In this document: piece after piece, positions 1-64,000 of the stretch | Layout of the letters: the number at the start of each line of letters is the position of its first letter | Numbering within the stretch: the stretch's first letter is position 1 | Source: Escherichia phage Paul | Length of the DNA stretch: 64,000 bases | Sequence record: NC_070992.1 | Direction: 5' to 3' (one strand) | Notes under the pieces: model-generated | Databases searched by the model: none | Seen by the model: only the letters and a program-made list of their open reading frames with translations | Told to the model about the DNA's origin: nothing | Made by a program: the position numbers and the translations under genes

Positions 1-3
1 AGT

Positions 4-1026
4 TTGGAAGGTTCAGGTGCAACATATCCTAGTGGTTATGAATTCAGTGCTTCACTGTCTAGTCCAGTTTATGGTCGTCAAAACGTCTCCGAGATTCGTC
101 CTAACTCCTTTGTAGGTGTTTGGACTATTCGTGCACATGGTGGTTTCGTAGCTGCTAACACTTCTTGGGCTGTTATTAACCAAGATGCCACTAAACCTTC
201 TTCTGGAGTTACAGCAGATGGTGGGGAGGTTATTTCAAGATATTCTGTTAATGGGGTTACTGAGGCTCAGATGAGTTTTAGAATGAGAGCGGCTATTGGT
301 GGTAACTATTACGCCCGATTGGCTGTTTACAATGCTACCAACGATAGAACCGCAGTCTATGACTTTAATGAGGTGGGGGATTTTTCTATAGGCGGAACAT
401 TCTTCGCTAGAGGAGGTCTTGTAGCTAACAATGCCCTTACTTTAACAGATGGACAATACCCGAAAATAGAGATGCAACCTCTTTATATTGGTGGTGGGAC
501 TGTTCCGAGCACTGTTGTTGGTGGAGCAATGTTCTTCGAATCCGCTCTAGCGGCCAACGGGACTAAATACTATAGATTGTTCTTCCGTCGTAAAGATGGG
601 AACCGGACAGGTGAGGTTACTCTTGATTTCCCGACTTCTACCTCTGGTACAATAGCTCTTCAAGGTACTTCTGGTCGTGAGTATAAGAAAGATATAGTTG
701 ATGCAGAGAGTAAAGAAGCTTTTGACAGAATCAACAATCAACGTCTAGTTAACTTTGTTTATAAGGATGATGAACAGGAGCGTGTTCGGTTTGGTATCAT
801 CGCTGAGGAAGCGGAGCTTATTGCCCCTCAGTATATTAAACATGGTAAAGCGATTGTTCATGAAACTTTTGATAAAGACGGTAATAAAACTGGAGAGGTT
901 TTGAAAGATCGTCCTTCAGTTGATAACAACCCGATTGTTATGGACTTGATGGGTGCTGTTCAATATCTCAAAGGAGAGGTTGATCAATTGAGAGCAGAGC
1001 TTGCTGAGCTTAAAGATGGTAAGTAA
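4..1026 (+). CDS. tail fibre/tailspike protein, C-terminal part (ORF open at window edge) with intramolecular-chaperone-like C-terminal domain
   Basis: ORF starts at position 4 with no upstream stop; C-terminus (RFGIIAEEAELIAPQYI) resembles auto-processing chaperone domains of phage fibres; sits in the tail gene block. Confidence 0.55.
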   Translation: MEGSGATYPSGYEFSASLSSPVYGRQNVSEIRPNSFVGVWTIRAHGGFVAANTSWAVINQDATKPSSGVTADGGEVISRYSVNGVTEAQMSFRMRAAIGGNYYARLAVYNATNDRTAVYDFNEVGDFSIGGTFFARGGLVANNALTLTDGQYPKIEMQPLYIGGGTVPSTVVGGAMFFESALAANGTKYYRLFFRRKDGNRTGEVTLDFPTSTSGTIALQGTSGREYKKDIVDAESKEAFDRINNQRLVNFVYKDDEQERVRFGIIAEEAELIAPQYIKHGKAIVHETFDKDGNKTGEVLKDRPSVDNNPIVMDLMGAVQYLKGEVDQLRAELAELKDGK

Positions 1027-1030
1027 TCTA

Positions 1031-1052
1031 AAGCCCCTTCGGGGGCTTTAGT
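1031..1052 (+). terminator. putative intrinsic terminator hairpin (AAGCCCC-TTCG-GGGGCTT)
   Basis: GC stem with UUCG loop directly after the stop at 1026; trailing U-tract is short. Confidence 0.45.
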
Positions 1053-1119
1053 AGTGAGTATGTTCAAGAAGTAATGAAACTAGTATATCACAAAAGGAAT
1101 ACACATAGGAGATACGAAG

Positions 1120-1338
1120 ATGAAAATGATGAAACAAATCAGTTATGGGTTAGCTTGTGTTGCTACAGGTTTTGCTGTGTCAGTGGCTGTTCCTGTTAAC
1201 GCAGTCCATCCATTAGTCACAGCACCAGCTCCTGTTGAGAAGCTTAGCTCTCAATGCAAGCAGAGAACTATTCAAAATAACTTGGTTGTTATTTGTCCTG
1301 ATGCTGAATCTAACGCTCTGAGAAAGATACTACCTTAA
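1120..1338 (+). CDS. hypothetical small protein with N-terminal signal peptide/TM segment
   Basis: 72-aa ORF; hydrophobic N-terminus MKMMKQISYGLACVATGFAVSVAVPVNA; immediately upstream of the lysozyme gene. Confidence 0.4.
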   Translation: MKMMKQISYGLACVATGFAVSVAVPVNAVHPLVTAPAPVEKLSSQCKQRTIQNNLVVICPDAESNALRKILP

Positions 1339-1367
1339 TTTAAAGGGATCACAAAAGGAGGTTAGAA

Positions 1368-1859
1368 ATGGATAACGTCGCATTGCCACCTGTACATCTA
1401 AACTTAAGCCCAGCTGGAATGGAATTCATCATGAAGCATGAAGGTATGAGAACCAAGGCTTATAAAGATTCCGCAGGTATCTGGACGATATGTGTAGGGG
1501 CTACGCGCGATATGAATGGTTATCCGGTTAGGCAAGGATTAACATATTCTATAGAGGATTGTCTAGCTCTGCTAGATAGAGACACACAAGACTCTGTTCG
1601 TGCTACTCAGAAAAACATAAAGGTTCCTTTGCTTATTCATGAGTTCGATGCACTCACCTCTTTCAACTTCAATGTTGGTAGTGGGGCACTGAGCACGTCT
1701 AAGTTAAGGAAGGTTATCAATGGAGAAGTCAAAGGTGATGTATACTCGGAGTTTCTTCGTTGGGATAAAATTACGGTGAAGGGAGAGAAGCAGAGGAGTC
1801 AGGGTCTTCATAACAGAAGGGTTGCAGAAGCTGATCTTTATACCGAAGGTAAATATTAA
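1368..1859 (+). CDS. lysozyme (phage P22/T4-type muramidase, GH24-like)
   Basis: HEGMRTKAYKDSAGIWTICVGAT and EFDALTSFNFNVGSGAL match the Glu/Asp catalytic region and core of phage lysozymes; SD GGAGG upstream. Confidence 0.85.
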   Translation: MDNVALPPVHLNLSPAGMEFIMKHEGMRTKAYKDSAGIWTICVGATRDMNGYPVRQGLTYSIEDCLALLDRDTQDSVRATQKNIKVPLLIHEFDALTSFNFNVGSGALSTSKLRKVINGEVKGDVYSEFLRWDKITVKGEKQRSQGLHNRRVAEADLYTEGKY

Positions 1860-1871
1860 TGGAGGTGCCTT

Positions 1872-2675
1872 TTGGCTATCGAAACTAATGCGGTAGTAGT
1901 TACCGACTTAAATCCACTCTATCCTCGTGATAGGGATTACATTTACGAAGGGGCGGCTCAAATCCGCCTCATCAAACAAACACTACAAAACACATTCCCC
2001 AACATTACAGAGCCAGTTAATGTGGATTCTGATACTTTTAAGGTTATGTCAGAGAAGCTCAAGTTCACTGGTGATACAATGGATGTTGGTGGTCTTATGA
2101 TTAAGAATGCTGCTCCGGGAACTGGCGATAAGGATATTGTCACTAAAGGTCAGATGGAAGCGTTCATGAAGAACTGGATGGAGAATAAGCTCTATCGTAT
2201 CGGCTCTTATTATATCACTGAAGAAGATATTAATCCGGGTGATTCTATTTCCTTGGGGTTTGGCTCTTGGGCTAAAGTCACTGGTGTTATCATGGGTACT
2301 GGTGTAGTTAACCCTGACGGCTCTGTCCCTAACGCTCAGCGTGTTGAGTTCCAAGCAGGCGGTACAGGTGGTCGTGTGTTTAATACTATCCGTACTGAGA
2401 ACGTACCTCTGATGACAATCAATGGTTCTAGCTTTAAGGTGTCAAGTAACACTCACTCACATAATATGATCTTTGGTCGTGGTGATGCAAGTGGGCACAA
2501 CAGTTCTCCAAACTGGTACAACCCAGGAACTGGATACAGTAAGAGAACTGAAGCAGACACTCACACTCACACCATTTCTGGTTCTGTTAGCTTTGGTCGT
2601 GATGACATTTCACGTCAACCTATTAACACTTTGCCACCATTCAGAGCGGCTCACATTTGGAGACGTATTAGCTAA
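1872..2675 (+). CDS. putative tail fibre tip protein (HxH motifs)
   Basis: 267-aa ORF with repeated His-x-His motifs (THSHN, THTHT) as in metal-binding fibre tips; within the tail block. Confidence 0.4.
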   Translation: MAIETNAVVVTDLNPLYPRDRDYIYEGAAQIRLIKQTLQNTFPNITEPVNVDSDTFKVMSEKLKFTGDTMDVGGLMIKNAAPGTGDKDIVTKGQMEAFMKNWMENKLYRIGSYYITEEDINPGDSISLGFGSWAKVTGVIMGTGVVNPDGSVPNAQRVEFQAGGTGGRVFNTIRTENVPLMTINGSSFKVSSNTHSHNMIFGRGDASGHNSSPNWYNPGTGYSKRTEADTHTHTISGSVSFGRDDISRQPINTLPPFRAAHIWRRIS

Positions 2676-2684
2676 GGAGGAATT

Positions 2685-5684
2685 ATGGCGCTGTATCCAA
2701 TCAAGTCTTTAGGTGCTGTAGGCGTAATTGCTGATCAAGCTCCAACAGACTTAGCTCCTAATGCTTTCACTAATGCTATAAACGCTCGCTTTGTTGAGCA
2801 GAGGGTTTTTAAGACGGGGGGCAATGCCCCTCTTTCTTACGTAGATGAAGATAAAGATTTAACACCTCTGTCTTTTGTATCTATGCCTTTTGATTACTAT
2901 AGCGCAGGTAATAGCTTTCTTATTGTGGGAACTGATAAGAAGTTATATAAGCTGACAGATGAAAGCTTGACTGATATAAGCCGTAAGGTTGCTACAGTCA
3001 CTAAGAGGGCTTCTGCCTCTATTAAGATTTATCCAGTTGTTTCTAGAATTGTTCCTAAAGAGACCACCATCTCTATGAACTTTAACCAGACTAAAGCTCT
3101 CGAAGTTTCTGTTCTTCCAGAGGATGCTAACAATGCTGAACTAGTCTGGAGTTTAAGTAATTCCTCTTATGGTCAGATAACAGTAGACCCAACAGATTCT
3201 AAGAAGGCTTCTCTAAAATCTCTGAGTAAGGAAGGTAATTTAGTTGTTACTGTGAAAACTAAAGATGAAACTGTATCTGCTCAGATTGCTGTTAATATCA
3301 TTGATGGTGATTCAGGTATCTTCCTAAGCCAAGACACAGTAACTGTTCGTAAAGGAAGCAACACTACGATTACAGCTGTTACTGGAAAAACTCCTGTGAG
3401 CTGGTCTACTAACAACGGAGCTATCGTATCAGTTGTTCCTAACACAAACACCTTAACCGCTGTCATCACAGCTAACGGTACAGGAACTGCAACCATTACA
3501 GCAGACAATGGAACGAAGACTGCTACTTGTACTGTTAACGCAATACCTCAGATTGATAGTGTCTCTTTAAGTCAGACTGATGTTACTGTTAACAGAGGTA
3601 CTCAGTATATTCTGACAGCTACAGTATCCCCAGCTAATGCTCCTAATAAGAATATCACTTGGACTTCTTCCAATCCAAACATTGCTACAGTATCTGGCAC
3701 AGGAACAGAAGCTACTATCACGGCAATTACAGCCGGGTTTACAGAGATTACTGCTACTACCCAAGAAGGTAACAGAACTGCTGTTTGTACTGTCCGTGTT
3801 GAGCTTGCTGGTAGAATGTTAAGATCTTCCTTTATGGCAACAGCAGAACCAGAACCAGTTTCTGAAGAGGTTGTAGTTCCTGAATCAGAGGATGTTGTTT
3901 ACTTTGCAGCACCTACATCTGGAATTGATACAACAGGGATGGCTGAAGGTAACAACTTCTACGACTACTCTAACGTAGACGATATGGAAGGTTTTGCAAG
4001 AGCTTCTCTTTTTGCTACCCCTCTTGATTCTGTAACGTTGGATGTTGTTAGTGCTTCTCTTGATGTTGGGGAGGAGATAGTTATAACAGCGACTGCTTCC
4101 CCTGAAGGAGAGTATTCATATCTTTGGTCTGTTGATAAAACTGGATATGTTTCTACAACATCAGTAACAGGGAAAACACTTAAACTTACCGCTCTTCGTA
4201 AGGGTGAGGTTAATGTGACCTGTACAGTAAGTCAGATGACTCAGAGAGACTACGATGCATTTGATGATTATCCTTGGTATCATGCAGTAATTTCCAACTG
4301 TGCAGTAGCAACCACCCACTATGAAACACCTCAGGTTAAAGAGTTTGAATCTGAATACTTTGTAGATCTTCCGGGGTGGGGTGAGCAGACAGTAGTGGAT
4401 AATGATGGGAACCCTTCGGTTAAGAAATTCAACTGGAAGTGTGAGAGAGTAAGATCTTTCAACAACAGGTTGTTTGCTCTGAATATGAGGGAGTCCAATG
4501 CATCTGGTGTTACCACTAACTACCCGCTTCGTCTTCGTTGGTCTAACTTTGCTAATGAGAACAAAGCTCCTACGTTATGGGATGACTTTGCTTATGATCG
4601 AGTTGTGTCTTCAGACTTGGCTTCTAACATCGTAGGTCAGACTCAAGCACTAGAAAATGGATATGCTGGTTACATTGACTTAGCAGACTCCAACGGAAGC
4701 TTGATTGATATTCTACCTCTTAAAGATTACTTGTTCGTTTATACAGAGTTTGAAACGTACATTGGTTCTCCAACTAATAACACATATCAACCTCTGATGT
4801 TCAAGAAACTCTTTAACGATTCTGGCATCCTTGCCCCTGAGTGTGTGGTAGAGGTTGAAGGCAGTCACTTTGTTGTTACTCAGAACGACGTGATCTTACA
4901 TAACGGTGCAACCAAGAAGTCAATCGCTTCTAACCGTGTTAAGAACATGCTGATTAACGAGATATGTTTAGTTAACCCTTTAGCAACTCGAGTGCATTTG
5001 CATCAGGACAAGAAAGAAGTTTGGGTTCTTTATGTAGGTCCGGGAGAACCAAAAGAAAGCTTCGCTTGTACTAAAGCTGCTGTATGGAACTACGAGTTTG
5101 ATACTTGGTCTTTCCGTACTATCCCATACGCTCAGTGTATTGGTTTGGTTGACCCTCCTGTCCTTGAAAGGGGTCCGATTTGGGCTGACTTCCAAGAGAT
5201 CACTTGGGATGACCCATCAATCAAAGAGCTTGTTTGGAGAAAGGATGCAACTAACTTCCGCCAGAGGGTTACGATAGTAGGTTCGTTCCTACGAGGTTTC
5301 TATCAAGTGGATGTTGGTGCTTTAGATTACTTCTATGATAGGCTTAATGATAAGGTTATAGAAAAACCACTGGAGATGAGGTTAGAGAGAACTGGTATTG
5401 ATTTTGATAACGTCACTAATGAATGGAATCAGAAGCATATCAATAGATTCAGACCTCAAACAACAGGCTCTGGTACGTATACTTTCGAGGCAGGTGGTAG
5501 TCAATTCTCAAACGAATATGGTCATCCACATACATCCAAGACGTATACGATTGGTGTTGATAGACATGTCTCGGTGAGACTGAACCATCCATACCTTTTC
5601 TATAATGTTATAGATAATGATGTTAACAGTAATGCTGCTATCAATGGTTTAACGATAGAGTTTGCTGTTGGCGGGCGGAGATAA
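2685..5684 (+). CDS. tail protein with three tandem Big_2-like Ig domains
   Basis: 999 aa; three ~80-aa repeats of the type VTV..G....ITA......V.W.S.N..IATV...G..TA...G.A.ITA; SD AAGGAGG upstream. Confidence 0.55.
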   Translation: MALYPIKSLGAVGVIADQAPTDLAPNAFTNAINARFVEQRVFKTGGNAPLSYVDEDKDLTPLSFVSMPFDYYSAGNSFLIVGTDKKLYKLTDESLTDISRKVATVTKRASASIKIYPVVSRIVPKETTISMNFNQTKALEVSVLPEDANNAELVWSLSNSSYGQITVDPTDSKKASLKSLSKEGNLVVTVKTKDETVSAQIAVNIIDGDSGIFLSQDTVTVRKGSNTTITAVTGKTPVSWSTNNGAIVSVVPNTNTLTAVITANGTGTATITADNGTKTATCTVNAIPQIDSVSLSQTDVTVNRGTQYILTATVSPANAPNKNITWTSSNPNIATVSGTGTEATITAITAGFTEITATTQEGNRTAVCTVRVELAGRMLRSSFMATAEPEPVSEEVVVPESEDVVYFAAPTSGIDTTGMAEGNNFYDYSNVDDMEGFARASLFATPLDSVTLDVVSASLDVGEEIVITATASPEGEYSYLWSVDKTGYVSTTSVTGKTLKLTALRKGEVNVTCTVSQMTQRDYDAFDDYPWYHAVISNCAVATTHYETPQVKEFESEYFVDLPGWGEQTVVDNDGNPSVKKFNWKCERVRSFNNRLFALNMRESNASGVTTNYPLRLRWSNFANENKAPTLWDDFAYDRVVSSDLASNIVGQTQALENGYAGYIDLADSNGSLIDILPLKDYLFVYTEFETYIGSPTNNTYQPLMFKKLFNDSGILAPECVVEVEGSHFVVTQNDVILHNGATKKSIASNRVKNMLINEICLVNPLATRVHLHQDKKEVWVLYVGPGEPKESFACTKAAVWNYEFDTWSFRTIPYAQCIGLVDPPVLERGPIWADFQEITWDDPSIKELVWRKDATNFRQRVTIVGSFLRGFYQVDVGALDYFYDRLNDKVIEKPLEMRLERTGIDFDNVTNEWNQKHINRFRPQTTGSGTYTFEAGGSQFSNEYGHPHTSKTYTIGVDRHVSVRLNHPYLFYNVIDNDVNSNAAINGLTIEFAVGGRR

Positions 5685-5688
5685 CAAC

Positions 5689-5720
5689 AAGGGGCTTCGT
5701 GCCCCTTTTATTGTTTTGGA
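5689..5720 (+). terminator. intrinsic terminator (AAGGGGC-TTCGT-GCCCCTT + TTTTATTGTTTT)
   Basis: GC hairpin followed by a T-rich tract right after the stop at 5684. Confidence 0.6.
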
Positions 5721-5727
5721 GGAACTT

Positions 5728-6741
5728 ATGGGTGCAGGTGGTTTTCGTAAGAACACTGGTCGCAATAACACCACACTCCCGTACAACGTTGGGTTTCTCA
5801 ATAATGTACAGGACACAGAAACTTATAACGTAGCCGTGTATGACGAACTACAGAAAGTCAGCACAGCCACTAACCAAATGTTCCAAGCTATTGACGAGAT
5901 TCACGATGAGATTGATGTTCGTATCAAAGCCCTCAATGCGATGAACCTACAATTTGACGAGCTTGAGAACAGGATTACTACAGAGATTGAAACAGCTATT
6001 GCAGACATTCAAACTCAAATGGGTAATTTATCCACTGATGATATTTGGGATAACTCAGTACAACCTCCGGTTAAACTGGAAAGCTCTATCTCTGGTATTA
6101 AAACGAGTATTGAAGGTAATGATTTAAAGATTCAAACTGTGCAAGGGATTGTTAATGACCAAGGTGAAGAGATTGCTTTGGTTCAAACAGAGTTAACTTC
6201 TCAAGGCCAACAAATCTCTGACGTAGACGGTAGAGTTACCACTGTTCAAAACTCACTGTCTCAGTATATGAAGCTTACCTCCTATGAAGCTACATGGGGT
6301 GTAAACTCTTCAGTCAACGGTCAATATGCCGGAGTTAAATTAACTAACAACGGAACTAATAGTCAATTCCAAGTAACAGCTAACAAGTTCATCGTAGGTA
6401 ACGGTACGACAGGGAATAACCCTTTTGTATTTGAGAACGGAAGAGCTAGAATGGAGTTCGCTGATATAAAGAACGTCAACATCACAACTGCCATGATTGC
6501 TAATGCTAGGATTCAGTGGGCACAGATTGATAACGTTTCAGTGAGTAATGCTCAGATTCAAAACTTGGCAGCCAACAAAATTACAGCTGGGGCTATGAGT
6601 GGTACGAACTGGAGACTTACTGTTGGTGGGGATTTCCAATTAGGTGCTGGTTCTGGTAGTAACCGGTTGTGGATGAATGGTAGCCGTATCGACTTCTATG
6701 ATGCAAGTGGTACGCTTCGTATTAGAATAGGGACTTGGTAA
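5728..6741 (+). CDS. tail fibre protein (coiled-coil N-terminal region)
   Basis: Track ORF 5662..6741; probable start is the ATG at 5728 after SD GGAGG and downstream of the terminator; heptad-rich region and fibre-like C-terminus. Confidence 0.45.
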   Translation: MGAGGFRKNTGRNNTTLPYNVGFLNNVQDTETYNVAVYDELQKVSTATNQMFQAIDEIHDEIDVRIKALNAMNLQFDELENRITTEIETAIADIQTQMGNLSTDDIWDNSVQPPVKLESSISGIKTSIEGNDLKIQTVQGIVNDQGEEIALVQTELTSQGQQISDVDGRVTTVQNSLSQYMKLTSYEATWGVNSSVNGQYAGVKLTNNGTNSQFQVTANKFIVGNGTTGNNPFVFENGRARMEFADIKNVNITTAMIANARIQWAQIDNVSVSNAQIQNLAANKITAGAMSGTNWRLTVGGDFQLGAGSGSNRLWMNGSRIDFYDASGTLRIRIGTW

Positions 6742-6742
6742 T

Positions 6743-7777
6743 ATGGCATATGGAATATGGACAACGCCAGTCGGACCGGGACCGGCTTCTCCGGCTGAGC
6801 TTTTTATTGACAGTGATACCACCTTTCCTCAATTTAAGAATAGGGTCAGTGGTAATTATAACTTTAATGGAGGCAGTAGAGATTTCCCTATTTCTGGATG
6901 GGATGGCTCAGGCCAAATCGTTGTAGTACCTACTGGCTCTTTATGTTGGCAATGGGAAGTCCCTCCTAACCTTGTCCCTGATGTGTATGTTGTAAATAAT
7001 ATCAGTATTGTGAATAACTCAACTTTCAGAGTTAGCATAAATATGAATCCCGGAAGTAACCCATTGTTTGATGTAGCTTTTAATGTGTATCAAATATGGC
7101 CTAGGGCTAACAGAAACTACGGGATAACCTTTTCAAACACAGCTGATTACTTCTCTATATCAGATGCTGGAGTTGTTGGTCAATGTATTTGGGCTTGGGA
7201 AGGAAATATTAATGGCTCCATGCAAATACCAGCAATCAGTGGTTTTGATATGTCTAGGGCTTCAGTGTTTGCTAACTGGTCTGGAGGACAAGGTTTACTC
7301 TATGATGCTGGGAGTCGTAATATCAGGGTTTACCAAAACAGAACCTACGATAACGGAAACAACAACCAAACAGGAACAATCAATAATGTGAGAGTTGCAG
7401 TGTTCTGTAATGGGGCTGGTGTTCCTACTCACAATGGGGGATTAAACATATATTCACCTAATGGTTCTCAGTGTGTATTTTCTACTTACAGAACACCTTT
7501 TATGGTTGATCGTTTTATGGCTATGAGTGGAGGGAATACTGGACTTACATATCCTATGATACCTCTGACAAACGGAGCAGGTTCTATTAGAGGTCAGGCG
7601 GGGAGTTGGTATTTCCAACATGCTAGATCTCATACGATGAACGGCTCTTCTTTTGGTACAGGGTATGGTCGATATATGTTCCAGTGGGATAGAAACTACG
7701 ATATGGGTGGTGGTGGAGCTATCTCCCTTCAGGTTCCAGTCCTAGATGCTAGGAAAATTTTTAGAAGCATACAATAA
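6743..7777 (+). CDS. putative tail fibre/receptor-binding protein
   Basis: 344-aa ORF tightly packed in the tail block; Gly/Asn-rich; no recognisable enzymatic motif. Confidence 0.3.
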   Translation: MAYGIWTTPVGPGPASPAELFIDSDTTFPQFKNRVSGNYNFNGGSRDFPISGWDGSGQIVVVPTGSLCWQWEVPPNLVPDVYVVNNISIVNNSTFRVSINMNPGSNPLFDVAFNVYQIWPRANRNYGITFSNTADYFSISDAGVVGQCIWAWEGNINGSMQIPAISGFDMSRASVFANWSGGQGLLYDAGSRNIRVYQNRTYDNGNNNQTGTINNVRVAVFCNGAGVPTHNGGLNIYSPNGSQCVFSTYRTPFMVDRFMAMSGGNTGLTYPMIPLTNGAGSIRGQAGSWYFQHARSHTMNGSSFGTGYGRYMFQWDRNYDMGGGGAISLQVPVLDARKIFRSIQ

Positions 7778-7786
7778 GGAGAACTT

Positions 7787-8569
7787 ATGGCAATTAGAAT
7801 GGGTATAGAAGAACTAGACCCGATGGTTCAACAGGCTTCAAAGAAGTATGGTATACCAGCTGCTTTGATTCATGCTGTAATTCAAAGGGAGTCTAGTGGT
7901 CGTCCTAAGGTAGCTTCCGGAACTGGTCCTGTTGGTTTGATGCAGATCAGTAAAGGGTTAGCTAAAGATTATGGTTATAAACTAGAAGATAGGCTTGACC
8001 CAGCCAAGAATATCGACATGGGTGCTCGCTATATCAGAGACAATCTTAAAGCTTTTAATGGTGATGTTAAGAAAGCAATGGTTGGCTATTCAGAAGGTAT
8101 TGGTGGAGCTAAGCAGATGTTCGCTGGTAAAAGAGGGTTTACCCCTCAGGCTCTTGACTCTATGAACAACAAACACTTCCTTCCTTTCTATGGTGATGCA
8201 GCTTCTCAGATTGCTAATCCTATTGGGGCTTTACAAGCTGTTCAACCAGTCAACCAGTTTAGTCCTGATACTCTAGACAGAGAGAAGGCTGCACAAGCTC
8301 CAACTCAGGCAGAGATTGCTGCTTCTAAGACAGGAGCTTTAGGAGGTAATCCGGTAGAGTTTTACTCTGATGAAGTGCAGGAAGGGGAAGACCAGAAGCC
8401 TCAACAGAACTTTGGTAATGCAGTATTAGGAGTAGCTGCTATGCTTGCTGGTAAACCCCCTACTTCTCAAACAGTTCAGAGGGCAAGTGCACCACATGCA
8501 GCAGGTTCTCAGTACAGTCCACAAACACAAGCAGTGCTCAGGCGTTTGGCTAGCATTGGTGTAAAGTAA
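7787..8569 (+). CDS. virion-associated lytic transglycosylase (SLT domain)
   Basis: ESSGRPKVASGTGPVGLMQIS matches the SLT active-site region (catalytic Glu-Ser, GLMQ). Confidence 0.7.
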   Translation: MAIRMGIEELDPMVQQASKKYGIPAALIHAVIQRESSGRPKVASGTGPVGLMQISKGLAKDYGYKLEDRLDPAKNIDMGARYIRDNLKAFNGDVKKAMVGYSEGIGGAKQMFAGKRGFTPQALDSMNNKHFLPFYGDAASQIANPIGALQAVQPVNQFSPDTLDREKAAQAPTQAEIAASKTGALGGNPVEFYSDEVQEGEDQKPQQNFGNAVLGVAAMLAGKPPTSQTVQRASAPHAAGSQYSPQTQAVLRRLASIGVK

Positions 8570-8588
8570 TAATCTTTAAGGAGGACTT

Positions 8589-9641
8589 ATGTCTTTATTT
8601 GGAAAATCAGCTTCTAGCAAAACCACAGTGGCTCCTTCCTCTCAGGTTGATGCCCTGCTGAAGCAGATTGTTGCTAATGCTCAGAATATGCAGAACAACG
8701 ATCCGGGATTCATCTCCCAACAGCTGGCTGGGTTTAATGGCAACCAACAGGGTGCTCTGAATAACTTAGCAGCTTCTACAACTCAGAAGCAATTGGCTGA
8801 TATGTACACACCTCGTACACAGCAAGGACTGGACCAACTAAACGCTCTTGCTCAACAGTATCAGAATATTGTCAATGGTGGTGGTCTAACTGCTGATGGT
8901 GTTAATAACTTTAGTAAAGGGTTGAATAACTCAGCTCTTGCTCAAGCTACTAGTAAGGCAGCTTCCAATGTATCTCTCGGAAATGGCTCCGACTCTGGCT
9001 CTCTTCGTAGAGCTGCTGCTCAAGGTGCTGCCCTGAACGGTGCTAATACAAACTTAGCTCGTACTATCAGTGGTAAGAACATGGGAATCAGTGCTCTTCA
9101 ACAAGACCAAAACTTCCAGAGAGGCTTACTTGGTGCTCAGTCAGGGTTGGCTGGACAGAATCTCAATCTTGGTGCTCAGGGTGTTCAAGCAACTCAACAA
9201 GCCATCCAGAATCAACTCATGGCTGGTAATCTACAACAGCAGCAAGCTCAGGCTCAAGCTGATATTAATTGGCAGAACGCTATTGGCTCTCAGCAGTATG
9301 GATGGAATCAGCTTAACAACCAACTTAATGTATTAAACAGTGTAAGTCCAATGGCTGGATATACAATTAAGAATGCCGCTCCGGGTGTTAACACAGGACA
9401 GCAGATTCTCGGTGCTGGTATTACTGGATTAGGTATTGCAGGTCGTATGGGCGCTTTCTCTCCTAACCAACAGACTCAGAATGCTTGGAGTTCCTATAAT
9501 AATTCAGGTGGGCAATCTGGCATGGCTGGTCCTATGATTGGAGGTTCTAATCTTTCTCAACAGAGAGGTCAGTCTAACTGGTTATCCACAGCAGGTAGTA
9601 ATATCTTAGGTGGGGTCTTAGGGGCATTCGGAGCAAACTAA
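8589..9641 (+). CDS. putative internal virion/ejection protein (Gln/Asn/Gly-rich)
   Basis: 350 aa, low-complexity Q/N/G/A-rich; N-terminus MSLFGKSASSKTT is paralogous to the next gene. Confidence 0.4.
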   Translation: MSLFGKSASSKTTVAPSSQVDALLKQIVANAQNMQNNDPGFISQQLAGFNGNQQGALNNLAASTTQKQLADMYTPRTQQGLDQLNALAQQYQNIVNGGGLTADGVNNFSKGLNNSALAQATSKAASNVSLGNGSDSGSLRRAAAQGAALNGANTNLARTISGKNMGISALQQDQNFQRGLLGAQSGLAGQNLNLGAQGVQATQQAIQNQLMAGNLQQQQAQAQADINWQNAIGSQQYGWNQLNNQLNVLNSVSPMAGYTIKNAAPGVNTGQQILGAGITGLGIAGRMGAFSPNQQTQNAWSSYNNSGGQSGMAGPMIGGSNLSQQRGQSNWLSTAGSNILGGVLGAFGAN

Positions 9642-9653
9642 AGGAGATTTAAT

Positions 9654-10622
9654 ATGGCTTTATTCGGAGGCGGAGGTAGTAAAACTACTTCCCAAATGAT
9701 TCGCCCTGAATACATTAAACAGTATATTGACCAGCTTAATAAGCAGATTGGTAATACTAGTTCAGGGGATTATGTTTATCGAGATAATATAGGGTTTAAT
9801 AATAATCAGACAGAGGCACTTAATAACCTAGCACAATCTGGCGCTCTAGGCACTCTCTCACAGCAATACATGGATGCAGCAGGTCAAGGCTTGGGTTATC
9901 TAGATAATGCCTATAAAGGCTATCAGAGCCTCTCTGGTCAAGGTGGTATTACTGGAGAACAGATTGGTGCTCTCGCTGGTCAACTGTATGATGATGACGC
10001 TGTGCAAGCAGCCATTACAGCTAATAACGAACAGGTTCAACAGAACTTAGCACGTAATGCTCTTCCTCAGTTAGCTCAACAGTTTGCTGGTCAACAAGGT
10101 TCAGGTGCTCGTATGGCTAAATCTTTTGCCCAAGGTGATGCTCTGAATCAGATGCAAGGTCAAGCAACAGATATCACCAACAGTGCCTATAACTCGGCTA
10201 TTAGTCAAGCTGAAAGTATCCTCTCTGGTAATAGACAGAATCAGGCAGCTGCTCTCTCAGGTCTTTCTACTATTGGTTCTAACCTTTCCAATTTAGGTCA
10301 ACAAGGTGCTGATTTATCTCAACAGCAAATACTAAACCAATGGAAGGCTGGGTTGCAGCAACAACAGCAACAACAGAATGAATATGATAATGCCTACCAG
10401 AATGCTCAGAACGCAGCTAACTGGGGATGGCAGGATATTAACAACCAACTAGGTGCAGCAGGTGTACTTAACGGCGCTCTCGGACAAACTACAACCACTA
10501 AAACATCTGGTGGCAAAGGTGGTTTCCTTGGTGGAGCTATGAGTGGTGCAGCAGCAGGTTCTTCCTTTGGGCCTTGGGGTGCATTGGCTGGGGGTGTAAT
10601 CGGTGGGTTGGCTAGTAATTAA
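9654..10622 (+). CDS. putative internal virion/ejection protein, paralog of the preceding gene
   Basis: 322 aa; N-terminus MALFGGGGSKTT and Q/N/G-rich composition mirror ORF 8589..9641. Confidence 0.4.
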   Translation: MALFGGGGSKTTSQMIRPEYIKQYIDQLNKQIGNTSSGDYVYRDNIGFNNNQTEALNNLAQSGALGTLSQQYMDAAGQGLGYLDNAYKGYQSLSGQGGITGEQIGALAGQLYDDDAVQAAITANNEQVQQNLARNALPQLAQQFAGQQGSGARMAKSFAQGDALNQMQGQATDITNSAYNSAISQAESILSGNRQNQAAALSGLSTIGSNLSNLGQQGADLSQQQILNQWKAGLQQQQQQQNEYDNAYQNAQNAANWGWQDINNQLGAAGVLNGALGQTTTTKTSGGKGGFLGGAMSGAAAGSSFGPWGALAGGVIGGLASN

Positions 10623-10635
10623 TTAGGAGACAAAT

Positions 10636-12291
10636 ATGCAACAGACAACTTACGCTCAGGTCAGAAGTCGTGACCCGAGAAATACTTTCTATGGTGTTAA
10701 TCCGGGAGCGGCTTCGGCCTCTCCTTATATGGCTAGACCTACTCAGACAGCAGATGTTTCTATGTACCAGCGTCCTGCTGTACCTTCATCTCTCGCAGGT
10801 CTTGTCTCTCAAGCAGAAGAAGATCAGAATGCTATGGTGAATCCGGGATTTCAGCAACGTCTTATGGAACAACAGAATCAAGGAACCCCAACAAGTCTTC
10901 AGGGTATTGATATTGGAGAACCAGCCACTGTAGCAGCTAATCCTAATTTATCCACTGATCAAGGTTTACAAGATGCGGGACTTATGCCTAGTGATCCTCT
11001 TCCGGTAACACCCCCTACTAAACCACTAGAAGCTGGTCCTATGGAGTTTACTCCTTCTCAAGTAGAACAAGCACAAGGTGTTGTTAACACTCTTGCTCAA
11101 GGTCAGGACACTGGTGATGGTATGGCTGCTGCTACTCGTGCTAAAGATCAGGAACGTGTTAACAACGATATCTTGCAAGTTGCGAAAGCTAAAGACCCTT
11201 CAGAAGCTTGGAACAAACTACAGAAAGAACCATTCTATCAGAACTCTAGTTTCTATACAGGTTTGATGGGTGTAGGTCTTTCCATTATGTCAGGTAAGTC
11301 TCCTATTGAAGCTTTCCAGATTGGTCAGGGAATGGCTAACCAAGATGAGACTAAGAAGCAACTAGAAGCTAATCGTGATGCCCTGATTGAACAAGGTTTC
11401 TCTCAAGACTCAATTGCAGCTGCTATTGCTAACGGAGACCCATCTCTACTGAAGATGAGAGCTGTAGACCCTGCTCAGAAAGAAGCGTTGTATGCTGCTC
11501 GTGAAGAACGACAAAATGCTGAATGGGATAGACGTCAACAGATTCAAGAGCAAACTATGCGTGAGCGTGCTGATGAAACTCGTCGTGCCGCTGAAGAAAG
11601 GGCTAACATGAACTTCGAACGTCAGAAAGAGTTGATTGGCTATCGTGATAAAGTTAAGGCTGAACGTGCTGAACAAGCTGCTCAGAGTTTTAACTTTAAT
11701 CCGAAAGAAGTTCGTCTTGCTCAGAACACAGCTGAAGGTACGGTTGCTAAGCAGTGGGCAGAGAAAGGTGGTCTGTTTAACCAGTCTAACAAAGACTTGG
11801 ATTTGGCTGATAAGGCTGTTAAGGATAAAGATTATCAGACAGCTCGTTCTGCTTACATGCAGGCTATTATGAACTCCGCAAGGGCTGAAATCGGTGCTAC
11901 TCGTTCTCTTACCGAAGAAGACTTGGGGCACTTTGCAGAAGACCCGTCAATCTTCGTTCGTGTTGGCAACAAGTTTGCACTGAAATCTGGATGGCGTCCT
12001 ACTGATTCTGCTCTTGCTTATGCTCGTAAGCAGGCTAACGTTGGTCACACCTCTGCAATGAAAGGTGTTGCTGATGCTAAGAGAGCTACGATTGAAGCTT
12101 ATATTGGTTCTGGTATGGATAAGAAGAGGGCTACTGCATTGGTCAACCGTGCAATCCCTTCTGGCGGTTTCTATGACCCTCTAGGTGTTTTCTCTGAACA
12201 AGCGGAAGAAGCAGTTGGTGGTGCAGCAACCAATCCTAAGCTTAATGGTGCTTTATCAGCTGTCGAAGACACTAGCTGGTTCACTCAATAA
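10636..12291 (+). CDS. putative internal virion protein
   Basis: 551-aa ORF with SD, in the structural block; charged coiled-coil-like middle region. Confidence 0.35.
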   Translation: MQQTTYAQVRSRDPRNTFYGVNPGAASASPYMARPTQTADVSMYQRPAVPSSLAGLVSQAEEDQNAMVNPGFQQRLMEQQNQGTPTSLQGIDIGEPATVAANPNLSTDQGLQDAGLMPSDPLPVTPPTKPLEAGPMEFTPSQVEQAQGVVNTLAQGQDTGDGMAAATRAKDQERVNNDILQVAKAKDPSEAWNKLQKEPFYQNSSFYTGLMGVGLSIMSGKSPIEAFQIGQGMANQDETKKQLEANRDALIEQGFSQDSIAAAIANGDPSLLKMRAVDPAQKEALYAAREERQNAEWDRRQQIQEQTMRERADETRRAAEERANMNFERQKELIGYRDKVKAERAEQAAQSFNFNPKEVRLAQNTAEGTVAKQWAEKGGLFNQSNKDLDLADKAVKDKDYQTARSAYMQAIMNSARAEIGATRSLTEEDLGHFAEDPSIFVRVGNKFALKSGWRPTDSALAYARKQANVGHTSAMKGVADAKRATIEAYIGSGMDKKRATALVNRAIPSGGFYDPLGVFSEQAEEAVGGAATNPKLNGALSAVEDTSWFTQ

Positions 12292-12311
12292 GACCTAAGT
12301 CCTGCCTTCTA

Positions 12312-12320
12312 TAATGTATA
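12312..12320 (+). promoter_or_regulatory. TAATGTATA motif (candidate phage-sigma promoter element)
   Basis: Exact 9-mer about 40 nt upstream of the ATG at 12359; one of four copies in the window. Confidence 0.45.
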
Positions 12321-12358
12321 TAGGGGGTAGGACATTTTTATTTATAAAAGGAGACGTT

Positions 12359-15300
12359 ATGGCTAACATTAAACCGTGGGAAGAAGCTTCCAAAGCTCCT
12401 GCGTATCTGAATGCCTCTCCGGAGCAACAAGCTCAAATGAGAGAACAATATAAGGCAGCAGGTGGCTCTATTCCTGAGGAACAACCAGTAGCACAACCAC
12501 AACAAGAAGAACGTGGTGCTATAGGTGAGTTTGCTCAAGGTGTGTCAAATGCTCTTCAATCCGGTGGTGCAAATATTGCAGCTAGTGCTGCTAAAGGTAT
12601 TGGTGGTTTAGTTGAGATTGGTGAGAATCTAGCTGGAGCACAAACTAGTTACGGTAAGCGTATCCAAGAAAACTCTCAGAACCTTCTGAAAGAACGTATG
12701 GATAAGATTGAGGATGGGATTGGTAAAACTGTTGGTCAGTATGCTGGTGTTGCTGGTGATATTGGTATGACTGTTGCTAACCCATTAGCTGCTGCTGCTA
12801 TCATCGCAGGTCGTGAGACAGGTCGTGCATATGCAGACCAAACCCCTGAAGAGGGAGAAGATAAGTCTATTCTAGATGCAGCCTTAGTTGGTGGTGCTAA
12901 CTATGCGGCTCAGAGAATCCTTCCGGGTGCTGTTGGTACAGCTGAGTCCACACTTGGACGTATCGGTCAGAACGTTGCTAGTAACGCAGTGGCTGGTGCT
13001 AAAGGCGGTGCTCTTGTAGGTGCTGCTGAAGCTCAGAACAAGCATGGAGATGATACAACCTTTGCTAATGTATTAGAGGGTGCTATCGAAGAAGGTGCTA
13101 TGGGTGCTGCATTCGGTGGTGCAGTTGGTGGGGTTCACGGTTTGATTAGCCGTCCGGATTCTGCTGTCTTCAAGAATACTCCAGAGTATGCGAAGACTGA
13201 TATTGCTGCTGATGACGAACTGATTCGTAGTGCTAAGAATGTTGATGAATTGAAAGAGGCTTACTCTAAAGCTGAAACTGCTAACGCTGCTTCTGCTCTG
13301 AACCTTCTCGATGAGAATGGATTCCGTATTACAGATGCTGTTGCTGTAGATTCTCCTCCTGCTCAGCGTATTCTTAATACTGACCAAGCTCGTGCTGAGA
13401 AAGCTGCTTCCGTTCAGAAAGAGCATTCCAACATTCCGGGCCTTAATCCTTTAGCTTCTCCTGCTAAGACTCGTGGTAAAGCTTTCGCTGATAATGAGCA
13501 CAACCAGAAGCAGGCTGTTGCTATGAAGGATGCAATGGCTGATTACACCAAAGACAACACGAAAGCTCTTACAGATGTTCTAGATAACCTAGATCGTGAA
13601 TTAACATCCCTACGAGCTTCTGGTAATTTTACTGGTAGTCCGATTGATATTAAGAATCGTACACAAGCTGACCGTGACTTCATTGATGCTTACAAGACTT
13701 TCTACAATGAAGCAAATCGATTCAAAGCTCGTGAAGGTGAAGACTTTAATAACTTTGTAGAGAAAGCTGCTGAACTACAAAAGATGGCTGATAATGTTTC
13801 TCCAGAGATGAAGAAAGCTATCGGTGGGTTGAAGAAACTGAAAGGTATGCCTGAAGGTTTTAATCCTATCCAAGATGCTTACACTCTGAACAATACAGCT
13901 AAGTTCATGAGCAATCAAGATCGTGGTTGGACTTCCCTGACTGATGATGGCTTCCGTGAGGCTTCTTCACCTAGTCTGGTAATGAACACTCTCGGTGCTG
14001 CTAAGTATGCTCTGAATCGCTTCTCTTCTCAGCGTGCTCGCTCTCAACGTGTTAAGCAACAAGAATCTAACAGTGAAGCTATCCGCTCTCTTGCTCGTGG
14101 TGATTTGGAAGTTGCTCGTGCTAAATCTACTGCTGATGAAGCTCGTGCTAAGATGGAAGAAGAACCAGTTGTTGATGACATTAAATTTAAGACGCAAAAT
14201 GACGTGGAAACCGAACCGGTTCGGGAGCCTTCTTCTAGTACTGTGACGGAAGAAAATCTTCCTTCTTCTGCTCCTCAAGAAACCCCTCTTACAGCTCGTG
14301 ATTTAGTTGCGCAAAGACGTGCTATCCGTCAGGCTGAACAGCGTCGCGCTGAAGAAGAGGCATTGGCTGCTCAAGAAGCTCCGGTCGAACAAGCTCCACA
14401 GGCTGAACCTCTCCCTGCTCGTAATCCTTTAGAGGAGCGTCGTGCAATGGAACAGCAACGTGCTCAAGAAGAGGCCGCACAGGCTCCAGAACCCACTGTA
14501 GAGGAACCAACAGTTAAAGCTGAGCCATTACCTGCCCGTGCTCCTAAAGCTCCTAAGGAAGCTGTACAGGACGTTAAACCGGCAAGTGGTGTAGAACGTT
14601 TAGCTGCTATGTCTAGTGCTGCTCGTCAGGCTACCAAAGATCGTGCAGAACGCTTTGCTCGTTCTCTGTACTCTAAGGCTGCTAAAGCTAAAGCTACTGC
14701 TGAAAACTTCTTGGCTTATAAAGGTGATCCTAAGGAATTGATGCGTCGTATTCGTCAGGAAGATAATGCTATCAACACTGAACGTCATGAAGAAATGGCT
14801 CGTAACCAGCTGGCTTCTCAGCAAGGTATTGCTACTGCTAAGAACAACACTGTACGAACTAATTTTGCTGAATGGGTTAAGGAACGTGGTCTGCCAGAAG
14901 ACATTGCTACTAAGGCATTACGTGCTGAAGAGAAAGGTTTAGGTGGGAACGTTACTAACTTGGATAGTCTGAAACGTCGTGCTGAAAGGTTGTATCAGAA
15001 GCAGCGTGAGGATGAATTTGATAGATTGTATCAACAAGCTCTAGAAGAGAACAAAGCTTTCGATAAGAAAGATGCTCCTAAACTGGTTGACCAGAAGAAA
15101 GAGCTTCAGTCTGAGATTGATACTTTGATTGATTCTGAACCTTTACGTCCTGCTCAGAAAGATGCTATGCGTAAGCTGATGAATGACTTTGTAGATGGGA
15201 AGTTTAAATCTTCAGAGAAGGCTGGTAGGGAAGAGGCTTTGGAAGTTGGTCAGATGAAGGATATTTGGGATGGGTTTATTAACACCTATAACAGAGAAGT

Positions 15301-16780
15301 GAATGCCTTCAACAAAGCTAACAAGAACTCTCAGTATGAAGCTGCTGCTAAGCATTTACAGGCTCGTGAAGAACGTCTTGCTACTCTGAGAAACAAAGCT
15401 CAGGCTCGTTCAGATGCTAAGGCTGCTGTTGAGAACGAACGTAAAACTTTAGAGGCTATTGCAGCTCAGAAGAGTGAGATTGAGAAGATGATGGAAGGTT
15501 TACCTAAACCTGTTCGTGAGGCTCAGGAATCTCGTACATTGAAACAGTTGGCTGCTCACCACGATAAGAACTCTCCAGTTCCTCCAGAGAAGTTCCGTAG
15601 TTACATTGAACGTATCCATAACGCCGAGTCAGACTACCTTGATCGTCAGCGTCGTTTAACTGATGCAGAGGAAGATGCTCGTCAGGCCAAGTGGAACAAG
15701 ATGTATGAGCAAGCGGAAGAAATGAACCGTAAGTTTGATGTGGACAAGAGAGTTAAGCGCAGTGAAGAGCTTAAAGCGGCCCAAGAGCGTGAGAATGACC
15801 TTATGGCAGTACAACGTCAACGTGATGACATTCATCGCCGCCTGATGCGTACTATGGAAGATAAGGGCATATCTAGAGAGGATGCTGAAGCATTTGCTGG
15901 TTCCTATATGGATAACCGTTATGCACTTCTTGAGAAGCCTATGACTCCTACTGAACATCAGAATGCTCGTTCTCGTATCGAAGCTGATGTTGAGAAGTTT
16001 GCTAAGAAGTACGAATCAATGACTCCTATCGAGAAAGAGATTGTTAAGGTTACTGGAGATACTGAAGGTAAGCTTGATAACTTGGATGCGGATACTAGGA
16101 AGGCTATTGAGGAGGCTCAGAAGGTTGACTCTGATATTAAGAAACTGCAAGAGGAAGAGTTGGAGATGGAGAAGATTCGTTCTGCTCTGCCTGATGATGA
16201 AAGATCTCAAGCAAATTCTGATATCTTGGAAAGCATTAAACAACAGGAAGAGGTCTTTGCTGATAAAGTAGAGAAAGCTTTCTTGAGTGGGAAGAGCTTG
16301 GATGAGTTGGCTAGTGTGGCTGAAGTTTTAGACAGGGTTCATGGTGCAGATAAGGCTGGTAACAACCGTCGCTTTGTACGTGCATTGCAGACTGCTGCTG
16401 AAAACAAGAAGAAGTATGGTGATAATCCAGTAGCTTGGTTTAGTGCTGATGATTATTCTGCTATTGCTAAACTTGGTGCTTCTTCCGCAGGTGGTAACAA
16501 ATCTAGAGCACTGGAGAAGATCTTTGGTTCTACAGCTGAACAGGCTAAGAGTAAGTTGCTTGGCAGGGATGATGTAGCGAAGATGAGACGTGTGATTGAA
16601 GAGAACCCTGATGTTAAGATTCCTTCTTACAAGACAACGAATCGTACTGAGTACTTGCAGTTCTTGGAGAAGTTTAATGACGAAGGGAAGCCGAAGATTA
16701 AACGTGGCTCATTGTCAGAGAAGCTTGAACGCAGTAAGCGTCAATCGAGACTCCGTGTAAGAGTTCGACCTAAGGAGTGA
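12359..16780 (+). CDS. large internal virion/ejection protein (about 1473 aa)
   Basis: Track ORF 12314..16780; probable start MANIKPWEE at 12359 after SD AAAGGAG; long Ala/Glu/Lys/Arg-rich helical protein. Confidence 0.45.
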   Translation: MANIKPWEEASKAPAYLNASPEQQAQMREQYKAAGGSIPEEQPVAQPQQEERGAIGEFAQGVSNALQSGGANIAASAAKGIGGLVEIGENLAGAQTSYGKRIQENSQNLLKERMDKIEDGIGKTVGQYAGVAGDIGMTVANPLAAAAIIAGRETGRAYADQTPEEGEDKSILDAALVGGANYAAQRILPGAVGTAESTLGRIGQNVASNAVAGAKGGALVGAAEAQNKHGDDTTFANVLEGAIEEGAMGAAFGGAVGGVHGLISRPDSAVFKNTPEYAKTDIAADDELIRSAKNVDELKEAYSKAETANAASALNLLDENGFRITDAVAVDSPPAQRILNTDQARAEKAASVQKEHSNIPGLNPLASPAKTRGKAFADNEHNQKQAVAMKDAMADYTKDNTKALTDVLDNLDRELTSLRASGNFTGSPIDIKNRTQADRDFIDAYKTFYNEANRFKAREGEDFNNFVEKAAELQKMADNVSPEMKKAIGGLKKLKGMPEGFNPIQDAYTLNNTAKFMSNQDRGWTSLTDDGFREASSPSLVMNTLGAAKYALNRFSSQRARSQRVKQQESNSEAIRSLARGDLEVARAKSTADEARAKMEEEPVVDDIKFKTQNDVETEPVREPSSSTVTEENLPSSAPQETPLTARDLVAQRRAIRQAEQRRAEEEALAAQEAPVEQAPQAEPLPARNPLEERRAMEQQRAQEEAAQAPEPTVEEPTVKAEPLPARAPKAPKEAVQDVKPASGVERLAAMSSAARQATKDRAERFARSLYSKAAKAKATAENFLAYKGDPKELMRRIRQEDNAINTERHEEMARNQLASQQGIATAKNNTVRTNFAEWVKERGLPEDIATKALRAEEKGLGGNVTNLDSLKRRAERLYQKQREDEFDRLYQQALEENKAFDKKDAPKLVDQKKELQSEIDTLIDSEPLRPAQKDAMRKLMNDFVDGKFKSSEKAGREEALEVGQMKDIWDGFINTYNREVNAFNKANKNSQYEAAAKHLQAREERLATLRNKAQARSDAKAAVENERKTLEAIAAQKSEIEKMMEGLPKPVREAQESRTLKQLAAHHDKNSPVPPEKFRSYIERIHNAESDYLDRQRRLTDAEEDARQAKWNKMYEQAEEMNRKFDVDKRVKRSEELKAAQERENDLMAVQRQRDDIHRRLMRTMEDKGISREDAEAFAGSYMDNRYALLEKPMTPTEHQNARSRIEADVEKFAKKYESMTPIEKEIVKVTGDTEGKLDNLDADTRKAIEEAQKVDSDIKKLQEEELEMEKIRSALPDDERSQANSDILESIKQQEEVFADKVEKAFLSGKSLDELASVAEVLDRVHGADKAGNNRRFVRALQTAAENKKKYGDNPVAWFSADDYSAIAKLGASSAGGNKSRALEKIFGSTAEQAKSKLLGRDDVAKMRRVIEENPDVKIPSYKTTNRTEYLQFLEKFNDEGKPKIKRGSLSEKLERSKRQSRLRVRVRPKE

Positions 16781-16785
16781 TAAAA

Positions 16786-16830
16786 GAAAAGCCCTCAAGG
16801 AGAAATCCAAGAGGGCTTTATTTGTTTCTA
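16786..16830. terminator. bidirectional intrinsic terminator between convergent gene blocks
   Basis: AAAGCCCTC..(GGA-GAAA-TCC)..GAGGGCTTT hairpin flanked by T-rich tracts on both strands; plus-strand block ends at 16780, minus-strand block ends at 17144. Confidence 0.6.
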
Positions 16831-17143
16831 AGTTTTAAAAACCATCAAATTCGTCATACATCCCAATTTTCTTCAGAAGTCTGGATGTTCATCTTCAAAG
16901 CATCCTGAGATGCCTCCATAGAACCAATCTGATTTACTTCCAAGGATAACAACTTCTTCATTCATATACCCTCCTAGATTGTGTTTATAAAATTAGTAAG
17001 TTTCTCTTCACTTTCATCAAAAGCTTTTCCAGCTGCTCCCATCTCCCAAGTATCGGCATTGTCAATAAAGCTCTGAGCTTCTAATAGATCGTGGATTAAG
17101 TCGAAGAGTTTATTTTTATCTGCTTGTGTGATCATGTCAGTTC

Positions 17144-17401
17144 CTAGATTAAATCGTAATACTGAATAATGTCAGAGAGTTTGAACTCTCGAATCTCATC
17201 TTTATCTACATCTATCGCTGTCATAATCCAACAAGGTTTGCCACCGTTATGAAAACGGGAGCTAGCAACGGAGGTTCGGAGTGGAATAACGGACCGGTCA
17301 GCAACCTCGCCTCTCCAATTGCGATAGCGAAAGCGAAGCACTTGTTGCGTAGATTTTTGATCATCACTCATTTCCTTTTTTGAATTGTTTTCTTGCATCA
17401 T
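17144..17401 (-). CDS. hypothetical protein
   Basis: Track ORF 17144..17512; probable start at the internal Met pair to limit overlap with the HNH gene. Confidence 0.3.
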   Translation of the reverse strand: MMQENNSKKEMSDDQKSTQQVLRFRYRNWRGEVADRSVIPLRTSVASSRFHNGGKPCWIMTAIDVDKDEIREFKLSDIIQYYDLI

Positions 17402-17765
17402 TCTCTTCTTTTGTTTTAATCTTATGACAAGGGTCTTTACACAGAACCTGAAAACCTTCTTTCTCACACAGAGCACGAGAGATGATCTCATCCCAAGTTG
17501 CTTCGTGGTCAAGAGGAACTATAGGTTCTATGTGGTCAATAGCCATATCCTTTACAGGGTGGTCAGAACCACACATGGCACACTTAAAGTGCATTGCCAG
17601 TCTACCTGTCTTTGGATTAATCTTCTGCTCTGTCTTGGCGTCTGCTAGTGCATCGAACATGGGCTTCCACTTTCTAGTCAGAGAACGAATCCCTGACTTG
17701 ATGAAAGAGTTGTAACGAGCTTCAGTCCACATTCCACTACAGCGAGTCTTCTCAGACTTCGCCAT
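17364..17765 (-). CDS. HNH endonuclease
   Basis: CAMCGS...DHIEPI...LCKDPCHKIKT matches the HNH zinc-finger nuclease motif. Confidence 0.7.
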   Translation of the reverse strand: MAKSEKTRCSGMWTEARYNSFIKSGIRSLTRKWKPMFDALADAKTEQKINPKTGRLAMHFKCAMCGSDHPVKDMAIDHIEPIVPLDHEATWDEIISRALCEKEGFQVLCKDPCHKIKTKEENDARKQFKKGNE

Positions 17766-17944
17766 AATCAGCTTCTTCCCAAACTCGTTTGTTTACACGA
17801 TGACTCACCTTACCCTCACGAGGAATACGACCAGTTCTCTGATCAAACAGTTGATGTTTAATCTTTTGGTCTTTACGAGATTCACGGTTGGAGGAGTTTT
17901 CATCATATGAACGATAATCAAATTTACCCATTATAATATCCTTA

Positions 17945-18763
17945 TTACCAAGATTTATCTAACCATGTCCAGTCGAACAGGTCTTCCGGAGTCTGACCAA
18001 CAAAGAGAAGCCGAGCATTCTCGAGCATCTTCTCTTCATCTTCAGTATCGAACTTCTTATAATATTCCATTCGTACTATATGATACATGGTCCACTTATC
18101 TGTAACACCAGCCAACAGACTAGCTGCTGCTTTCTTCCCGACACCTTGACGTCGTAGCTGGAGCTTACCGCCCCACATAACTTCTTTACGTTCACCACAT
18201 CCGGGAATGTTATCTGTCCCATCCCCAATCAACATTTGATAGAAGAAATTTTGCCATGATACCAAGTCAGATACATAATGAGGAGGTACTTCTCTTTGTT
18301 TCTCTCCACAGGCCCAACGATAGTGCCATCCGGGAGTTATTAATAAATCTTTGTCTCTGGTACAGATGATAGTGTTCTTATCTCTACGCTGCCTCTCAGC
18401 TAGAGCATCATCGGCCTCTCTTCCAAATACATCAATATATTCGTACTTGCCTTTAATGTAATCACCAACGTTTTGCCAGTGAAAAGGTCTTTCTCCTGGA
18501 GGTCTGTTTGCTTTGTAACCTTGTTGCTTGGCAACATCGAAACGGAAGTTACCGCCTTCGCTGAAGTAGAATACAACCTTATTACAACCTGAGCGATCAA
18601 TGATAGTATCTATCTTATACTGAAGTCGTTCAATCATGAAATTGTAATCAACTGGAACACGTCCTGTGTCAAGAAAGGGATGCTCCTGAGTAAGAGCACC
18701 CACTTCATACCGAAGAACGTCAGCGTCCACTATAGCAACTTCAGGGAGCTTAACGTCTTCCAT
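17945..18763 (-). CDS. 5'-3' exonuclease / flap endonuclease (T7 gp6 / T5 D15-like)
   Basis: TRDKDLL and GDGTDNIPG motifs typical of the FEN PIN-like and H3TH regions. Confidence 0.75.
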   Translation of the reverse strand: MEDVKLPEVAIVDADVLRYEVGALTQEHPFLDTGRVPVDYNFMIERLQYKIDTIIDRSGCNKVVFYFSEGGNFRFDVAKQQGYKANRPPGERPFHWQNVGDYIKGKYEYIDVFGREADDALAERQRRDKNTIICTRDKDLLITPGWHYRWACGEKQREVPPHYVSDLVSWQNFFYQMLIGDGTDNIPGCGERKEVMWGGKLQLRRQGVGKKAAASLLAGVTDKWTMYHIVRMEYYKKFDTEDEEKMLENARLLFVGQTPEDLFDWTWLDKSW

Positions 18764-18764
18764 A

Positions 18765-19288
18765 TTATTCTCCTAACAGCTTACGAATTTCACTACGGAA
18801 GTTATCATACTCTTCAGGATATTCAAACCCACACTCAAGAAGGGCATAATGAACAACCTTCAGCAAATCCTGAACCTTATTCTTATCTCTGTGTCGATAA
18901 GCGTATTTGATCATATTGGTTTGTTGGAAGTTCAACTGAGGGTTTGCATGGTAAAACTCAATAGGTTGAATCATTTTATTATTGGGGTTATAATGGGAAC
19001 CTCCCACCATAGATGCTAATGCTGGATTACCTTGAGATGCCATTTCTAATTGCTCCGTGTGGTCGTGTGTGTAATCTACTAAAGAAGCCTTGTTACCAGT
19101 CACTTTAGGTAAAATTGCGCTAGCTGTTTCTGTGTACTTACCGCCATCAACATTAATTTGAAACTCCACAAGTTCATCCTGTAGTTCATACCCTGATAAG
19201 CTTGATAGCTCCTCTAGCTCATCTCTGAGGAAGTTTGTGTGCTTTCTTTGGGTTGCAAGTGCTTTCTTTAAAAGAACTATTTCTTCAC

Positions 19289-19298
<10 letters not shown>
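18765..19298 (-). CDS. hypothetical protein
   Basis: 177-aa ORF with coiled-coil N-terminus; no confident domain call. Confidence 0.35.
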
Positions 19299-20784
<1,486 letters not shown>

Positions 20785-20785
<1 letters not shown>

Positions 20786-21042
20786 TATTCTATTCCACGC
20801 TCTTTCAGAGCTTCTAACAATCCATTGTGATTAGCAGCACATTCTGTGTACTGGTCCTGATACCACTCCAACGTAGTGGCTAGTGCTTTTCCTTGAGCAC
20901 TTTCTAAAAGAGGTAGGTCAACCCTACATTCAGCTTTTAGGTTTGTTGGTAAGGGCATTGATTGCCTGCTGTTGTCGCTCGTTGAACAAGCTGACATACT
21001 CATCACTAGCGCAGACATTATAAAAAACTGGTTTAGTTTTCT
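20785..21042 (-). CDS. putative o-spanin (outer-membrane lipoprotein), overlapped with the i-spanin gene
   Basis: Internal Met start MRKLNQFFIMSALVMSMSAC gives signal plus lipobox-like MSAC; short Cys-containing periplasmic part; starts inside the upstream gene in another frame. Confidence 0.35.
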
Positions 21043-21304
21043 CATAATGCATCTCTTTATAAACGGTTTCCGTGTTCTTCTTCCAGTTAGATAAACCGGT
21101 AAGAACTCTCTGAGCAACTTCATCAGCTGCTCTACTTCTTTCAATCTCTAACTCTTGTTGATGTTTCTCTTTATCCAGATTGCTACTGTCTGTTTGGTAC
21201 TCGTTAAACTTCATACCACCAAAGAATACAAGAGCTGAGAAAACGATAAACCCTAAGTTATCACTTAATGTGTTTTGCATGTTATCTCCAACGAAAAAAG
21301 CCAC
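20930..21304 (-). CDS. putative i-spanin (N-terminal TM plus periplasmic coiled coil)
   Basis: TM segment LGFIVFSALVFFGG followed by a charged helical region; 3' end overlaps the o-spanin candidate as in Rz/Rz1. Confidence 0.4.
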   Translation of the reverse strand: MAFFVGDNMQNTLSDNLGFIVFSALVFFGGMKFNEYQTDSSNLDKEKHQQELEIERSRAADEVAQRVLTGLSNWKKNTETVYKEMHYEKTKPVFYNVCASDEYVSLFNERQQQAINALTNKPKS

Positions 21305-21337
21305 CCGGAGGTGGCTAAGCTATAACAAGGAGAGTTA

Positions 21338-22084
21338 TTAGAATGGGCTATCGTTGTCGTCTTCATAAGTAGAAGCAGGCTCTTTATCAATCGTAGGGAT
21401 TGAAGGAGTAGCTTCTTTCTGTTCTGTTTCAGAAGCACGAGTAATTTCACGACCAGCCAGAGGCATGTTCTTAGCGTCATTAGCTTGAGTAAGCAGGTTG
21501 CGCTGGAACGGGAACATTAGTTGATAGGATGCTACGTTCTCATCAGTTTCAGCATACGGTTCGAAGAATACCAGAGGACTACGAGCTTCACCAACTGCTG
21601 CACGATATTTGGTTGGGATTGGAGAAATGGTTTTGATGGAGTTTTTAACTTCACCAGCTTTGTTAGTGTAAGAGTTAACCAGAATGTTAACAGGCTGGCC
21701 TAACAGAACATCCTTGAACCAAGACAGATCACCTTTCAGTGCTTGAATGCTTGGGTCAATCATCTTGCAAAGATCAAGAATACCAGAGTTCTTAGCTCGT
21801 GGGTTTACATCATAGCTCTTGAACTGGCAAGCCGGACGTGGTTCTAATGCCTTACCATCGGAATCTTTACCAGTAGCATCAACACCAATCAGCTCGAAAG
21901 CCAAATCCATACGGAAAGCCGGATTCTTAGGAGTTACTGCTTTGGTCTTCGGGTCAATCCAAGGGTCACGATTGTGAACACCCAAACCTACTACACGAAC
22001 GATACGTGCTTCGTATTCACCATCAGGGATTACATCGTAGTTGGATTTACGGGAAGCAGTTGCGATAGTTGGAATCATAGACAT
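21338..22084 (-). CDS. putative single-stranded DNA-binding protein
   Basis: 248 aa with acidic C-terminal tip ...YEDDNDSPF reminiscent of the SSB tail (DDDIPF); neighbours replication genes. Confidence 0.45.
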   Translation of the reverse strand: MSMIPTIATASRKSNYDVIPDGEYEARIVRVVGLGVHNRDPWIDPKTKAVTPKNPAFRMDLAFELIGVDATGKDSDGKALEPRPACQFKSYDVNPRAKNSGILDLCKMIDPSIQALKGDLSWFKDVLLGQPVNILVNSYTNKAGEVKNSIKTISPIPTKYRAAVGEARSPLVFFEPYAETDENVASYQLMFPFQRNLLTQANDAKNMPLAGREITRASETEQKEATPSIPTIDKEPASTYEDDNDSPF

Positions 22085-22143
22085 ATTGTAATTTCCTTAT
22101 TTAATTTGAAAGATTGTTGCTCTCTTTGAGCGGTTATGTATAG

Positions 22144-22152
22144 TATACATTA
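22144..22152 (-). promoter_or_regulatory. TAATGTATA motif on the minus strand (candidate phage-sigma promoter)
   Basis: Forward TATACATTA; sits about 60 nt upstream of the SSB-like gene start at 22084. Confidence 0.45.
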
Positions 22153-22215
22153 CGCTTATACCGATAAGAGTACTATATAATATAAGTATCTTTGGTAGTA
22201 GATATAACACACCAG

Positions 22216-22224
22216 TAATGTATA
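22216..22224 (+). promoter_or_regulatory. TAATGTATA motif on the plus strand, divergent from the 22144 copy
   Basis: Exact 9-mer in the 334-bp intergenic region; no obvious plus-strand ORF downstream. Confidence 0.35.
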
Positions 22225-22418
22225 TATTGTATAGCTGATAAAGTTATTGCAGGCTTGTATATTGGGCAATTCACAGAACCCCTTGCAAGTACCGAAGGGC
22301 AGGAGCCACCTGCGAGATAAAAATAGAGAATTAAGGAATCCTTGATTTAGGTTGAGGACTCCTAGGACTTTGATTCTCTATTAAAATCAAAAGAAAACTT
22401 AACTTAAAACAATAACTT

Positions 22419-23057
22419 CTACCATTCTAAAAGACCTTTAAAACTAGTTTGTTCTACTGTTCTCTGAAAAGGTAAGTTAGTTCTAGCTTGAGATTCTAAT
22501 TGAATCTTCTTTCGGATTTCCTCCAATTGCTCTCTACTTTTATCCCCCACTGGAAACAATATAGTTTCTAATACGCTTTTTCTCTCAGCGAACTCCTTAC
22601 GAATTTCTTGCAGAGACACAGCTTTGTAATCAATTTGTTCCATTGAAGTACAAAAGTATCTCCAATCTTTTATAGTAGAATTATGAGTATGAGCATAGAT
22701 ATTATACCTTCCTCTCATTTCATCAGAGTGAATAGGAATATGAGTTACCCAAAATTCTTTGTACTTATAATCACCACTGATGTGTCTAAAGACTTTCATC
22801 ATATCAGGGAGAAGTTCTAATCTGTCATGGTTTCCTAAGACAAGATGTTTCTCTCCTTTTACTTCAGCGATGATATCAAGAGCATACTTTTCAAACACCC
22901 AATCACCGGTAAAGAAGATTTTATCACGCTTAGTTACATGATCAAATGCAGCTAGGATTGCTTTGTCGTGTTCTTCGATGGTTTTAAATTGCTTACGAAA
23001 ACTACAGATGTTGCGATGACCTAAGTGACCATCTCCTGCAAAATAAACTTCAGCCAT
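22419..23057 (-). CDS. calcineurin-like metallophosphoesterase (Ser/Thr phosphatase family)
   Basis: GDGHLGH, GDWV and GNHD motifs in canonical order. Confidence 0.7.
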   Translation of the reverse strand: MAEVYFAGDGHLGHRNICSFRKQFKTIEEHDKAILAAFDHVTKRDKIFFTGDWVFEKYALDIIAEVKGEKHLVLGNHDRLELLPDMMKVFRHISGDYKYKEFWVTHIPIHSDEMRGRYNIYAHTHNSTIKDWRYFCTSMEQIDYKAVSLQEIRKEFAERKSVLETILFPVGDKSREQLEEIRKKIQLESQARTNLPFQRTVEQTSFKGLLEW

Positions 23058-23066
23058 AAAGACCTC

Positions 23067-23282
23067 TTAGATAGTGCACCCGTCGCAAGTTAAATCGCCT
23101 AGAAGGGATAGAGAAAGTAATCTGGATTGCTCATCACTGTATAGTTGATCAATCTCTTCTTTAAGTTTTGCCAACTCTATGAAATTGATAAGTTGTCCAT
23201 GTTCAAGACAGTCTGTTTTTAGTATAAATAAAACTTCAGCGTCTGTTGAATCTTCACTTGAATATTTATCAATGTATTCCAT
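23067..23282 (-). CDS. hypothetical protein
   Basis: 71-aa ORF in the operon; acidic. Confidence 0.35.
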   Translation of the reverse strand: MEYIDKYSSEDSTDAEVLFILKTDCLEHGQLINFIELAKLKEEIDQLYSDEQSRLLSLSLLGDLTCDGCTI

Positions 23283-23438
23283 TTTTTACTCCTATTAACT
23301 ATGACCAAGATTTAGCTTTTACTTCGACGTATGTTTTAACTTCACCTTTCAAGACTTCCTGAGAAGCAATTGCACTTTCCTCAGAGTGATGTACAACGGT
23401 GATCTCTTTCTTTCCAATTCTATAAGTGTGAATCCAAA

Positions 23439-23657
23439 TCATGATACTTCCTTAATATCAATTAGTTCATAGCTGCATCCTGCATCTTTGCAAGATTGCT
23501 CCAATTTCTGTGTTGCCTCTATTGGGTTTTCGCCATCAACTACCTCTTTTTTACAAGAGGCTACTACGTTATAGGCATCAGTCCAAAATCTACTTTTATA
23601 CTCAATTAAATAATATTTCATCGAGATGTTGTCCTCCCCCAATCTTTTACGTAGCAT
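23439..23657 (-). CDS. hypothetical protein
   Basis: 72-aa ORF. Confidence 0.35.
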   Translation of the reverse strand: MLRKRLGEDNISMKYYLIEYKSRFWTDAYNVVASCKKEVVDGENPIEATQKLEQSCKDAGCSYELIDIKEVS

Positions 23658-23793
23658 CGACCGTTAACCCACTTTGTCTCTGATTTAAACTCTTGAGACA
23701 ACCTCACTTCACAGTCTTCTTTACTAGCATCCCCTCCGATATCAATCAGATATAAGAATAGAGCTATACCTAAAGTCCAAAGGATTATTCTCT

Positions 23794-24204
23794 TCATCGA
23801 ATCACCAAAGGCTCTTCAGAGTACACAGGAGCGGCTATTTCTACAGGAGGTGCTGCCCTAAGGTCATTAAGCCTTACACCCTTCAGCATGCCATCTAGGT
23901 GGTCCTTCTTAGGGATTCCAACAGGGAAGTCGTCAATCCAAATATCTACAAAGAAACCTAGCTGACGACATACATCATCCTTCTGAACGCCATTGCAAAA
24001 GATGATAGGAATCTGCAAACACTCTGCATCAATCTTAATGTCGTGGTTATCGTACCCATTAGGCTCTGCAAAGCGATAAGTTACAAAACGTACATCATAA
24101 CCCTTTGCTTGCATTAATGTCACCACAGAGCGCCACAGCTCTTTATCTGAGGTGTAAGTATCATCGTAATCTAAACCAATATTCATGTCGAATCCTTTAG
24201 ACAA
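23794..24204 (-). CDS. HAD-superfamily phosphatase-like protein
   Basis: N-terminal IGLDYDDTYT (DxDxT) and C-terminal VDIWIDD resemble HAD motifs I and IV. Confidence 0.4.
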   Translation of the reverse strand: MSKGFDMNIGLDYDDTYTSDKELWRSVVTLMQAKGYDVRFVTYRFAEPNGYDNHDIKIDAECLQIPIIFCNGVQKDDVCRQLGFFVDIWIDDFPVGIPKKDHLDGMLKGVRLNDLRAAPPVEIAAPVYSEEPLVIR

Positions 24205-24228
24205 GAAAAGCCGCCCTAAGGCAGCTTC
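24199..24228 (-). terminator. putative intrinsic terminator (minus strand)
   Basis: Minus-strand hairpin AAGCTGCC-TTAG-GGCGGCTT followed by TTTTCTTG. Confidence 0.5.
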
Positions 24229-24233
24229 TTATT

Positions 24234-24410
24234 TAACTATTCACTTTAGCTTCAAGTGTTTCATTTTCAATACTCAAGTCAATCACTACGCCAGTAAGCT
24301 CAACGACTGCTTGGCGAAGGGCATCTTTACCCATAGAATGTACTTGAGATAAGAAGAAAGCTTTACCTTCTTCCGTGGATAGAGTTTCTTTTAATTCAGA
24401 AGCAGTCATT
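24234..24410 (-). CDS. hypothetical small protein (58 aa, below the track cutoff)
   Basis: ORF MTASELKETLSTEEGKAF... found by eye with SD AAGGAA upstream; ends just before the terminator hairpin. Confidence 0.3.
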
Positions 24411-24423
24411 GATATTCCTTATT

Positions 24424-24615
24424 TTACATTGTATAAATTCGCATGATTGTACCACCATCAGCTTCGATAGCAGCAACAACTTCATCTCGTTCTTCATCCG
24501 TGTACACTAGTACGCTTTTAAACGAACCAGTAATGTCTGTGTACAAAATGTTGTACTTGGGAGGTGGCTTACGGTAAATACCTTCCATCACTCTTTCTCC
24601 TCTCGTTCTTTCCAC
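24424..24615 (-). CDS. hypothetical protein
   Basis: 63-aa ORF. Confidence 0.3.
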   Translation of the reverse strand: MERTRGERVMEGIYRKPPPKYNILYTDITGSFKSVLVYTDEERDEVVAAIEADGGTIMRIYTM

Positions 24616-24771
24616 AGTTCGGCTAGCTCTAGGTAGAACTCAGCCTCATCAGGACGTCCTTGTTCATTACAGATGGCGCTCTGACGATAACACCAATCCG
24701 ATGGCATCTCTTCCACTTTAATCTCCTTGTTACGAACCAATCAATAAGAATAGTTCATTCGTCTTATTTAT

Positions 24772-24963
24772 TCACTCTACCAATGCAGGTACTTCCATCC
24801 TTTTAACTGTGAATGTCTTGTTTGGAAACTTTCGAACTAGTTCTGCTGCTTTGGTTATTGCTAAGTTCTCTGTCTCAAAGATATACAGTTGACCATTTAA
24901 TGCTATAAGAGTGGAGCCGCCACTGAAGACGGCCCAAGATTCATAATAACCACGAATACTCAT
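24772..24963 (-). CDS. hypothetical protein
   Basis: 63-aa ORF abutting the polymerase gene. Confidence 0.3.
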   Translation of the reverse strand: MSIRGYYESWAVFSGGSTLIALNGQLYIFETENLAITKAAELVRKFPNKTFTVKRMEVPALVE

Positions 24964-24971
24964 AACTTACC

Positions 24972-26816
24972 TTAATGTGTGTGCATCCAGTTAAGCCCAA
25001 TCTGACAATCAGATGCCAGAGGACATTCCATGTTCAAGTACTCACCAGCCTTCTTAACACAAAGCTCGGTGTGCTCTTTAAGTTTCTGTACATCATTACG
25101 GTTCACTGAGAATTGACCTTCATCATGCATATCAATTACCTTAGCACAACGAACCCCATCCTTCTCAATCCACTTGTTAAGGAACATCATAGCATATTTC
25201 ATAACAACAGCACCGGCACATTGCAGGAGTGTGTTAAGGGCTTTATGAACCATAACTTTACCAGTGGCATCTCGTCTCATTGTAATCTTACGACCATCAA
25301 CGCCAATCAAGTATCCCTGAGCAGCCTTTTCTGTCATACGATCAATGAGGATTGCAATACATGGGTTCTCTGCTAAGAAACGTGCTCGCATCACTGAACC
25401 TTCGTCAGCCCCACCACCTACAATTGAACCAAGCTTAGCATCACCAGCACCATAGTTGAATGCATAGATAAACGTTTTAGCGTTGTCACGAGTAGGAAGA
25501 CCAGCAAGTTTCTGGTTGTGAGAGTGAATATCACCTTCAAGGAGGATATCACGATACATAATAGCAGAAGCTAAACCACGTTCTGCCAGAGCTTTCTTAG
25601 CTGGATTATTCTCTTCTATTGCTTCAGCAAGCATGTCCCTACACTCTTTAATGAGGTAGTGTGCAAGCATACGCAATTCTAATCCAGAACCATCATACCC
25701 CAAGAATACCTCTTTACCAGCGGGTATGTAATATTTGTAAGCACCTACAGGCTTGTCTTTCTTCCCCGGCTTACCTTTCTCATAAATTACGTTAGTACCT
25801 TTTCGTATATAACAACCATCAGGAACAACGTTAGTAATAATGAAAGGACGAGAGTGATCATCATCTGAGTTATAGTCAGACTCAAACAGACCGCGACACT
25901 CATGACCAAACAAACCACGGGAGGGAATATTAACCACGATACGATGTTTGAATCGAAAAGTCGGCGTAGCGCAGCTGTTAGCTTCTGCCGAAAGTTTACC
26001 ATCTTCGCGCTCCTTTGCTATAAGTCCACTAATAAGACCTAGCCTGTGAGCCGCTACAACGCGTCTCTTAAGCAAACTTCCGACACTCCCTAGCTCACCC
26101 CCTAACCCTTCTTCAAGAGTCTCCTCGAGGTTTGTAGGAGCTGTAGGCCACTTGTTTGAGGTAGCTAGTGCTATCTTAATCTCATCAAAAGTGATAGGTC
26201 TACGTCGGTTAGGATTTAAACCTAAACCAAATACATAAGCCTTCATGTAGTTCTTAGTTTTAAACCGAAAATGCTTCTCTAAGAACTTTCTAATATCAGC
26301 GTCAACCATCTCGGCTGTCTGCTTCTGTTTAGCATTACCTCGCATCCAAGCTGAATACCATGCTTGGTATGTTCCATACTTCCGCATATCTTTCTTGATT
26401 TCAAAAGTATTCCAAGGTTTCTTTGATACGTTAAACTCTGGAGGAAGAAAACCCTCATCCATAAGGGCTTCTTTAACTCGGGCATCTTTCGATGGGTCAA
26501 AGTCTACGTACTCAACACAGGTGAATGCTCCACCAATGTCTTCTCTCTTAAGTCCAACTCTATCACAATAGGCTTGAGGCCATTTCTGTAAAGCTCCAGA
26601 CTTCTTAAACGGCTTCATGTAAGTAGAGCCATCTAGTCTCATCTTAGGTAAGAGAGGAATTAATTCTTTGTCAATATTAACAATAATCTCTTTAAGGAGG
26701 TGAACATACCACCGAGCATTTCTTCGGTTGAAACTCACTCCGTGCTTTGCTTGCTTAGAGATTATATCAGCGACAGTCATCTCTGTCAAAAATGGAAGAG
26801 CGTCCGGGTTGCTCAC
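24972..26816 (-). CDS. DNA polymerase, family A polymerase domain (T7 gp5-like, lacks the exonuclease domain)
   Basis: Motif A DGSGLELRMLAH, motif B RDNAKTFIYAFNYG, motif C HDE; no Exo I-III motifs in this ORF. Confidence 0.85.
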   Translation of the reverse strand: MSNPDALPFLTEMTVADIISKQAKHGVSFNRRNARWYVHLLKEIIVNIDKELIPLLPKMRLDGSTYMKPFKKSGALQKWPQAYCDRVGLKREDIGGAFTCVEYVDFDPSKDARVKEALMDEGFLPPEFNVSKKPWNTFEIKKDMRKYGTYQAWYSAWMRGNAKQKQTAEMVDADIRKFLEKHFRFKTKNYMKAYVFGLGLNPNRRRPITFDEIKIALATSNKWPTAPTNLEETLEEGLGGELGSVGSLLKRRVVAAHRLGLISGLIAKEREDGKLSAEANSCATPTFRFKHRIVVNIPSRGLFGHECRGLFESDYNSDDDHSRPFIITNVVPDGCYIRKGTNVIYEKGKPGKKDKPVGAYKYYIPAGKEVFLGYDGSGLELRMLAHYLIKECRDMLAEAIEENNPAKKALAERGLASAIMYRDILLEGDIHSHNQKLAGLPTRDNAKTFIYAFNYGAGDAKLGSIVGGGADEGSVMRARFLAENPCIAILIDRMTEKAAQGYLIGVDGRKITMRRDATGKVMVHKALNTLLQCAGAVVMKYAMMFLNKWIEKDGVRCAKVIDMHDEGQFSVNRNDVQKLKEHTELCVKKAGEYLNMECPLASDCQIGLNWMHTH

Positions 26817-26832
26817 TTTATACTCCTTTAAA

Positions 26833-27255
26833 TTATTGGTAAAGTAAATCTGTAAATGCTTGGTTATCTTCTATCACATCTAACATGGTAGCTTCGTCAC
26901 TGTAAGCCCTAACCGTCCCGTTGACAACTGTCCAAGGAGGAGGTGGAGGTGGTGCATGGTTAGCCCTAGCTTCACGAGGTTGCTCTCGTACTAAATGAGC
27001 CACAACCCTTTGATTAGCAACTTCTTCTCTTTCTCGAATAGCTCTTTGGATGTAAGCCAGTTTCATACCCCAAGCTTCTTCAAATTCTTGAGGGTGTTTA
27101 TCGCTGATAACCACATACTGACGTTCAGGAATACCAGAGCGAATCTCTGATAATAGTTCATGGAACAGGTCCAGTTCGTGCTCAGTGAGATTCATTTCAA
27201 TATCATCCCACTTGAGAACTAGGAAACGGTTTTGGTGTCTAGCTGGTAATGGCAT
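26833..27255 (-). CDS. hypothetical protein
   Basis: 140-aa ORF with a poly-Pro stretch. Confidence 0.35.
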   Translation of the reverse strand: MPLPARHQNRFLVLKWDDIEMNLTEHELDLFHELLSEIRSGIPERQYVVISDKHPQEFEEAWGMKLAYIQRAIREREEVANQRVVAHLVREQPREARANHAPPPPPPWTVVNGTVRAYSDEATMLDVIEDNQAFTDLLYQ

Positions 27256-27418
27256 CCTACTCCACCTCTACTTCAATGTAAGTTCTCTCGCCAACATCGT
27301 CTTTTAAGACCCATGACTTGGCATCTTCTTCCGACTTAAAAGCTTTCACAACGCTGTATCCACCTTCCCATTCATCACCGAACCAGCGCTGTCCTACGTA
27401 AATGTATTCTTTCATCAC

Positions 27419-27703
27419 TCAACCTTTCGGGAATGGCATTAAAAATTCTACAGCAGATTTGATTTCGTTATTGATTCGTGAATCACGGTAAGAGATAAAC
27501 TTACCTTTGCTGTCACGTAACATCACATGGGTTCTGGCTGTTTTGTGAGGAAGCAAAGTGATACTGGTTGGGATAGTATCAATTCCTACAGAGCATGAAT
27601 TAATAGTCTTACTCTCTACTAGCAGATAAGACCAAGTACGGGGTTTCTGCTCCGGACGGTTGGGGTATGTGTCTCGAATCTGTACCATAGCTAATTTATT
27701 CAT
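27419..27703 (-). CDS. hypothetical protein (tandem paralog 1)
   Basis: C-terminus KGKFISYRDSRINNEIKSAVEFLMPFPKG matches the neighbouring ORF. Confidence 0.4.
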   Translation of the reverse strand: MNKLAMVQIRDTYPNRPEQKPRTWSYLLVESKTINSCSVGIDTIPTSITLLPHKTARTHVMLRDSKGKFISYRDSRINNEIKSAVEFLMPFPKG

Positions 27704-27704
27704 A

Positions 27705-27959
27705 TTAAACTCCTTTAGGGAATGGGATGAGATTTTCTACTGCAACACGAAAAGATTTTTCTACGTTCTTATTCTTATAAGAAATGAATTTACCATCAGC
27801 ACCACGAAGGATTACATTAGTGCGAGCTGTTTTAGGGTTAATCTCAATCATCCGTTCGATGACCTTGTTTGATTTGTTGTGGTGGTTAGTGAAAGTCCAC
27901 TTAACAATCTTGCCATCTCTGGTTACATCAAAAATATTTACGATTTTTACAATAGACAT
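27705..27959 (-). CDS. hypothetical protein (tandem paralog 2)
   Basis: C-terminus DGKFISYKNKNVEKSFRVAVENLIPFPKGV matches ORF 27419..27703. Confidence 0.4.
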   Translation of the reverse strand: MSIVKIVNIFDVTRDGKIVKWTFTNHHNKSNKVIERMIEINPKTARTNVILRGADGKFISYKNKNVEKSFRVAVENLIPFPKGV

Positions 27960-28027
27960 ATTTATTACCTAGGAAATTTAATTTGGTTTATATAAAAGAA
28001 AAGGCCACCCATTTGGGTAGCCTCATA

Positions 28028-28345
28028 TTACGATGAGCTTAAAGCTCCTTTGCGTGCTCCAGCTGCTTTTCCAGCTCGATCACCACTTTTGCCGCCGTTT
28101 GAACGGTTTGAGCTGACTGATTCAACACGTAAGTTGCTTGACGCATTAGAACCTCCAGACTTGACAGCTCGTTTGTGTCCAACGTCTTTACCTCTGACAG
28201 CAGCTTTTCCATCGCGCTTTTCAACGATGCGACGTGCACGGTGGCGCTGAGCATCTCCGCTCTTGCTCCCAATTCCCGTTTCACCGCGCTTGATCGCAGT
28301 TCTTCTTTCTTGTGCATAATCTCTCTTTCCTACATGGTCTGCCAT
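28028..28345 (-). CDS. highly basic low-complexity protein
   Basis: 105 aa rich in Lys/Arg/Gly/Ser; SD AAGGAG 7 nt before the ATG; TAATGTATA motif about 40 nt upstream. Confidence 0.45.
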   Translation of the reverse strand: MADHVGKRDYAQERRTAIKRGETGIGSKSGDAQRHRARRIVEKRDGKAAVRGKDVGHKRAVKSGGSNASSNLRVESVSSNRSNGGKSGDRAGKAAGARKGALSSS

Positions 28346-28381
28346 TTAGAACTCCTTAATATATCAGTGTACACTAAGGAG

Positions 28382-28390
28382 TATACATTA
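28382..28390 (-). promoter_or_regulatory. TAATGTATA motif on the minus strand (candidate phage-sigma promoter)
   Basis: Forward TATACATTA; directly upstream of the basic-protein gene. Confidence 0.45.
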
Positions 28391-28399
28391 TGGATGCTA

Positions 28400-28567
28400 T
28401 TAAAACTCTGCTAAGTATTTAATATCAGAGGCATATACCTCATCAAAGGAAATAACTTCTCCGTTGTAAATAAGTTCTATCTTCAGTATACCAGAGCATT
28501 TGGTGTCTTTAGAGTCAACTCTGATAGAGAGCTTATTAACTATCTGAGCTTTAATCTCTTCTATCAT
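28400..28567 (-). CDS. hypothetical protein
   Basis: Track ORF 28400..28648; internal start chosen to avoid overlap with the upstream ORF. Confidence 0.25.
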   Translation of the reverse strand: MIEEIKAQIVNKLSIRVDSKDTKCSGILKIELIYNGEVISFDEVYASDIKYLAEF

Positions 28568-28580
28568 TAACTCTTGGTTA

Positions 28581-28766
28581 TTATTCACTCCACCCTCCCG
28601 GTGGTACAAAACCCTCAGGAACGTCAATGATAGTAGGTTCTCCATCATTCATGCAGGTGTCTTCATTGAACTCTTCACACTCAAAACATGCTCGTTCGAT
28701 ATTTTTGTAGAAGTCGATGGTTGATGAACCATCACCACAATCTCGGATAACTAAAGCGACTTTCAT
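28581..28766 (-). CDS. hypothetical protein
   Basis: 61-aa ORF coupled to the PhoH gene. Confidence 0.3.
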   Translation of the reverse strand: MKVALVIRDCGDGSSTIDFYKNIERACFECEEFNEDTCMNDGEPTIIDVPEGFVPPGGWSE

Positions 28767-29494
28767 TTATCTTGTTCCTTTTCCATAGCTTTAACAATAG
28801 CTTTACAGAAACCAGAACGAACAATGTCATCCGATTCGCCGTCTACAATCTCAGCGAACTCATACAGATCATGTTCATCAATAAAGTTAGTAGCCCAAGT
28901 AAGACCGCTCTCACGACCACGCATATCATGCTGGTTAGTATCACCCATACAGAACAGCTGAGAGGTTTCTCCCAATCGAGTCATGATTGAGAAGGCTTCA
29001 TCTTTAGTGGTGTTCTGGAACTCATCAACGATAACGATAGCATCATTGAAAGAACGACCACGGAGATACTCCAGAGGTACGAACTCAATGTTACTGTTAC
29101 CGAGCTGGCATTCATAGAACCCCTTACCATATCGCTGAGTAATAACATCAATGATAGGCATCAGGTAAGGTTCAAACTTCTCGCGCATCCCTCCCGGAAG
29201 TAACCCAAGAGAATTACCCATGCCGACCGAAGGGCGACTCAGGATGATCTTCTGAATCTTACCACTCTTTAGTGCATCAATAACCGTGGAAGTGATTACA
29301 AAGGTCTTACCACAGCCCGCAGGAGCGTCTGTGAACACAACTTGTTTAGTCTTGATAGCATTTAGTAGTTCAGACTGAAACTGGTTCTGAGGTACTACAG
29401 GCTTCGCTAAAACCACTTCTTCAAACTCTCGCTTACCTTTACGAGTGACAAGTGCTTCCCGACGAAGATCTTTCCGTGATTGACGACGACTCAT
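28763..29494 (-). CDS. phoH: PhoH-like ATPase
   Basis: Walker A AGCGKTF, LGLLPGG, VDEFQN and MGDTNQHDM match PhoH family motifs. Confidence 0.8.
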   Translation of the reverse strand: MSRRQSRKDLRREALVTRKGKREFEEVVLAKPVVPQNQFQSELLNAIKTKQVVFTDAPAGCGKTFVITSTVIDALKSGKIQKIILSRPSVGMGNSLGLLPGGMREKFEPYLMPIIDVITQRYGKGFYECQLGNSNIEFVPLEYLRGRSFNDAIVIVDEFQNTTKDEAFSIMTRLGETSQLFCMGDTNQHDMRGRESGLTWATNFIDEHDLYEFAEIVDGESDDIVRSGFCKAIVKAMEKEQDK

Positions 29495-29688
29495 TTACGC
29501 TCTCCAATTTCTTCGTAATGACATTCAGTAGTTAAACAATCTTTACAGATTGCTGTATAAACCCTGACGTTAGTAAATCGTTTGTTCTTCCCTTTGGTTG
29601 GAGAGCCTTTGGCAAGCTCTCTGATAACCTTGTTACTTAAATGAAGGTTTGTCCCTTCACATTTAGAGCACTTCACCACAATGTCCAT
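29491..29688 (-). CDS. small zinc-ribbon protein
   Basis: 65 aa with CSKCEG ... CKDCLTTEC cysteine pairs. Confidence 0.35.
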   Translation of the reverse strand: MDIVVKCSKCEGTNLHLSNKVIRELAKGSPTKGKNKRFTNVRVYTAICKDCLTTECHYEEIGERK

Positions 29689-29873
29689 TCAGTAAGAGAC
29701 CACAGAGAGTCACCTATGTGGGCATTGTCATTCCTGATGAGGTCTTTGATTTTATCAACATCAGTTAAGTGAGTCACATTCAAAACATCCTCAACATCCG
29801 GGGCATATTTAAATATGGCAACAATACTGTTGTGATCTTCAGCATATCTTTCTAGAACATAAACTACGCTCAT
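29673..29873 (-). CDS. hypothetical protein
   Basis: 66-aa ORF. Confidence 0.3.
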   Translation of the reverse strand: MSVVYVLERYAEDHNSIVAIFKYAPDVEDVLNVTHLTDVDKIKDLIRNDNAHIGDSLWSLTEWTLW

Positions 29874-30022
29874 GCGAAATCCTCTAACTTCGTAGAGAGT
29901 TTAATGATGCTGTTAATACTAATAATCTGATCTTGAGAAAGAATTCTACCTTTCATTTTACGGGACATCTTTCTTTTTGATCGTCTTTCTTGATAGAATC
30001 GGTTCTTTAAAGTCTTAACCAT
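29870..30022 (-). CDS. hypothetical small basic protein
   Basis: Track ORF 29870..30223 trimmed to an internal Met to avoid overlap with 30015..30338. Confidence 0.2.
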   Translation of the reverse strand: MVKTLKNRFYQERRSKRKMSRKMKGRILSQDQIISINSIIKLSTKLEDFA

Positions 30023-30338
30023 GACGTACACCTGTTTTAAGTCTGTAAACAGATAGGGCCATACAGGCCACTGTTTCACTGTGTGGGAGATGCATTCCTG
30101 TAGAACCATCCCAGTCTTTGAACTCTTTGTCAAAGACTCCGGTAGGCTCTGGATACAAGGCTTGCAACTCAACCAAATCATTAGCAACTTGTTGCCATTT
30201 ATCATCAGACCAGATAGGGTCATCCAACCAGTAATACAAATAGGAATGGATGATCAATTGCCTTCTGTGCCGATTAATTACTTCAGCGGGACTTATTTCA
30301 CTTCCATTTGAAGTCCTAAATGTATTACTGTCGATCAT
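30015..30338 (-). CDS. hypothetical protein
   Basis: 107-aa ORF with Trp/Asp-rich globular-looking sequence. Confidence 0.35.
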   Translation of the reverse strand: MIDSNTFRTSNGSEISPAEVINRHRRQLIIHSYLYYWLDDPIWSDDKWQQVANDLVELQALYPEPTGVFDKEFKDWDGSTGMHLPHSETVACMALSVYRLKTGVRHG

Positions 30339-30541
30339 TATGAAAATTTCCGTTCCGTTAAAAAGTACTGAACTTCATTATCTGGAGACCAAACCTTTTC
30401 TCCATTTACCAATTTCTTAGCATCTTCATACGAAGCACAATCCAAAGCAGGGTTATCAGGTGTCGGTTTCCCTAGGAAATATTTCCAAGTCCAACGCTCT
30501 CCGTCATCATCTTGACAGTCAAGAGTCCATAATGTTTTCAT
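30338..30541 (-). CDS. hypothetical protein
   Basis: 67-aa ORF. Confidence 0.3.
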   Translation of the reverse strand: MKTLWTLDCQDDDGERWTWKYFLGKPTPDNPALDCASYEDAKKLVNGEKVWSPDNEVQYFLTERKFS

Positions 30542-30792
30542 TTCACAACCTTAAATTTGAATGTTGTTGGGTGGTAATAATGCAACCTATTGATAGTGTG
30601 CTTTGTTTCAAGGTATGTCCTACAGGAGTGGCACATAACATGAGACAAACCAGTCACAGGATTGGGCTTAAAATTGATGATCGGCTTTTCTTTCTTACAG
30701 AAGCTACAGACTTTCTTTTCCATCTTTTCTCCAGTGGTCAACGAATTGCTGAAACACTTTATGTTCGAATGTGAAACTTCGAGCAATCCCAC
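30538..30792 (-). CDS. small zinc-ribbon protein
   Basis: CSFCKK ... CHSCRT cysteine pairs; true start may be the internal Met near 30723. Confidence 0.3.
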   Translation of the reverse strand: MGLLEVSHSNIKCFSNSLTTGEKMEKKVCSFCKKEKPIINFKPNPVTGLSHVMCHSCRTYLETKHTINRLHYYHPTTFKFKVVK

Positions 30793-30937
30793 ACTCTATG
30801 AAAGTAGAAGGCATATAGTCTACATCATCTTTAGATGTATGACCATAAACTTGAATAAGCTTTTTAATTTTATCCTTCTCTCTTCGAGGAAGCATTCTAA
30901 ATGCCTCCTGAATATCTGTAATATGTTTGATTTTCAT
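30704..30937 (-). CDS. hypothetical protein
   Basis: 77-aa ORF partly overlapping the previous one in another frame. Confidence 0.3.
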   Translation of the reverse strand: MKIKHITDIQEAFRMLPRREKDKIKKLIQVYGHTSKDDVDYMPSTFIECGIARSFTFEHKVFQQFVDHWRKDGKESL

Positions 30938-31083
30938 CAGAAATTCCTGCTAATCCTCTGGATTATGAGAACAGCAATACTCACATACTCCGCAACATGG
31001 ACAAATTTCTACACTTGGGTCATATGCGTCATCAACTGTCATCCCACACTTGGTGCAGAACACGTCATCATCTTCTTCCAATA

Positions 31084-31740
31084 TTAACTCTCCAAAGTTT
31101 TCTTCAGGGCTGCCCATGAGATTGGGTAGAGCTTAGCCATCTCTTCGTCTAGGGATTTAGCAAATACTCGAACTTCGTATTGAGCGTGAGAGGAGAGTCG
31201 CTGACGACACAACTCAAACCAGCCATACAAAGAACCAGTCCACACCCACTCAGTGATCATCCCCTGAGGTAGTACAAATCGGGCTTGCTCTGGTGCAATA
31301 AACTCAATCAACTTGTCATATGCTGCTAGAGAAGCTTCATATGCATCGTTAATTAACATTAATGCTTCAGCTCGCTCTCCGTCGATGAGCTGAACCCCTG
31401 AACCTGCATGGAGGTCCGAAGGTCTCGCAAAAATCTCTTTAGGGATGAAGACTTCAACTGCTCCATCTTTATACCGCCGGGACATTTCGTTCCACGAGAA
31501 TCCAACCTGATGCTTGCCCAGCTGTCTCGCAATTGCGATAGGTGCTTTGCATCGGAAACTGACTTGCGGGTGTCGGAATGGGGTAACATGCTTCTCTCTT
31601 GCGAGGAAGTTGATGAGACGTTCATCACGTTCATTTAAATCACCTTCACGGGTTACGCCAAAGGAAACTCGAGCTGCGTTTACTACGCTACGATCACTTC
31701 CCATAGCTTCGATTAATGTTGCTTGTAATTGTTCATTCAT
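31084..31740 (-). CDS. thyX: flavin-dependent thymidylate synthase-like protein (ThyX family) with variant signature
   Basis: AARVSF, CKAPIAIARQ, SRRY and SSHAQYE match ThyX; the canonical RHR-x8-S signature reads KHQ-x8-S. Confidence 0.7.
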   Translation of the reverse strand: MNEQLQATLIEAMGSDRSVVNAARVSFGVTREGDLNERDERLINFLAREKHVTPFRHPQVSFRCKAPIAIARQLGKHQVGFSWNEMSRRYKDGAVEVFIPKEIFARPSDLHAGSGVQLIDGERAEALMLINDAYEASLAAYDKLIEFIAPEQARFVLPQGMITEWVWTGSLYGWFELCRQRLSSHAQYEVRVFAKSLDEEMAKLYPISWAALKKTLES

Positions 31741-31755
31741 CCGTGAATTTCCTTA

Positions 31756-31965
31756 TTAATATTCCTTGATTGGGGATACCACAAAACCACCAAGAGGTGA
31801 GGTAAAAGATTTATGTAAGCTTATTTTGCTATAAATCTTTGGAGCCATCTTAAGAGCCTTCTTAAAACGACGAGCATCTTTACGAGTAGCAAAATGCTCT
31901 GTAACAGGTATAGAATGGTCTTGGTAGATACAATACATCACCGTCCAGTATTTTCCCATAATCAA
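31756..31965 (-). CDS. small-protein family A member (69 aa)
   Basis: Shares a W..V ... TR..AR..KK ... Y pattern with ORFs at 33442, 33651 and 33860. Confidence 0.4.
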   Translation of the reverse strand: MIMGKYWTVMYCIYQDHSIPVTEHFATRKDARRFKKALKMAPKIYSKISLHKSFTSPLGGFVVSPIKEY

Positions 31966-41480: not shown

Positions 41481-43511
41481 TTAACCTCTATTCAATGAAC
41501 ATTTAGGAGAATTACAATAAACTTGATTCATAGAACCAAGCGTACAACTTTCAGCATCGCGCCACGGAATCTGCTTAAAACACTCTGAGCAGTATCCGAG
41601 GGTTGACCACATGGCTTTGGTGAAGTCAGTGCTTCGGTTTCCGTCAAAGCTGACAACAGTTTTGCGGAGAGCTGTTCGTGATTCAGGAAACACACCTGCT
41701 TTCTCAGCAGGTTCCTCCTTTTTTGGCTTAGTTGAGATTGCAAAAATACTGTTGCTACGTTTCTCAACATAAGCATCAACAACATCCTCCAGAGTGATGC
41801 CTGTCTGTTTCGCTGAGGAAGGTAATACAGTCATACGACCGATCATATCTTCAGTTACACGTAAAGCAAATTCAGGACGACGGGCGTTTGTTGTATCTGT
41901 TGCTTTAATCCAGATATAACCATCTTTGATCGTAGCATTAGATACTTTCTTCTTTACTTCTACAGCGCAGACTTTACAGATATCTTCACCACGAAGACGA
42001 CTGAGTTCTTCATCAAACTCATTCTCTGTTTTAACTTCACCACAGATTTCACAAACACCAATAGGAGTCTCCTCCTCTTCTTCCTCTTTAGGTTTAGTCA
42101 AACCTTCCAGACATTCAGGATGCCAGTAGCACTGATATGCGAAGACTGCTTTAGGTGCATCCTTCCAATCAATGTGTTTGTCACAACCGCCACAATCACC
42201 ATGAGAATGTGCTTCCCAGAATTTACGAGTGATAGTAACGCCATTCTTGTTAACGAAACTATCATTCATATCAAAAGGGATATCATCATCGAAGTCAGCA
42301 GTAGTTGACTCAGGCTCCTTTTTCTCCAGAGATGGGTCAACAAAACGACCTGCTGTGATCACTAAACGAACCATAGCATTAACTTCGGAGATGCAGGATA
42401 CTGTTCCACGGTAAACAATTTTAGGGTCTTTCAGTGCATCCTGATAAGCCTTAATGTCTACGTTATGAACATCACCTTCGATATACTCTTGAGACTTCTC
42501 ATCGTAGATATAACCAATCATCTTACCACGAGAAGGAACAGCACCAGCAGTTGCATAAGGAACAAACTCATGTGGTGTGATTTCCACAGTCATGTCGCGG
42601 CGAATGTCAATGTTTCGATCGCTTGCGATTTTGTTTTGACTTACTACTGCGTTTCTTCGACGAACGTCTGCCGCTGTCACTCCCGGCTTCGTGTCGTAAG
42701 GATTGCTTGTACTGCTTTTTGAGGAACTTTGATAATTGCTTTGGCTGTAGTTGTTCGAGTAGTAACTGCCCCAACGATTGACTACCGTAAAAACCGGAAG
42801 CTCGTGGGCGACCTCTTCAACCAGTGTCATGCTATTGTTTGACATGTCAAAGATATACTCTGTACCAACTTTACATTCAAAATGCTCATCAATACGGTTC
42901 TTGTGAGACTTAGAACGCTTCAGAATCCACATCAACATATCTTCTTCAGAAGCACCAAACCAATCTCTGTTACAACGTGCGAGATGGAAAGGACGCTCTT
43001 CATTACGGATGATATGAAGGCGGTTATCAGAAGCGTCATGCCAGATTAAGGTGAAGGCACCATCCAGCTTTTGAATGGTCTCTGCTGCACCAATAGTGTT
43101 AATAGAATGGCAGATGTTCTCACTGTCTACCTCGAAGTTTTTACTGTCAGGTAACAGATCTTGGTCCATCAAGGTTCCGTTATGAACCAGAGTGATGTTA
43201 CCATGTTGGAAAGGATGGGCGTTCTTGGCGTTAACTGCACCTTTCGTTGCATGACGGCTGTGACCAACAATCCATGAAGGTGCTACAGTGTAAGCTGTTT
43301 CACCAGTGGTGTGTTTCTTGTACTCATCTTGAAGGATGAATGCGAAAGAAGGAAGTGCTTCTTTATAAGTGAAGACCTCTTTAGTGCTCTTACGCTGACC
43401 AAAGATACCAGAGGAATGCTGTCCTCGGAATACTCCAGCATAAAAGAGTTGGTTAAATACGTCTAAATCAGTGCTTGACAGATTACCGCCAGCTAATACG
43501 ATGCCACAAAT
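41481..43511 (-). CDS. class II (Ntn) glutamine amidotransferase with Cys-rich zinc-ribbon C-terminal region; apparent AUU start
   Basis: Track ORF 41481..43172 extends in frame upstream to stop-AAA-ATT-TGT; encoded N-terminus CGIVLAGG...RGQHSSGI...GHSRHATKG...HPF...HNG is a canonical Ntn amidotransferase; C-terminus has several CxxC pairs. Confidence 0.7.
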   Translation of the reverse strand: MCGIVLAGGNLSSTDLDVFNQLFYAGVFRGQHSSGIFGQRKSTKEVFTYKEALPSFAFILQDEYKKHTTGETAYTVAPSWIVGHSRHATKGAVNAKNAHPFQHGNITLVHNGTLMDQDLLPDSKNFEVDSENICHSINTIGAAETIQKLDGAFTLIWHDASDNRLHIIRNEERPFHLARCNRDWFGASEEDMLMWILKRSKSHKNRIDEHFECKVGTEYIFDMSNNSMTLVEEVAHELPVFTVVNRWGSYYSNNYSQSNYQSSSKSSTSNPYDTKPGVTAADVRRRNAVVSQNKIASDRNIDIRRDMTVEITPHEFVPYATAGAVPSRGKMIGYIYDEKSQEYIEGDVHNVDIKAYQDALKDPKIVYRGTVSCISEVNAMVRLVITAGRFVDPSLEKKEPESTTADFDDDIPFDMNDSFVNKNGVTITRKFWEAHSHGDCGGCDKHIDWKDAPKAVFAYQCYWHPECLEGLTKPKEEEEEETPIGVCEICGEVKTENEFDEELSRLRGEDICKVCAVEVKKKVSNATIKDGYIWIKATDTTNARRPEFALRVTEDMIGRMTVLPSSAKQTGITLEDVVDAYVEKRSNSIFAISTKPKKEEPAEKAGVFPESRTALRKTVVSFDGNRSTDFTKAMWSTLGYCSECFKQIPWRDAESCTLGSMNQVYCNSPKCSLNRG

Positions 43512-43590
43512 TTTCTAATCCACCTGAAGGGTAAACCCTTTCATCTAATTAACCTTTAAATTGTGCCCCTTTGCCAGAGGCACCCATTGA

Positions 43591-44694
43591 TTACAGCGCT
43601 TGCTCTAACTGATGTTCCAGATGATCTGGAATGTACCCTGTGATGTTATTATCACTGTGACCTGACTCACGAAGCAAGTCAAAAATAGCACGGATACGTT
43701 GTTCTGGTGCAGATCGTACTTGAGACAAGTCAGTTGTACGAAGCATAACCAGAATCTCTTGATATAAGTTGTTAGCGTTCCCTCGTACATATCCAAGGAA
43801 TCCATAGAAGTCTGAGATAAGACGTAAGTCAACAAGAACCTCTCCGTTGGAGTTGGTTCGACGTAAACGAATACGACCAGACTGTTCTACTTCATGAGAA
43901 CGACAATACAAAACATCACGGGCCATACAATACCCTGAATGCAAATCCGATTCGTCCAGATTGTAATCCAGAGGAAGGTAAGGAAGCATTGGGGCAAATC
44001 GTACAGTATTTAAATGCTCAATAAACTGATCATTGCTCATCTCTGCGTTATCTAAAGCCAGTTTCTTCAACATCAAGAAGCGGTTAACCAGATTGAGAAG
44101 TTGACCACGTTTCCACTTAGGCTCACTGATACGGAACTCAATTGAACCATATTGTGCAAGTGGCAGAAGGTTCAGGGATGTATACTTATCCCATGAACGA
44201 ACCAGACGATTGAAGAACTCTTCATCGTCGTAGTTAAATGCGTCAGAGGCATTCATTACCTGTGCTTGTACCACTGCAAAAGCAGGGCAGAAGTTGCTAC
44301 GGTAACGATGATAGCCTGAACACTTGAACAACATCTTTTCATAGAAGGTCCAAGCGAGAATGGTTTTCTTGAGGATATTACTATCAGCATCCCTCATATC
44401 CATATGAACGTGAGTAGAGCAACGCCAAGTCCCCTCGGCGTGCGATTCAGCTACTGCTTCACTCAGGTTGTTGATAGCGTCTAACAACTCCTGTCCGTTG
44501 TAAGGCCGTGAACATACCATTTCACAACCATTACGCAGGGAACCATCCTCTGTACAATCCCACATATCTGCTTCGATATGGTCGGAGCCTTCGAGTTCTA
44601 GTTCGATACCGACACCGCACTGAAGTGCAATTGAACTATGCGCCTCAGTTAAACGACCTTCTCGATATCCAAAAGTTTGCGCTACAGTTGTCAT
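43591..44694 (-). CDS. amidoligase (GCS2-like carboxylate-amine ligase, phage amidoligase family)
   Basis: GVGIELELEG...DGSLRNGCEMVS...STHVHMD matches the amidoligase signature. Confidence 0.65.
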   Translation of the reverse strand: MTTVAQTFGYREGRLTEAHSSIALQCGVGIELELEGSDHIEADMWDCTEDGSLRNGCEMVCSRPYNGQELLDAINNLSEAVAESHAEGTWRCSTHVHMDMRDADSNILKKTILAWTFYEKMLFKCSGYHRYRSNFCPAFAVVQAQVMNASDAFNYDDEEFFNRLVRSWDKYTSLNLLPLAQYGSIEFRISEPKWKRGQLLNLVNRFLMLKKLALDNAEMSNDQFIEHLNTVRFAPMLPYLPLDYNLDESDLHSGYCMARDVLYCRSHEVEQSGRIRLRRTNSNGEVLVDLRLISDFYGFLGYVRGNANNLYQEILVMLRTTDLSQVRSAPEQRIRAIFDLLRESGHSDNNITGYIPDHLEHQLEQAL

Positions 44695-45308
44695 AACGAA
44701 TCCACCAACGTAATATTGTAATTGCTAAGGTTTTCAGAAATGTGATGAAAGTGTTCCAGAAGTCGCATCGGTTGCTGACCGTAAGAGTCACGAGGTGCTT
44801 CCAGATCTACTTGTCCTACCAGTGCACCTTTATAGTGCACCTTACCATCCGTAGGGTTGATGTAAATATAACGAGTAACCAATCCTTCGAATTCAGGATT
44901 GAACAGACTGTAAACCATCTCTCCAGAGATAGCACGACCAACACCCGGAGCATTTCGAATCTTATTACCCATTAAGCCCTTTGCTCTCTGGCGAACAGGG
45001 TTAATATGAGTCCAGCTTACAGTGTTACCGTTATGGAACAGATAACCAACGTCAGGTGATTCAAGAATTAAGGTTGGGTCGAACACTGGAATATTCATCG
45101 TAGTGTTTCGAAGATTCCCTTGCTCATTCTTGTACCACTGCTCTACAACAAAGTACAGAGCCTGTTCTGCTTCGTGAGAGAAGTCATCACTGCGGAAGTT
45201 ACCGCTCTGCTCAACACCAATCACAAAACATGGAAGGTTGATACTACCTGCTCGTTTAGCAATCCATGTACCATTATAGTAATGAGAAAAATCAGCTACT
45301 AAGCTCAC
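44691..45308 (-). CDS. hypothetical protein (accessory cluster)
   Basis: 205-aa ORF coupled to the amidoligase gene; no motif recognised. Confidence 0.4.
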   Translation of the reverse strand: MSLVADFSHYYNGTWIAKRAGSINLPCFVIGVEQSGNFRSDDFSHEAEQALYFVVEQWYKNEQGNLRNTTMNIPVFDPTLILESPDVGYLFHNGNTVSWTHINPVRQRAKGLMGNKIRNAPGVGRAISGEMVYSLFNPEFEGLVTRYIYINPTDGKVHYKGALVGQVDLEAPRDSYGQQPMRLLEHFHHISENLSNYNITLVDSL

Positions 45309-45317
45309 GATAACCTC

Positions 45318-46124
45318 TTATGCTACCTGAAGGAGTTTGATCTGCTGGTCCGCTTCTTTAACGTTGTTGCCGTTAATGATTTCATGAAGCTTCTCAATCG
45401 GAAGGCGAGAGTGTAATGCCATCAGAGTGGACATATCGCACTGCTGAACAACCTTGTCAACCTGATCGTAAACAAACTTACGGTTTTCACGATCACTAAT
45501 CCAGAAGTTAGACAGTGAACGGTATTCAATACCATAGTCTTTATAACGGATTGCAGATGCTTTGCCATAGAGTTCTTTACGGCGAGTATCTTTGTCCATA
45601 ATAACTGCTGGAAGTGACAGGAAGTAATCACACAGCACACCCAACATCATCTGAGTTTGCAGAGTGATATCCAAAGCACCAACCACACCAAGATGTACGT
45701 GACCACCGGCAGTACGAAGTCCCTTATTCTGAGAAGTCGGGGATGGATTCTTCTGACCAGTGAAGGCGTTGAAATCAGGAGTGCACCCGAAGATGAACGC
45801 TGATTCGTTGAAAGTTTTCATCTCTTCTTCAGTGAAGATGTGAGAGCTAACACCCGGAGCAGTTTCCATGTCCAGTTTGTTCAGGACATTATTGGTGAGA
45901 TCGATACCACGTTGCATGTTATCGTTAAACGCTTCAAAACCGCTCTGTGGGTCAATATCAAACTCAGCCAGTACGTTGTCCTCTTGAAGACGAACATCCT
46001 TAGCCAGGGTGATCTTATCGTCCTTAGAACAGCCTAACAGACCAGCCACAGAAGTGATGATGCCATTGCTGGTACGAACAAACATTTCAGGATCAGAGCC
46101 GATAAGGAATTTGCGCTTAGTCAT
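45318..46124 (-). CDS. hypothetical protein (accessory cluster)
   Basis: 268 aa; KFLIGSDPEMFV and GGHVHLGV are faintly reminiscent of a second divergent amidoligase; not assignable by eye. Confidence 0.4.
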   Translation of the reverse strand: MTKRKFLIGSDPEMFVRTSNGIITSVAGLLGCSKDDKITLAKDVRLQEDNVLAEFDIDPQSGFEAFNDNMQRGIDLTNNVLNKLDMETAPGVSSHIFTEEEMKTFNESAFIFGCTPDFNAFTGQKNPSPTSQNKGLRTAGGHVHLGVVGALDITLQTQMMLGVLCDYFLSLPAVIMDKDTRRKELYGKASAIRYKDYGIEYRSLSNFWISDRENRKFVYDQVDKVVQQCDMSTLMALHSRLPIEKLHEIINGNNVKEADQQIKLLQVA

Positions 46125-47088
46125 TGTAATACTCCACTAGTTCAGAAAAGAGAGATGAGATTGTGTTACCAACTTCTTCAGTAGTAAGGCCAGAACTTGG
46201 GCCAGTACGTTGAATTAGTCGGGCTGTAAAGTTTTGTACTATAATGTTTTCCAACTTATTGTCTATTGCTTCACGTTTGTGACCATGACAGTTGGACCAG
46301 AGTCTTAACCACTCTGACATTGTTTCATACTCGTCCGGGTCTTGATCTTTAGCACGAGCAAATCTTCGTAAGGCATCTTGGTTATGGTTGCGAACATAAC
46401 CGTCCTTGTTGTCACCAACACCGAAGGGGTTTTGAACCCATACTTGTTTCGTGTATTCATCAGAGTCTACAACCAAAGGAAGGAATGCTGCTGCTGACAT
46501 ATTGTTGTTAACAACAATAGAGGTGCTCTCGCTACTCCCATTGGCTCTTCCTCGTTGAGACCACCCACCGAAGAAGTCACGACCCAACCCAGCTAACACT
46601 AGAGCGATTCCGATGCGTTTACGCTTCAGCCACTCTTCCCTGTCTTCAATTCCTTCTGCTAGGAAATCCATTCCACGATACTGCCCTTCCAGAATACTGC
46701 GGAAAAGCATAAGTCCTGTGAAGATTTGATCTGCTGGATGCTCACGGAGGTTGACAGCAACACTATTCGCTGAAGTGATCGTAAATACATCACGATAGCA
46801 AGACATAGAGTTCATAATGTCTGCTGTTTCAACCAAGTTCTTTTCAATATCAGATGAAACATGACCGTGAAAAGAGTGAGTCCAGTAATTCAACATCTCC
46901 AGTTGCAAGTTGATATCACGGTTGAAACGTCTATAACGTCCTTCTTCCGTGATAACTTCGCCATCAATATCATTTACGCATTGGCCTTGCATGTAGTTGT
47001 GAATACCGAAGCACCCACGACCTAAGAACTTCTGTTCCCCTAAATCTTGTTGAAGATTCAGAGGTACGATCGTTGTGGAGATTGACAT
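46117..47088 (-). CDS. hypothetical protein (accessory cluster)
   Basis: 323-aa ORF; no recognised motif. Confidence 0.4.
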   Translation of the reverse strand: MSISTTIVPLNLQQDLGEQKFLGRGCFGIHNYMQGQCVNDIDGEVITEEGRYRRFNRDINLQLEMLNYWTHSFHGHVSSDIEKNLVETADIMNSMSCYRDVFTITSANSVAVNLREHPADQIFTGLMLFRSILEGQYRGMDFLAEGIEDREEWLKRKRIGIALVLAGLGRDFFGGWSQRGRANGSSESTSIVVNNNMSAAAFLPLVVDSDEYTKQVWVQNPFGVGDNKDGYVRNHNQDALRRFARAKDQDPDEYETMSEWLRLWSNCHGHKREAIDNKLENIIVQNFTARLIQRTGPSSGLTTEEVGNTISSLFSELVEYYND

Positions 47089-47098
47089 AACTAACCTT

Positions 47099-48292
47099 TT
47101 ATTTTCCTAAAAATAATCCGCTCATAACACCATCCCACTCAGAGGATGGAATCACTGAATACTCCGAACTTTGGTCCAGAATCCCACTACTAAATCGCTG
47201 AACAATGTTGTAGATGTTGAACAGGTCTTTAGCCTCGGCACGAATGCCGTAGATTAGCCTGTTAGCTGTTTTCTCATTTTTAGACACGCGACGGGTAAAG
47301 TTAACCAAAAGATTGTCACCTTTAAGTATCTCTGACCCATCTTTTACTAGATCGGGGTGCATCACTGGCAAGAACATTGAGTTGTTAACTCGCAATTCTG
47401 CTGTTTCATCGTTCTCATAATGAATCCACTTAAAGTCTTCATCACGGAAGTGACCACATCCATCTCTGTACGACTGCTGACGCCAAGGCACTTGAAATGC
47501 TTCAGCGTATTTATCAGCCATACCTACTGTAAACAGCGACGCTGGGAAGATACAAGCATCCCAATCATTACCAACCAGAGTTGCTTTCGTTTCGCCCAAG
47601 AGGTTAGTGTAAGTGCTAACCATTCGTGAGTAAACATAAGCCTGAAGGATTGTCCAGCCTTCAACCAACCATTTATGAAGGAAGGTTTCAACTTGACTCT
47701 CTTCATCTTCGCAATAGAAGGTTCGATCTAACATCAAATAGAACAGACAACGATCAGCAGGAACATTCTCAGTTGCTACCCCCATAAAACCTTTCTCGTG
47801 CCAGCGTAAACAGGAGGGACGATCTTTGTCCACAAATGCTTCCATAGCTTCCAGTACAGCACGAGGTGTGGTTCGATGCTCAGGGTTTTTGTCATTCCAA
47901 CGTTCAATGTTGTTTTTAAGCTCGCCTTCGTAATCAATAGCACCCCAACCTAAAGCTGCGGATACAGGTTTTTCATCACGCCAACGTCTAAAACCTAACA
48001 TCTTCATGTGAGTTCCGGAGTTCCAGATATGCTTGATTTTACACATATCCATTTCTCGACTTAACAGGAACTCTTCCCCATCAGCACTACGAACGTTAGC
48101 TTCTTCATGCCACACTCGAACGTGCATATTCCACCCATGAGTTGCCTCATACATGTTAGGGTCGAAGTATTCATCTTCGTCATCATCCTCATCAACGCCA
48201 CCGTTATAGTTGCGAAGCTGAAGGAACCCATAACAAGGAGGGTTGACCGTTAAAACATTACCTTCAGTATCTTCTAATGTTACTGGAAACAT
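47099..48292 (-). CDS. hypothetical protein (accessory cluster)
   Basis: 397-aa ORF; acidic stretch DEDDDEDE; no recognised motif. Confidence 0.4.
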   Translation of the reverse strand: MFPVTLEDTEGNVLTVNPPCYGFLQLRNYNGGVDEDDDEDEYFDPNMYEATHGWNMHVRVWHEEANVRSADGEEFLLSREMDMCKIKHIWNSGTHMKMLGFRRWRDEKPVSAALGWGAIDYEGELKNNIERWNDKNPEHRTTPRAVLEAMEAFVDKDRPSCLRWHEKGFMGVATENVPADRCLFYLMLDRTFYCEDEESQVETFLHKWLVEGWTILQAYVYSRMVSTYTNLLGETKATLVGNDWDACIFPASLFTVGMADKYAEAFQVPWRQQSYRDGCGHFRDEDFKWIHYENDETAELRVNNSMFLPVMHPDLVKDGSEILKGDNLLVNFTRRVSKNEKTANRLIYGIRAEAKDLFNIYNIVQRFSSGILDQSSEYSVIPSSEWDGVMSGLFLGK

Positions 48293-48303
48293 TATACCAA
48301 CCT

Positions 48304-48666
48304 CTATTGGTTTTTAATCAACTCAATCGACTTACGGATATAAAGAATATCTCGGAAGTTTCTGTAGTTGTTCATAAATTGGTGCTTCTGGAAAGTAGCT
48401 TCTTCCAGAGCTTTCTTTGCTTCTGCGTAGTTTTTACGGGCAAGATGTACAACCCGCTCTGGTAACACATTTGCATGACGGATGACATACTTGTGAGCTT
48501 TCATGTTGCTTTGCTCACGAGTAATCTTACCTTTAGCAACTTTGATACCATTTGCAATCCAAGCAAGTTCTTGCTCAAGCTCATCGTTGGACATTCCACC
48601 GAGATTTGATGCAACCTTGTTCAGAGTTTCAATATTAACGTTGCCCTTAATGGGACGTGTATTCAT
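48304..48666 (-). CDS. hypothetical protein
   Basis: 120-aa ORF. Confidence 0.35.
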   Translation of the reverse strand: MNTRPIKGNVNIETLNKVASNLGGMSNDELEQELAWIANGIKVAKGKITREQSNMKAHKYVIRHANVLPERVVHLARKNYAEAKKALEEATFQKHQFMNNYRNFRDILYIRKSIELIKNQ

Positions 48667-48837
48667 ACTTACTCCTGTTGTTTACACTCGTCAATAACCC
48701 ACTGATAAGTGGATTGCCCAGAAAAGAAACACTGAATAAATCCAGATGTTCTCTGCGTTACCAGTGCTAGTGCACAAACCACTACCGCTGCTGCTAGCAG
48801 TTTTAAATCTAATTTAGACATATTCCCTCTCATTGAA

Positions 48838-48868
48838 TTTAAAAAAGGACTCTCCGAAAAGAGCCAAG
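48838..48868 (-). terminator. putative intrinsic terminator (minus strand)
   Basis: Minus-strand hairpin GGCTC-TTTTCG-GAGAGTCC followed by TTTTTT. Confidence 0.5.
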
Positions 48869-49056
48869 CTTTAAATCCAAAAAGATATTACCCAATACCT
48901 GTGGATAACCTGCTCTTAAAATATCTATCCGACGGATGTTTGAGGAACACTCCTCGCCCTAGCATCGGCCCCATACGGGAAATATATTAAGATTAGGTTA
49001 GTTGAGTCAGAATAACTCACATAGCCCTCCGAAGAAGGCTATAGGCGTTACTACAA

Positions 49057-49272
49057 CTAAAAATCACTTGATTTTACAAAACCATCACTAAGGATTTCGT
49101 CAATTTCTTTGTTAGTCAAGTCTTTCCTGAACCAACAACAAGGTACATCCACCCATTGACCAGAGTTGTTTTCTACAGAGCATCTATTGCCTGTCTTACT
49201 CTTGCACTTATAGGTTTTACCTTTGTCTAGACGGTAGTGTATTCTGTAAACGATCGACACAAGTGTTATCAT
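49057..49272 (-). CDS. hypothetical protein
   Basis: 71-aa ORF, Cys-containing. Confidence 0.3.
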   Translation of the reverse strand: MITLVSIVYRIHYRLDKGKTYKCKSKTGNRCSVENNSGQWVDVPCCWFRKDLTNKEIDEILSDGFVKSSDF

Positions 49273-49505
49273 TACTCGCCTTTCTTAGCACGATCTTTGG
49301 CAGTTTTGCCAGTGCGGATGCGATGGGAAACGTTAACCAGAGTGCCACCATCAACTACGGTAACGCTCTTGTTTTTAGCCAGATCGAACACAGTTTTCTC
49401 CGTGCCACCCAAGCGAATTTGCTTAGGTTCACTGAAGGTTTGGGTTGATTTGGATTGGAACTGAAAAGGTTGACGGATTGCATCAATTGCACTTACTTTA
49501 GACAT
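49272..49505 (-). CDS. hypothetical protein
   Basis: 77-aa ORF. Confidence 0.3.
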   Translation of the reverse strand: MSKVSAIDAIRQPFQFQSKSTQTFSEPKQIRLGGTEKTVFDLAKNKSVTVVDGGTLVNVSHRIRTGKTAKDRAKKGE

Positions 49506-49738
49506 AGGGGAAATTCCTTAAAAAGTCATGGCTGCGTAGAGGGAATTCCCTACGCAAATCGGGCCGCCCACAGAGAGGCGTCATAGTACTAAAAGGAGGA
49601 GAGAAGAGGGCTTATTTAACTACCTTTTTCTGTCCGTTTACAAACCAGATAATCGAACCGTCAGGCTGTCGTTGACCGAAGCCTTTCTGGTTGATCATAT
49701 CATCATAAGAATATGCTTTTGTTTTCACTTACTTACCC

Positions 49739-49984
49739 TTACATCGGAGTTAAGATGATCTCTGCTTTGGCAAACTTCTCACCAACTTCGAGAGTATCAG
49801 CAACAGGACGAGGTACACCAGTACCCAAACAAACAGCCCTTCGATACCCACCAGATACAGTCATCATCAAATAAATGACCTGATTATCATCTTCTTTTAA
49901 AGTGAAGATATCAGCGATCGCTAGATCTTTGACAAAGAGTTTCTTTTCTTCTTTGTGACGGACCTTGATATGTATTGTGCTCAT
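49739..49984 (-). CDS. small-protein family B member (divergent)
   Basis: 81 aa; shares size and the late V.PV / hydrophobic beta-like pattern with the family. Confidence 0.35.
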   Translation of the reverse strand: MSTIHIKVRHKEEKKLFVKDLAIADIFTLKEDDNQVIYLMMTVSGGYRRAVCLGTGVPRPVADTLEVGEKFAKAEIILTPM

Positions 49985-49986
49985 AC

Positions 49987-50232
49987 CTACTCCTGAACCA
50001 CAGACATACGAATCATCTCTACCTGATCATCAAGACTTTTAACAGATAGTACACCTGTGAAAAGGTTTACCACAGGAACCCAACCACTGGCTATACGGAT
50101 GTTACCAGAAGCATTTTCAACCCTCATATAATACTGAGGAGAGGCACTTCCGATCTGAACCACGAAAGGGTTTCCGGGAATGATTGTTTCCAATCGTACC
50201 GTATTATCCTTTTTCTTTGGGATGATTTTCAT
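49987..50232 (-). CDS. small-protein family B member
   Basis: MKIIPKKKDNTVRLETIIPGNPF...VPVVNL; tandem paralog. Confidence 0.4.
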   Translation of the reverse strand: MKIIPKKKDNTVRLETIIPGNPFVVQIGSASPQYYMRVENASGNIRIASGWVPVVNLFTGVLSVKSLDDQVEMIRMSVVQE

Positions 50233-50471
50233 TAGACACTACTCACTAAAAGTTCGGCTGATACAGGGACAACTTGGCACGTAGAATCTGGTGCTGTTAC
50301 AAGTCCGTCATGTAGACGAAGGGCTAGGGTACGTCCACTATTTACGGATACATTGGGTGTGCCGTGAACAAAACCTTTAACATAAAGTGTATCACTATCT
50401 GGATGCGTAAACACTGCCCCAGATTCTAAGGACTCGAGTCGGACACGATCAACCCTCTTTGTAATCTTCAT
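50232..50471 (-). CDS. small-protein family B member
   Basis: MKITKRVDRVRLESLESGAVF...LRLHDG...VVPV; tandem paralog. Confidence 0.4.
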   Translation of the reverse strand: MKITKRVDRVRLESLESGAVFTHPDSDTLYVKGFVHGTPNVSVNSGRTLALRLHDGLVTAPDSTCQVVPVSAELLVSSV

Positions 50472-50722
50472 TTCGAACCCTTAATAACGTTAGCTTCAAC
50501 TTTGACAGGGATGACAGAGATGCCTTCAACCGGACCGCTCAGACTACCATCTTCCAGTCTTACGCACACAACTCTATCTCGTGCAACTTCCACCCAATTG
50601 GTAGACGCCGCAGTACAGACCATATGGATTGGGCCGTTCTCTTCTTTACGGAAGGTGTCACCATTCTTCAGAGTGTGGAGTTTCGCAGTTTTGATAGTTT
50701 TATTTAACTCATTAACTTTCAT
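50468..50722 (-). CDS. small-protein family B member
   Basis: MKVNELNKTIKTAKLHTLKNGDTF...VRLEDG...VIPV; tandem paralog. Confidence 0.4.
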   Translation of the reverse strand: MKVNELNKTIKTAKLHTLKNGDTFRKEENGPIHMVCTAASTNWVEVARDRVVCVRLEDGSLSGPVEGISVIPVKVEANVIKGSK

Positions 50723-50730
50723 ATTGATTC

Positions 50731-51054
50731 CTATTTAAGTTTGAGGCTAATATTAAGGTGCATACATGCCCTGTTCTGTACAGCAGCATAACTTCTACCG
50801 AGCATGTCAGCCATTCTCTGGATAGACATGAACCCAGCATTACGGATAAGGAACTGGTCTTCTTCTTTAGACCACTTAATTCGAAGTACAGCTCTTGATA
50901 TACCAAACTTGGTACAAGCTGTATTAACTGCATTCTCCGTTACATTCATAATCTGAGCAACTTCTTGAACCGAGTACTCTTTGATTAGTCTCCGAAGATT
51001 TTCAATCTGCATAGGAGTCCATATAGTTCTTCGCGCTTTCATTTTACCACCCAT
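50731..51054 (-). CDS. tandem Myb/SANT-like helix-turn-helix DNA-binding protein
   Basis: Two repeats of W(T/S)..E...L ... (I/M)A..(M/L)GRS..AV.NR typical of Myb-like domains. Confidence 0.4.
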   Translation of the reverse strand: MGGKMKARRTIWTPMQIENLRRLIKEYSVQEVAQIMNVTENAVNTACTKFGISRAVLRIKWSKEEDQFLIRNAGFMSIQRMADMLGRSYAAVQNRACMHLNISLKLK

Positions 51055-51265
51055 GTCGACTTTTGACTAATACGCCATCAATTATCAGATAGTGGGAATG
51101 GTTAATCATATCCGAAGACAAATCTCCGTGAGAACTATTCCATTTAAGGAAGTTCATGTTTTCCCAATCGACGTAGTGCTTCTTGGCCTCTTCTTCTACC
51201 TGACTAAGAGTTACCCTTCTGAAAGGATAAGGACTGTGCTTGATAAGTATTTCACATTTTGTCAT
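51044..51265 (-). CDS. hypothetical protein
   Basis: 73-aa ORF. Confidence 0.3.
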   Translation of the reverse strand: MTKCEILIKHSPYPFRRVTLSQVEEEAKKHYVDWENMNFLKWNSSHGDLSSDMINHSHYLIIDGVLVKSRHGW

Positions 51266-51317
51266 ACACCCTCCAATTAAACATTTATATAAGACTTGCT
51301 TAGATAAAGATTCAATA

Positions 51318-51345
51318 AAATAGGGGGAGGGGACGAATCCTCCCT
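51318..51345 (-). terminator. possible terminator hairpin (GGGAGG-loop-CCTCCC)
   Basis: 6-bp GC stem in the 420-bp intergenic region; trailing T-tract is weak. Confidence 0.3.
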
Positions 51346-51683
51346 TATCCTATTAGTTAATATTGCATGTAAGATCTAACAATCGGTTGCCTTTGTAGGA
51401 ATAGGCGTAAAGCCAATCCAGCACTAAACTCCCGCCCCCTTAGTGGGCTGGGTTATTAAAGGGTAACGCCCTTATGGGCTAGTTACGTGAATGTTAGTTT
51501 GATAGGAGATCTGAAGTCCTATCTCAAAGGACTCTCGTAAGAATCCTTCACGATATTACTTATTCAACCCTCGTCGGCTATCTCTCCAAGCCAACCAAGT
51601 GTAGGTTTTCAGTTCTTCAAAGTCTTCTGGAGAGAATAGATACTCTTTGAAGGTATCACCAAACCACTTTAAAAATTCTTCAG

Positions 51684-51929
51684 TCATGAGTCCTCATACT
51701 TTTTGTTAGGGAGTATAAAATCCCACAGGGCAGCCCATGCTACGAGTGCTATAAATAGTACAGCAATAATAGGCCACAAGAAAACCATAGCTGCTATCTT
51801 TCCGAGGTCTGGTTCACCATCCCAACCTCTGAAACACTGATTACCTTTAACATCTATGACCTTAATTAGAACACCTGATACCACTGACCCTATCAGGTAG
51901 GCTATTAACACACTAACAAGACTGGTCAC
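51684..51929 (-). CDS. two-TM membrane protein
   Basis: 81 aa with hydrophobic helices at about residues 3-23 and 45-68. Confidence 0.4.
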   Translation of the reverse strand: MTSLVSVLIAYLIGSVVSGVLIKVIDVKGNQCFRGWDGEPDLGKIAAMVFLWPIIAVLFIALVAWAALWDFILPNKKYEDS

Positions 51930-52086
51930 AAGGTTGATCTCCGCATGTTTTACAGATCACTGGTGAGTAACTACAGGCAGGGTATACTGACACGCCATTC
52001 CACGTCTCACACCCACAATCAGGATATGTACCGTTAGATTCCATATCATCACCGTCATCCACTTCACCGCCACCAAAACAACTCAT
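51913..52086 (-). CDS. small cysteine-rich protein (57 aa, below the track cutoff)
   Basis: ORF MSCFGGGEVDDGDDMESNGTYPDCGCETWNG...CKTCGDQPCDQSC found by eye; strong SD AAGGAG 5 nt upstream. Confidence 0.35.
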   Translation of the reverse strand: MSCFGGGEVDDGDDMESNGTYPDCGCETWNGVSVYPACSYSPVICKTCGDQPCDQSC

Positions 52087-52095
52087 ACAGGCTCC

Positions 52096-52317
52096 TTAGT
52101 AAACTAAACCTGTAGCCTTTGCATCAGGCTGAGGTACCACTTTTGTGCTAGGGCGATAGCCATCCACTGAGCCGTTCCAAAGATTGACACAGGTGATATA
52201 TCCATCGTTTATGATGTCTGTTTTAATCCAGAAGTGTTTATCATGACCAAAAATACTTCCGTTTGGCAGCGTGGACAGCTCAACGGTTTTAAGTGACTGC
52301 TTAGAGTCTAGTTTCAT
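52096..52317 (-). CDS. small-protein family B member
   Basis: MKLDSKQSLKTVELSTLPNGSIF...VNLWNG...VVPQ. Confidence 0.4.
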   Translation of the reverse strand: MKLDSKQSLKTVELSTLPNGSIFGHDKHFWIKTDIINDGYITCVNLWNGSVDGYRPSTKVVPQPDAKATGLVY

Positions 52318-52324
52318 AATAACC

Positions 52325-52573
52325 TCAATTATCGTAGCATGTATTCCAATACATGTAGTTAACGTATGTTCTCGGTTTGATTCCGTACATGATGAAGTGA
52401 GTCTTCTTAATCCTTTCCTTCAGTGTGTAGTAAAGGCCATCACTGAAGTTACCAATCTTTGCTTGGAAACGTAAAGAGCGAGCATCCATTCGAAGCATAG
52501 AGATTAGCTGTACTCTACTACCCCCAGCCATCTCTTCAAGAAGCTTCTTTGTATTCCAATAATGAGCTGTCAT
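52325..52573 (-). CDS. hypothetical protein
   Basis: 82-aa ORF. Confidence 0.3.
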   Translation of the reverse strand: MTAHYWNTKKLLEEMAGGSRVQLISMLRMDARSLRFQAKIGNFSDGLYYTLKERIKKTHFIMYGIKPRTYVNYMYWNTCYDN

Positions 52574-52574
52574 A

Positions 52575-52856
52575 TTACCACTCCTTACCAGTTGTTGTTA
52601 CAGAGCCACCACACCACTGTGCATCTGACAAGGTTTTAGTCTCCTCGTCCACTGCTGCGCCATTCAGGCATGAGATACCATTGTAACGCATATCAACTTC
52701 ACCAGAAGGAACCTTCTCACCTTTATGCCAGCGAGAAACACAAACACCTTCCACTGCTACTGCACACCACCCATTAGGACGGCTCTGTACGCAGCCTGTA
52801 AGGGCCACGCAGACAAGGAAGATACAGATTAAGGATATTACACCACCCCAACTCAT
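52575..52856 (-). CDS. cysteine-rich secreted lipoprotein
   Basis: Signal peptide with canonical lipobox LTGC (MSWGGVISLICIFLVCVALTGC); mature part has 6 further Cys. Confidence 0.5.
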   Translation of the reverse strand: MSWGGVISLICIFLVCVALTGCVQSRPNGWCAVAVEGVCVSRWHKGEKVPSGEVDMRYNGISCLNGAAVDEETKTLSDAQWCGGSVTTTGKEW

Positions 52857-52887
52857 AACTGCCTCCTAATTAATTTGGCGTCCCCTA

Positions 52888-53400
52888 CTAGGGTAGGTGA
52901 TTCCAAGTGTCACCCCTTATTGCACTACCTAGTGTCGCCCTGTTAACTCCAAACCTTCGAGACATTGCAGCAATACCAAACTCTCTGTCCCTAGGCACAT
53001 AGTTTTCTTTACAGAAATTTATTAACTCTTCTGTAAGTTTTGCATTTGGGCACTCCTCACCTTTTCTTGGCAGGATTAAACCTTCTCTAAATGCATGTTG
53101 TACGTTTCCACTAACTGTCACCCATTCTAAGTTATCCTCAAAATTATTAAACTTATCACCATCGATATGATTTACAACCGGATAGTTGTTTGGATTCTCC
53201 TTGAAAGCTTTAGCAACTAGTTGGTGAATCTTCAAACACTTGTAAACACCTTGCCTACCTCCTATCTTTGTGACATGAGACAGATATCCATTTATAGGAT
53301 TGAGTCTAAGTATTCGATTAGTCCTCTTGCTGAAAAGGCGACCTCTATTACTAATCGAAAACAACTCTTCGTAACCTACTACATCTTTCCACTCTTCCAT
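52888..53400 (-). CDS. HNH homing endonuclease (NUMOD4/HNH_3-like)
   Basis: W.DVVGYEELF.ISN.GR...NGY...HQLVAKAF...VNHIDGDKFNN..NLEWV pattern; next to the tRNA gene. Confidence 0.65.
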   Translation of the reverse strand: MEEWKDVVGYEELFSISNRGRLFSKRTNRILRLNPINGYLSHVTKIGGRQGVYKCLKIHQLVAKAFKENPNNYPVVNHIDGDKFNNFEDNLEWVTVSGNVQHAFREGLILPRKGEECPNAKLTEELINFCKENYVPRDREFGIAAMSRRFGVNRATLGSAIRGDTWNHLP

Positions 53401-53430
53401 TGAGTGATCTCCTTATTTGAGAGTACTTTA

Positions 53431-53506
53431 AGAGGACGGGGAGATTCGAACTCACCAACCTAGAATTTAGAAGATTCTTGCTCTCATCCAATTGAGCTAC
53501 GCCCTC
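53431..53506 (-). tRNA. tRNA-Arg (anticodon UCU), no encoded CCA
   Basis: Folded by hand: acceptor GAGGGCG/CGTCCTC (one G-U), D-stem GCTC/GAGC, anticodon stem AGAAT/ATTCT, loop CTTCTAA, T-loop TTCGAAT; one extra nucleotide in the variable region; 3' end followed by TTAAAG. Confidence 0.7.
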
Positions 53507-53526
53507 TTAAAGTACTCTCTGTTTAA

Positions 53527-54006
53527 CTATTCAAAAACACATTTTACACCTACAACCCCATCTCCGCAGTCGTCACAGATGTGTCGAACTAAAACCTTAT
53601 CTCTTGGTAAGCAAGATCTTAACTCTTCCAACTGATCTCTTTTAATGTTAATACTTTTAACATAAGGGTGGGTGTCGTACATGATGTTCATGATATTTTT
53701 AGGCCAGGTGTAATCTGTTGGTTCCCCACAGGTACAACACCATCTCCAATTTATTACATCAATATCTTTTAACCTCTCCTCCTCTTCTCTGACTAAGGCC
53801 TCCTGTTCCTCCAACAACCTCAGCCTTTCTTTTAGTATTTTTTGATTTCTTTCTTCCTTCCTGTTTTCATGTGCCTCTTTTTGATCTTTTATGAAAAGCC
53901 AAACTCCGACACATAAAGCAGTCCAGATTATTGCGTTGACTATAGCTATGGTTTCCTCCAGATTTAGATCATATCTCGCTTGGTGATATGACCACATGTT
54001 TTGCAC
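53527..54006 (-). CDS. membrane-anchored coiled-coil protein with C-terminal zinc ribbon
   Basis: TM segment AIIWTALCVGVWLF, Glu/Arg/Lys-rich helix, then CCTCG ... CDDCGDG cysteine pairs. Confidence 0.35.
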   Translation of the reverse strand: MQNMWSYHQARYDLNLEETIAIVNAIIWTALCVGVWLFIKDQKEAHENRKEERNQKILKERLRLLEEQEALVREEEERLKDIDVINWRWCCTCGEPTDYTWPKNIMNIMYDTHPYVKSINIKRDQLEELRSCLPRDKVLVRHICDDCGDGVVGVKCVFE

Positions 54007-54135
54007 TGCATGATGTATCGTACACCCTTATGTTTCGTACCACCATAATCATCAGTGATCTTTAGTGTATACTTCTCAAGAATTACCCAATCATGCAGAT
54101 GGAATAGACGTTTAAACCACTTGAACATACTAACC

Positions 54136-54387
54136 TCAAGCACAAGCAGGGAGTGTGATGATTTTATACTTACCTTCAAACTCTCCAAACAAACCTAAGA
54201 ATGTAGGACTGTAAGTACCAGTGCAAACAAACTCGTCAAACAATTCGTTATAGCTAGGCTTAATCTTCCAAGCCCATACATAACCCATCTTGTCAATTGC
54301 AATGTAACGAGTGTTCAGAGGAACAGTCATCATCACACCGTCAACTTCGATCACTTTAGTGATTGGTGCAGCTTGGAAGTTTTTCAT
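54136..54387 (-). CDS. hypothetical protein
   Basis: 83-aa ORF. Confidence 0.3.
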   Translation of the reverse strand: MKNFQAAPITKVIEVDGVMMTVPLNTRYIAIDKMGYVWAWKIKPSYNELFDEFVCTGTYSPTFLGLFGEFEGKYKIITLPACA

Positions 54388-54561
54388 ACTTTACCTTTGA
54401 TAAAAATATCATTACCACAAACACAGCATGAACGAACAACAGTAGCGCCACGCTGAACGATACGAACCTCTTCCTTAACCAGATTAACACGAGCACCACA
54501 GCAAGGAGAGTTAACATAAGAGTAACCAGCTTGTGTATTCTTGATTGTTTGCTTAGACATT

Positions 54562-54969
54562 TTATTCGAGATCTCTTAGTTGTTCAGCCAATTGTTCGCA
54601 CTCATTGATGCAGAACTCTTCTGTTCTTGGAACCCCATTAGGGTTGAACCGTGTCTTATCACCTGCATGGGCACAATCAAATCCGATTGCATCTAAACCA
54701 CCCATCTCTTCAAGGGCATCTTGCCATGTGACACCACCATGAACGTTCACATAACAAACAACCTTTTCCTCTCCGTTATATCCGGTGAAGTTTTTATGTT
54801 TCAAACTATCTGGTAACTCTACATACCCACATAAGTGGGAATTGTTCATGTGCATAATCACAGCACGAAGACCTGATTTAGTTTCCCAACTTTTAACTAT
54901 GCGTCTCATATAAGCACCTCTTGTTAGTTTAAGTAAGAGTTGTCCCTTAATTAAAACAACAAAGGCCAC
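54562..54969 (-). CDS. hypothetical protein
   Basis: 135-aa ORF; probable start at the internal MRRIVKSWE. Confidence 0.35.
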   Translation of the reverse strand: MAFVVLIKGQLLLKLTRGAYMRRIVKSWETKSGLRAVIMHMNNSHLCGYVELPDSLKHKNFTGYNGEEKVVCYVNVHGGVTWQDALEEMGGLDAIGFDCAHAGDKTRFNPNGVPRTEEFCINECEQLAEQLRDLE

Positions 54970-55491
54970 CCATTTGGGCAGCCTTTTATTTGTTAACTGT
55001 TATATGTCCAACTACCTTGCTTGTTACGGATGGCTGACATTGCATGAACCCAGAAGCCTTCCAGTTTCAGAGCACCGTTAGCTACTGCATCCATACGTTC
55101 AGGGCGGTTCATACGTTTGGTTGATACTTTCATACCTATCTCTCTTTGTTAGTGGAGGCATTATTGCCAGTTGACATAAGGGATAGCCCTAGTCAGTAGA
55201 CTAATCCTGACCGCGTACTCATTGCCGACCTTCTCTGCCTAAGAGTTCAGGTTCTAGAGCTATCTCTTATTCCAACTGGTGAAGACTCCCTACCCCTAGG
55301 AAGTCTCCTGAATCCCAAAACCAATATGTACCCCTACATATCAGAAAGTCTTTCGAAATTAACAGGTTTTAGTCTAACACCGGATGTTCGAGCAAGCTCT
55401 CCCTAGCGGTGTGGCATATGCCTGAATTAATAAGTTAATGAGGAACACCCTCACATAGCCCTCTGATAAACACAAGGGCTATAAGTCGGTG

Positions 55492-55740
55492 TTACTTATT
55501 GGTAATTACTGCATCGTGGATAACTGAAACAGGTAAGTTTGAATCTAGTTTCATTACTTGATTAGTGTTTAAACTAAGCACTACACAACCATTCCGAAGA
55601 TCAGTCTCTGACACATGTGGTGTATATAACTGAACGATCATGTAATAATCAATACATGTTGCCTTAACTTGGAACACATCACCAAGTTTCAAATCACCCA
55701 CACACAATTCTTTAGCTTTCATCTCAAGATCAATCTTCAT
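55492..55740 (-). CDS. small-protein family B member
   Basis: MKIDLEMKAKELCVGDLKLGDVF...VVLSLN...PVSV. Confidence 0.4.
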   Translation of the reverse strand: MKIDLEMKAKELCVGDLKLGDVFQVKATCIDYYMIVQLYTPHVSETDLRNGCVVLSLNTNQVMKLDSNLPVSVIHDAVITNK

Positions 55741-55966
55741 CTTTAGCCTCTATATTGGTTATGTGGAGATCGCTACGAACTTGGCAGACTTCGTCCCGTT
55801 TAAAAGGCATGAGCTTTCCAGTTACTACATCAACACAGTTGATATAATTATCTGCGTACAGGGTGTCGGTTCTGATGTAAAGAGAGTCTTTACGCTCAAA
55901 CAGAACTCCCGGCTTCATGTTATTTAAGCGAAGCATGGTACAATCAGATTTAATATTAACTTTCAC
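55730..55966 (-). CDS. small-protein family B member
   Basis: MKVNIKSDCTMLRLNNMKPGVLF... Confidence 0.4.
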   Translation of the reverse strand: MKVNIKSDCTMLRLNNMKPGVLFERKDSLYIRTDTLYADNYINCVDVVTGKLMPFKRDEVCQVRSDLHITNIEAKDED

Positions 55967-55968
55967 TG

Positions 55969-56250
55969 TTAATCCACCTTATTAGTAAGACGAACATTAT
56001 CTACTATCTGTACAACAGTATCTTTTCTTAACATTGTTACTTTATCTGAAGTAAGATCTACTACTACCCTTTCATCAGACTTCCAACTAGCCGAATAAAC
56101 GGTTGAGGAATCTAGCTTTACTGTAAGATATAATTTATTTTTAGGTGGCACAGTTTCAAAAACACTTCCAACCTTCAGATCTTTCAGCTGCTTAACTACA
56201 GGGGCTGTATTAATGTCATGCTTCATTGTTAATCTCCTGCTGCTTAGCAA
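55969..56250 (-). CDS. small-protein family B member
   Basis: ...VKQLKDLKVGSVFETV...VVDLTSD...VVQIV. Confidence 0.4.
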   Translation of the reverse strand: MLSSRRLTMKHDINTAPVVKQLKDLKVGSVFETVPPKNKLYLTVKLDSSTVYSASWKSDERVVVDLTSDKVTMLRKDTVVQIVDNVRLTNKVD

Positions 56251-56512
56251 TAGCTACTCTCAAGTCTTCATTAGCACGAGCAAGGCGTAATACTTCGTGG
56301 TTGAGATTCTGAAGACGCTTATTTCTGTCTTCAACTTGCAGAATAAGATCGTTAAGAGTTGCTTTAACTTTCTCATTGTACATCTCATCCACTCGGACTA
56401 GGGACTTATACATTCTCTCCCAGCTTGCTGCTTTGTTTCTAAGGATAATAAATCCTAGAACGCTGATAGTTAAACAAAGTACAAGAAGGAATTTATATAC
56501 TTCTAAAGTCAT
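56216..56512 (-). CDS. membrane-anchored coiled-coil protein
   Basis: N-terminal TM (FLLVLCLTISVLGFIIL) then a heptad-rich helix. Confidence 0.35.
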   Translation of the reverse strand: MTLEVYKFLLVLCLTISVLGFIILRNKAASWERMYKSLVRVDEMYNEKVKATLNDLILQVEDRNKRLQNLNHEVLRLARANEDLRVAIAKQQEINNEA

Positions 56513-56711
56513 ATTATTTACCCTTTATCAGAGATTAAAAGTAATATTATTTAAGTAAGTTATATTTAGTAAACTTATTTTCTAAGAAATTTTCAAAGGG
56601 TCTATATACAGAGCATTACCCATAGTCCCAGAATACTACCATCTTTTTCAATAAATTTACTAAGTGGTTGGTTTATAAAGGAATTTAGTTTGTCAAATCT
56701 GGCACTAGTGA

Positions 56712-57101
56712 TTATTCCCTAGAGCTATTATCGAACACTAAATCACCACAATACATAGGATTGGCATACCATTTTGGCACCCCTTCGCTCTTACTCTGAA
56801 AGTAAGTCCCACTATACAGCGGAACATAATTCTTCTTAAGGGCACGTTTAGCCAGCCGCTCGCTTTCTCCAATGGCCTGCTTAGTCATCGGATTTTTATC
56901 ACGAATCAGCTTTACATAACGTTTATAAGGTTTCTCCTGTTTTAATAGTACCGGAATCCACTCAAACTGGTTCTTTTGTCTTATCACCTGTTCAGCGGTC
57001 AGTTTTCGTTGGGCCATTCTATTTATCACGGTATCCGCAACTAAAGCCTTACATGCGGTTGGCTGATTCCCTGCCTCATAATAAATAGTCAATGTCAACA
57101 T
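56712..57101 (-). CDS. cell-wall hydrolase-like protein (SleB/CwlJ family)
   Basis: TIYYEAGNQ...ALVADTVINRM...QFEW resembles the Hydrolase_2 core; recalled, not searched. Confidence 0.4.
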   Translation of the reverse strand: MLTLTIYYEAGNQPTACKALVADTVINRMAQRKLTAEQVIRQKNQFEWIPVLLKQEKPYKRYVKLIRDKNPMTKQAIGESERLAKRALKKNYVPLYSGTYFQSKSEGVPKWYANPMYCGDLVFDNSSRE

Positions 57102-57150
57102 TAGCTGGGCCGTTGTTATCAGAACTTGATACCTCCTGTTTTACGGGCAT

Positions 57151-57176
57151 AAAAAAGCCCCAGCCGTAGCCGGGGC
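57151..57176 (-). terminator. intrinsic terminator (minus strand)
   Basis: Minus-strand hairpin GCCCCGGC-TACG-GCTGGGGC followed by TTTTTTATG. Confidence 0.6.
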
Positions 57177-57243
57177 AAACCTGAAAGCAACACATGACCG
57201 TTGCTATAAATACACTCGCAAATGCACTTACAGCAACGCAAAA

Positions 57244-57261
57244 AGCCGCTCAAAGGCGGCT
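57244..57261 (-). terminator. second hairpin, possible tandem terminator (minus strand)
   Basis: AGCCGC-CTTTGA-GCGGCT followed by TTTTGCG. Confidence 0.4.
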
Positions 57262-57487
57262 ATGCGGAAGCTTCAAATGGGGAGAGGGCACGACGCGACA
57301 GAAAGAGCGTCATAGTACTAAAAAGAGAGGCTATTGGAGAGGTTACTTATTGCCTTCCTTAGTGCCTTGTTTTCTTGTTTAACCAATTCGTTTTCTTCTT
57401 GCAAGGATGCTACCAGATGGACCAGAACATCAACTACTGCATCACCTTGCCGCATCTCTCTGACTTTATTTAGAATCTCTGAATAAA

Positions 57488-57931
57488 TCATTTTACCCTC
57501 GCCTCTTTGATGGGGTCGATGTATTTCTCAACGCCCCACTTGTGTTTACTATCTGCGTAGAAAACATCAGGTGCACATTGGCTTATTTTAGGGAAGGCTT
57601 GCGGGTCTTTCGTGCTCCCCTTAAACTTCTGTTTACCTCGAGTGCGACCATTACAGAAGATTTCTAACTTCTTCTCCTCTTCTGTTTTAGCTCCCCCGCT
57701 CTTTAACAAAGAACGTTTATGATCGGCTAACAATAACGCATCAGCACGGTGAACACGATGGCCTACACGTTTTGCCACACTAGAAGGAATATGGGATTCA
57801 GCTTCAGCCTTTGCAGCACGACGTTTTAAACTACGCTTACTGACGTGGTTGGTTGCCTTTGGTTTTTCTTTCTCCAGTTCAGAGATAGCAAAACAACGCC
57901 CGCCCTTCATGCTGATTTTAGATTTAGCCAC
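57488..57931 (-). CDS. basic hypothetical protein
   Basis: 147-aa Lys/Arg-rich ORF. Confidence 0.35.
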   Translation of the reverse strand: MAKSKISMKGGRCFAISELEKEKPKATNHVSKRSLKRRAAKAEAESHIPSSVAKRVGHRVHRADALLLADHKRSLLKSGGAKTEEEKKLEIFCNGRTRGKQKFKGSTKDPQAFPKISQCAPDVFYADSKHKWGVEKYIDPIKEARVK

Positions 57932-58000
57932 AATCTTATTCCTTTTAGTGATAAATTATATCGGGCAAGCCCATCAAGGCGATAGGCTTGAACAAATAAC

Positions 58001-58210
58001 TTAATCAAGTAAACTAAATGATTTCCAACTACGTAGCAGGATTGTACCATCATCCATAGTCACGCATAACTTTAGTAGTTTCTTATTGGCACTGCTTACC
58101 GTTGTAATTCGTCCGGTTGTACATTTACCTTTATTACTATAAAGATACACTACACGACGACCTAACAGACGAGAGGGCGCTTTCTTAAATTCTGAAATGT
58201 TAGTGATCAT
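58001..58210 (-). CDS. hypothetical protein
   Basis: 69-aa ORF. Confidence 0.3.
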   Translation of the reverse strand: MITNISEFKKAPSRLLGRRVVYLYSNKGKCTTGRITTVSSANKKLLKLCVTMDDGTILLRSWKSFSLLD

Positions 58211-58431
58211 AATGCTTGATACCTTTGAATGTGTTCAATACGGGTGGATTGAGCAAATGACGCTTTAACAGCCATTTTCCTAACTTCTTCTTTACGCTGG
58301 TTAGTGTGTACAGTATCCCAATGGTTGTTATCACGTTGGCGCTGTAATATCTTACTACATTTGCGATGATTTCCCGTGCTGCGATGTTTCTCACAAATAG
58401 GACACTTGCCAAAATTGCTACTGAATATCAT
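58207..58431 (-). CDS. small zinc-finger protein (possible minimal HNH-like)
   Basis: GKCPICEKHRSTGNHRKC ... HWDTVH; preferred over the overlapping alternative-frame ORF 58200..58412. Confidence 0.3.
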   Translation of the reverse strand: MIFSSNFGKCPICEKHRSTGNHRKCSKILQRQRDNNHWDTVHTNQRKEEVRKMAVKASFAQSTRIEHIQRYQAL

Positions 58432-58655
58432 TTTCTCAATCCCAACTTTCTTAAGATACGGCCTAACGTTGTTTCTTGCGTGATAATATAGCTGATCGCT
58501 TCACGTTCCAACGTTTCAATCTTCATTGGTGACGGATACCATTCACCGGTAATAACACATTTACATTCAACGCCATACTTTTTAGATAGGCGGTAATGTT
58601 GACCGTTGACAAGATTTCTATAGATCGTGGTATGCGTAATTAACATGATCGTCAC
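58428..58655 (-). CDS. hypothetical protein
   Basis: 75-aa ORF. Confidence 0.3.
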   Translation of the reverse strand: MTIMLITHTTIYRNLVNGQHYRLSKKYGVECKCVITGEWYPSPMKIETLEREAISYIITQETTLGRILRKLGLRK

Positions 58656-58757
58656 CTTTGATTAAATTCTTTGATTAATGCACTAAATCAATGCACTGAT
58701 AAAAGAAAAGGCGCTACCCATTAAGATAGCGCCTTATGTTTATTCAAATTGTCTTAC

Positions 58758-59657
58758 TTATGCTGCCTGACGTGCTGCCATAATCTCAGCCGCTTTACGC
58801 AATACTTCTTCTTCTTCTGCTTTCGCAGCTTGTTCGGTACGGGTAGCAACCGTTGAAGAGATACGACCGCGCAGGCTTTCTAACTTCTCCTGCATTTTGG
58901 CAATGGTGGATTCCATTTCATCGGCATACGAATCCAGTGATTCCAGTTCCTTGCTTGATGCGTTCATCAGATAATCATCCGAGATCGCTACCGTAGAGGC
59001 CGTGATTTTCTTGATGAGTGAGTCGAATGACTTCTTAACCTTGCCTACTTCTTCACTCAGGGCGATAGTGTTATCACTAGTAGCGCCGTTGCGCTCATCA
59101 GCCAGCAATTTGGCTTCGATACGGATTGCATTCAAGCGTTCAACTAAAGCGTAAATATCCTGATTAAAATCTTCCTTGTTTTTCGCCGGGATTTGCAGGT
59201 GTGCTGCCACGTTGTCATTGCAACCCTTGTAAAAGTTAGGATTATCGACTTCAATTTCACGGCCTAAAGCAAAGTTTTCGAAAGCGTTTGACCAGCGAGC
59301 GCGGTTTTGTTCCATTTTGGCCTTAATTTGCGCTTCTTTCGCATCTTCTTTCGCTTTCGCCTCACCTTCCAGATTAATCCACTTCTTACGACCGTTCGCC
59401 GCATCAGTGTTAAACTTGATAGGAGTTAAGAAAGTAATTGCAGTGGCAATAACATCCATATCACGGAAACGTTCAGTTAACAAGAAGTCAACCGCCGCCT
59501 GCAATACGTCCAGCTTCTTACCATTACTGCGGAAGTGCTGTAAGTGCCCTAACAGGAAGTTAGAAACATCTTGTTTGATCGCCGCGTTATTACTGCGAAT
59601 GTTGTTAGCCAGAGCATTAAAACCGGATTCGTTAACCAGAGTAAAGATTTTAGCCAT
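58758..59657 (-). CDS. hypothetical coiled-coil protein (first gene downstream of the repeat-rich region)
   Basis: Track ORF 58758..59666 (GTG); probable start is the ATG at 59657 after SD AAAGGTGA. Confidence 0.4.
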   Translation of the reverse strand: MAKIFTLVNESGFNALANNIRSNNAAIKQDVSNFLLGHLQHFRSNGKKLDVLQAAVDFLLTERFRDMDVIATAITFLTPIKFNTDAANGRKKWINLEGEAKAKEDAKEAQIKAKMEQNRARWSNAFENFALGREIEVDNPNFYKGCNDNVAAHLQIPAKNKEDFNQDIYALVERLNAIRIEAKLLADERNGATSDNTIALSEEVGKVKKSFDSLIKKITASTVAISDDYLMNASSKELESLDSYADEMESTIAKMQEKLESLRGRISSTVATRTEQAAKAEEEEVLRKAAEIMAARQAA

Positions 59658-60480
59658 GATATTCACCTTTCAATTGTAAGGGCGCTATTGCCCCGCTCTC
59701 TATGAGCTTGCTTAAGTCACTATTAACTTAACTCTAACCACTCACTATTAAGTAGTTATAGGTAAGTGGGGCGGTCTTATCAGGAGTTAACCTTGCCGCC
59801 CCCTTATCCGTGATGTTTCATCTGGTATCTTTAATTAGTCGCTATAAACGAAGCCGACCTGATAGCGATGATCAATCATCACAATAAGGCTATGCGTCCG
59901 ATTCTATTTAATTACATTGCTGTAACCGTCGGCAATATCGTCTACTTTGTTTTCGCTCCCGCTTATCCTTTTATATCAGCTCTCTATCGCTAGTCATCGC
60001 CCACTACGGGATACTATTGCGAAAGAGTCACTAACCGCCTAGTATTCCGGCGTTTTATATCTTTCAGCAGGTTTACTACATAACCCGACTATGTACTTTC
60101 ATCTTATGATGAATCTCAAGCCGTTCACATCGTAAACGTTCGCATTAAACCTTATTGTTAAATAGCAATTTGCCACTTTTCAACCACTCCCCGCCGCTCT
60201 CAATTGAGCGTTATTTCTTCGGGCTTGCCTACCCTGATTAACTTCTTTCACTGTAGCGCCTTGTTAGCGATGACCGCCGCTACCCTTAACCGTGGGCGAT
60301 TAGCTTAAGTCTTTGCGTGCACTCAATGAATCCGTTTATCAGTGGTGACGTTTCCAGTAAGGGATTGTAAGGCTGTTTTCTCTGATAGTTTAGAGAGTCT
60401 TACACCGTTTTATCTGGTATGTTATCCGATGGTTATTATCATCTAACATATTCAACCGATATAGGAGAATGTTTAAATTA

Positions 60481-60491
60481 TTAAAGAGCGG
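60481..60491 (+). repeat. TTAAAGAGCGG motif, copy 1 of 4
   Basis: Same 10-11-mer recurs at 60715, 61027 and 61137 in an ORF-poor region. Confidence 0.5.
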
Positions 60492-60571
60492 TAAATCTAT
60501 CAGTGTGCTTTCTCACACTATGCAACCGTTAGCCGTTGTTACGCTTTCCACTTAAGCGATGATTTGCTTAG

Positions 60572-60609
60572 TGAGTGCTCATTATGAATCAGGCTGTTTT
60601 CGCTGTCAA
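60572..60609 (+). repeat. direct repeat copy A (TGAGTGCTCATTATGAATCAGGCTGTTTTCG...TGTCAA)
   Basis: 31-nt identical core plus flank shared with 61060..61097. Confidence 0.6.
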
Positions 60610-60714
60610 CCGCTTTTTAATCTTTTTTCGTCGTTCCCGCTATTGGGAGGATATATCAATCAGCTTTATTTGATTGAGGATTAAGCGGTGAGGCTTAACT
60701 TATGATTCATATTG

Positions 60715-60725
60715 TTAAAGAGCGG
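60715..60725 (+). repeat. TTAAAGAGCGG motif, copy 2
   Basis: Exact match. Confidence 0.5.
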
Positions 60726-61026
60726 TGTAGCATTTACAGCTTAACACATCGTGTTAGCTTGTCAATCTCTTTTTATCATCTTCTTTTATTCTTTTCCCTT
60801 ATCTCGCGTGAATCTATGCGAAAGGGCAAGATGATAAGTCTGATTTGTCTTTTAGGAATCTAGTGCGCTTTCAAGCATTAATCTTTTGAAAGTATCGAAC
60901 AAATAAGGCTTATTGATATTGCTTATTGCCCGCCTGCGTCACGTATGAATCAGGAATCAATTCTACCGATTAACTGAGCGCCTTATAGTAATGACGTTGC
61001 CGCCACCTGTAAGACAAATCATGTTT

Positions 61027-61037
61027 TTAAAGAGCGG
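61027..61037 (+). repeat. TTAAAGAGCGG motif, copy 3
   Basis: Exact match. Confidence 0.5.
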
Positions 61038-61059
61038 GATGTTTTAAGTCATCGCTGAC

Positions 61060-61097
61060 TGAGTGCTCATTATGAATCAGGCTGTTTTCGGTGTCAA
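61060..61097 (+). repeat. direct repeat copy B
   Basis: Near-identical to 60572..60609 (single mismatch C/G in the flank). Confidence 0.6.
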
Positions 61098-61136
61098 TAC
61101 TCTTTTTGAGAATATTTTCACTTTCTAGCCTGATTT

Positions 61137-61146
61137 TTAAAGAGCG
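61137..61146 (+). repeat. TTAAAGAGCG motif, copy 4
   Basis: 10-nt match. Confidence 0.45.
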
Positions 61147-61511
61147 TAGCACTTTCATTGTGCGTCTTACTGTCGGTATTCCTACCGCTCCCCGTTGAAG
61201 CCTTTTACCGTGATGCTAATCACCTATCGAGGAGTTTTACTTCTTGTTGTTGCTTACTGCTTACTACGGGATTCATATTAATATACAGGAAAATCCTGTC
61301 AATACCCTTTTTTCAAATTATTTTTCATCTCACTGTTTTATAAAGGAATTTATTTTATTGTCGGTAGGACACCGGAAGAAATCAGGAGGTAAAGGAATGG
61401 GTGCGCGTGATACATCATAGAAAACGGCTTGTAAAGCCATAATAAGCGTCCTAAAACACATCACAACGAGCTAAAAGGGAGTAAGGCATACAATCACCTC
61501 ATAAAAGAGAA

Positions 61512-61530
61512 AAGCCTCACTAGGAGGCTT
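61512..61530 (-). terminator. putative intrinsic terminator (minus strand)
   Basis: AAGCCTC-CTAGT-GAGGCTT hairpin followed by TTCTCTTTTAT. Confidence 0.45.
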
Positions 61531-61605
61531 ACAGGAAGGATTAGAGAATCAGATAAATTATGACCATAGGCATGACTACGGCACAATACAGGAGAAAGAT
61601 TAAGC

Positions 61606-61971
61606 CTATGGATTTACACATTGACCATTACCGGATGCCATTTCATTCATGGACTCATCAAAGAGCGTCAACGATGATCGCATCAAGTGATCTACCGTTA
61701 TTTGCTTGCCAGTGGTTTCATTCACCAACAGAATAGTTTTATCATATGATTGCACATGATCGAAATCATTTACATGTAAAATAATAACTTTAGGTGACTT
61801 TTTACCAGTGTCATAATTCTCAATCAAATAGGTGCACTGTAAACCGTCAACCGTATCAGGGGAGAATGTTGCAGCCTTAACGCTACCCATAGCCGATAGC
61901 AGGACACCCAACAGAAGAACAACCAGAAAGAAGCCTACAACCGTTTTAATGACGAATTTAATAAACCACAT
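61606..61971 (-). CDS. membrane-anchored hypothetical protein
   Basis: N-terminal TM/signal anchor (VVGFFLVVLLLGVLLSAMG). Confidence 0.4.
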   Translation of the reverse strand: MWFIKFVIKTVVGFFLVVLLLGVLLSAMGSVKAATFSPDTVDGLQCTYLIENYDTGKKSPKVIILHVNDFDHVQSYDKTILLVNETTGKQITVDHLMRSSLTLFDESMNEMASGNGQCVNP

Positions 61972-62073
61972 AGCAATAAACCTTTAGTTAGAAAACGTAA
62001 GAATAAATCATATCAGTGACGAATAGCAGGAAGGTCGCACCAAATAAGCAACGCCAAAAATAATCATGAATCA

Positions 62074-62328
62074 TTAGTTGCCCTTACCTTTAAATAATGC
62101 TACTCTAAGCAGTTCGACTTCTTCCAGCGATAAGAGAATCCGACGTTGCGCCAAATACTGACCAGCTAGCAGGGTATCCATGATTAAAGCAACAGCGGGA
62201 AAACTCACCGTTTTAATATTATCACCGACAATAAACAAGATTAAACACTTGTCAGAGTCATCCGTATAAGAGAAATCAATCTCACCGTAATTATGAGTCG
62301 GAATAGTAAAGCTATGCTCTTTAGTCAT
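62074..62328 (-). CDS. hypothetical protein
   Basis: 84-aa ORF. Confidence 0.35.
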   Translation of the reverse strand: MTKEHSFTIPTHNYGEIDFSYTDDSDKCLILFIVGDNIKTVSFPAVALIMDTLLAGQYLAQRRILLSLEEVELLRVALFKGKGN

Positions 62329-62572
62329 GTATTAATCCTTCATTAAGCAGGTTAACCAGTGACAAATCACCGTCAATATAGATTGATTTGAAATCTTCAC
62401 GGGTAATTTCGAAATCAGCAAAGGCTAGCCAATCTTTAAGAGGCTGATATTCCATCCTGCAAAAAGTGATAACAGGTAACGTTATCTGACCATCAAGTGT
62501 ATTAAACATAATAGATTGCTCGCCAACAAAACAAGAAAAGCCGTTTGATAATTTAACTTCTTTAATAGCCAT
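62321..62572 (-). CDS. hypothetical protein
   Basis: 83-aa ORF coupled to the downstream gene. Confidence 0.35.
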   Translation of the reverse strand: MAIKEVKLSNGFSCFVGEQSIMFNTLDGQITLPVITFCRMEYQPLKDWLAFADFEITREDFKSIYIDGDLSLVNLLNEGLIHD

Positions 62573-62597
62573 TTTTACACTCCCAAAAATAGGTTAT

Positions 62598-63470
62598 TTA
62601 CTTACTAGCCTTAATGCAGTTGGCTAAATTAACATGAACGGTATAAACAGCATTATCAGCGTTATTGTAAACCGTGGTGGCAATCATCGACTCGTTAACC
62701 GGACCATAACTCACTAGATTAGTTACAGCTTTAACGTCTTCGTAACGTTGTACAGTGCCATACGTCACCATATCCGCATCTTTATCAGTACGCTTGAGAA
62801 CTAGATCACTGTTAGGCTGATTATCTAACGTTTTAGATTGAAAGAGAACGCCATCATTAGTAACGTTGCTAAATTTCATCTTTAGCACGATATTATTGCC
62901 GTCACTATCGGCACCGTTGCAAATCATCCAACCCTTATTGATGGAACTAGAGAAGACACTAGCCGCATCAGTTGCAGGAGCAGGACTAGCGATAGCCTTA
63001 TCAGAAAGAGATGTGACCAGTGCACTAACACCAATAGCTGCAACCAGTGCATAACTTGCCAGATTAACAGACTTCATAATCTTACTTGCAACAGTAGGCT
63101 TGATTGGCTGTTTCTTAGTTTTCTTGTTCCATGCTTCAACCATGACAGACAAGCGGGATAATTCAGCTTTCACATCGCGGCATGACTCAGGCCAATCCTT
63201 CTGATTCCAGCTATCTAGATTTGCTTGAATGTAGCAATTTATAGCGTCCTGCATATCAGTAAAACCGTTCTCTTTGAACGTGCTTTCATCTTCACACTGT
63301 AAGGCGTTCGCAGTAGAGTTAATGATCAAGCAAGCCAGCATTACAGAGTTTTTGAATCCTTTACGTGCGCTTTCGTTTTCCATCCACGCATCAGGACTAC
63401 CAACAGATAAGCCTAAAGAGGAAAGACTTTCGTTTGCTTTGTTCAATTGGTTAATTGCTACTTTAGACAT
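62598..63470 (-). CDS. hypothetical protein with a central TM segment
   Basis: 290-aa ORF with SD AAGGAA; hydrophobic stretch LASYALVAAIGVSALV. Confidence 0.4.
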   Translation of the reverse strand: MSKVAINQLNKANESLSSLGLSVGSPDAWMENESARKGFKNSVMLACLIINSTANALQCEDESTFKENGFTDMQDAINCYIQANLDSWNQKDWPESCRDVKAELSRLSVMVEAWNKKTKKQPIKPTVASKIMKSVNLASYALVAAIGVSALVTSLSDKAIASPAPATDAASVFSSSINKGWMICNGADSDGNNIVLKMKFSNVTNDGVLFQSKTLDNQPNSDLVLKRTDKDADMVTYGTVQRYEDVKAVTNLVSYGPVNESMIATTVYNNADNAVYTVHVNLANCIKASK

Positions 63471-63514
63471 TTGATATTCCTTCTGGTTGATGAAAACTAC
63501 AAACTACACTCGCA

Positions 63515-63542
63515 ACTATATAATAAAGGAAAAGGCTGTCAA
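63515..63542 (-). promoter_or_regulatory. sigma-70-like early promoter candidate (TTGACA-N16-TATAGT)
   Basis: Minus-strand -35 TTGACA (63542-63537), 16-nt spacer, -10 TATAGT (63520-63515), about 45 nt upstream of the gene starting at 63470. Confidence 0.5.
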
Positions 63543-64000
63543 CCATTTATTTTCTAACTTTCTTATAACTCACTGAAAACTAAAGGAATTTAATTTACTT
63601 AACCTTCCATACTCAGAGCATCAGCTTACTGCTTATTGTTACTTTATAACACTAACGCTAACGCTACGGGTAGCAGACCAACAGGCCGGAACACGGGGGA
63701 GCATACAGCCGCAGAACAGACCACGGGGAGTATAGCTCAATAGTGCGGTAGTAATATACCACTTAAATAATTAGTTAACTATTAAAGACTCATACACATC
63801 GAACGTTAAAAGAAAAGACCAACAGAACGCTGAAAAAGGAAAAGAATAAAAGAAACATAATCTTTCCACTTAATTAATACATACATCATTATTGCACTCA
63901 TAATCCTTACTATTGAAACTATTTACACTCAAACTATGGGGGGCTGAACGGTAACAATACGGTATTATTAGACCTGTTATGATTGTGCCTGTACAGTGCT

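Follow-up and report, generated by a model that had tools for sequence, protein, structure and literature searches.

A Kuravirus early-region gene predicted to encode an Rtp45-type exclusion lipoprotein, with a likely partner receptor-binding protein in the same genome

The closest described counterpart of the lipoprotein considered here is Rtp45 of coliphage Rtp (Drexlerviridae), which cryo-EM has shown bound to the periplasmic rim of Shigella LptDE (PMC12685063). Residues 30-35 of Rtp45 join LptD residues 318-323 in a beta-sheet, a Cys30-Cys38 disulphide is seen in the structure (9RPS), and a long hairpin of the lipoprotein runs up the LptD lumen. Rtp45 moves the LptD extracellular loop EL4 by up to 20 Å and so blocks binding of the phage receptor-binding protein (RBP), and the structure thereby explains the exclusion of LptD-dependent phages (PMC12685063). 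SE-Oeko, like Rtp45 a superinfection-exclusion (SE) protein of LptD phages, was reported to be 35% identical to it (PMC12685063). Among siphophages of the BASEL collection, the Rtp44/45-type locus and LptD specificity went together 'without exception' (PMC8594841).

Two further lipoproteins offer points of comparison. Plasmid expression of Lpp021 (gp81 of the temperate phage mEp021) leads to the exclusion of both mEp021 and mEp515, and mEp021 itself is reported to need OmpA, its plating falling strongly on an ompA knockout (PMC11893012). Llp of T5 is an early outer-membrane lipoprotein that binds the receptor of its own phage, FhuA, on the periplasmic face and stops RBP binding; it works by long-range allostery on a TonB-dependent transporter and not by loop displacement (PMC12685063). 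For phages of the genus Kuravirus, which depend on O-antigen, current descriptions of entry have the long fibres engage the O-antigen and assign the terminal step to the short fibres, acting on the cell surface or the LPS core; no protein receptor is named (PMC11990801, PMC9509320). Our literature search found no paper in which LptD or an exclusion lipoprotein is connected with phiEco32 or Kuravirus.

We suggest that a small gene in the early region of a Kuravirus phage encodes a lipoprotein of this kind. Taken as a whole, the proposal that its product is an Rtp45-type superinfection-exclusion lipoprotein acting through LptDE is, on balance, probable, and the individual parts of the proposal are weighed separately below. 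The features discussed are collected in Table 1.

Table 1. Positions of the lipoprotein gene, its parts and other features of the window
Feature	Position	Strand	Remarks
Lipoprotein precursor gene, orthologue of phiEco32 gp106	52575..52856	-	93 aa/codons, ATG start; stop codon 52575..52577
Shine-Dalgarno AGGAGG	52862..52867	-	5 nt before ATG; read from sequence
Predicted signal peptide, residues 1-21 (MSWGGVISLICIFLVCVALTG)	52794..52856	-	Long hydrophobic core; includes C11 and C16; no Lys/Arg
Lipobox L19-T20-G21-C22	52791..52802	-	Cys22 is the predicted lipidated first mature residue
C31...C39 segment (WCAVAVEGVC)	52740..52766	-	Counterpart of the Rtp45 Cys30-Cys38 disulphide (alignment with 9RPS chain D)
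Beta-hairpin core, residues 40-62 (VSRWHKGEKVPSGEVDMRYNGIS)	52671..52739	-	13/23 identical to Rtp45; long strands in AF2 model
Insert between invariant C63 and C82	52611..52670	-	No counterpart in Rtp45
C-terminal strand GGSVTTTGKEW	52578..52610	-	Conserved; G84, E92 and W93 invariant; 7/11 identical to Rtp45
HNH/NUMOD4 homing endonuclease	52888..53400		Directly upstream of lipoprotein gene
Likely cognate RBP, DUF6453, 344 aa	6743..7777	+	SU10 gp19, Bas90_0015; annotated 'membrane protein'
Tail needle (SU10 gp18), Phage_Tail_Tip domain	5662..6741	+	Pfam PF09327, E 1.3e-24
Rz-like i-spanin	20930..21304	-	phrog_1152, E 3e-37
Lipobox ORF overlapping the Rz-like gene	20785..21045	-	Pattern scan

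The window (the whole stretch of 64,000 nucleotides that was analysed) is DNA of a phiEco32-like podophage of the genus Kuravirus, Gordonclarkvirinae, and megablast searches with its 40-64 kb and 1-12.3 kb portions returned about 100 Kuravirus genomes at 86-96% identity. The lipoprotein precursor, with MSWGGVISLICIFLVCVALTGC as its signal peptide and VQSRPNGWCAVAVEGVCVSRWHKGEKVPSGEVDMRYNGISCLNGAAVDEETKTLSDAQWCGGSVTTTGKEW as its mature part, differs at three residues (97% identity) from phiEco32 gp106, which already carries the annotation 'putative phage lipoprotein'. The dN/dS of the gene is 0.08 in comparison with phiEco32 and 0.17-0.37 in comparison with other alleles, and the gene is thus under purifying selection. 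These values, along with an ATG-initiated minus-strand frame of 93 codons behind a strong Shine-Dalgarno sequence, support the open reading frame as a real gene.

The preliminary description of this DNA assigned the gene to the early region, and this assignment agrees with work on phiEco32, where the leftward-transcribed right-arm cluster that contains it belongs to the experimentally determined early class, a description that concerns the cluster as a whole (PMC8948821). An early placement is as expected for an exclusion factor. Small co-oriented genes are closely packed around the lipoprotein gene, the next ATG lying 1 nt past its stop codon, and the neighbouring genes code for a soluble protein of 82 aa and an HNH endonuclease. 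The endonuclease gene belongs to a 1.07-kb stretch (52889..53961) that stands in place of about 70 bp of phiEco32. A scan of 50.5-58.5 kb for sigma-70 promoters and terminators found promoter-like sites to be no commoner than in shuffled sequence, and none of them just upstream of the lipoprotein gene; we therefore assume that it is expressed by read-through from the early operon. The early position is stable in this lineage, since the genes for two distant metagenomic homologues (P0061 and P0063) also lie among small early-type genes and not beside tail genes.

A small predicted outer-membrane lipoprotein with cysteines might also bring to mind an outer-membrane spanin, that is, a lysis lipoprotein of the Rz1 type. 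The neighbours of the gene have no i-spanin features, its homology is to Rtp45 and not to spanins, and we rejected this explanation because the window holds a separate Rz/Rz1-type pair at 20785..21304. The probability that the lipoprotein is a spanin seems to us negligible.

The lipoprotein signal had been called canonical on the strength of its LTGC lipobox, and this characterization is correct in one respect and wanting in another. The lipobox fits [LVI][ASTVI][GAS]C in a pattern scan with Cys22 as its cysteine, and the PROSITE PS51257-type pattern {DERK}(6)-[LIVMFWSTAG](2)-[LIVMFYSTAGCQ]-[AGS]-C is also matched, with the cysteine at position 22 where 15-35 is allowed. PROSITE additionally asks for one or more Lys or Arg among residues 1-7, and the n-region MSWGGVI has neither. 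The signal peptide is unchanged across Kuravirus orthologues, so that the charge-free n-region is invariant among them; the siphophage homologues begin with MKK or MTN..K. The lack of any basic residue in the signal peptide leaves some doubt over export and lipidation. We infer lipidation at Cys22, which together with G21 is invariant in the family alignment. In Lol sorting, the residue that follows the lipidated cysteine governs the membrane destination of a lipoprotein (the +2 rule). The residue here is Val, followed by Gln; it is not Asp and provides no inner-membrane retention signal, and the expected destination is thus the outer membrane.

Six further cysteines had been counted in about 70 mature residues, a figure that has to be lowered. 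The whole protein contains seven cysteines, of which two (C11 and C16) belong to the signal peptide and C22 is the predicted lipidation site, leaving four (C31, C39, C63 and C82) in the 71 residues after C22. As for the lipobox, its pattern was matched by 11 of the 1387 start-resolved ORF candidates in the window, mostly implausible ones. The pattern alone is weak evidence, and it is homology that decides the identification.

By that measure, the lipoprotein almost certainly belongs to the PF24052/Rtp45 family. It matches Pfam PF24052 ('Phage lipoprotein family') with 122.8 bits (E 5.5e-36, cut-off 27), residues 3-93 aligning end to end with profile positions 1-80 of 80, and the same model scores 128 bits for Rtp45 and 106.8 bits for Lpp021. 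A match to phrog_4281 was found as well. The sole real match of a phmmer search against PDB sequences was chain D of 9RPS, which is Rtp45 of phage Rtp (E 3e-15), and with E-values such as these from Pfam and the PDB the matches are not due to chance. The identity to Rtp45 across residues 6-74 is 43% by tblastn. With the insert left out, 30 of the 54 mature residues that align are the same in both proteins, including 10 of the 18 from C22 to C39 (the remaining segments are given in Table 1). In a multiple alignment, the similarity spans the protein from the lipobox to the final residue, and the family-invariant positions are G21, C22, G29-W30-C31, C39, G46, G52, D55, R57, G60, G84, E92 and W93, the last three falling in the C-terminal family motif G-S-x(4)-G-x-K-E-W. 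The invariance of C31 and C39 extends over 25 family members.

When 1.84 billion representative proteins were searched exhaustively with a profile, 17 clusters at 50% identity emerged, in comparison with 9 close relatives from a word-indexed protein search. Two of the clusters (P0064, 1775 aa, and P0075, 577 aa) were dropped as unrelated repetitive proteins with repeated weak matches. About 15 clusters are genuine and all of these consist of lipobox proteins of 73-109 aa, and the family is thus small and phage-specific. A scan of IMG/VR found just 5 loci, all of known Kuravirus types, and NCBIfam contained no model for the lipoprotein or for the protein encoded at 6743..7777, which is discussed below.

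The AF2 model of the lipoprotein is all-beta beyond the signal helix and is of moderate confidence (pLDDT 78, pTM 0.39). When it was used as a Foldseek query, 9rps_D was the top match (probability 1.00, TM 0.79 on target length), and the next match had E>1. The authors of the Rtp45 structure noted that AF3 mispredicts this type of protein, complexes included (PMC12685063). In addition to carrying the counterpart of the Rtp45 disulphide, the C31...C39 segment corresponds to Rtp45 strand 30-35, which is the strand that pairs with LptD 318-323.

The region between C63 and C82 has no equivalent in that structure. The insert is 20 residues long here and 18-33 in other alleles, its sequence varies as well, and the Kuravirus lipoprotein alleles are accordingly found as proteins of 93, 98, 99 or 108 aa. 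Since the insert is conserved within each allele type, and since the metagenomic relative P0062 has a different signal peptide and yet keeps a 108-type insert, the insert looks functional rather than sloppy. Strands 52-70 and 75-92 of the AF2 model form one long hairpin in which residue 63 faces residue 82, their proximity being judged from the strand register. This arrangement is compatible with a second disulphide, C63-C82, that would clamp an extended hairpin, and the insert is predicted to lengthen this second hairpin. An equivalent extra pair of cysteines occurs in some other family members (P0061, P0062 and P0072).

What might such a lipoprotein do? A role in superinfection exclusion or receptor masking had been proposed for it by analogy with 'classic' early lipoproteins of phages. 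We consider an exclusion function likely, the support consisting of homology throughout (PF24052, Rtp45 at 43% identity and Lpp021 at 40%). The classic examples, in contrast, turned out not to be its relatives. BLASTP produced no alignment with T1 Cor at E<=100, and the PF24052 score of T1 Cor, 17.7 bits, falls short of the 27-bit cut-off, with a match that lies mainly in the signal peptide; homology to Cor was rejected on these grounds. Homology to T5 Llp was likewise rejected, as the phmmer search of PDB sequences returned no Llp chain at E<=10 and none was among the 50 Foldseek matches listed.

That the target of the lipoprotein is LptDE we favor only slightly over even chances. An alternative is that it is an exclusion lipoprotein of the Rtp45 family directed at some other protein of the outer membrane, for instance OmpA or a further barrel used by the phage, with the insert providing the new specificity. 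The phage that encodes Lpp021 is reported to need OmpA, and the target of the family may therefore not always be LptD. Lpp021 excludes phages that plate poorly on an ompA knockout (PMC11893012), the insert is both absent from Rtp45 and variable between alleles, and the candidate RBP of Kuravirus (gp19, described below) is just 23-27% identical to the LptD-binding RBPs of siphophages. Every member of the family with a structurally or genetically defined target nevertheless points to LptD, and the parts of Rtp45 described as contacting LptD, namely the contact strand and the hairpin, correspond to the best-conserved parts of the Kuravirus lipoprotein. Moreover, gp80 of mEp021, which is its RBP, is 64% identical to Rtp44, and the assignment of OmpA as the terminal receptor of mEp021 is uncertain because lptD is essential and so is beyond the reach of the Keio knockouts. 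We regard a target other than LptD as unlikely.

A further possibility is that the lipoprotein binds LptDE to tamper with LPS export, in the service of host takeover or O-antigen display, and that exclusion is a side effect. The binding site of its homologue lies inside the LPS translocon, Kuravirus depends on O-antigen, and the gene is early, all of which would suit such a role. Rtp45 was, however, co-expressed and purified with LptDE, with no toxicity reported in the accessible part of that study (PMC12685063). The LPS that is already in place could not be removed within one lytic cycle, and evidence for a role of this kind was found in no member of the family. Interference with LPS export as the primary function is thus very improbable in our view.

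Since rtp45 adjoins the RBP gene rtp44 in siphophages, the window was searched with Rtp44. The search led to the ORF at 6743..7777 (tblastn E 1.6e-10 with Rtp44 and 4e-11 with mEp021 gp80), whose product we refer to as gp19 after its counterpart in SU10. The protein matches Pfam PF20051 (DUF6453; 90.5 bits) and phrog_1265 (E 3e-100), which are also the families of Rtp44, and in phmmer it matches the Oekolampad RBP chains of 9RPT, 9RPW and 9RQI (E 3.3e-9). Its AF2 model has a pLDDT of 86 and a pTM of 0.87, and the only significant match of a Foldseek search of the PDB was 9rpt_C (E 3e-12, TM 0.80), the RBP chain of a complex with open LptDE. Kuravirus gp19 is thus a homologue of two RBPs that bind LptD, Rtp44 and the Oekolampad RBP, and it is likely to be the cognate receptor-binding protein of the lipoprotein.

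The gene that precedes it encodes the tail needle, an assignment made for gp18 in SU10 (PMC9509320). Residues 905-1116 of Rtp43 (J) match the needle ORF (E 1e-4), and the needle is similar to the distal portion of the central fibres, of J type, on which siphophages display such RBPs. The true start of the needle gene is probably internal, near 5773, because the orthologues are 322 aa long. The order short fibre, nozzle, needle, DUF6453 protein and SLT ejection protein is kept in relatives whose identity is only about 45%. The genes for the lipoprotein and the DUF6453 protein are both present in roughly 100 Kuravirus records, and Salmonella phage 7-11, a distant phiEco32-like phage, has neither of them and no needle.

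Across the Kuravirus records, gp19 falls into identity classes of at least 95%, about 80%, about 70% and about 43%. High allelic diversity is usual for receptor binders. We looked for coupling between the alleles of the lipoprotein and those of gp19 in these records and found none; the two assort independently. For example, the identities of gp19 and the lipoprotein are 97.7% and 69.7% in VTCCBPA_211, 70% and 97.8% in ES17, and 42.5% and 91.4% in Bas94, respectively. Independent assortment argues weakly against a tight pair, and coupling is not strictly required because an exclusion protein binds the receptor and not the RBP. The presence of gp19 in the virion is a separate question. Virion proteomics of SU10 identified 34 proteins, among them gp11-13, gp16-18 and gp20-24 and not gp19, and gp19 was not placed in the cryo-EM model (PMC9509320). 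It might be a very low-copy component of the virion, or no component of it at all.

These observations bear on yet another explanation, which is that LptD is blocked solely against competing siphophages, while Kuravirus makes no use of LptD and gp19 has some other role or is not a virion protein. The failure to detect gp19 among the SU10 virion proteins and the uncoupled alleles would fit this explanation, as would the location of the lipoprotein gene among early host-takeover genes at a distance from the tail genes, and Kuravirus infection has so far been explained by O-antigen and short fibres. It accounts less readily for the fixed place of gp19 between the needle and ejection-protein genes even at about 45% identity, for an allelic diversity typical of receptor binders, and for the joint absence of needle, gp19 and lipoprotein from phage 7-11. 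We think it improbable that competitors are the only phages concerned.

The mechanism that we prefer, exclusion through LptDE, can be outlined as follows. The lipoprotein gene would be transcribed with the early leftward operon, and the precursor would be exported, lipidated at Cys22 and cleaved. The mature lipoprotein would then bind the periplasmic rim of the LPS translocon LptDE, where the strand clamped by the C31-C39 disulphide may pair with the base of a strand of the LptD barrel and the long beta-hairpin may insert up the LptD lumen. As with Rtp45, EL4 would be pushed outward and LptD locked in a shape that RBPs of the DUF6453 type cannot bind. Infected cells, and later their debris, would in this way refuse phages that complete adsorption on LptD. 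The phages shut out would include small siphophages that compete with it and, because the genome encodes a DUF6453 protein beside the tail needle, probably also the progeny of the phage itself. We infer such self-exclusion from the pairing of these genes in one genome.

A broader reading, which we put forward tentatively, is that Kuravirus carries the whole siphophage set for LptD recognition in two places and that LptDE is its terminal receptor. The set would comprise a J-type tail-tip needle, a DUF6453 RBP and an Rtp45-type lipoprotein. In such a scheme, gp19 at the tip of the needle would engage LptDE after O-antigen binding, and the early lipoprotein would close LptDE from the periplasm. 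The allele-variable, disulphide-clamped extension of the hairpin may reach higher in the LptD lumen than Rtp45 does.

Taken alone, the lipoprotein is an ordinary member of a small exclusion family that has recently been explained. It is distinguished by the placement of its gene away from the RBP gene and by what appears to be a lineage-specific insert bounded by a disulphide. Together with its DUF6453 partner, it points to an unrecognised protein receptor for Kuravirus, a group whose members, including ES17, SU10 and Bas86-94 of the BASEL collection, are studied or used for therapy. LptD is essential and highly conserved. The presence of an Rtp45-type blocker and a binder of the Rtp44/Oekolampad type in one podophage genome leads to a concrete and cheaply testable prediction, namely that LptD participates in Kuravirus entry and that infected cells turn resistant to LptD-dependent phages. 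If the prediction is true, the LptD module extends from siphophages to podophages, and the blocker is separable from the RBP gene and can be placed under early control. The design of phage cocktails would also be affected by cross-exclusion between Kuravirus and LptD-dependent siphophages.

The comparison with Rtp45 is the closest of those that can be made. The two lipoproteins are alike in homology over their whole length, in the lipobox, in the correspondence of C31-C39 to Cys30-Cys38 and in predicted fold, and they have in common the hairpin motif W..G..VP.GEVD.RY.GI and the C-terminal motif GS....G.KEW. At 30 of 54 residues, the Kuravirus lipoprotein is closer to Rtp45 than SE-Oeko is at 35%, and the genome that encodes it, like that of Rtp, encodes a DUF6453 RBP homologue. 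It differs from Rtp45 in its uncharged n-region and in having an insert closed by a second pair of cysteines. The genomic settings differ too. The gene rtp45 is immediately upstream of rtp44, beside J, whereas the Kuravirus gene is in a podophage early operon about 46 kb from the RBP-like gene; adjacency to a DUF6453 gene beside a J-type tail tip gene is not found, and the DUF6453 gene is on the opposite strand. In Klebsiella Webervirus, the lipoprotein and DUF6453 genes are about 10 kb apart, and gene linkage is thus typical rather than universal. Lpp021, which is 40% identical to the Kuravirus lipoprotein and belongs to the same Pfam family, is encoded next to its DUF6453 gene, and its second pair of cysteines is a different one. 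Cor of T1, phi80 and N15 is likewise a small exclusion lipoprotein, with its gene near tail genes, and both Cor and T5 Llp are functional analogues of the Kuravirus lipoprotein.

The DUF6453 gene of the window encodes a protein homologous to the receptor proteins by which small siphophages bind LptD, namely Rtp44 and the Oekolampad receptor-binding protein (RBP). In published virion proteomics of SU10, the product of the homologous gene is absent from the proteins detected, and the SU10 structure gives it no position. Uncoupling of the blocker from the RBP is not unique to Kuravirus, since in the Klebsiella Webervirus siphophages MN013075.1 and OR532816.1 the DUF6453 gene lies about 10 kb from the PF24052 lipoprotein gene.

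In phage mEp021, gp80 shares 64% identity with the LptD-binding RBP candidate Rtp44, and gp81 is a lipoprotein of the Rtp45 family (mEp021 locus 1762..2915; Rtp locus 5992..7157). Published work concludes from a leaky ompA-knockout phenotype that mEp021 depends on OmpA; the phage's real terminal receptor could be LptD.

The tail needle ORF, as called mechanically, is longer than its 322-aa orthologues, and its PHROG match starts at residue 23. Because of these two features, translation of the needle probably begins inside this ORF, at a codon near 5773.

Immediately upstream of the lipoprotein gene, 1.07 kb stands in place of about 70 bp of phiEco32 and carries a homing endonuclease ORF and a tRNA gene. 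The latter gave no alignment with the tRNA-Arg of phiEco32. An HNH or homing endonuclease is also listed in some other Kuravirus records for the queried 3-kb stretch. On the downstream side, three genes away from the lipoprotein gene, is a small eight-cysteine ORF, followed by that of a predicted membrane protein. Elsewhere in the window, the spanin pair is distant from the genes for holin and endolysin, which lie near 1.1-1.9 kb.

Coordinates of the features discussed (window positions unless another source is named)
Feature	Coordinates	Strand	Remarks
Tail needle, mechanical ORF	5662..6741	+	TTG start, 359 aa
DUF6453 ORF	6743..7777	+	Kuravirus genome label "membrane protein / moron"
Spanin pair	20785..21304	-	Rz-like gene and overlapping lipobox ORF
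Rz-like i-spanin	20930..21304	-	phrog_1152
Lipobox ORF	20785..21045	-	protein MRKLNQFFIMSALVMSMSAC...; overlaps i-spanin
81-aa ORF	51684..51929		predicted membrane protein
57-aa ORF	51913..52086	-	phrog_13157 (function unknown); acidic N-terminus
Stretch in place of about 70 bp of phiEco32	52889..53961
HNH/NUMOD4 homing endonuclease ORF	52888..53400	-
tRNA-Arg(tct)	53430..53507	-
Webervirus MN013075.1	19774..20646; 30263..30481		DUF6453; PF24052 lipoprotein
Webervirus OR532816.1	19446..20318; 30230..30448		DUF6453; PF24052 lipoprotein
L015	10001..10285		divergent PF24052 lipoprotein
L016	627..869		divergent PF24052 lipoprotein
L017	3462..3704		divergent PF24052 lipoprotein

Divergent PF24052 lipoproteins are also encoded on three metagenomic phage contigs (L015, L016 and L017), where they sit among small genes, beside those for ProQ, PRPP synthase, NAPRTase and TerB/TerC/TerD. 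In gene content, these surroundings are similar to the early region of Salmonella phage 7-11, although phage 7-11 itself, unlike the three contigs, is without a PF24052 lipoprotein.

Follow-up and report, generated by a model that had tools for sequence, protein, structure and literature searches.

The 64,000-nt stretch of Escherichia phage Paul (NC_070992.1) analyzed here, referred to below as the window, carries a tRNA-Arg(UCU) gene that does not encode the terminal CCA and that lies next to an HNH endonuclease gene. Elsewhere in the window, an open reading frame displays the motif of a nucleotidyltransferase. This arrangement raises the question of how the tRNA and endonuclease genes came to lie side by side in this phage, and of which enzyme completes the 3' end of the tRNA. 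A preliminary description of the locus had proposed that the phage may mature or repair tRNA 3' ends by means of its own nucleotidyltransferase. The answer that we consider likely is that the tRNA and HNH genes make up a mobile cassette that replaced a resident tRNA gene, that the tRNA is matured by the host Cca enzyme, and that the nucleotidyltransferase is a separate matter.

The window belongs to a Kuravirus (phiEco32-like) coliphage of the Gordonclarkvirinae, and the region around the tRNA matches phiEco32-like coliphages at 90-98% identity, in short pieces only. The tRNA gene and the flanking arms that extend it are located as follows:

53431..53506, minus strand: tRNA-Arg(UCU), 76 nt, identified with ARAGORN, Rfam and folding; discriminator U73, CCA not encoded
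53507..53519, minus strand: 5' leader arm GAGAGUACUUUAA, identified as an inverted repeat, by folding and through covariation in relatives
53419..53431, minus strand: 3' arm, consisting of the discriminator U73 and the trailer UAAAGUACUCUC, sitting where the CCA would be

The minus-strand tRNA-Arg(UCU) first noticed by inspection of the sequence proved to be genuine. It is the sole tRNA called by ARAGORN in the 64-kb window (tRNA-Arg(tct), 53430..53507, minus strand), and the Rfam model RF00005 matches exactly 53431..53506 along its full length (model positions 1-71) with a score of 53.6 bits (E=1e-08), against a gathering score of 29. The 78-nt ARAGORN register, in which the acceptor and D stems are three nucleotides apart, was dropped in favor of the 76-nt Rfam register, taken to be correct because U8 and A9 precede the D stem. 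The minimum-energy fold of the tRNA is a cloverleaf (z = -3.98). The extra nucleotide and T-stem mismatch remarked upon earlier are also real, and are represented in the Rfam model by a single U that bulges from the T stem, at a position occupied by U or C in related copies. The absence of an encoded CCA was likewise borne out. The acceptor 3' strand CGTCCTC (CGUCCUC in the RNA) is followed by T(73)-TAAAGTACTCTC, and the trailer reads UAAAGU. The CCA must therefore come by enzymatic addition after transcription, its absence being a feature of the gene rather than of the mature RNA.

The identity elements recognized by E. coli ArgRS are A20, C35 and U36 or G36, with A73 or G73 as a minor element. 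By inspection of the Rfam alignment, the phage tRNA carries A20, C35 and U36, whereas its discriminator is U73 instead of the A or G usual for E. coli tRNA-Arg. Charging of this U73 tRNA with arginine is assumed in the mechanism proposed below, in which the product of 53431-53506 would decode AGA (and AGG) as a functional tRNA.

Kuravirus phages carry a single tRNA-Arg(TCT), and the usual explanation for its presence is that AGA is heavily used by the phage, where it makes up ~20% of Arg codons, and rare in E. coli (PMC9965538). Codon counts in the window place AGA at 11.8 per 1000 codons and 21.5% of Arg codons; at 1-10 kb, where the structural genes lie, its frequency rises to 17.1 per 1000. 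The match between the UCU anticodon and the heavy AGA use of the phage is supported by these counts. In the two ORFs of the cassette itself, AGA and AGG account for 11/14 and 11/12 of the Arg codons.

Megablast and blastn searches for relatives of the tRNA in 50,697 phage records returned only generic tRNA-Arg core matches, at 80-86% over ~58 nt. The exact anticodon-arm pattern had 0 matches in IMG/VR and, in metagenomes and genomes, was found only in Armatimonadota-type tRNA-Arg genes, which differ in their acceptor and T arms and are not flanked by a helix. The best match to the tRNA, at 72% identity, comes from Asteriusvirus ph0011, whose tRNA-Arg(TCT) is likewise devoid of a complete CCA. 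Across five distinct copies of the window-type tRNA, all 34 base pairs of the extended cloverleaf are kept (100% of cells paired), and changes inside helices are limited to a pair of compensatory double changes, of which one (G:C to A:U) affects the anticodon stem and the other the leader-trailer helix. Each of these compensatory changes is a single evolutionary event that separates two clades. Beyond them, the copies vary at the bulged T-stem nucleotide and at T-loop position 57. Such conservation of pairing across copies supports the view that the tRNA is functional and that the flanking helix is under selection.

The flanking helix arises from an inverted repeat with arms at 53419-53438 and 53500-53519. 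The leader GAGAGUACUUUAA pairs with U73 and UAAAGUACUCUC through a perfect set of 13 Watson-Crick pairs that is uninterrupted with the acceptor stem. In the fold, these pairs lengthen the acceptor stem to a 20-bp continuous helix with one G-U, an exact coaxial extension that includes the -1:73 pair, so that leader and trailer complete about two turns of uninterrupted double-stranded RNA. The probability of 13 in-register Watson-Crick pairs arising by chance is ~2e-8, and leader-trailer runs in ~100 other tRNAs from fetched loci are of at most 8 pairs, mostly 2-4. The compensatory change in this helix consists of a leader C to U substitution matched by a trailer G to A substitution (C:G to U:A) in three of the metagenomic contigs described below (L063, L064 and L065). 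The leader-trailer helix is probably a processing stem. Its covariation would fit a DNA hairpin or cruciform equally well, since all 13 pairs are Watson-Crick and the same pairing could therefore form in DNA.

The surroundings of the tRNA comprise the following features:

52888..53400, minus strand: HNH endonuclease gene, 170 aa, I-HmuI-like, with NUMOD4 and HNH_3 domains (Pfam, PHROG 59)
52889..53961, minus strand: 1073-bp segment without phiEco32 counterpart, replacing 70 nt of the resident tRNA locus
52876..52892, minus strand: remnant of the resident tRNA CCTAGTAGGGGACGCCA, corresponding to the last ~17 nt, including the CCA, of a KBNP1711-type tRNA-Arg; overlaps the HNH stop codon

The HNH endonuclease gene previously placed 30 nt from the tRNA is indeed found at that distance, with its ATG at 53400, downstream of the tRNA. 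Its product scores above the Pfam cut-offs for both NUMOD4 (38.0 bits, cut-off 23.4) and HNH_3 (25.4 bits, cut-off 24.8), and matches PHROG 59 with E = 2.8e-43. The HNH ribosome-binding site, AAGGAG at 53409-53414, lies 4 nt past the helix, and the helix leaves both this site and the ATG uncovered in the window. Proteins that are exact matches or 83-95% identical to the HNH product were found on five metagenomic contigs (L003, L062, L063, L064 and L065), one of which is a 77.8-kb kuravirus genome. The tRNA lies exactly 30 nt upstream of the HNH gene in 5/5 contigs. The genes upstream differ among these contigs, as do the extra genes found between the HNH and lipoprotein genes, and the independent contigs become homologous precisely where the 5' arm has its outer end. 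The tRNA-Arg(UCU) and HNH genes thus appear, from this comparison of loci, to form one mobile unit. The closest other HNH relatives, 45-55% identical, are encoded within tRNA clusters, in Asteriusvirus, Phapecoctavirus and uncultured jumbo phages, and T5-type 'HNH endonuclease IV' relatives are also present among the protein matches.

Comparison with phiEco32 by blastn delimits the foreign segment, with synteny at 94% up to 52888 that resumes from 53962. The intervening insert (52889-53961) sits between a gp107-like gene and a lipoprotein gene. This 1073-bp segment is absent from all 50,697 phage records searched; the cassette is missing from 70/70 phage records that share the flanks, and is present in the window and in the five metagenomic contigs. 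Immediately after the HNH stop codon, the window reads CCTAGTAGGGGACGCCA and then AAATTAATTAGGAGG, which correspond to the 3' end, with its CCA, and to the downstream spacer of the KBNP1711 tRNA-Arg. The junction with the resident tRNA falls at the T loop/T stem. A remnant of the T arm of phiEco32 type was also considered, and none was found in the window, the remnant being of KBNP1711 type. In two of the metagenomic contigs (L062 and L063), the resident tRNA has left its CCA and spacer immediately before the lipoprotein gene. As read from these junctions, the 1.07-kb insert overwrote the CCA-encoding tRNA-Arg(UCU) that this phage family usually carries between the gp107-like and lipoprotein genes, leaving ~17 nt of its 3' end. 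Because the foreign tRNA brought by the insert has an identical anticodon, decoding capacity would have been kept.

The locus proved to be highly variable. Six different tRNA-Arg(TCT) sequences occupy it in 10 sampled genomes, defining the phiEco32/ES17, TH06/SkaterBoy/SR02, KBNP1711, SDYTW1, Ptacy1479 and window types. These alleles are 55-77% identical to one another, while their flanks are ~94% identical, and the window allele is 55-66% identical to the five others. CCA is encoded in 5/5 of the other sampled alleles, so that the window type is alone in lacking it. The anticodon loop reads CUUCUAA in 5/6 alleles, with the phiEco32 type alone differing, at position 32 (UUUCUAA). The window tRNA therefore has the locus, the anticodon and the AGA rationale in common with the resident Kuravirus tRNA-Arg(TCT), as known from phiEco32 and from the YF01 paper (PMC9965538), but differs from it in sequence, in the missing CCA, in the extended helix and in its linkage to an HNH gene.

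The Ptacy1479 locus holds another new tRNA-Arg together with an HNH gene that has no detectable similarity to that of the window, and keeps the 3' half of the resident tRNA, from the anticodon loop onward. It was invaded independently by this unrelated HNH gene. An analogous 12-bp repeat in Ptacy1479 was considered as a second processing helix and subsequently downgraded, because the HNH gene there has the opposite orientation and a start codon that the 5' arm overlaps, so that the repeat may regulate HNH instead. A survey of the lipoprotein locus in IMG/VR yielded 4 loci only.

In the mechanism of spread that we propose for the mobile cassette, the HNH endonuclease would cut the resident tRNA allele of endonuclease-free relatives during co-infection, and repair would copy in the HNH gene together with a cleavage-resistant tRNA. 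The foreign tRNA, itself immune to cleavage, would make up for the loss of the destroyed gene. A parallel is provided by T4 SegB, a homing endonuclease located in a tRNA cluster that recognizes a T-psi-C motif (PMC2330249). In both systems, a free-standing endonuclease gene lies beside tRNA genes (PMC2330249, PMC13096335) and a tRNA gene is the likely target, with SegB reading T-psi-C and the window junction falling at the T loop/T stem. In T4, the endonuclease is inherited along with its neighboring tRNA, displacing the markers of the other phage, and by analogy the same would apply to the window. The two systems differ in that SegB is a GIY-YIG enzyme, whereas the window encodes an HNH/NUMOD4 protein at a single tRNA locus of a podophage. 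The incoming tRNA of the window, moreover, would be a non-orthologous replacement with the same anticodon laid over the resident gene, and it features a leader-trailer helix and no encoded CCA.

The turnover of alleles at this locus could also be read as a sign that the tRNA serves mainly in counter-defence, with alleles selected for evading host nucleases or toxins directed at tRNA-Arg, and not as the product of codon supply or selfish homing. Colicin D, for instance, cleaves tRNA-Arg. The finding of at least six alleles with 55-77% identity between ~94% identical flanks would fit such a scenario, and there is documented precedent for phage tRNAs serving as anti-defence cargo that SegB amplifies (PMC13096335). 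We nevertheless regard counter-defence as an improbable driver, because the anticodon loop CUUCUAA is common to 5/6 alleles, because heavy AGA use alone accounts for retention of the tRNA (PMC9965538), and because no defence system against tRNA-Arg(UCU) was identified in this analysis. Furthermore, two of the alleles came with homing endonucleases, so that turnover can be explained without host selection.

A different alternative concerns the maturation of the tRNA, and assigns it to the following gene:

34807..36150, minus strand: nucleotidyltransferase, 447 aa, with a conserved N-terminal class II-like head of ~210-235 aa and a variable low-complexity tail

According to this alternative, which follows the link drawn in the preliminary description, the nucleotidyltransferase would be a minimal CCA-adding or CCA-repairing enzyme that matures the CCA-less tRNA or mends ends cut by host defence nucleases. 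The motif GGAIRD...DID attributed to this ORF is present, as ITGGAIRDAVLNNTAPHDIDIF, and residues G45, G46, R49, D50, D60 and D62 of the corresponding motif A (GGxxRD...DxD) do not vary among 26 members of the family. A confident AlphaFold model (pLDDT 85.8, pTM 0.82), computed from the family alignment, finds its best structural matches among class II CCA-, CC- and A-adding enzymes and PAP I. One database record refers to a close homologue as 'class II CCA-adding enzyme-like', and jumbo phages encode genuine CCA-adding enzymes (PMC7824862).

The resemblance, however, is confined to motif A and the head domain. The further invariant residues of the family are Q139, P156, Y193 and K197, and no invariant Arg or Asp corresponding to RRD (motif B) or EDxxR (motif D) was found outside motif A in the 26 members. 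The candidate positions for motifs B and D read FPxMCR and R-[D/E]-x-x-Y, respectively, and CCA addition cannot proceed without the D and R of EDxxR (PMC11784652). The Pfam PolyA_pol model (PF01743) matches 15/26 members, with a best E-value of 0.00025, and four proteins scored individually reach 19.3-22.2 bits, all below the cut-off of 23. A search of the PDB with the family profile yields E = 0.0027 over residues 37-107, which cover the motif A region only, and hhalign against E. coli Cca aligns 23 columns, these profile comparisons aligning motif A alone. Searches of the PDB with phmmer returned nothing meaningful, and NCBIfam returned nothing. The structure prediction, which had been suggested as a means to look for neck and body domains, recovers the head-domain fold of class II CCA-adding enzymes and no more than that, with ~145-160 residues superposing on ~400-aa enzymes at 14-18% identity. 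No body and tail domains for binding the tRNA elbow were found in the family alignment or in the superposition, the protein being variable and of low complexity beyond residues ~210-235. The phage enzyme thus shares the head fold and motif A with E. coli poly(A) polymerase I and with the CCA-adding enzymes of class II (PDB 1miv, 3h37, 3aql), to which it is 11-18% identical, but lacks RRD, EDxxR, body and tail, and is predicted to be a class II-like head devoid of the domains that follow it.

The distribution of the nucleotidyltransferase gene also argues against a role in CCA addition. The family is small, with 33 representatives among 1.84 billion proteins, and restricted to kuravirus-like phages. 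The gene is present in 96/96 matching phage records, and homologues with 27-30% identity and the same neighbor genes occur on two further kuravirus-like contigs. It is embedded, next to the Pol A exonuclease gene, in a DNA replication module with the fixed order helicase / Pol A exonuclease / nucleotidyltransferase / dCTP deaminase, of which it is an old core gene. Because the gene is syntenic in all sampled relatives, and the other five tRNA alleles all encode CCA, the enzyme predates the CCA-less tRNA and does not track it. The proposed connection between the tRNA and the nucleotidyltransferase is therefore unsupported, and we consider it unlikely that this enzyme completes or repairs the tRNA. 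The kuravirus 'nucleotidyltransferase' should accordingly not be labeled a CCA-adding enzyme on the basis of motif A alone. In E. coli all tRNA genes encode CCA, and the CCA-adding enzyme of the host, Cca, repairs 3' ends (PMC5824355). Host Cca should be sufficient to add CCA to the phage tRNA.

We searched for a promoter-like site adjoining the tRNA and found none. In the maturation path that we propose for the cassette tRNA, the gene would lack a promoter of its own and be transcribed within an early polycistronic RNA. A double-strand-specific nuclease would most likely cut the 20-bp helix and free a pre-tRNA, with RNase III as the natural candidate because RNase P should be blocked by a leader that is paired along its whole length. 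The ends would then be finished by RNase P and 3' trimming, and the host CCA-adding enzyme would add the CCA. Both RNase P and RNase Z are expected to be hindered because the leader is fully paired, and the order of processing is a guess. In bacterial rRNA operons, RNase III processing stems flank the rRNAs. As in those operons, a long and perfect leader-trailer helix here encloses a structured RNA within a longer transcript; the candidate stem of the window differs in that it flanks a tRNA and runs straight on from the acceptor stem, for a total of 20 bp. The CCA-less tRNAs of T4 are matured by host RNase BN/Z and Cca. They resemble the window tRNA in being coliphage tRNAs without CCA, in a host whose genes all encode CCA, and in needing post-transcriptional addition. 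To our knowledge, no fully paired leader-trailer helix of the kind seen for the window tRNA has been described for T4 tRNAs.

The 13-bp repeat could alternatively act as a DNA hairpin or cruciform, marking the cassette boundary or protecting the cassette from its own HNH enzyme, or as an RNA structure that sets the 5' end and translation of the HNH message, and while the coincidence of the onset of contig homology with the outer end of the 5' arm, the exclusively Watson-Crick pairing, the HNH ribosome-binding site 4 nt past the helix and the Ptacy1479 repeat, which could sequester the HNH start codon in that mRNA, would all be in keeping with this, we find it very improbable given that the repeat is an exact coaxial extension of the acceptor stem, -1:73 pair included, as expected of an RNA processing stem, and that the HNH ribosome-binding site and ATG fall outside the helix in the window. 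Each of these three alternatives is much less likely than a mobile tRNA-HNH cassette matured by the host.

The mobile cassette admits a broader interpretation, which we advance tentatively, as a 'tRNA replacement cassette': a distinct selfish element that homes into and destroys a resident tRNA gene, and brings along a foreign, cleavage-immune tRNA with the same anticodon and its own processing helix. Under this broader interpretation, the helix might conceivably permit excision of the tRNA from any polycistronic context, and the CCA-less design would follow from it; the element would thereby compensate for the damage that it causes in a manner unlike intron splicing, a suggestion that is itself rather speculative. 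It is also possible, if doubtful, that the two unrelated HNH lineages of the window and Ptacy1479 converged on this architecture. Homing endonucleases in phage tRNA regions, phage tRNAs without CCA and the Kuravirus tRNA-Arg are already known. The novel elements are the allele itself, its origin by replacement of a resident gene that left a remnant, the tight and recurring tRNA-HNH unit and the covarying leader-trailer helix. If the cassette explanation holds, a homing endonuclease would have invaded an RNA gene that is essential in its context without resorting to an intron, by bringing a replacement gene. Phage tRNA genes would then behave as exchangeable alleles, which would explain the 55-77% identity observed between near-identical flanks in close kuraviruses. 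The covarying helix, in turn, would offer a concrete substrate for the study of how E. coli processes a tRNA with paired flanks and a missing CCA.

One further gene lies upstream of the tRNA:

53527..54006, minus strand: orphan ORF, start uncertain; its product has a predicted membrane helix, a charged stretch resembling a coiled coil and a C-terminus rich in Cys

No match to this ORF was found by tblastn or in PHROG, Pfam and NCBIfam. An unrelated ORF of 189-200 aa takes its place in three of the metagenomic contigs (L003, L063 and L064), and the orphan ORF appears to be variable cargo, outside the conserved tRNA-HNH unit.

Arginine codon usage is skewed in both protein-coding genes of the insert that carries the tRNA-Arg(UCU) gene of phage Paul, the HNH endonuclease gene (52888-53400) and an orphan open reading frame.

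53527-54006, minus strand: orphan open reading frame whose product has a hydrophobic helix at the N-terminus, a stretch rich in Glu, Lys and Arg, and a C-terminus rich in Cys (CCTCG...CDDCGDG)

AGA or AGG accounts for 11 of the 14 arginine codons in the former and 11/12 in the latter, a share far in excess of the window average, and the cassette's own genes are therefore those that rely most on the tRNA it brings. No homologue of the orphan open reading frame was found in any library searched; its start is uncertain, as the one good candidate for a ribosome-binding site (GGAGG, ~53955) is followed by ATA.

Comparison of the phiEco32, Ptacy1479, ES17, TH06, KBNP1711, SkaterBoy, SR02 and SDYTW1 tRNA loci revealed six different tRNA-Arg(TCT) sequences in a single slot. 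Pairwise identity among these kuravirus alleles is 55-77%, and the flanks of the slot are ~94% identical. In the published comparison of kuraviruses, this diversity appears only as "a single tRNA".

Four exact copies of TAATGTATA, which we take to be the phiEco32 middle/late promoter consensus, occur in the window (12312, 22144, 22216 and 28382; 0.67 expected), none of them near the tRNA gene. A terminator-like element was identified ~1.45 kb upstream of the tRNA gene, on the same strand, and may represent a boundary of the transcription unit containing it.

54961-54986, minus strand: terminator-like hairpin, 11 pairs long and trailed by T-rich sequence

In Escherichia phage Ptacy1479, a kuravirus invaded independently by an unrelated HNH gene and another tRNA-Arg, the locus contains an inverted repeat.

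Ptacy1479 locus, 2900-3010: 12-bp inverted repeat AAGTTTTCATTG / CAATGAAAACTT, with arms on either side of the tRNA-Arg gene

Pairing of the arms leaves a 4x4 internal loop around NCCA. One arm coincides with the region around the start codon of the HNH gene, which runs in the opposite direction, and could therefore sequester that codon in the HNH mRNA.

Related metagenomic contigs with the tRNA-HNH unit carry differing additional cargo genes between the HNH and lipoprotein genes (L063, 1493-1816; L062, 3042-3437), including a Rap1a-like open reading frame (Pfam PF18602) in L063. In the Asteriusvirus Escherichia phage ph0011 (L058, 2182-3169), an HNH homologue (48% identical) is flanked by two tRNA-Ser genes with anticodons GCT and ACT (ARAGORN), each preceded by an identical TTCAGTACTGAT motif, an arrangement that could reflect a comparable duplication or replacement.

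The conserved domain of the nucleotidyltransferase is followed by a variable, low-complexity C-terminal half of ~210 residues rich in Arg, Ser and Gly (34807-35445), and this tail varies widely in length and sequence across the family (whole proteins of 278-482 aa). Upstream lies the Pol A 3'-5' exonuclease open reading frame (36152..36709), whose end directly adjoins the nucleotidyltransferase ATG (36150). Homologues with no more than 27-30% identity retain both the adjacency and the gene order, a hint that the nucleotidyltransferase has a role in replication.

Follow-up and report, generated by a model that had tools for sequence, protein, structure and literature searches.

Organization of the spacer

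The window analysed here, i.e. the whole stretch of 64,000 nucleotides from Escherichia phage Paul (NC_070992.1), was assigned by genome comparison to a phiEco32-like Kuravirus. It contains a spacer of 1.95 kb between the homologues of gp125 and gp124; both flanking genes are on the minus strand, one starting at 59657 and the other ending at 61606, and all the signals found in the spacer are specific to this strand, which is transcribed early. About 99 sequenced Escherichia and Shigella phages have this spacer, which nearly all depositors left unannotated; it is therefore not an assembly artefact, a possibility that the first-pass annotation had named as counting against its reading. Two elements mark the ends of the region:

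61502..61530, minus strand: intrinsic terminator identified by the terminator scan, a hairpin (AAGCCTCCTAGTGAGGCTT) followed by a U-tract, which ends the upstream gp128-gp125 early operon
59655..59670, minus strand: AAAGGUG as Shine-Dalgarno sequence, followed by the ATG start of the gp124 homologue, which is the first early ORF past the leader

In SU10 the equivalent position carries an annotated terminator, and a terminator downstream of CDS121 is described in the paper on that phage. At the other end, no U-tract terminator was found between the leader, as the last part of the spacer is called here, and the gp124 homologue; the leader runs directly into the gp124 ribosome-binding site.

The first-pass annotation had reported two direct repeats, several copies of the motif TTAAAGAGCG and the two flanking genes, all of which were found in place, and no convincing ORF between these genes, which was confirmed: only short ORFs occur, and none is conserved in the leader among 28 aligned relatives. 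In these genomes the longest ORF on the transcribed strand varies from 21 to 89 aa and its position shifts; variable columns display no codon periodicity (137/133/140 by phase). Leader ORFs of 44-89 aa occur in some relatives, and the record of one depositor has many small CDSs in this stretch. A tRNA/tmRNA scan gave no match in the spacer, and Pfam and PHROG searches of the flanking genes provided no functional clue. The RefSeq label "terminase" is carried by a gene beside the spacer; its product has only 121 aa, starts with a hydrophobic stretch and finds no support in Pfam, so the label is probably a propagated mislabel.

A tandem array of early promoters

The long direct repeats (60566-60609 and 61054-61097) are 44 nt in length, 93% identical and 488 nt apart. 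Both are near-consensus sigma70 promoters on the minus strand, with the structure TTGACA-17-CATAAT, so that the "array of early promoters" listed among the first-pass candidates proved to be the correct description of these repeats, whose counterparts are listed for SU10. Two further promoters complete the array, and a remnant of another one was found:

61275..61302, minus strand: P1, TTGACA-16-TAATAT, preceded by an UP-like tract rich in A (GAAAAAAGGGTA)
61069..61097, minus strand: P2, TTGACA-17-CATAAT (11/12 consensus positions), with an UP-like A-tract, within the repeat copy 61054-61097
60944..60954, minus strand: decayed promoter core, CCTGATTCATA, lacking a -35 box and resembling P2 and P4 in its spacer and -10 sequence
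60738..60765, minus strand: P3, TTGACA-16-TAAGCT, with an UP-like tract
60581..60609, minus strand: P4, TTGACA-17-CATAAT, with an UP-like tract, within the repeat copy 60566-60609

The decayed core corresponds to what had been noted as a third partial repeat copy (TATGAATCAGG at 60944). P1 is kept in phiEco32, SU10, L007 and EK010, the -10 box of P3 reads TAGAAT in the SU7 clade, and P4 is present in 15/15 genomes. The SU10 paper (Table S2) gives sigma70 early promoters at 73996, 73668 and 73511, termed "like phiEco32"; P2, P3 and P4, respectively, are their homologues. P1-P4 match 9-11 of the 12 consensus positions, have a -35/-10 spacing of 16-17 nt and are all directed along the early strand; from these features they are assigned as the putative sigma70 early promoter array of the phiEco32-like phages. 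A promoter-like sequence inside the leader, TTGAAA-18-AACAAT (60183-60154), was discarded: it occurs in the window only, the relatives reading TTAAAA, and it is base-paired in the consensus fold. On the plus strand no promoter-like site was found from 59000 to 61700.

boxA elements

Exact copies of TTAAAGAGCG, the reverse complement of CGCTCTTTAA, occur at 60481, 60715, 61027 and 61137. When one mismatch is allowed, the window contains 11 matches, where 3.9 +/- 1.8 are expected, and none of 100 shuffles reaches 11. In gamma-proteobacteria the consensus of boxA is GYTCTTTAANA, with C4 and U6 being critical (PMC5725501); all four copies conform to it, including these two positions. The exact consensus matches in the window are four, all on the minus strand and within 670 nt, while 0.72 would be expected in the whole 64 kb. 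Each of them is located about 9-120 nt downstream of a sigma70 promoter:

61135..61145, minus strand: boxA1, GCTCTTTAAAA in the context CGCTCTTTAAAAATCAGG, with the flavour of the rrn 16S-23S spacer (compare TGCTCTTTAAAAATCTGG of the rrnB spacer)
61025..61035, minus strand: boxA2, GCTCTTTAAAA, about 27 nt past the predicted P2 start site
60713..60723, minus strand: boxA3, GCTCTTTAACA, about 9 nt past the predicted P3 start site
60479..60489, minus strand: boxA4, GCTCTTTAATA, within the 24-nt block GAUUUACCGCUCUUUAAYAAUUUAAAC

The boxA4 block is invariant except at the N position of the consensus, and boxA3 is kept, in a consensus-conforming version, in 15/15 aligned spacers. Overall, across the spacers of 15 related genomes the transcribed strand carries 62 consensus copies and the opposite strand none, with 0.06 expected by chance; each spacer has 4-6 copies, despite a mosaic and partly replaced distal sequence. 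Indeed, the alternation of promoter and boxA holds in all the 15 genomes, belonging to three genera, even where the DNA between these elements has been replaced. A fifth look-alike, GCUAUUUAACAA at 60168-60150, is invariant; it has an A in place of C4 and is base-paired, and is probably not a functional boxA.

The resemblance to the host ribosomal RNA operons extends beyond the core element. In E. coli rrnB, boxA is found both in the leader and in the 16S-23S spacer, and the phage copies match both; their 3' flanks, AAAAATCWGG and AACAATTTATCA, are also rrn-like. Upstream of boxA4 a further element was identified:

60501..60520, minus strand: boxB-like hairpin, UAGUGUG-AGAAAG-CACACUG, with an invariant loop and a covarying stem

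At the pair 63/76 of this hairpin (helix 3), 15 sequences have UA, 11 have CG and 2 have AU. The hairpin sequence UGAGAAAGC is similar to UGAGAAAAAGC of the rrnB leader, and the position of the hairpin 11 nt upstream of boxA4 reproduces the order of the rrn leaders. This arrangement of hairpin and boxA is found at P4 only, the other copies being preceded by short, non-conserved hairpins. Finally, the rrnB leader has boxC, UGUGUGGG, 15 nt after boxA; no GU-rich boxC-like element follows the phage copies. Considering these matches, the four copies of TTAAAGAGCG are interpreted as boxA, the site where NusB and NusE would be loaded in rrn-type antitermination. Phage 7-11, a distant relative, also possesses early promoters in tandem, but no consensus boxA accompanies them; the array is thus specific to Gordonclarkvirinae.

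A structured leader RNA

Between boxA4 and gp124 lies a non-coding leader of about 830 nt. Its consensus structure was predicted with RNAalifold and by pair counts on 28 leaders, and consists of two domains of roughly 300 nt each, together with hairpins:

60179..60477, minus strand: domain I, a multibranch structure of about 300 nt closed by pairing of 60477-60465 with 60192-60179
60160..60178, minus strand: hairpin between the domains, AAGUGGCA-AAU-UGCUAUUU, containing the 5' half of the boxA-like GCUAUUUAACAA
59881..60158, minus strand: domain II, a multibranch structure of about 280 nt closed by 60158-60149/59890-59881 and 60145-60141/59896-59892
59679..59880, minus strand: eight 3' hairpins in series, e.g. 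59802-59768 and 59761-59732

The consensus comprises 234 predicted pairs, in which 99.4% of the cells are paired, against 35-48% in controls with slid partners. Compensatory changes affect 74 pairs, against 5-13 in the same controls, with double changes in 400 cells, and none of 500 shuffles reaches any of five measures of leader structure; since the relatives are closely related and mosaic, the changes counted are not independent of each other, and the outcome of the shuffle control should not be read as a probability. Many compensatory pairs are found in helices 5-18 of domain I, where 14 sequences have CG and 14 have UA at the pair 187/200, and the pair 264/327 is GC in 16 and AU in 12. In domain II all six pairs of helix 25 covary, and helices 24 and 27 have seven pairs each with double changes. 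Among the 3' hairpins, 5/7 pairs of helix 34 are compensatory, GGGGCGG/CCGCCCC being changed to UUAGGCGG/CCGCCUGA or to GGGAG/CUCCC depending on the genome; the same is true for 5/10 pairs of helix 36. Some helices of the consensus fold are invariant and have no covariation support, e.g. 95-98 pairing with 928-931. A leader-trailer helix suggested by the minimum free energy fold, in which boxA4 would pair with the gp124 Shine-Dalgarno and the extreme 3' end of the leader, has weak support and was not retained: its z values are -2 to -3, it has an uncompensated mismatch in 6/28 leaders and is used by the minimum free energy structure in 9/28.

The fold belongs to the transcribed strand, since G·U cells (682) largely exceed A·C cells (15). 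Its RNAalifold energy is -236 kcal/mol, while the reverse complement has -157 and alignments with shuffled columns have -84 +/- 7; for the single sequence, minimum free energies are -274 (z = -6.0) on the transcribed strand and -236 (z = -5.0) on the opposite one. The leader is under purifying selection, its identity among relatives being 75-93% versus 56-84% at the 4-fold degenerate sites of gp124. Neither the strand specificity nor the structured RNA supported by covariation in this ORF-poor region appeared in the first-pass annotation.

A scan of 58000-64000 against Rfam (Rfam 15) gave no match at E <= 1, and with lax filters the leader alone retrieved only two sub-threshold matches to eukaryotic snoRNA/snRNA, regarded as noise. 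The leader also had no match in 5,426 E. coli genomes, with a distant mode included, and a role in host mimicry or as antisense RNA was discarded on this basis. Distant homologues were looked for through gp124 homologues, a protein scan of IMG/VR and patterns in viral and metagenome contigs, and only close relatives were retrieved; thus, among the genomes searched, the leader RNA is confined to one coliphage subfamily.

Alternative interpretations

Other readings of the spacer need to be weighed against this evidence. It could be a replication origin, where the 10-mer TTAAAGAGCG and the 44-nt repeats would be iterons bound by an initiator, or where promoter transcripts would prime synthesis, as in the T7 primary origin or with ColE1 RNA II. 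ColE1 uses as pre-primer a long structured RNA, which is transcribed from a sigma70 promoter, and a non-coding region with strong promoters and repeated motifs would suit an origin; moreover, the curve of cumulative GC skew becomes flat from about 60.2 to 61.7 kb. However, the skew does not change sign there, no DnaA box is found within about 5 kb, and the 44-nt repeats are themselves promoters. The 10-mer is strictly strand-specific (62 to 0), matches boxA exactly and always follows a promoter, and the prevalence of G·U over A·C cells favours an RNA rather than a DNA fold. A ColE1-type origin would also have an antisense promoter opposite the pre-primer, for a regulator of the RNA I type, and none was found on the plus strand in 59000-61700, including the inside of the leader; at the 3' end of the RNA, where such a system has its origin, the leader continues into the gp124 ribosome-binding site. 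An origin is therefore very unlikely. Very unlikely indeed is that TTAAAGAGCG is a DNA operator at which a phage or host regulator switches the early promoters off or on. Several copies do lie at a nearly fixed distance of 47-48 nt upstream of the next -35 box, which would suit an upstream activator or repressor, but others are at variable distances past the start sites. A shut-off of early transcription midway through infection is known, but it acts through gp79, which binds RNA polymerase and not DNA. In addition, the motif lacks palindromic symmetry and is always in the same orientation, and neither the full 11-nt boxA consensus nor the rrn-specific 3' flanks are expected of a DNA operator.

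That the conserved leader represents unannotated protein-coding genes, or a structure of single-stranded DNA such as a priming signal, is extremely unlikely. The small ORFs mentioned above could be taken in favour of genes; their position and length are not conserved, no codon periodicity is present and conservation is accounted for by the compensatory changes. The opposite strand does fold better than its shuffled versions, as a DNA structure might, but the transcribed strand folds better still both in the alignment and in the single sequence, and in the complementary strand the 682 G·U wobbles would turn into C·A mismatches; furthermore, the leader lies directly downstream of four strong promoters, which goes against both possibilities. 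Hardly any credence can be given to a packaging signal or a terminal-repeat region: the spacer is non-coding, has direct repeats, is near one genome end and adjoins the "terminase" gene, but the label of this gene is probably wrong and the equivalent region occupies 72.7-74.8 kb of the linear 77.55-kb phiEco32 record, an internal position about 2.8 kb from the nearer end. Of the possibilities put forward by the first-pass annotation, the promoter array was thus retained, while iterons, operators, origin and packaging region were not.

Proposed mechanism of early transcription

Early transcription of the phage is probably controlled mainly from this spacer, which is built like a ribosomal RNA operon of the host. 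The host sigma70 polymerase would start on the minus strand at the four tandem strong promoters P1-P4, helped by A-rich UP-like tracts, and each transcript would soon carry a boxA. This element would recruit NusB-NusE(S10) of the host, and together with NusA, NusG and SuhB would convert the polymerase into a Rho-resistant, rrn-type antitermination complex. The complex would be needed because the next 830 nt or so, and even more from P1-P3, are untranslated and no ribosome would protect the transcript; it would also carry the polymerase into the long leftward early operon which starts at gp124. A single boxA past a promoter is able to shield long untranslated RNAs, such as CRISPR arrays and the suhB leader, from Rho (PMC7665894, PMC5725501). 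In the Kuravirus leader G exceeds C (C/G = 0.77), and C-rich, rut-like windows are mostly located between the promoters and in early domain I; with this excess of G and its high degree of structure, the leader may be a poor Rho substrate in any case, and this weakens the proposed need for antitermination.

The untranslated stretch would be produced as a conserved RNA with two multibranch domains and flanking hairpins, and the Nus complex, a known chaperone of co-transcriptional RNA folding, may aid the formation of its long-range helices. As a guess, the leader could be an abundant early RNA, possibly cut from the gp124 mRNA, for takeover of the host or control of the early operon. A bolder and rather doubtful proposal is that the two-domain leader represents a new class of large functional phage RNA, expressed in an rrn-like manner with the Nus complex as antiterminator and chaperone, released from the gp124 mRNA and acting in trans. 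Roles imagined for such a released RNA are a ribonucleoprotein scaffold, a decoy for host RNA-binding or defence factors, and a ribozyme.

Comparison with other systems

The closest model is the E. coli rrn operon, which shares with the phage region tandem strong sigma70 promoters with A-rich upstream tracts, the two flavours of boxA and their 3' flanks, the succession of a hairpin with the UGAGAAAGC loop region and boxA4, comparable to rrn boxB-boxA, and a long, untranslated and highly structured product with long-range closing helices. Conversely, the phage has four promoter-boxA modules instead of two promoters with one common leader boxA, its RNA resembles neither rRNA nor any other sequence of E. 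coli, and the leader, in which no boxC was found, leads directly to protein-coding early genes.

Among phages, T7 offers a smaller analogue. It is likewise a virulent podovirus with tandem promoters for the host polymerase near one genome end, namely the three sigma70 promoters A1-A3, and one exact consensus boxA, CGCTCTTTAACAA, stands after these promoters and before the first early gene. However, the three T7 promoters share this single boxA, and the distance from it to gene 0.3 is about 100 nt (about 175 nt from the A3 start), while boxA4 and gp124 are separated by about 830 nt; T7 also possesses the RNase III site R0.3, of which any counterpart in the Kuravirus leader would be hypothetical. 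Among the papers searched, none discusses the boxA of T7.

The nut sites of lambdoid phages offer another parallel, since there a phage boxA on the nascent RNA works with host Nus factors to give a termination-resistant polymerase, as it would do in Kuravirus. In lambda, boxA (CGCUCUUA) is followed, about 8 nt later, by the boxB hairpin, which is bound by the phage N protein. The Kuravirus hairpin is instead upstream of boxA, which is in the full rrn form, and no hairpin directly follows any of the four boxA copies. Moreover, no N-like Pfam domain was detected in six flanking ORFs, and to our knowledge no N-like protein has been described for phiEco32-like phages. Bacterial RNAs led by boxA, i.e. 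CRISPR arrays and the suhB leader, also have this element past a promoter and an unusually long untranslated transcript; they are chromosomal with one boxA each, whereas here the system is viral, with several boxA and a structured RNA followed by an operon.

As for the RNA itself, GOLLD, ROOL and others are phage-borne RNAs of hundreds of nucleotides, with multi-domain folds supported by covariation and a function that was unknown at the time of discovery. The Kuravirus leader is of comparable size, is also phage-borne and has a multi-domain covarying fold; differently from those free-standing genes, it is a 5' leader continuous with an mRNA, has no Rfam match and is restricted to one subfamily.

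Biological significance

Part of this picture was already available, since the homologues of P2-P4 were published for SU10; the structured leader matches no known RNA family. In a 2022 paper on phage 7-11 the antitermination strategy was said to "remain to be defined" (in the original, "remains to be defined"). For the phiEco32-like phages the answer proposed here is that the polymerase would be passed through a 2-kb untranslated region into the early operon by means of host rrn antitermination, with no need for a phage protein. The promoter-boxA module is also found in T7 and in at least two uncultivated phage families, and this sharing suggests that N-independent use of boxA may be common to virulent phages in general and have gone unnoticed. 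If this is true, these phages would depend on the host genes nusB, nusE and suhB, which would matter for phage therapy. The leader adds to this a large RNA outside the known families, strongly supported by covariation. It is carried by cultivable and genetically tractable coliphages, members of the BASEL collection among them, in which the role of such an RNA could be studied directly.

Organization of the spacer and of its promoters

By megablast, the region belongs to the phiEco32-like coliphages (Gordonclarkvirinae, Kuravirus) and shares 92-95% identity with phiEco32 72,729-74,775, SU10 and WFI101126, as well as with about 95 further records from Escherichia/Shigella phages. The spacer between the gp125 and gp124 homologues is 1.8-2.3 kb long across relatives and has been left unannotated by nearly all depositors; all its signals lie on the minus strand, as do the early genes on either side. 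The first-pass annotation had described it as ORF-poor, with direct repeats and a fourfold 10-mer. Indeed, it contains short ORFs only, none of them conserved among 28 aligned relatives, and codon periodicity is absent in the variable columns of this alignment (137/133/140 by phase); a 44-nt direct repeat is found at 60566-60609 and 61054-61097 (93% identical), together with four exact copies of TTAAAGAGCG, a motif enriched in the window.

Main features of the spacer
61606-61971, minus: phi32_125 (gp125) homologue, upstream flank
61302-61275, minus: promoter TTGACA-16-TAATAT, member of the four-promoter array
60765-60738, minus: promoter TTGACA-16-TAAGCT, member of the four-promoter array (TAGAAT in the SU7 clade)
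58758-59657, minus: phi32_124 (gp124) homologue, downstream flank

The other two members of the array (P1-P4) lie inside the 44-nt repeat, each copy of which contains TTGACA-17-CATAAT on the minus strand. An A-rich tract is found upstream of each of the four promoters; we take these tracts to resemble UP elements. A third partial repeat copy, noticed in the first pass at 60944, is present, and is better read as the decayed core of a promoter that lacks a -35 box. The promoter array itself is already known: the SU10 paper describes three sigma70 promoters in this spacer, as in phiEco32, and a terminator after the upstream gene, and its Table S2 contains sequences identical to P2, P3 and P4.

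In the SU7-like clade and some other phages (L008, L009, L010, L011, L012), an ORF of 66-81 aa is located between promoter-boxA modules in the distal spacer (positions ~320-750), an example being SU7_114 (L011, 3829-4029); since this ORF is missing from the window, the distal spacer is mosaic. Among the neighboring genes, the gp125 homologue codes for 121 aa with a hydrophobic N-terminus and is labeled "terminase" in RefSeq and PHROG, while an 83-aa ORF at 62321-62572 (minus) carries the label "polymerase"; Pfam backs neither of the two names, which therefore look like errors propagated through the databases. A tRNA-Arg gene (anticodon TCT) is found at 53430-53507 on the minus strand.

The boxA array

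On the transcribed strand the 10-mer reads CGCTCTTTAA, with the extended form CCGCTCTTTAA(C/A/T)AAT. The gamma-proteobacterial boxA consensus is GYTCTTTAANA, in which C4 and U6 are critical (PMC5725501); the E. coli rrnB leader boxA is TGCTCTTTAACAATTTATCAG and that of the rrnB 16S-23S spacer is TGCTCTTTAAAAATCTGG. All four window copies (boxA1-boxA4, one downstream of each promoter) match this consensus exactly, and the phage copies also reproduce the rrn 3' flanks, with CGCTCTTTAAAAATCAGG at boxA1 of the window and CCGCTCTTTAACAATTTATCATC in relatives. Where 0.72 consensus matches would be expected across the 64-kb window, five occur. Four of these cluster within 670 nt on the minus strand; the fifth, at 57698-57708 on the plus strand within a minus-strand gene, is probably a chance match. 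The promoter-boxA-promoter-boxA order is kept in 15 genomes of three genera, with 4-6 consensus copies per spacer, despite the mosaic distal spacer and its small extra ORF in some phages; the transcribed strand of these spacers carries 62 consensus copies and the other strand none, with 0.06 expected per strand. No mention of boxA in connection with phiEco32 or its group was found in the literature searched, the original phiEco32 reports lying outside it, and the array seems to be a hitherto undescribed case of a mechanism that is itself known.

A look-alike, GCUAUUUAACAA at 60168-60150, was left out of the count because it is mismatched at C4 and base-paired in the predicted RNA fold. The segment spanning it, GCAAAUUGCUAUUUAACAAUAAGGU (60172-60148), is nearly invariant in all 28 relatives, with a handful of single-base differences; it resembles a boxA with C4 changed to A and is predicted to be paired, one half of it belonging to a hairpin and the other to the helix that closes domain II. 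The distance from a boxA to the -35 box of the next promoter downstream is constant in many genomes, at 47-48 nt (61145-61097 in the window, and equivalents), and the UP/-35 region of P2 is bracketed by an inverted repeat (AAUCAGGCU and AGCCUGAUU); the fixed spacing and the inverted repeat suggest that the duplicated unit consisted of boxA plus promoter, or that read-through transcripts contain an RNA hairpin.

The structured leader RNA

The alignment comprised 28 distinct leaders, each spanning about 920 nt between the P4 start site and the ATG of gp124, and originating from Kuravirus, Suseptimavirus, Nieuwekanaalvirus and metagenomic contigs.

Predicted elements of the leader
60520-60501, minus: boxB-like hairpin, invariant loop and covarying stem
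between this hairpin and domain I, minus: boxA4, unpaired in the predicted fold
60477-60179, minus: domain I
60178-60160, minus: hairpin between the domains
60158-59881, minus: domain II
down to 59679, minus: eight 3' hairpins
3' of the last leader hairpins, minus: gp124 ribosome-binding site, with no terminator in between
60423-60407 and 59831-59815; 60273-60257 and 59871-59855, minus: two short recurring motifs

The RNAalifold prediction contains 234 pairs, and in 74 of these a double compensatory change occurs at least once. By pair counting, 99.4% of 6,552 cells are standard pairs and double changes occur in 400 cells and 74 pairs, these events being not independent, since the relatives are close and recombinant. 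In 500 shuffles the observed value was reached on none of the five measures; when the 3' partners were shifted by 1-3 columns as a control, pairing fell to 35-48% and compensatory pairs to 5-13. The consensus fold is a prediction and some of its helices are invariant. As modeled, it belongs to the transcribed strand: G·U cells number 682 versus 15 A·C cells, the alifold energy is -236 kcal/mol (reverse complement, -157; column-shuffled alignments, -84 +/- 7), and the single-sequence MFE is -274 (z = -6.0) versus -236 on the other strand.

Sequence comparison indicates that purifying selection acts on the leader, whose identity to other genomes is 75-93%, versus 56-84% at 4-fold degenerate sites of the adjacent gp124 (in SU7, 91% versus 57%). 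The leader, in which G exceeds C, matches no Rfam family and has no match in 5,426 E. coli genomes; it is confined to ~96-99 Escherichia/Shigella phages, all of which also carry gp124. The predicted structured leader is an RNA without known family.

The boxA4 region ACCGCUCUUU (60492-60483) is complementary to AUAGAGAGCGG (59702-59692), which immediately precedes the final hairpin of the leader and the Shine-Dalgarno of gp124. This pairing could conceivably form a pre-rRNA-like leader-trailer helix around the whole RNA; its z ranges from -2 to -3, 6 of 28 leaders have an A-to-C change without compensation, and the MFE structure includes it in only 9 of 28. A second copy of GAGAGCGG lies at 60199-60192. 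The recurring motifs, A(U/C)ACCAGAU(A/G)AAAC and UCAUCGCUA(A/U)CA(A/G)G, each have one copy in domain I and another in the region of the 3' hairpins.

Alternative functions and related systems

The first-pass annotation had guessed at a replication origin, promoters or operators, or packaging. The early-promoter array stands, the 44-nt repeats being promoters, while an origin, DNA operators and a packaging site, like the further explanations of hidden genes and a DNA-level structure, are each contradicted by at least one of six points: the strand specificity of the boxA motif, its exact match to the consensus, the absence of DnaA boxes, the internal position of the spacer in the genome, the absent coding signal and the G·U versus A·C asymmetry.

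The closest cellular analogue of the spacer is the rrn control region. The two share the promoters, boxB ahead of boxA and the two flavours of boxA, but the spacer lacks a boxC and any similarity to rRNA. Among viruses, T7 (NC_001604) comes closest: an exact consensus boxA, CGCTCTTTAACAA / gaCGCTCTTTAACAAtc, lies at 813-823, 63 nt downstream of A3, the third in its series of tandem early promoters, and precedes gene 0.3; the literature searched yielded no paper that discusses it. Lambda nut sites have another element order and lambda requires the N protein, while phage 7-11, now in another family, is without boxA.

A scan of IMG/VR viral contigs for the extended rrn-like boxA GCTCTTTAACAATTTATC (L044, L047, L055, L058, L060, plus ~20 such as L043, L062, L074) revealed that at least two further uncultivated viral families carry it. 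In one of them a perfect TTGACA-17-TATAAT promoter stands directly before boxA; in the other a conserved ACAGAATCACAGTGCATAACGG comes after boxA. In both, ORFs start within ~100-200 nt past boxA; the two contigs queried, L060 and L062, have no match among sequenced phages. Thus, the promoter-boxA module recurs in phages, while the fourfold array with a 0.8-kb structured leader is special to the phiEco32-like group.

Proposed mechanism

According to published work (PMC5725501, PMC7665894) and review abstracts, Rho terminates untranslated transcripts, and on rRNA operons and CRISPR arrays polymerase becomes resistant to Rho through NusB-NusE bound to boxA, together with NusA, NusG and SuhB; the rrn antitermination complex acts in addition as a chaperone of rRNA folding. 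As for the relative 7-11, a paper of 2022 states that the antitermination strategy "remains to be defined". In a 2025 structure paper, gp79 does not completely inhibit the rrnB promoter; thus, as a speculation, the shut-off in mid-infection might be incomplete at the phage promoters, which are rrn-like and have UP-like tracts. The spacer has four strong promoters of host type, whose nascent transcripts each contain a consensus boxA, then a long, untranslated and highly structured RNA and, after it, the early operon. Each promoter has its own boxA because boxA must be in that promoter's own transcript. With its excess of G over C, the leader may be a poor substrate for Rho. The phage would most likely rely on host rrn antitermination, with no phage-encoded factor, to carry transcription across the untranslated leader to its early genes.
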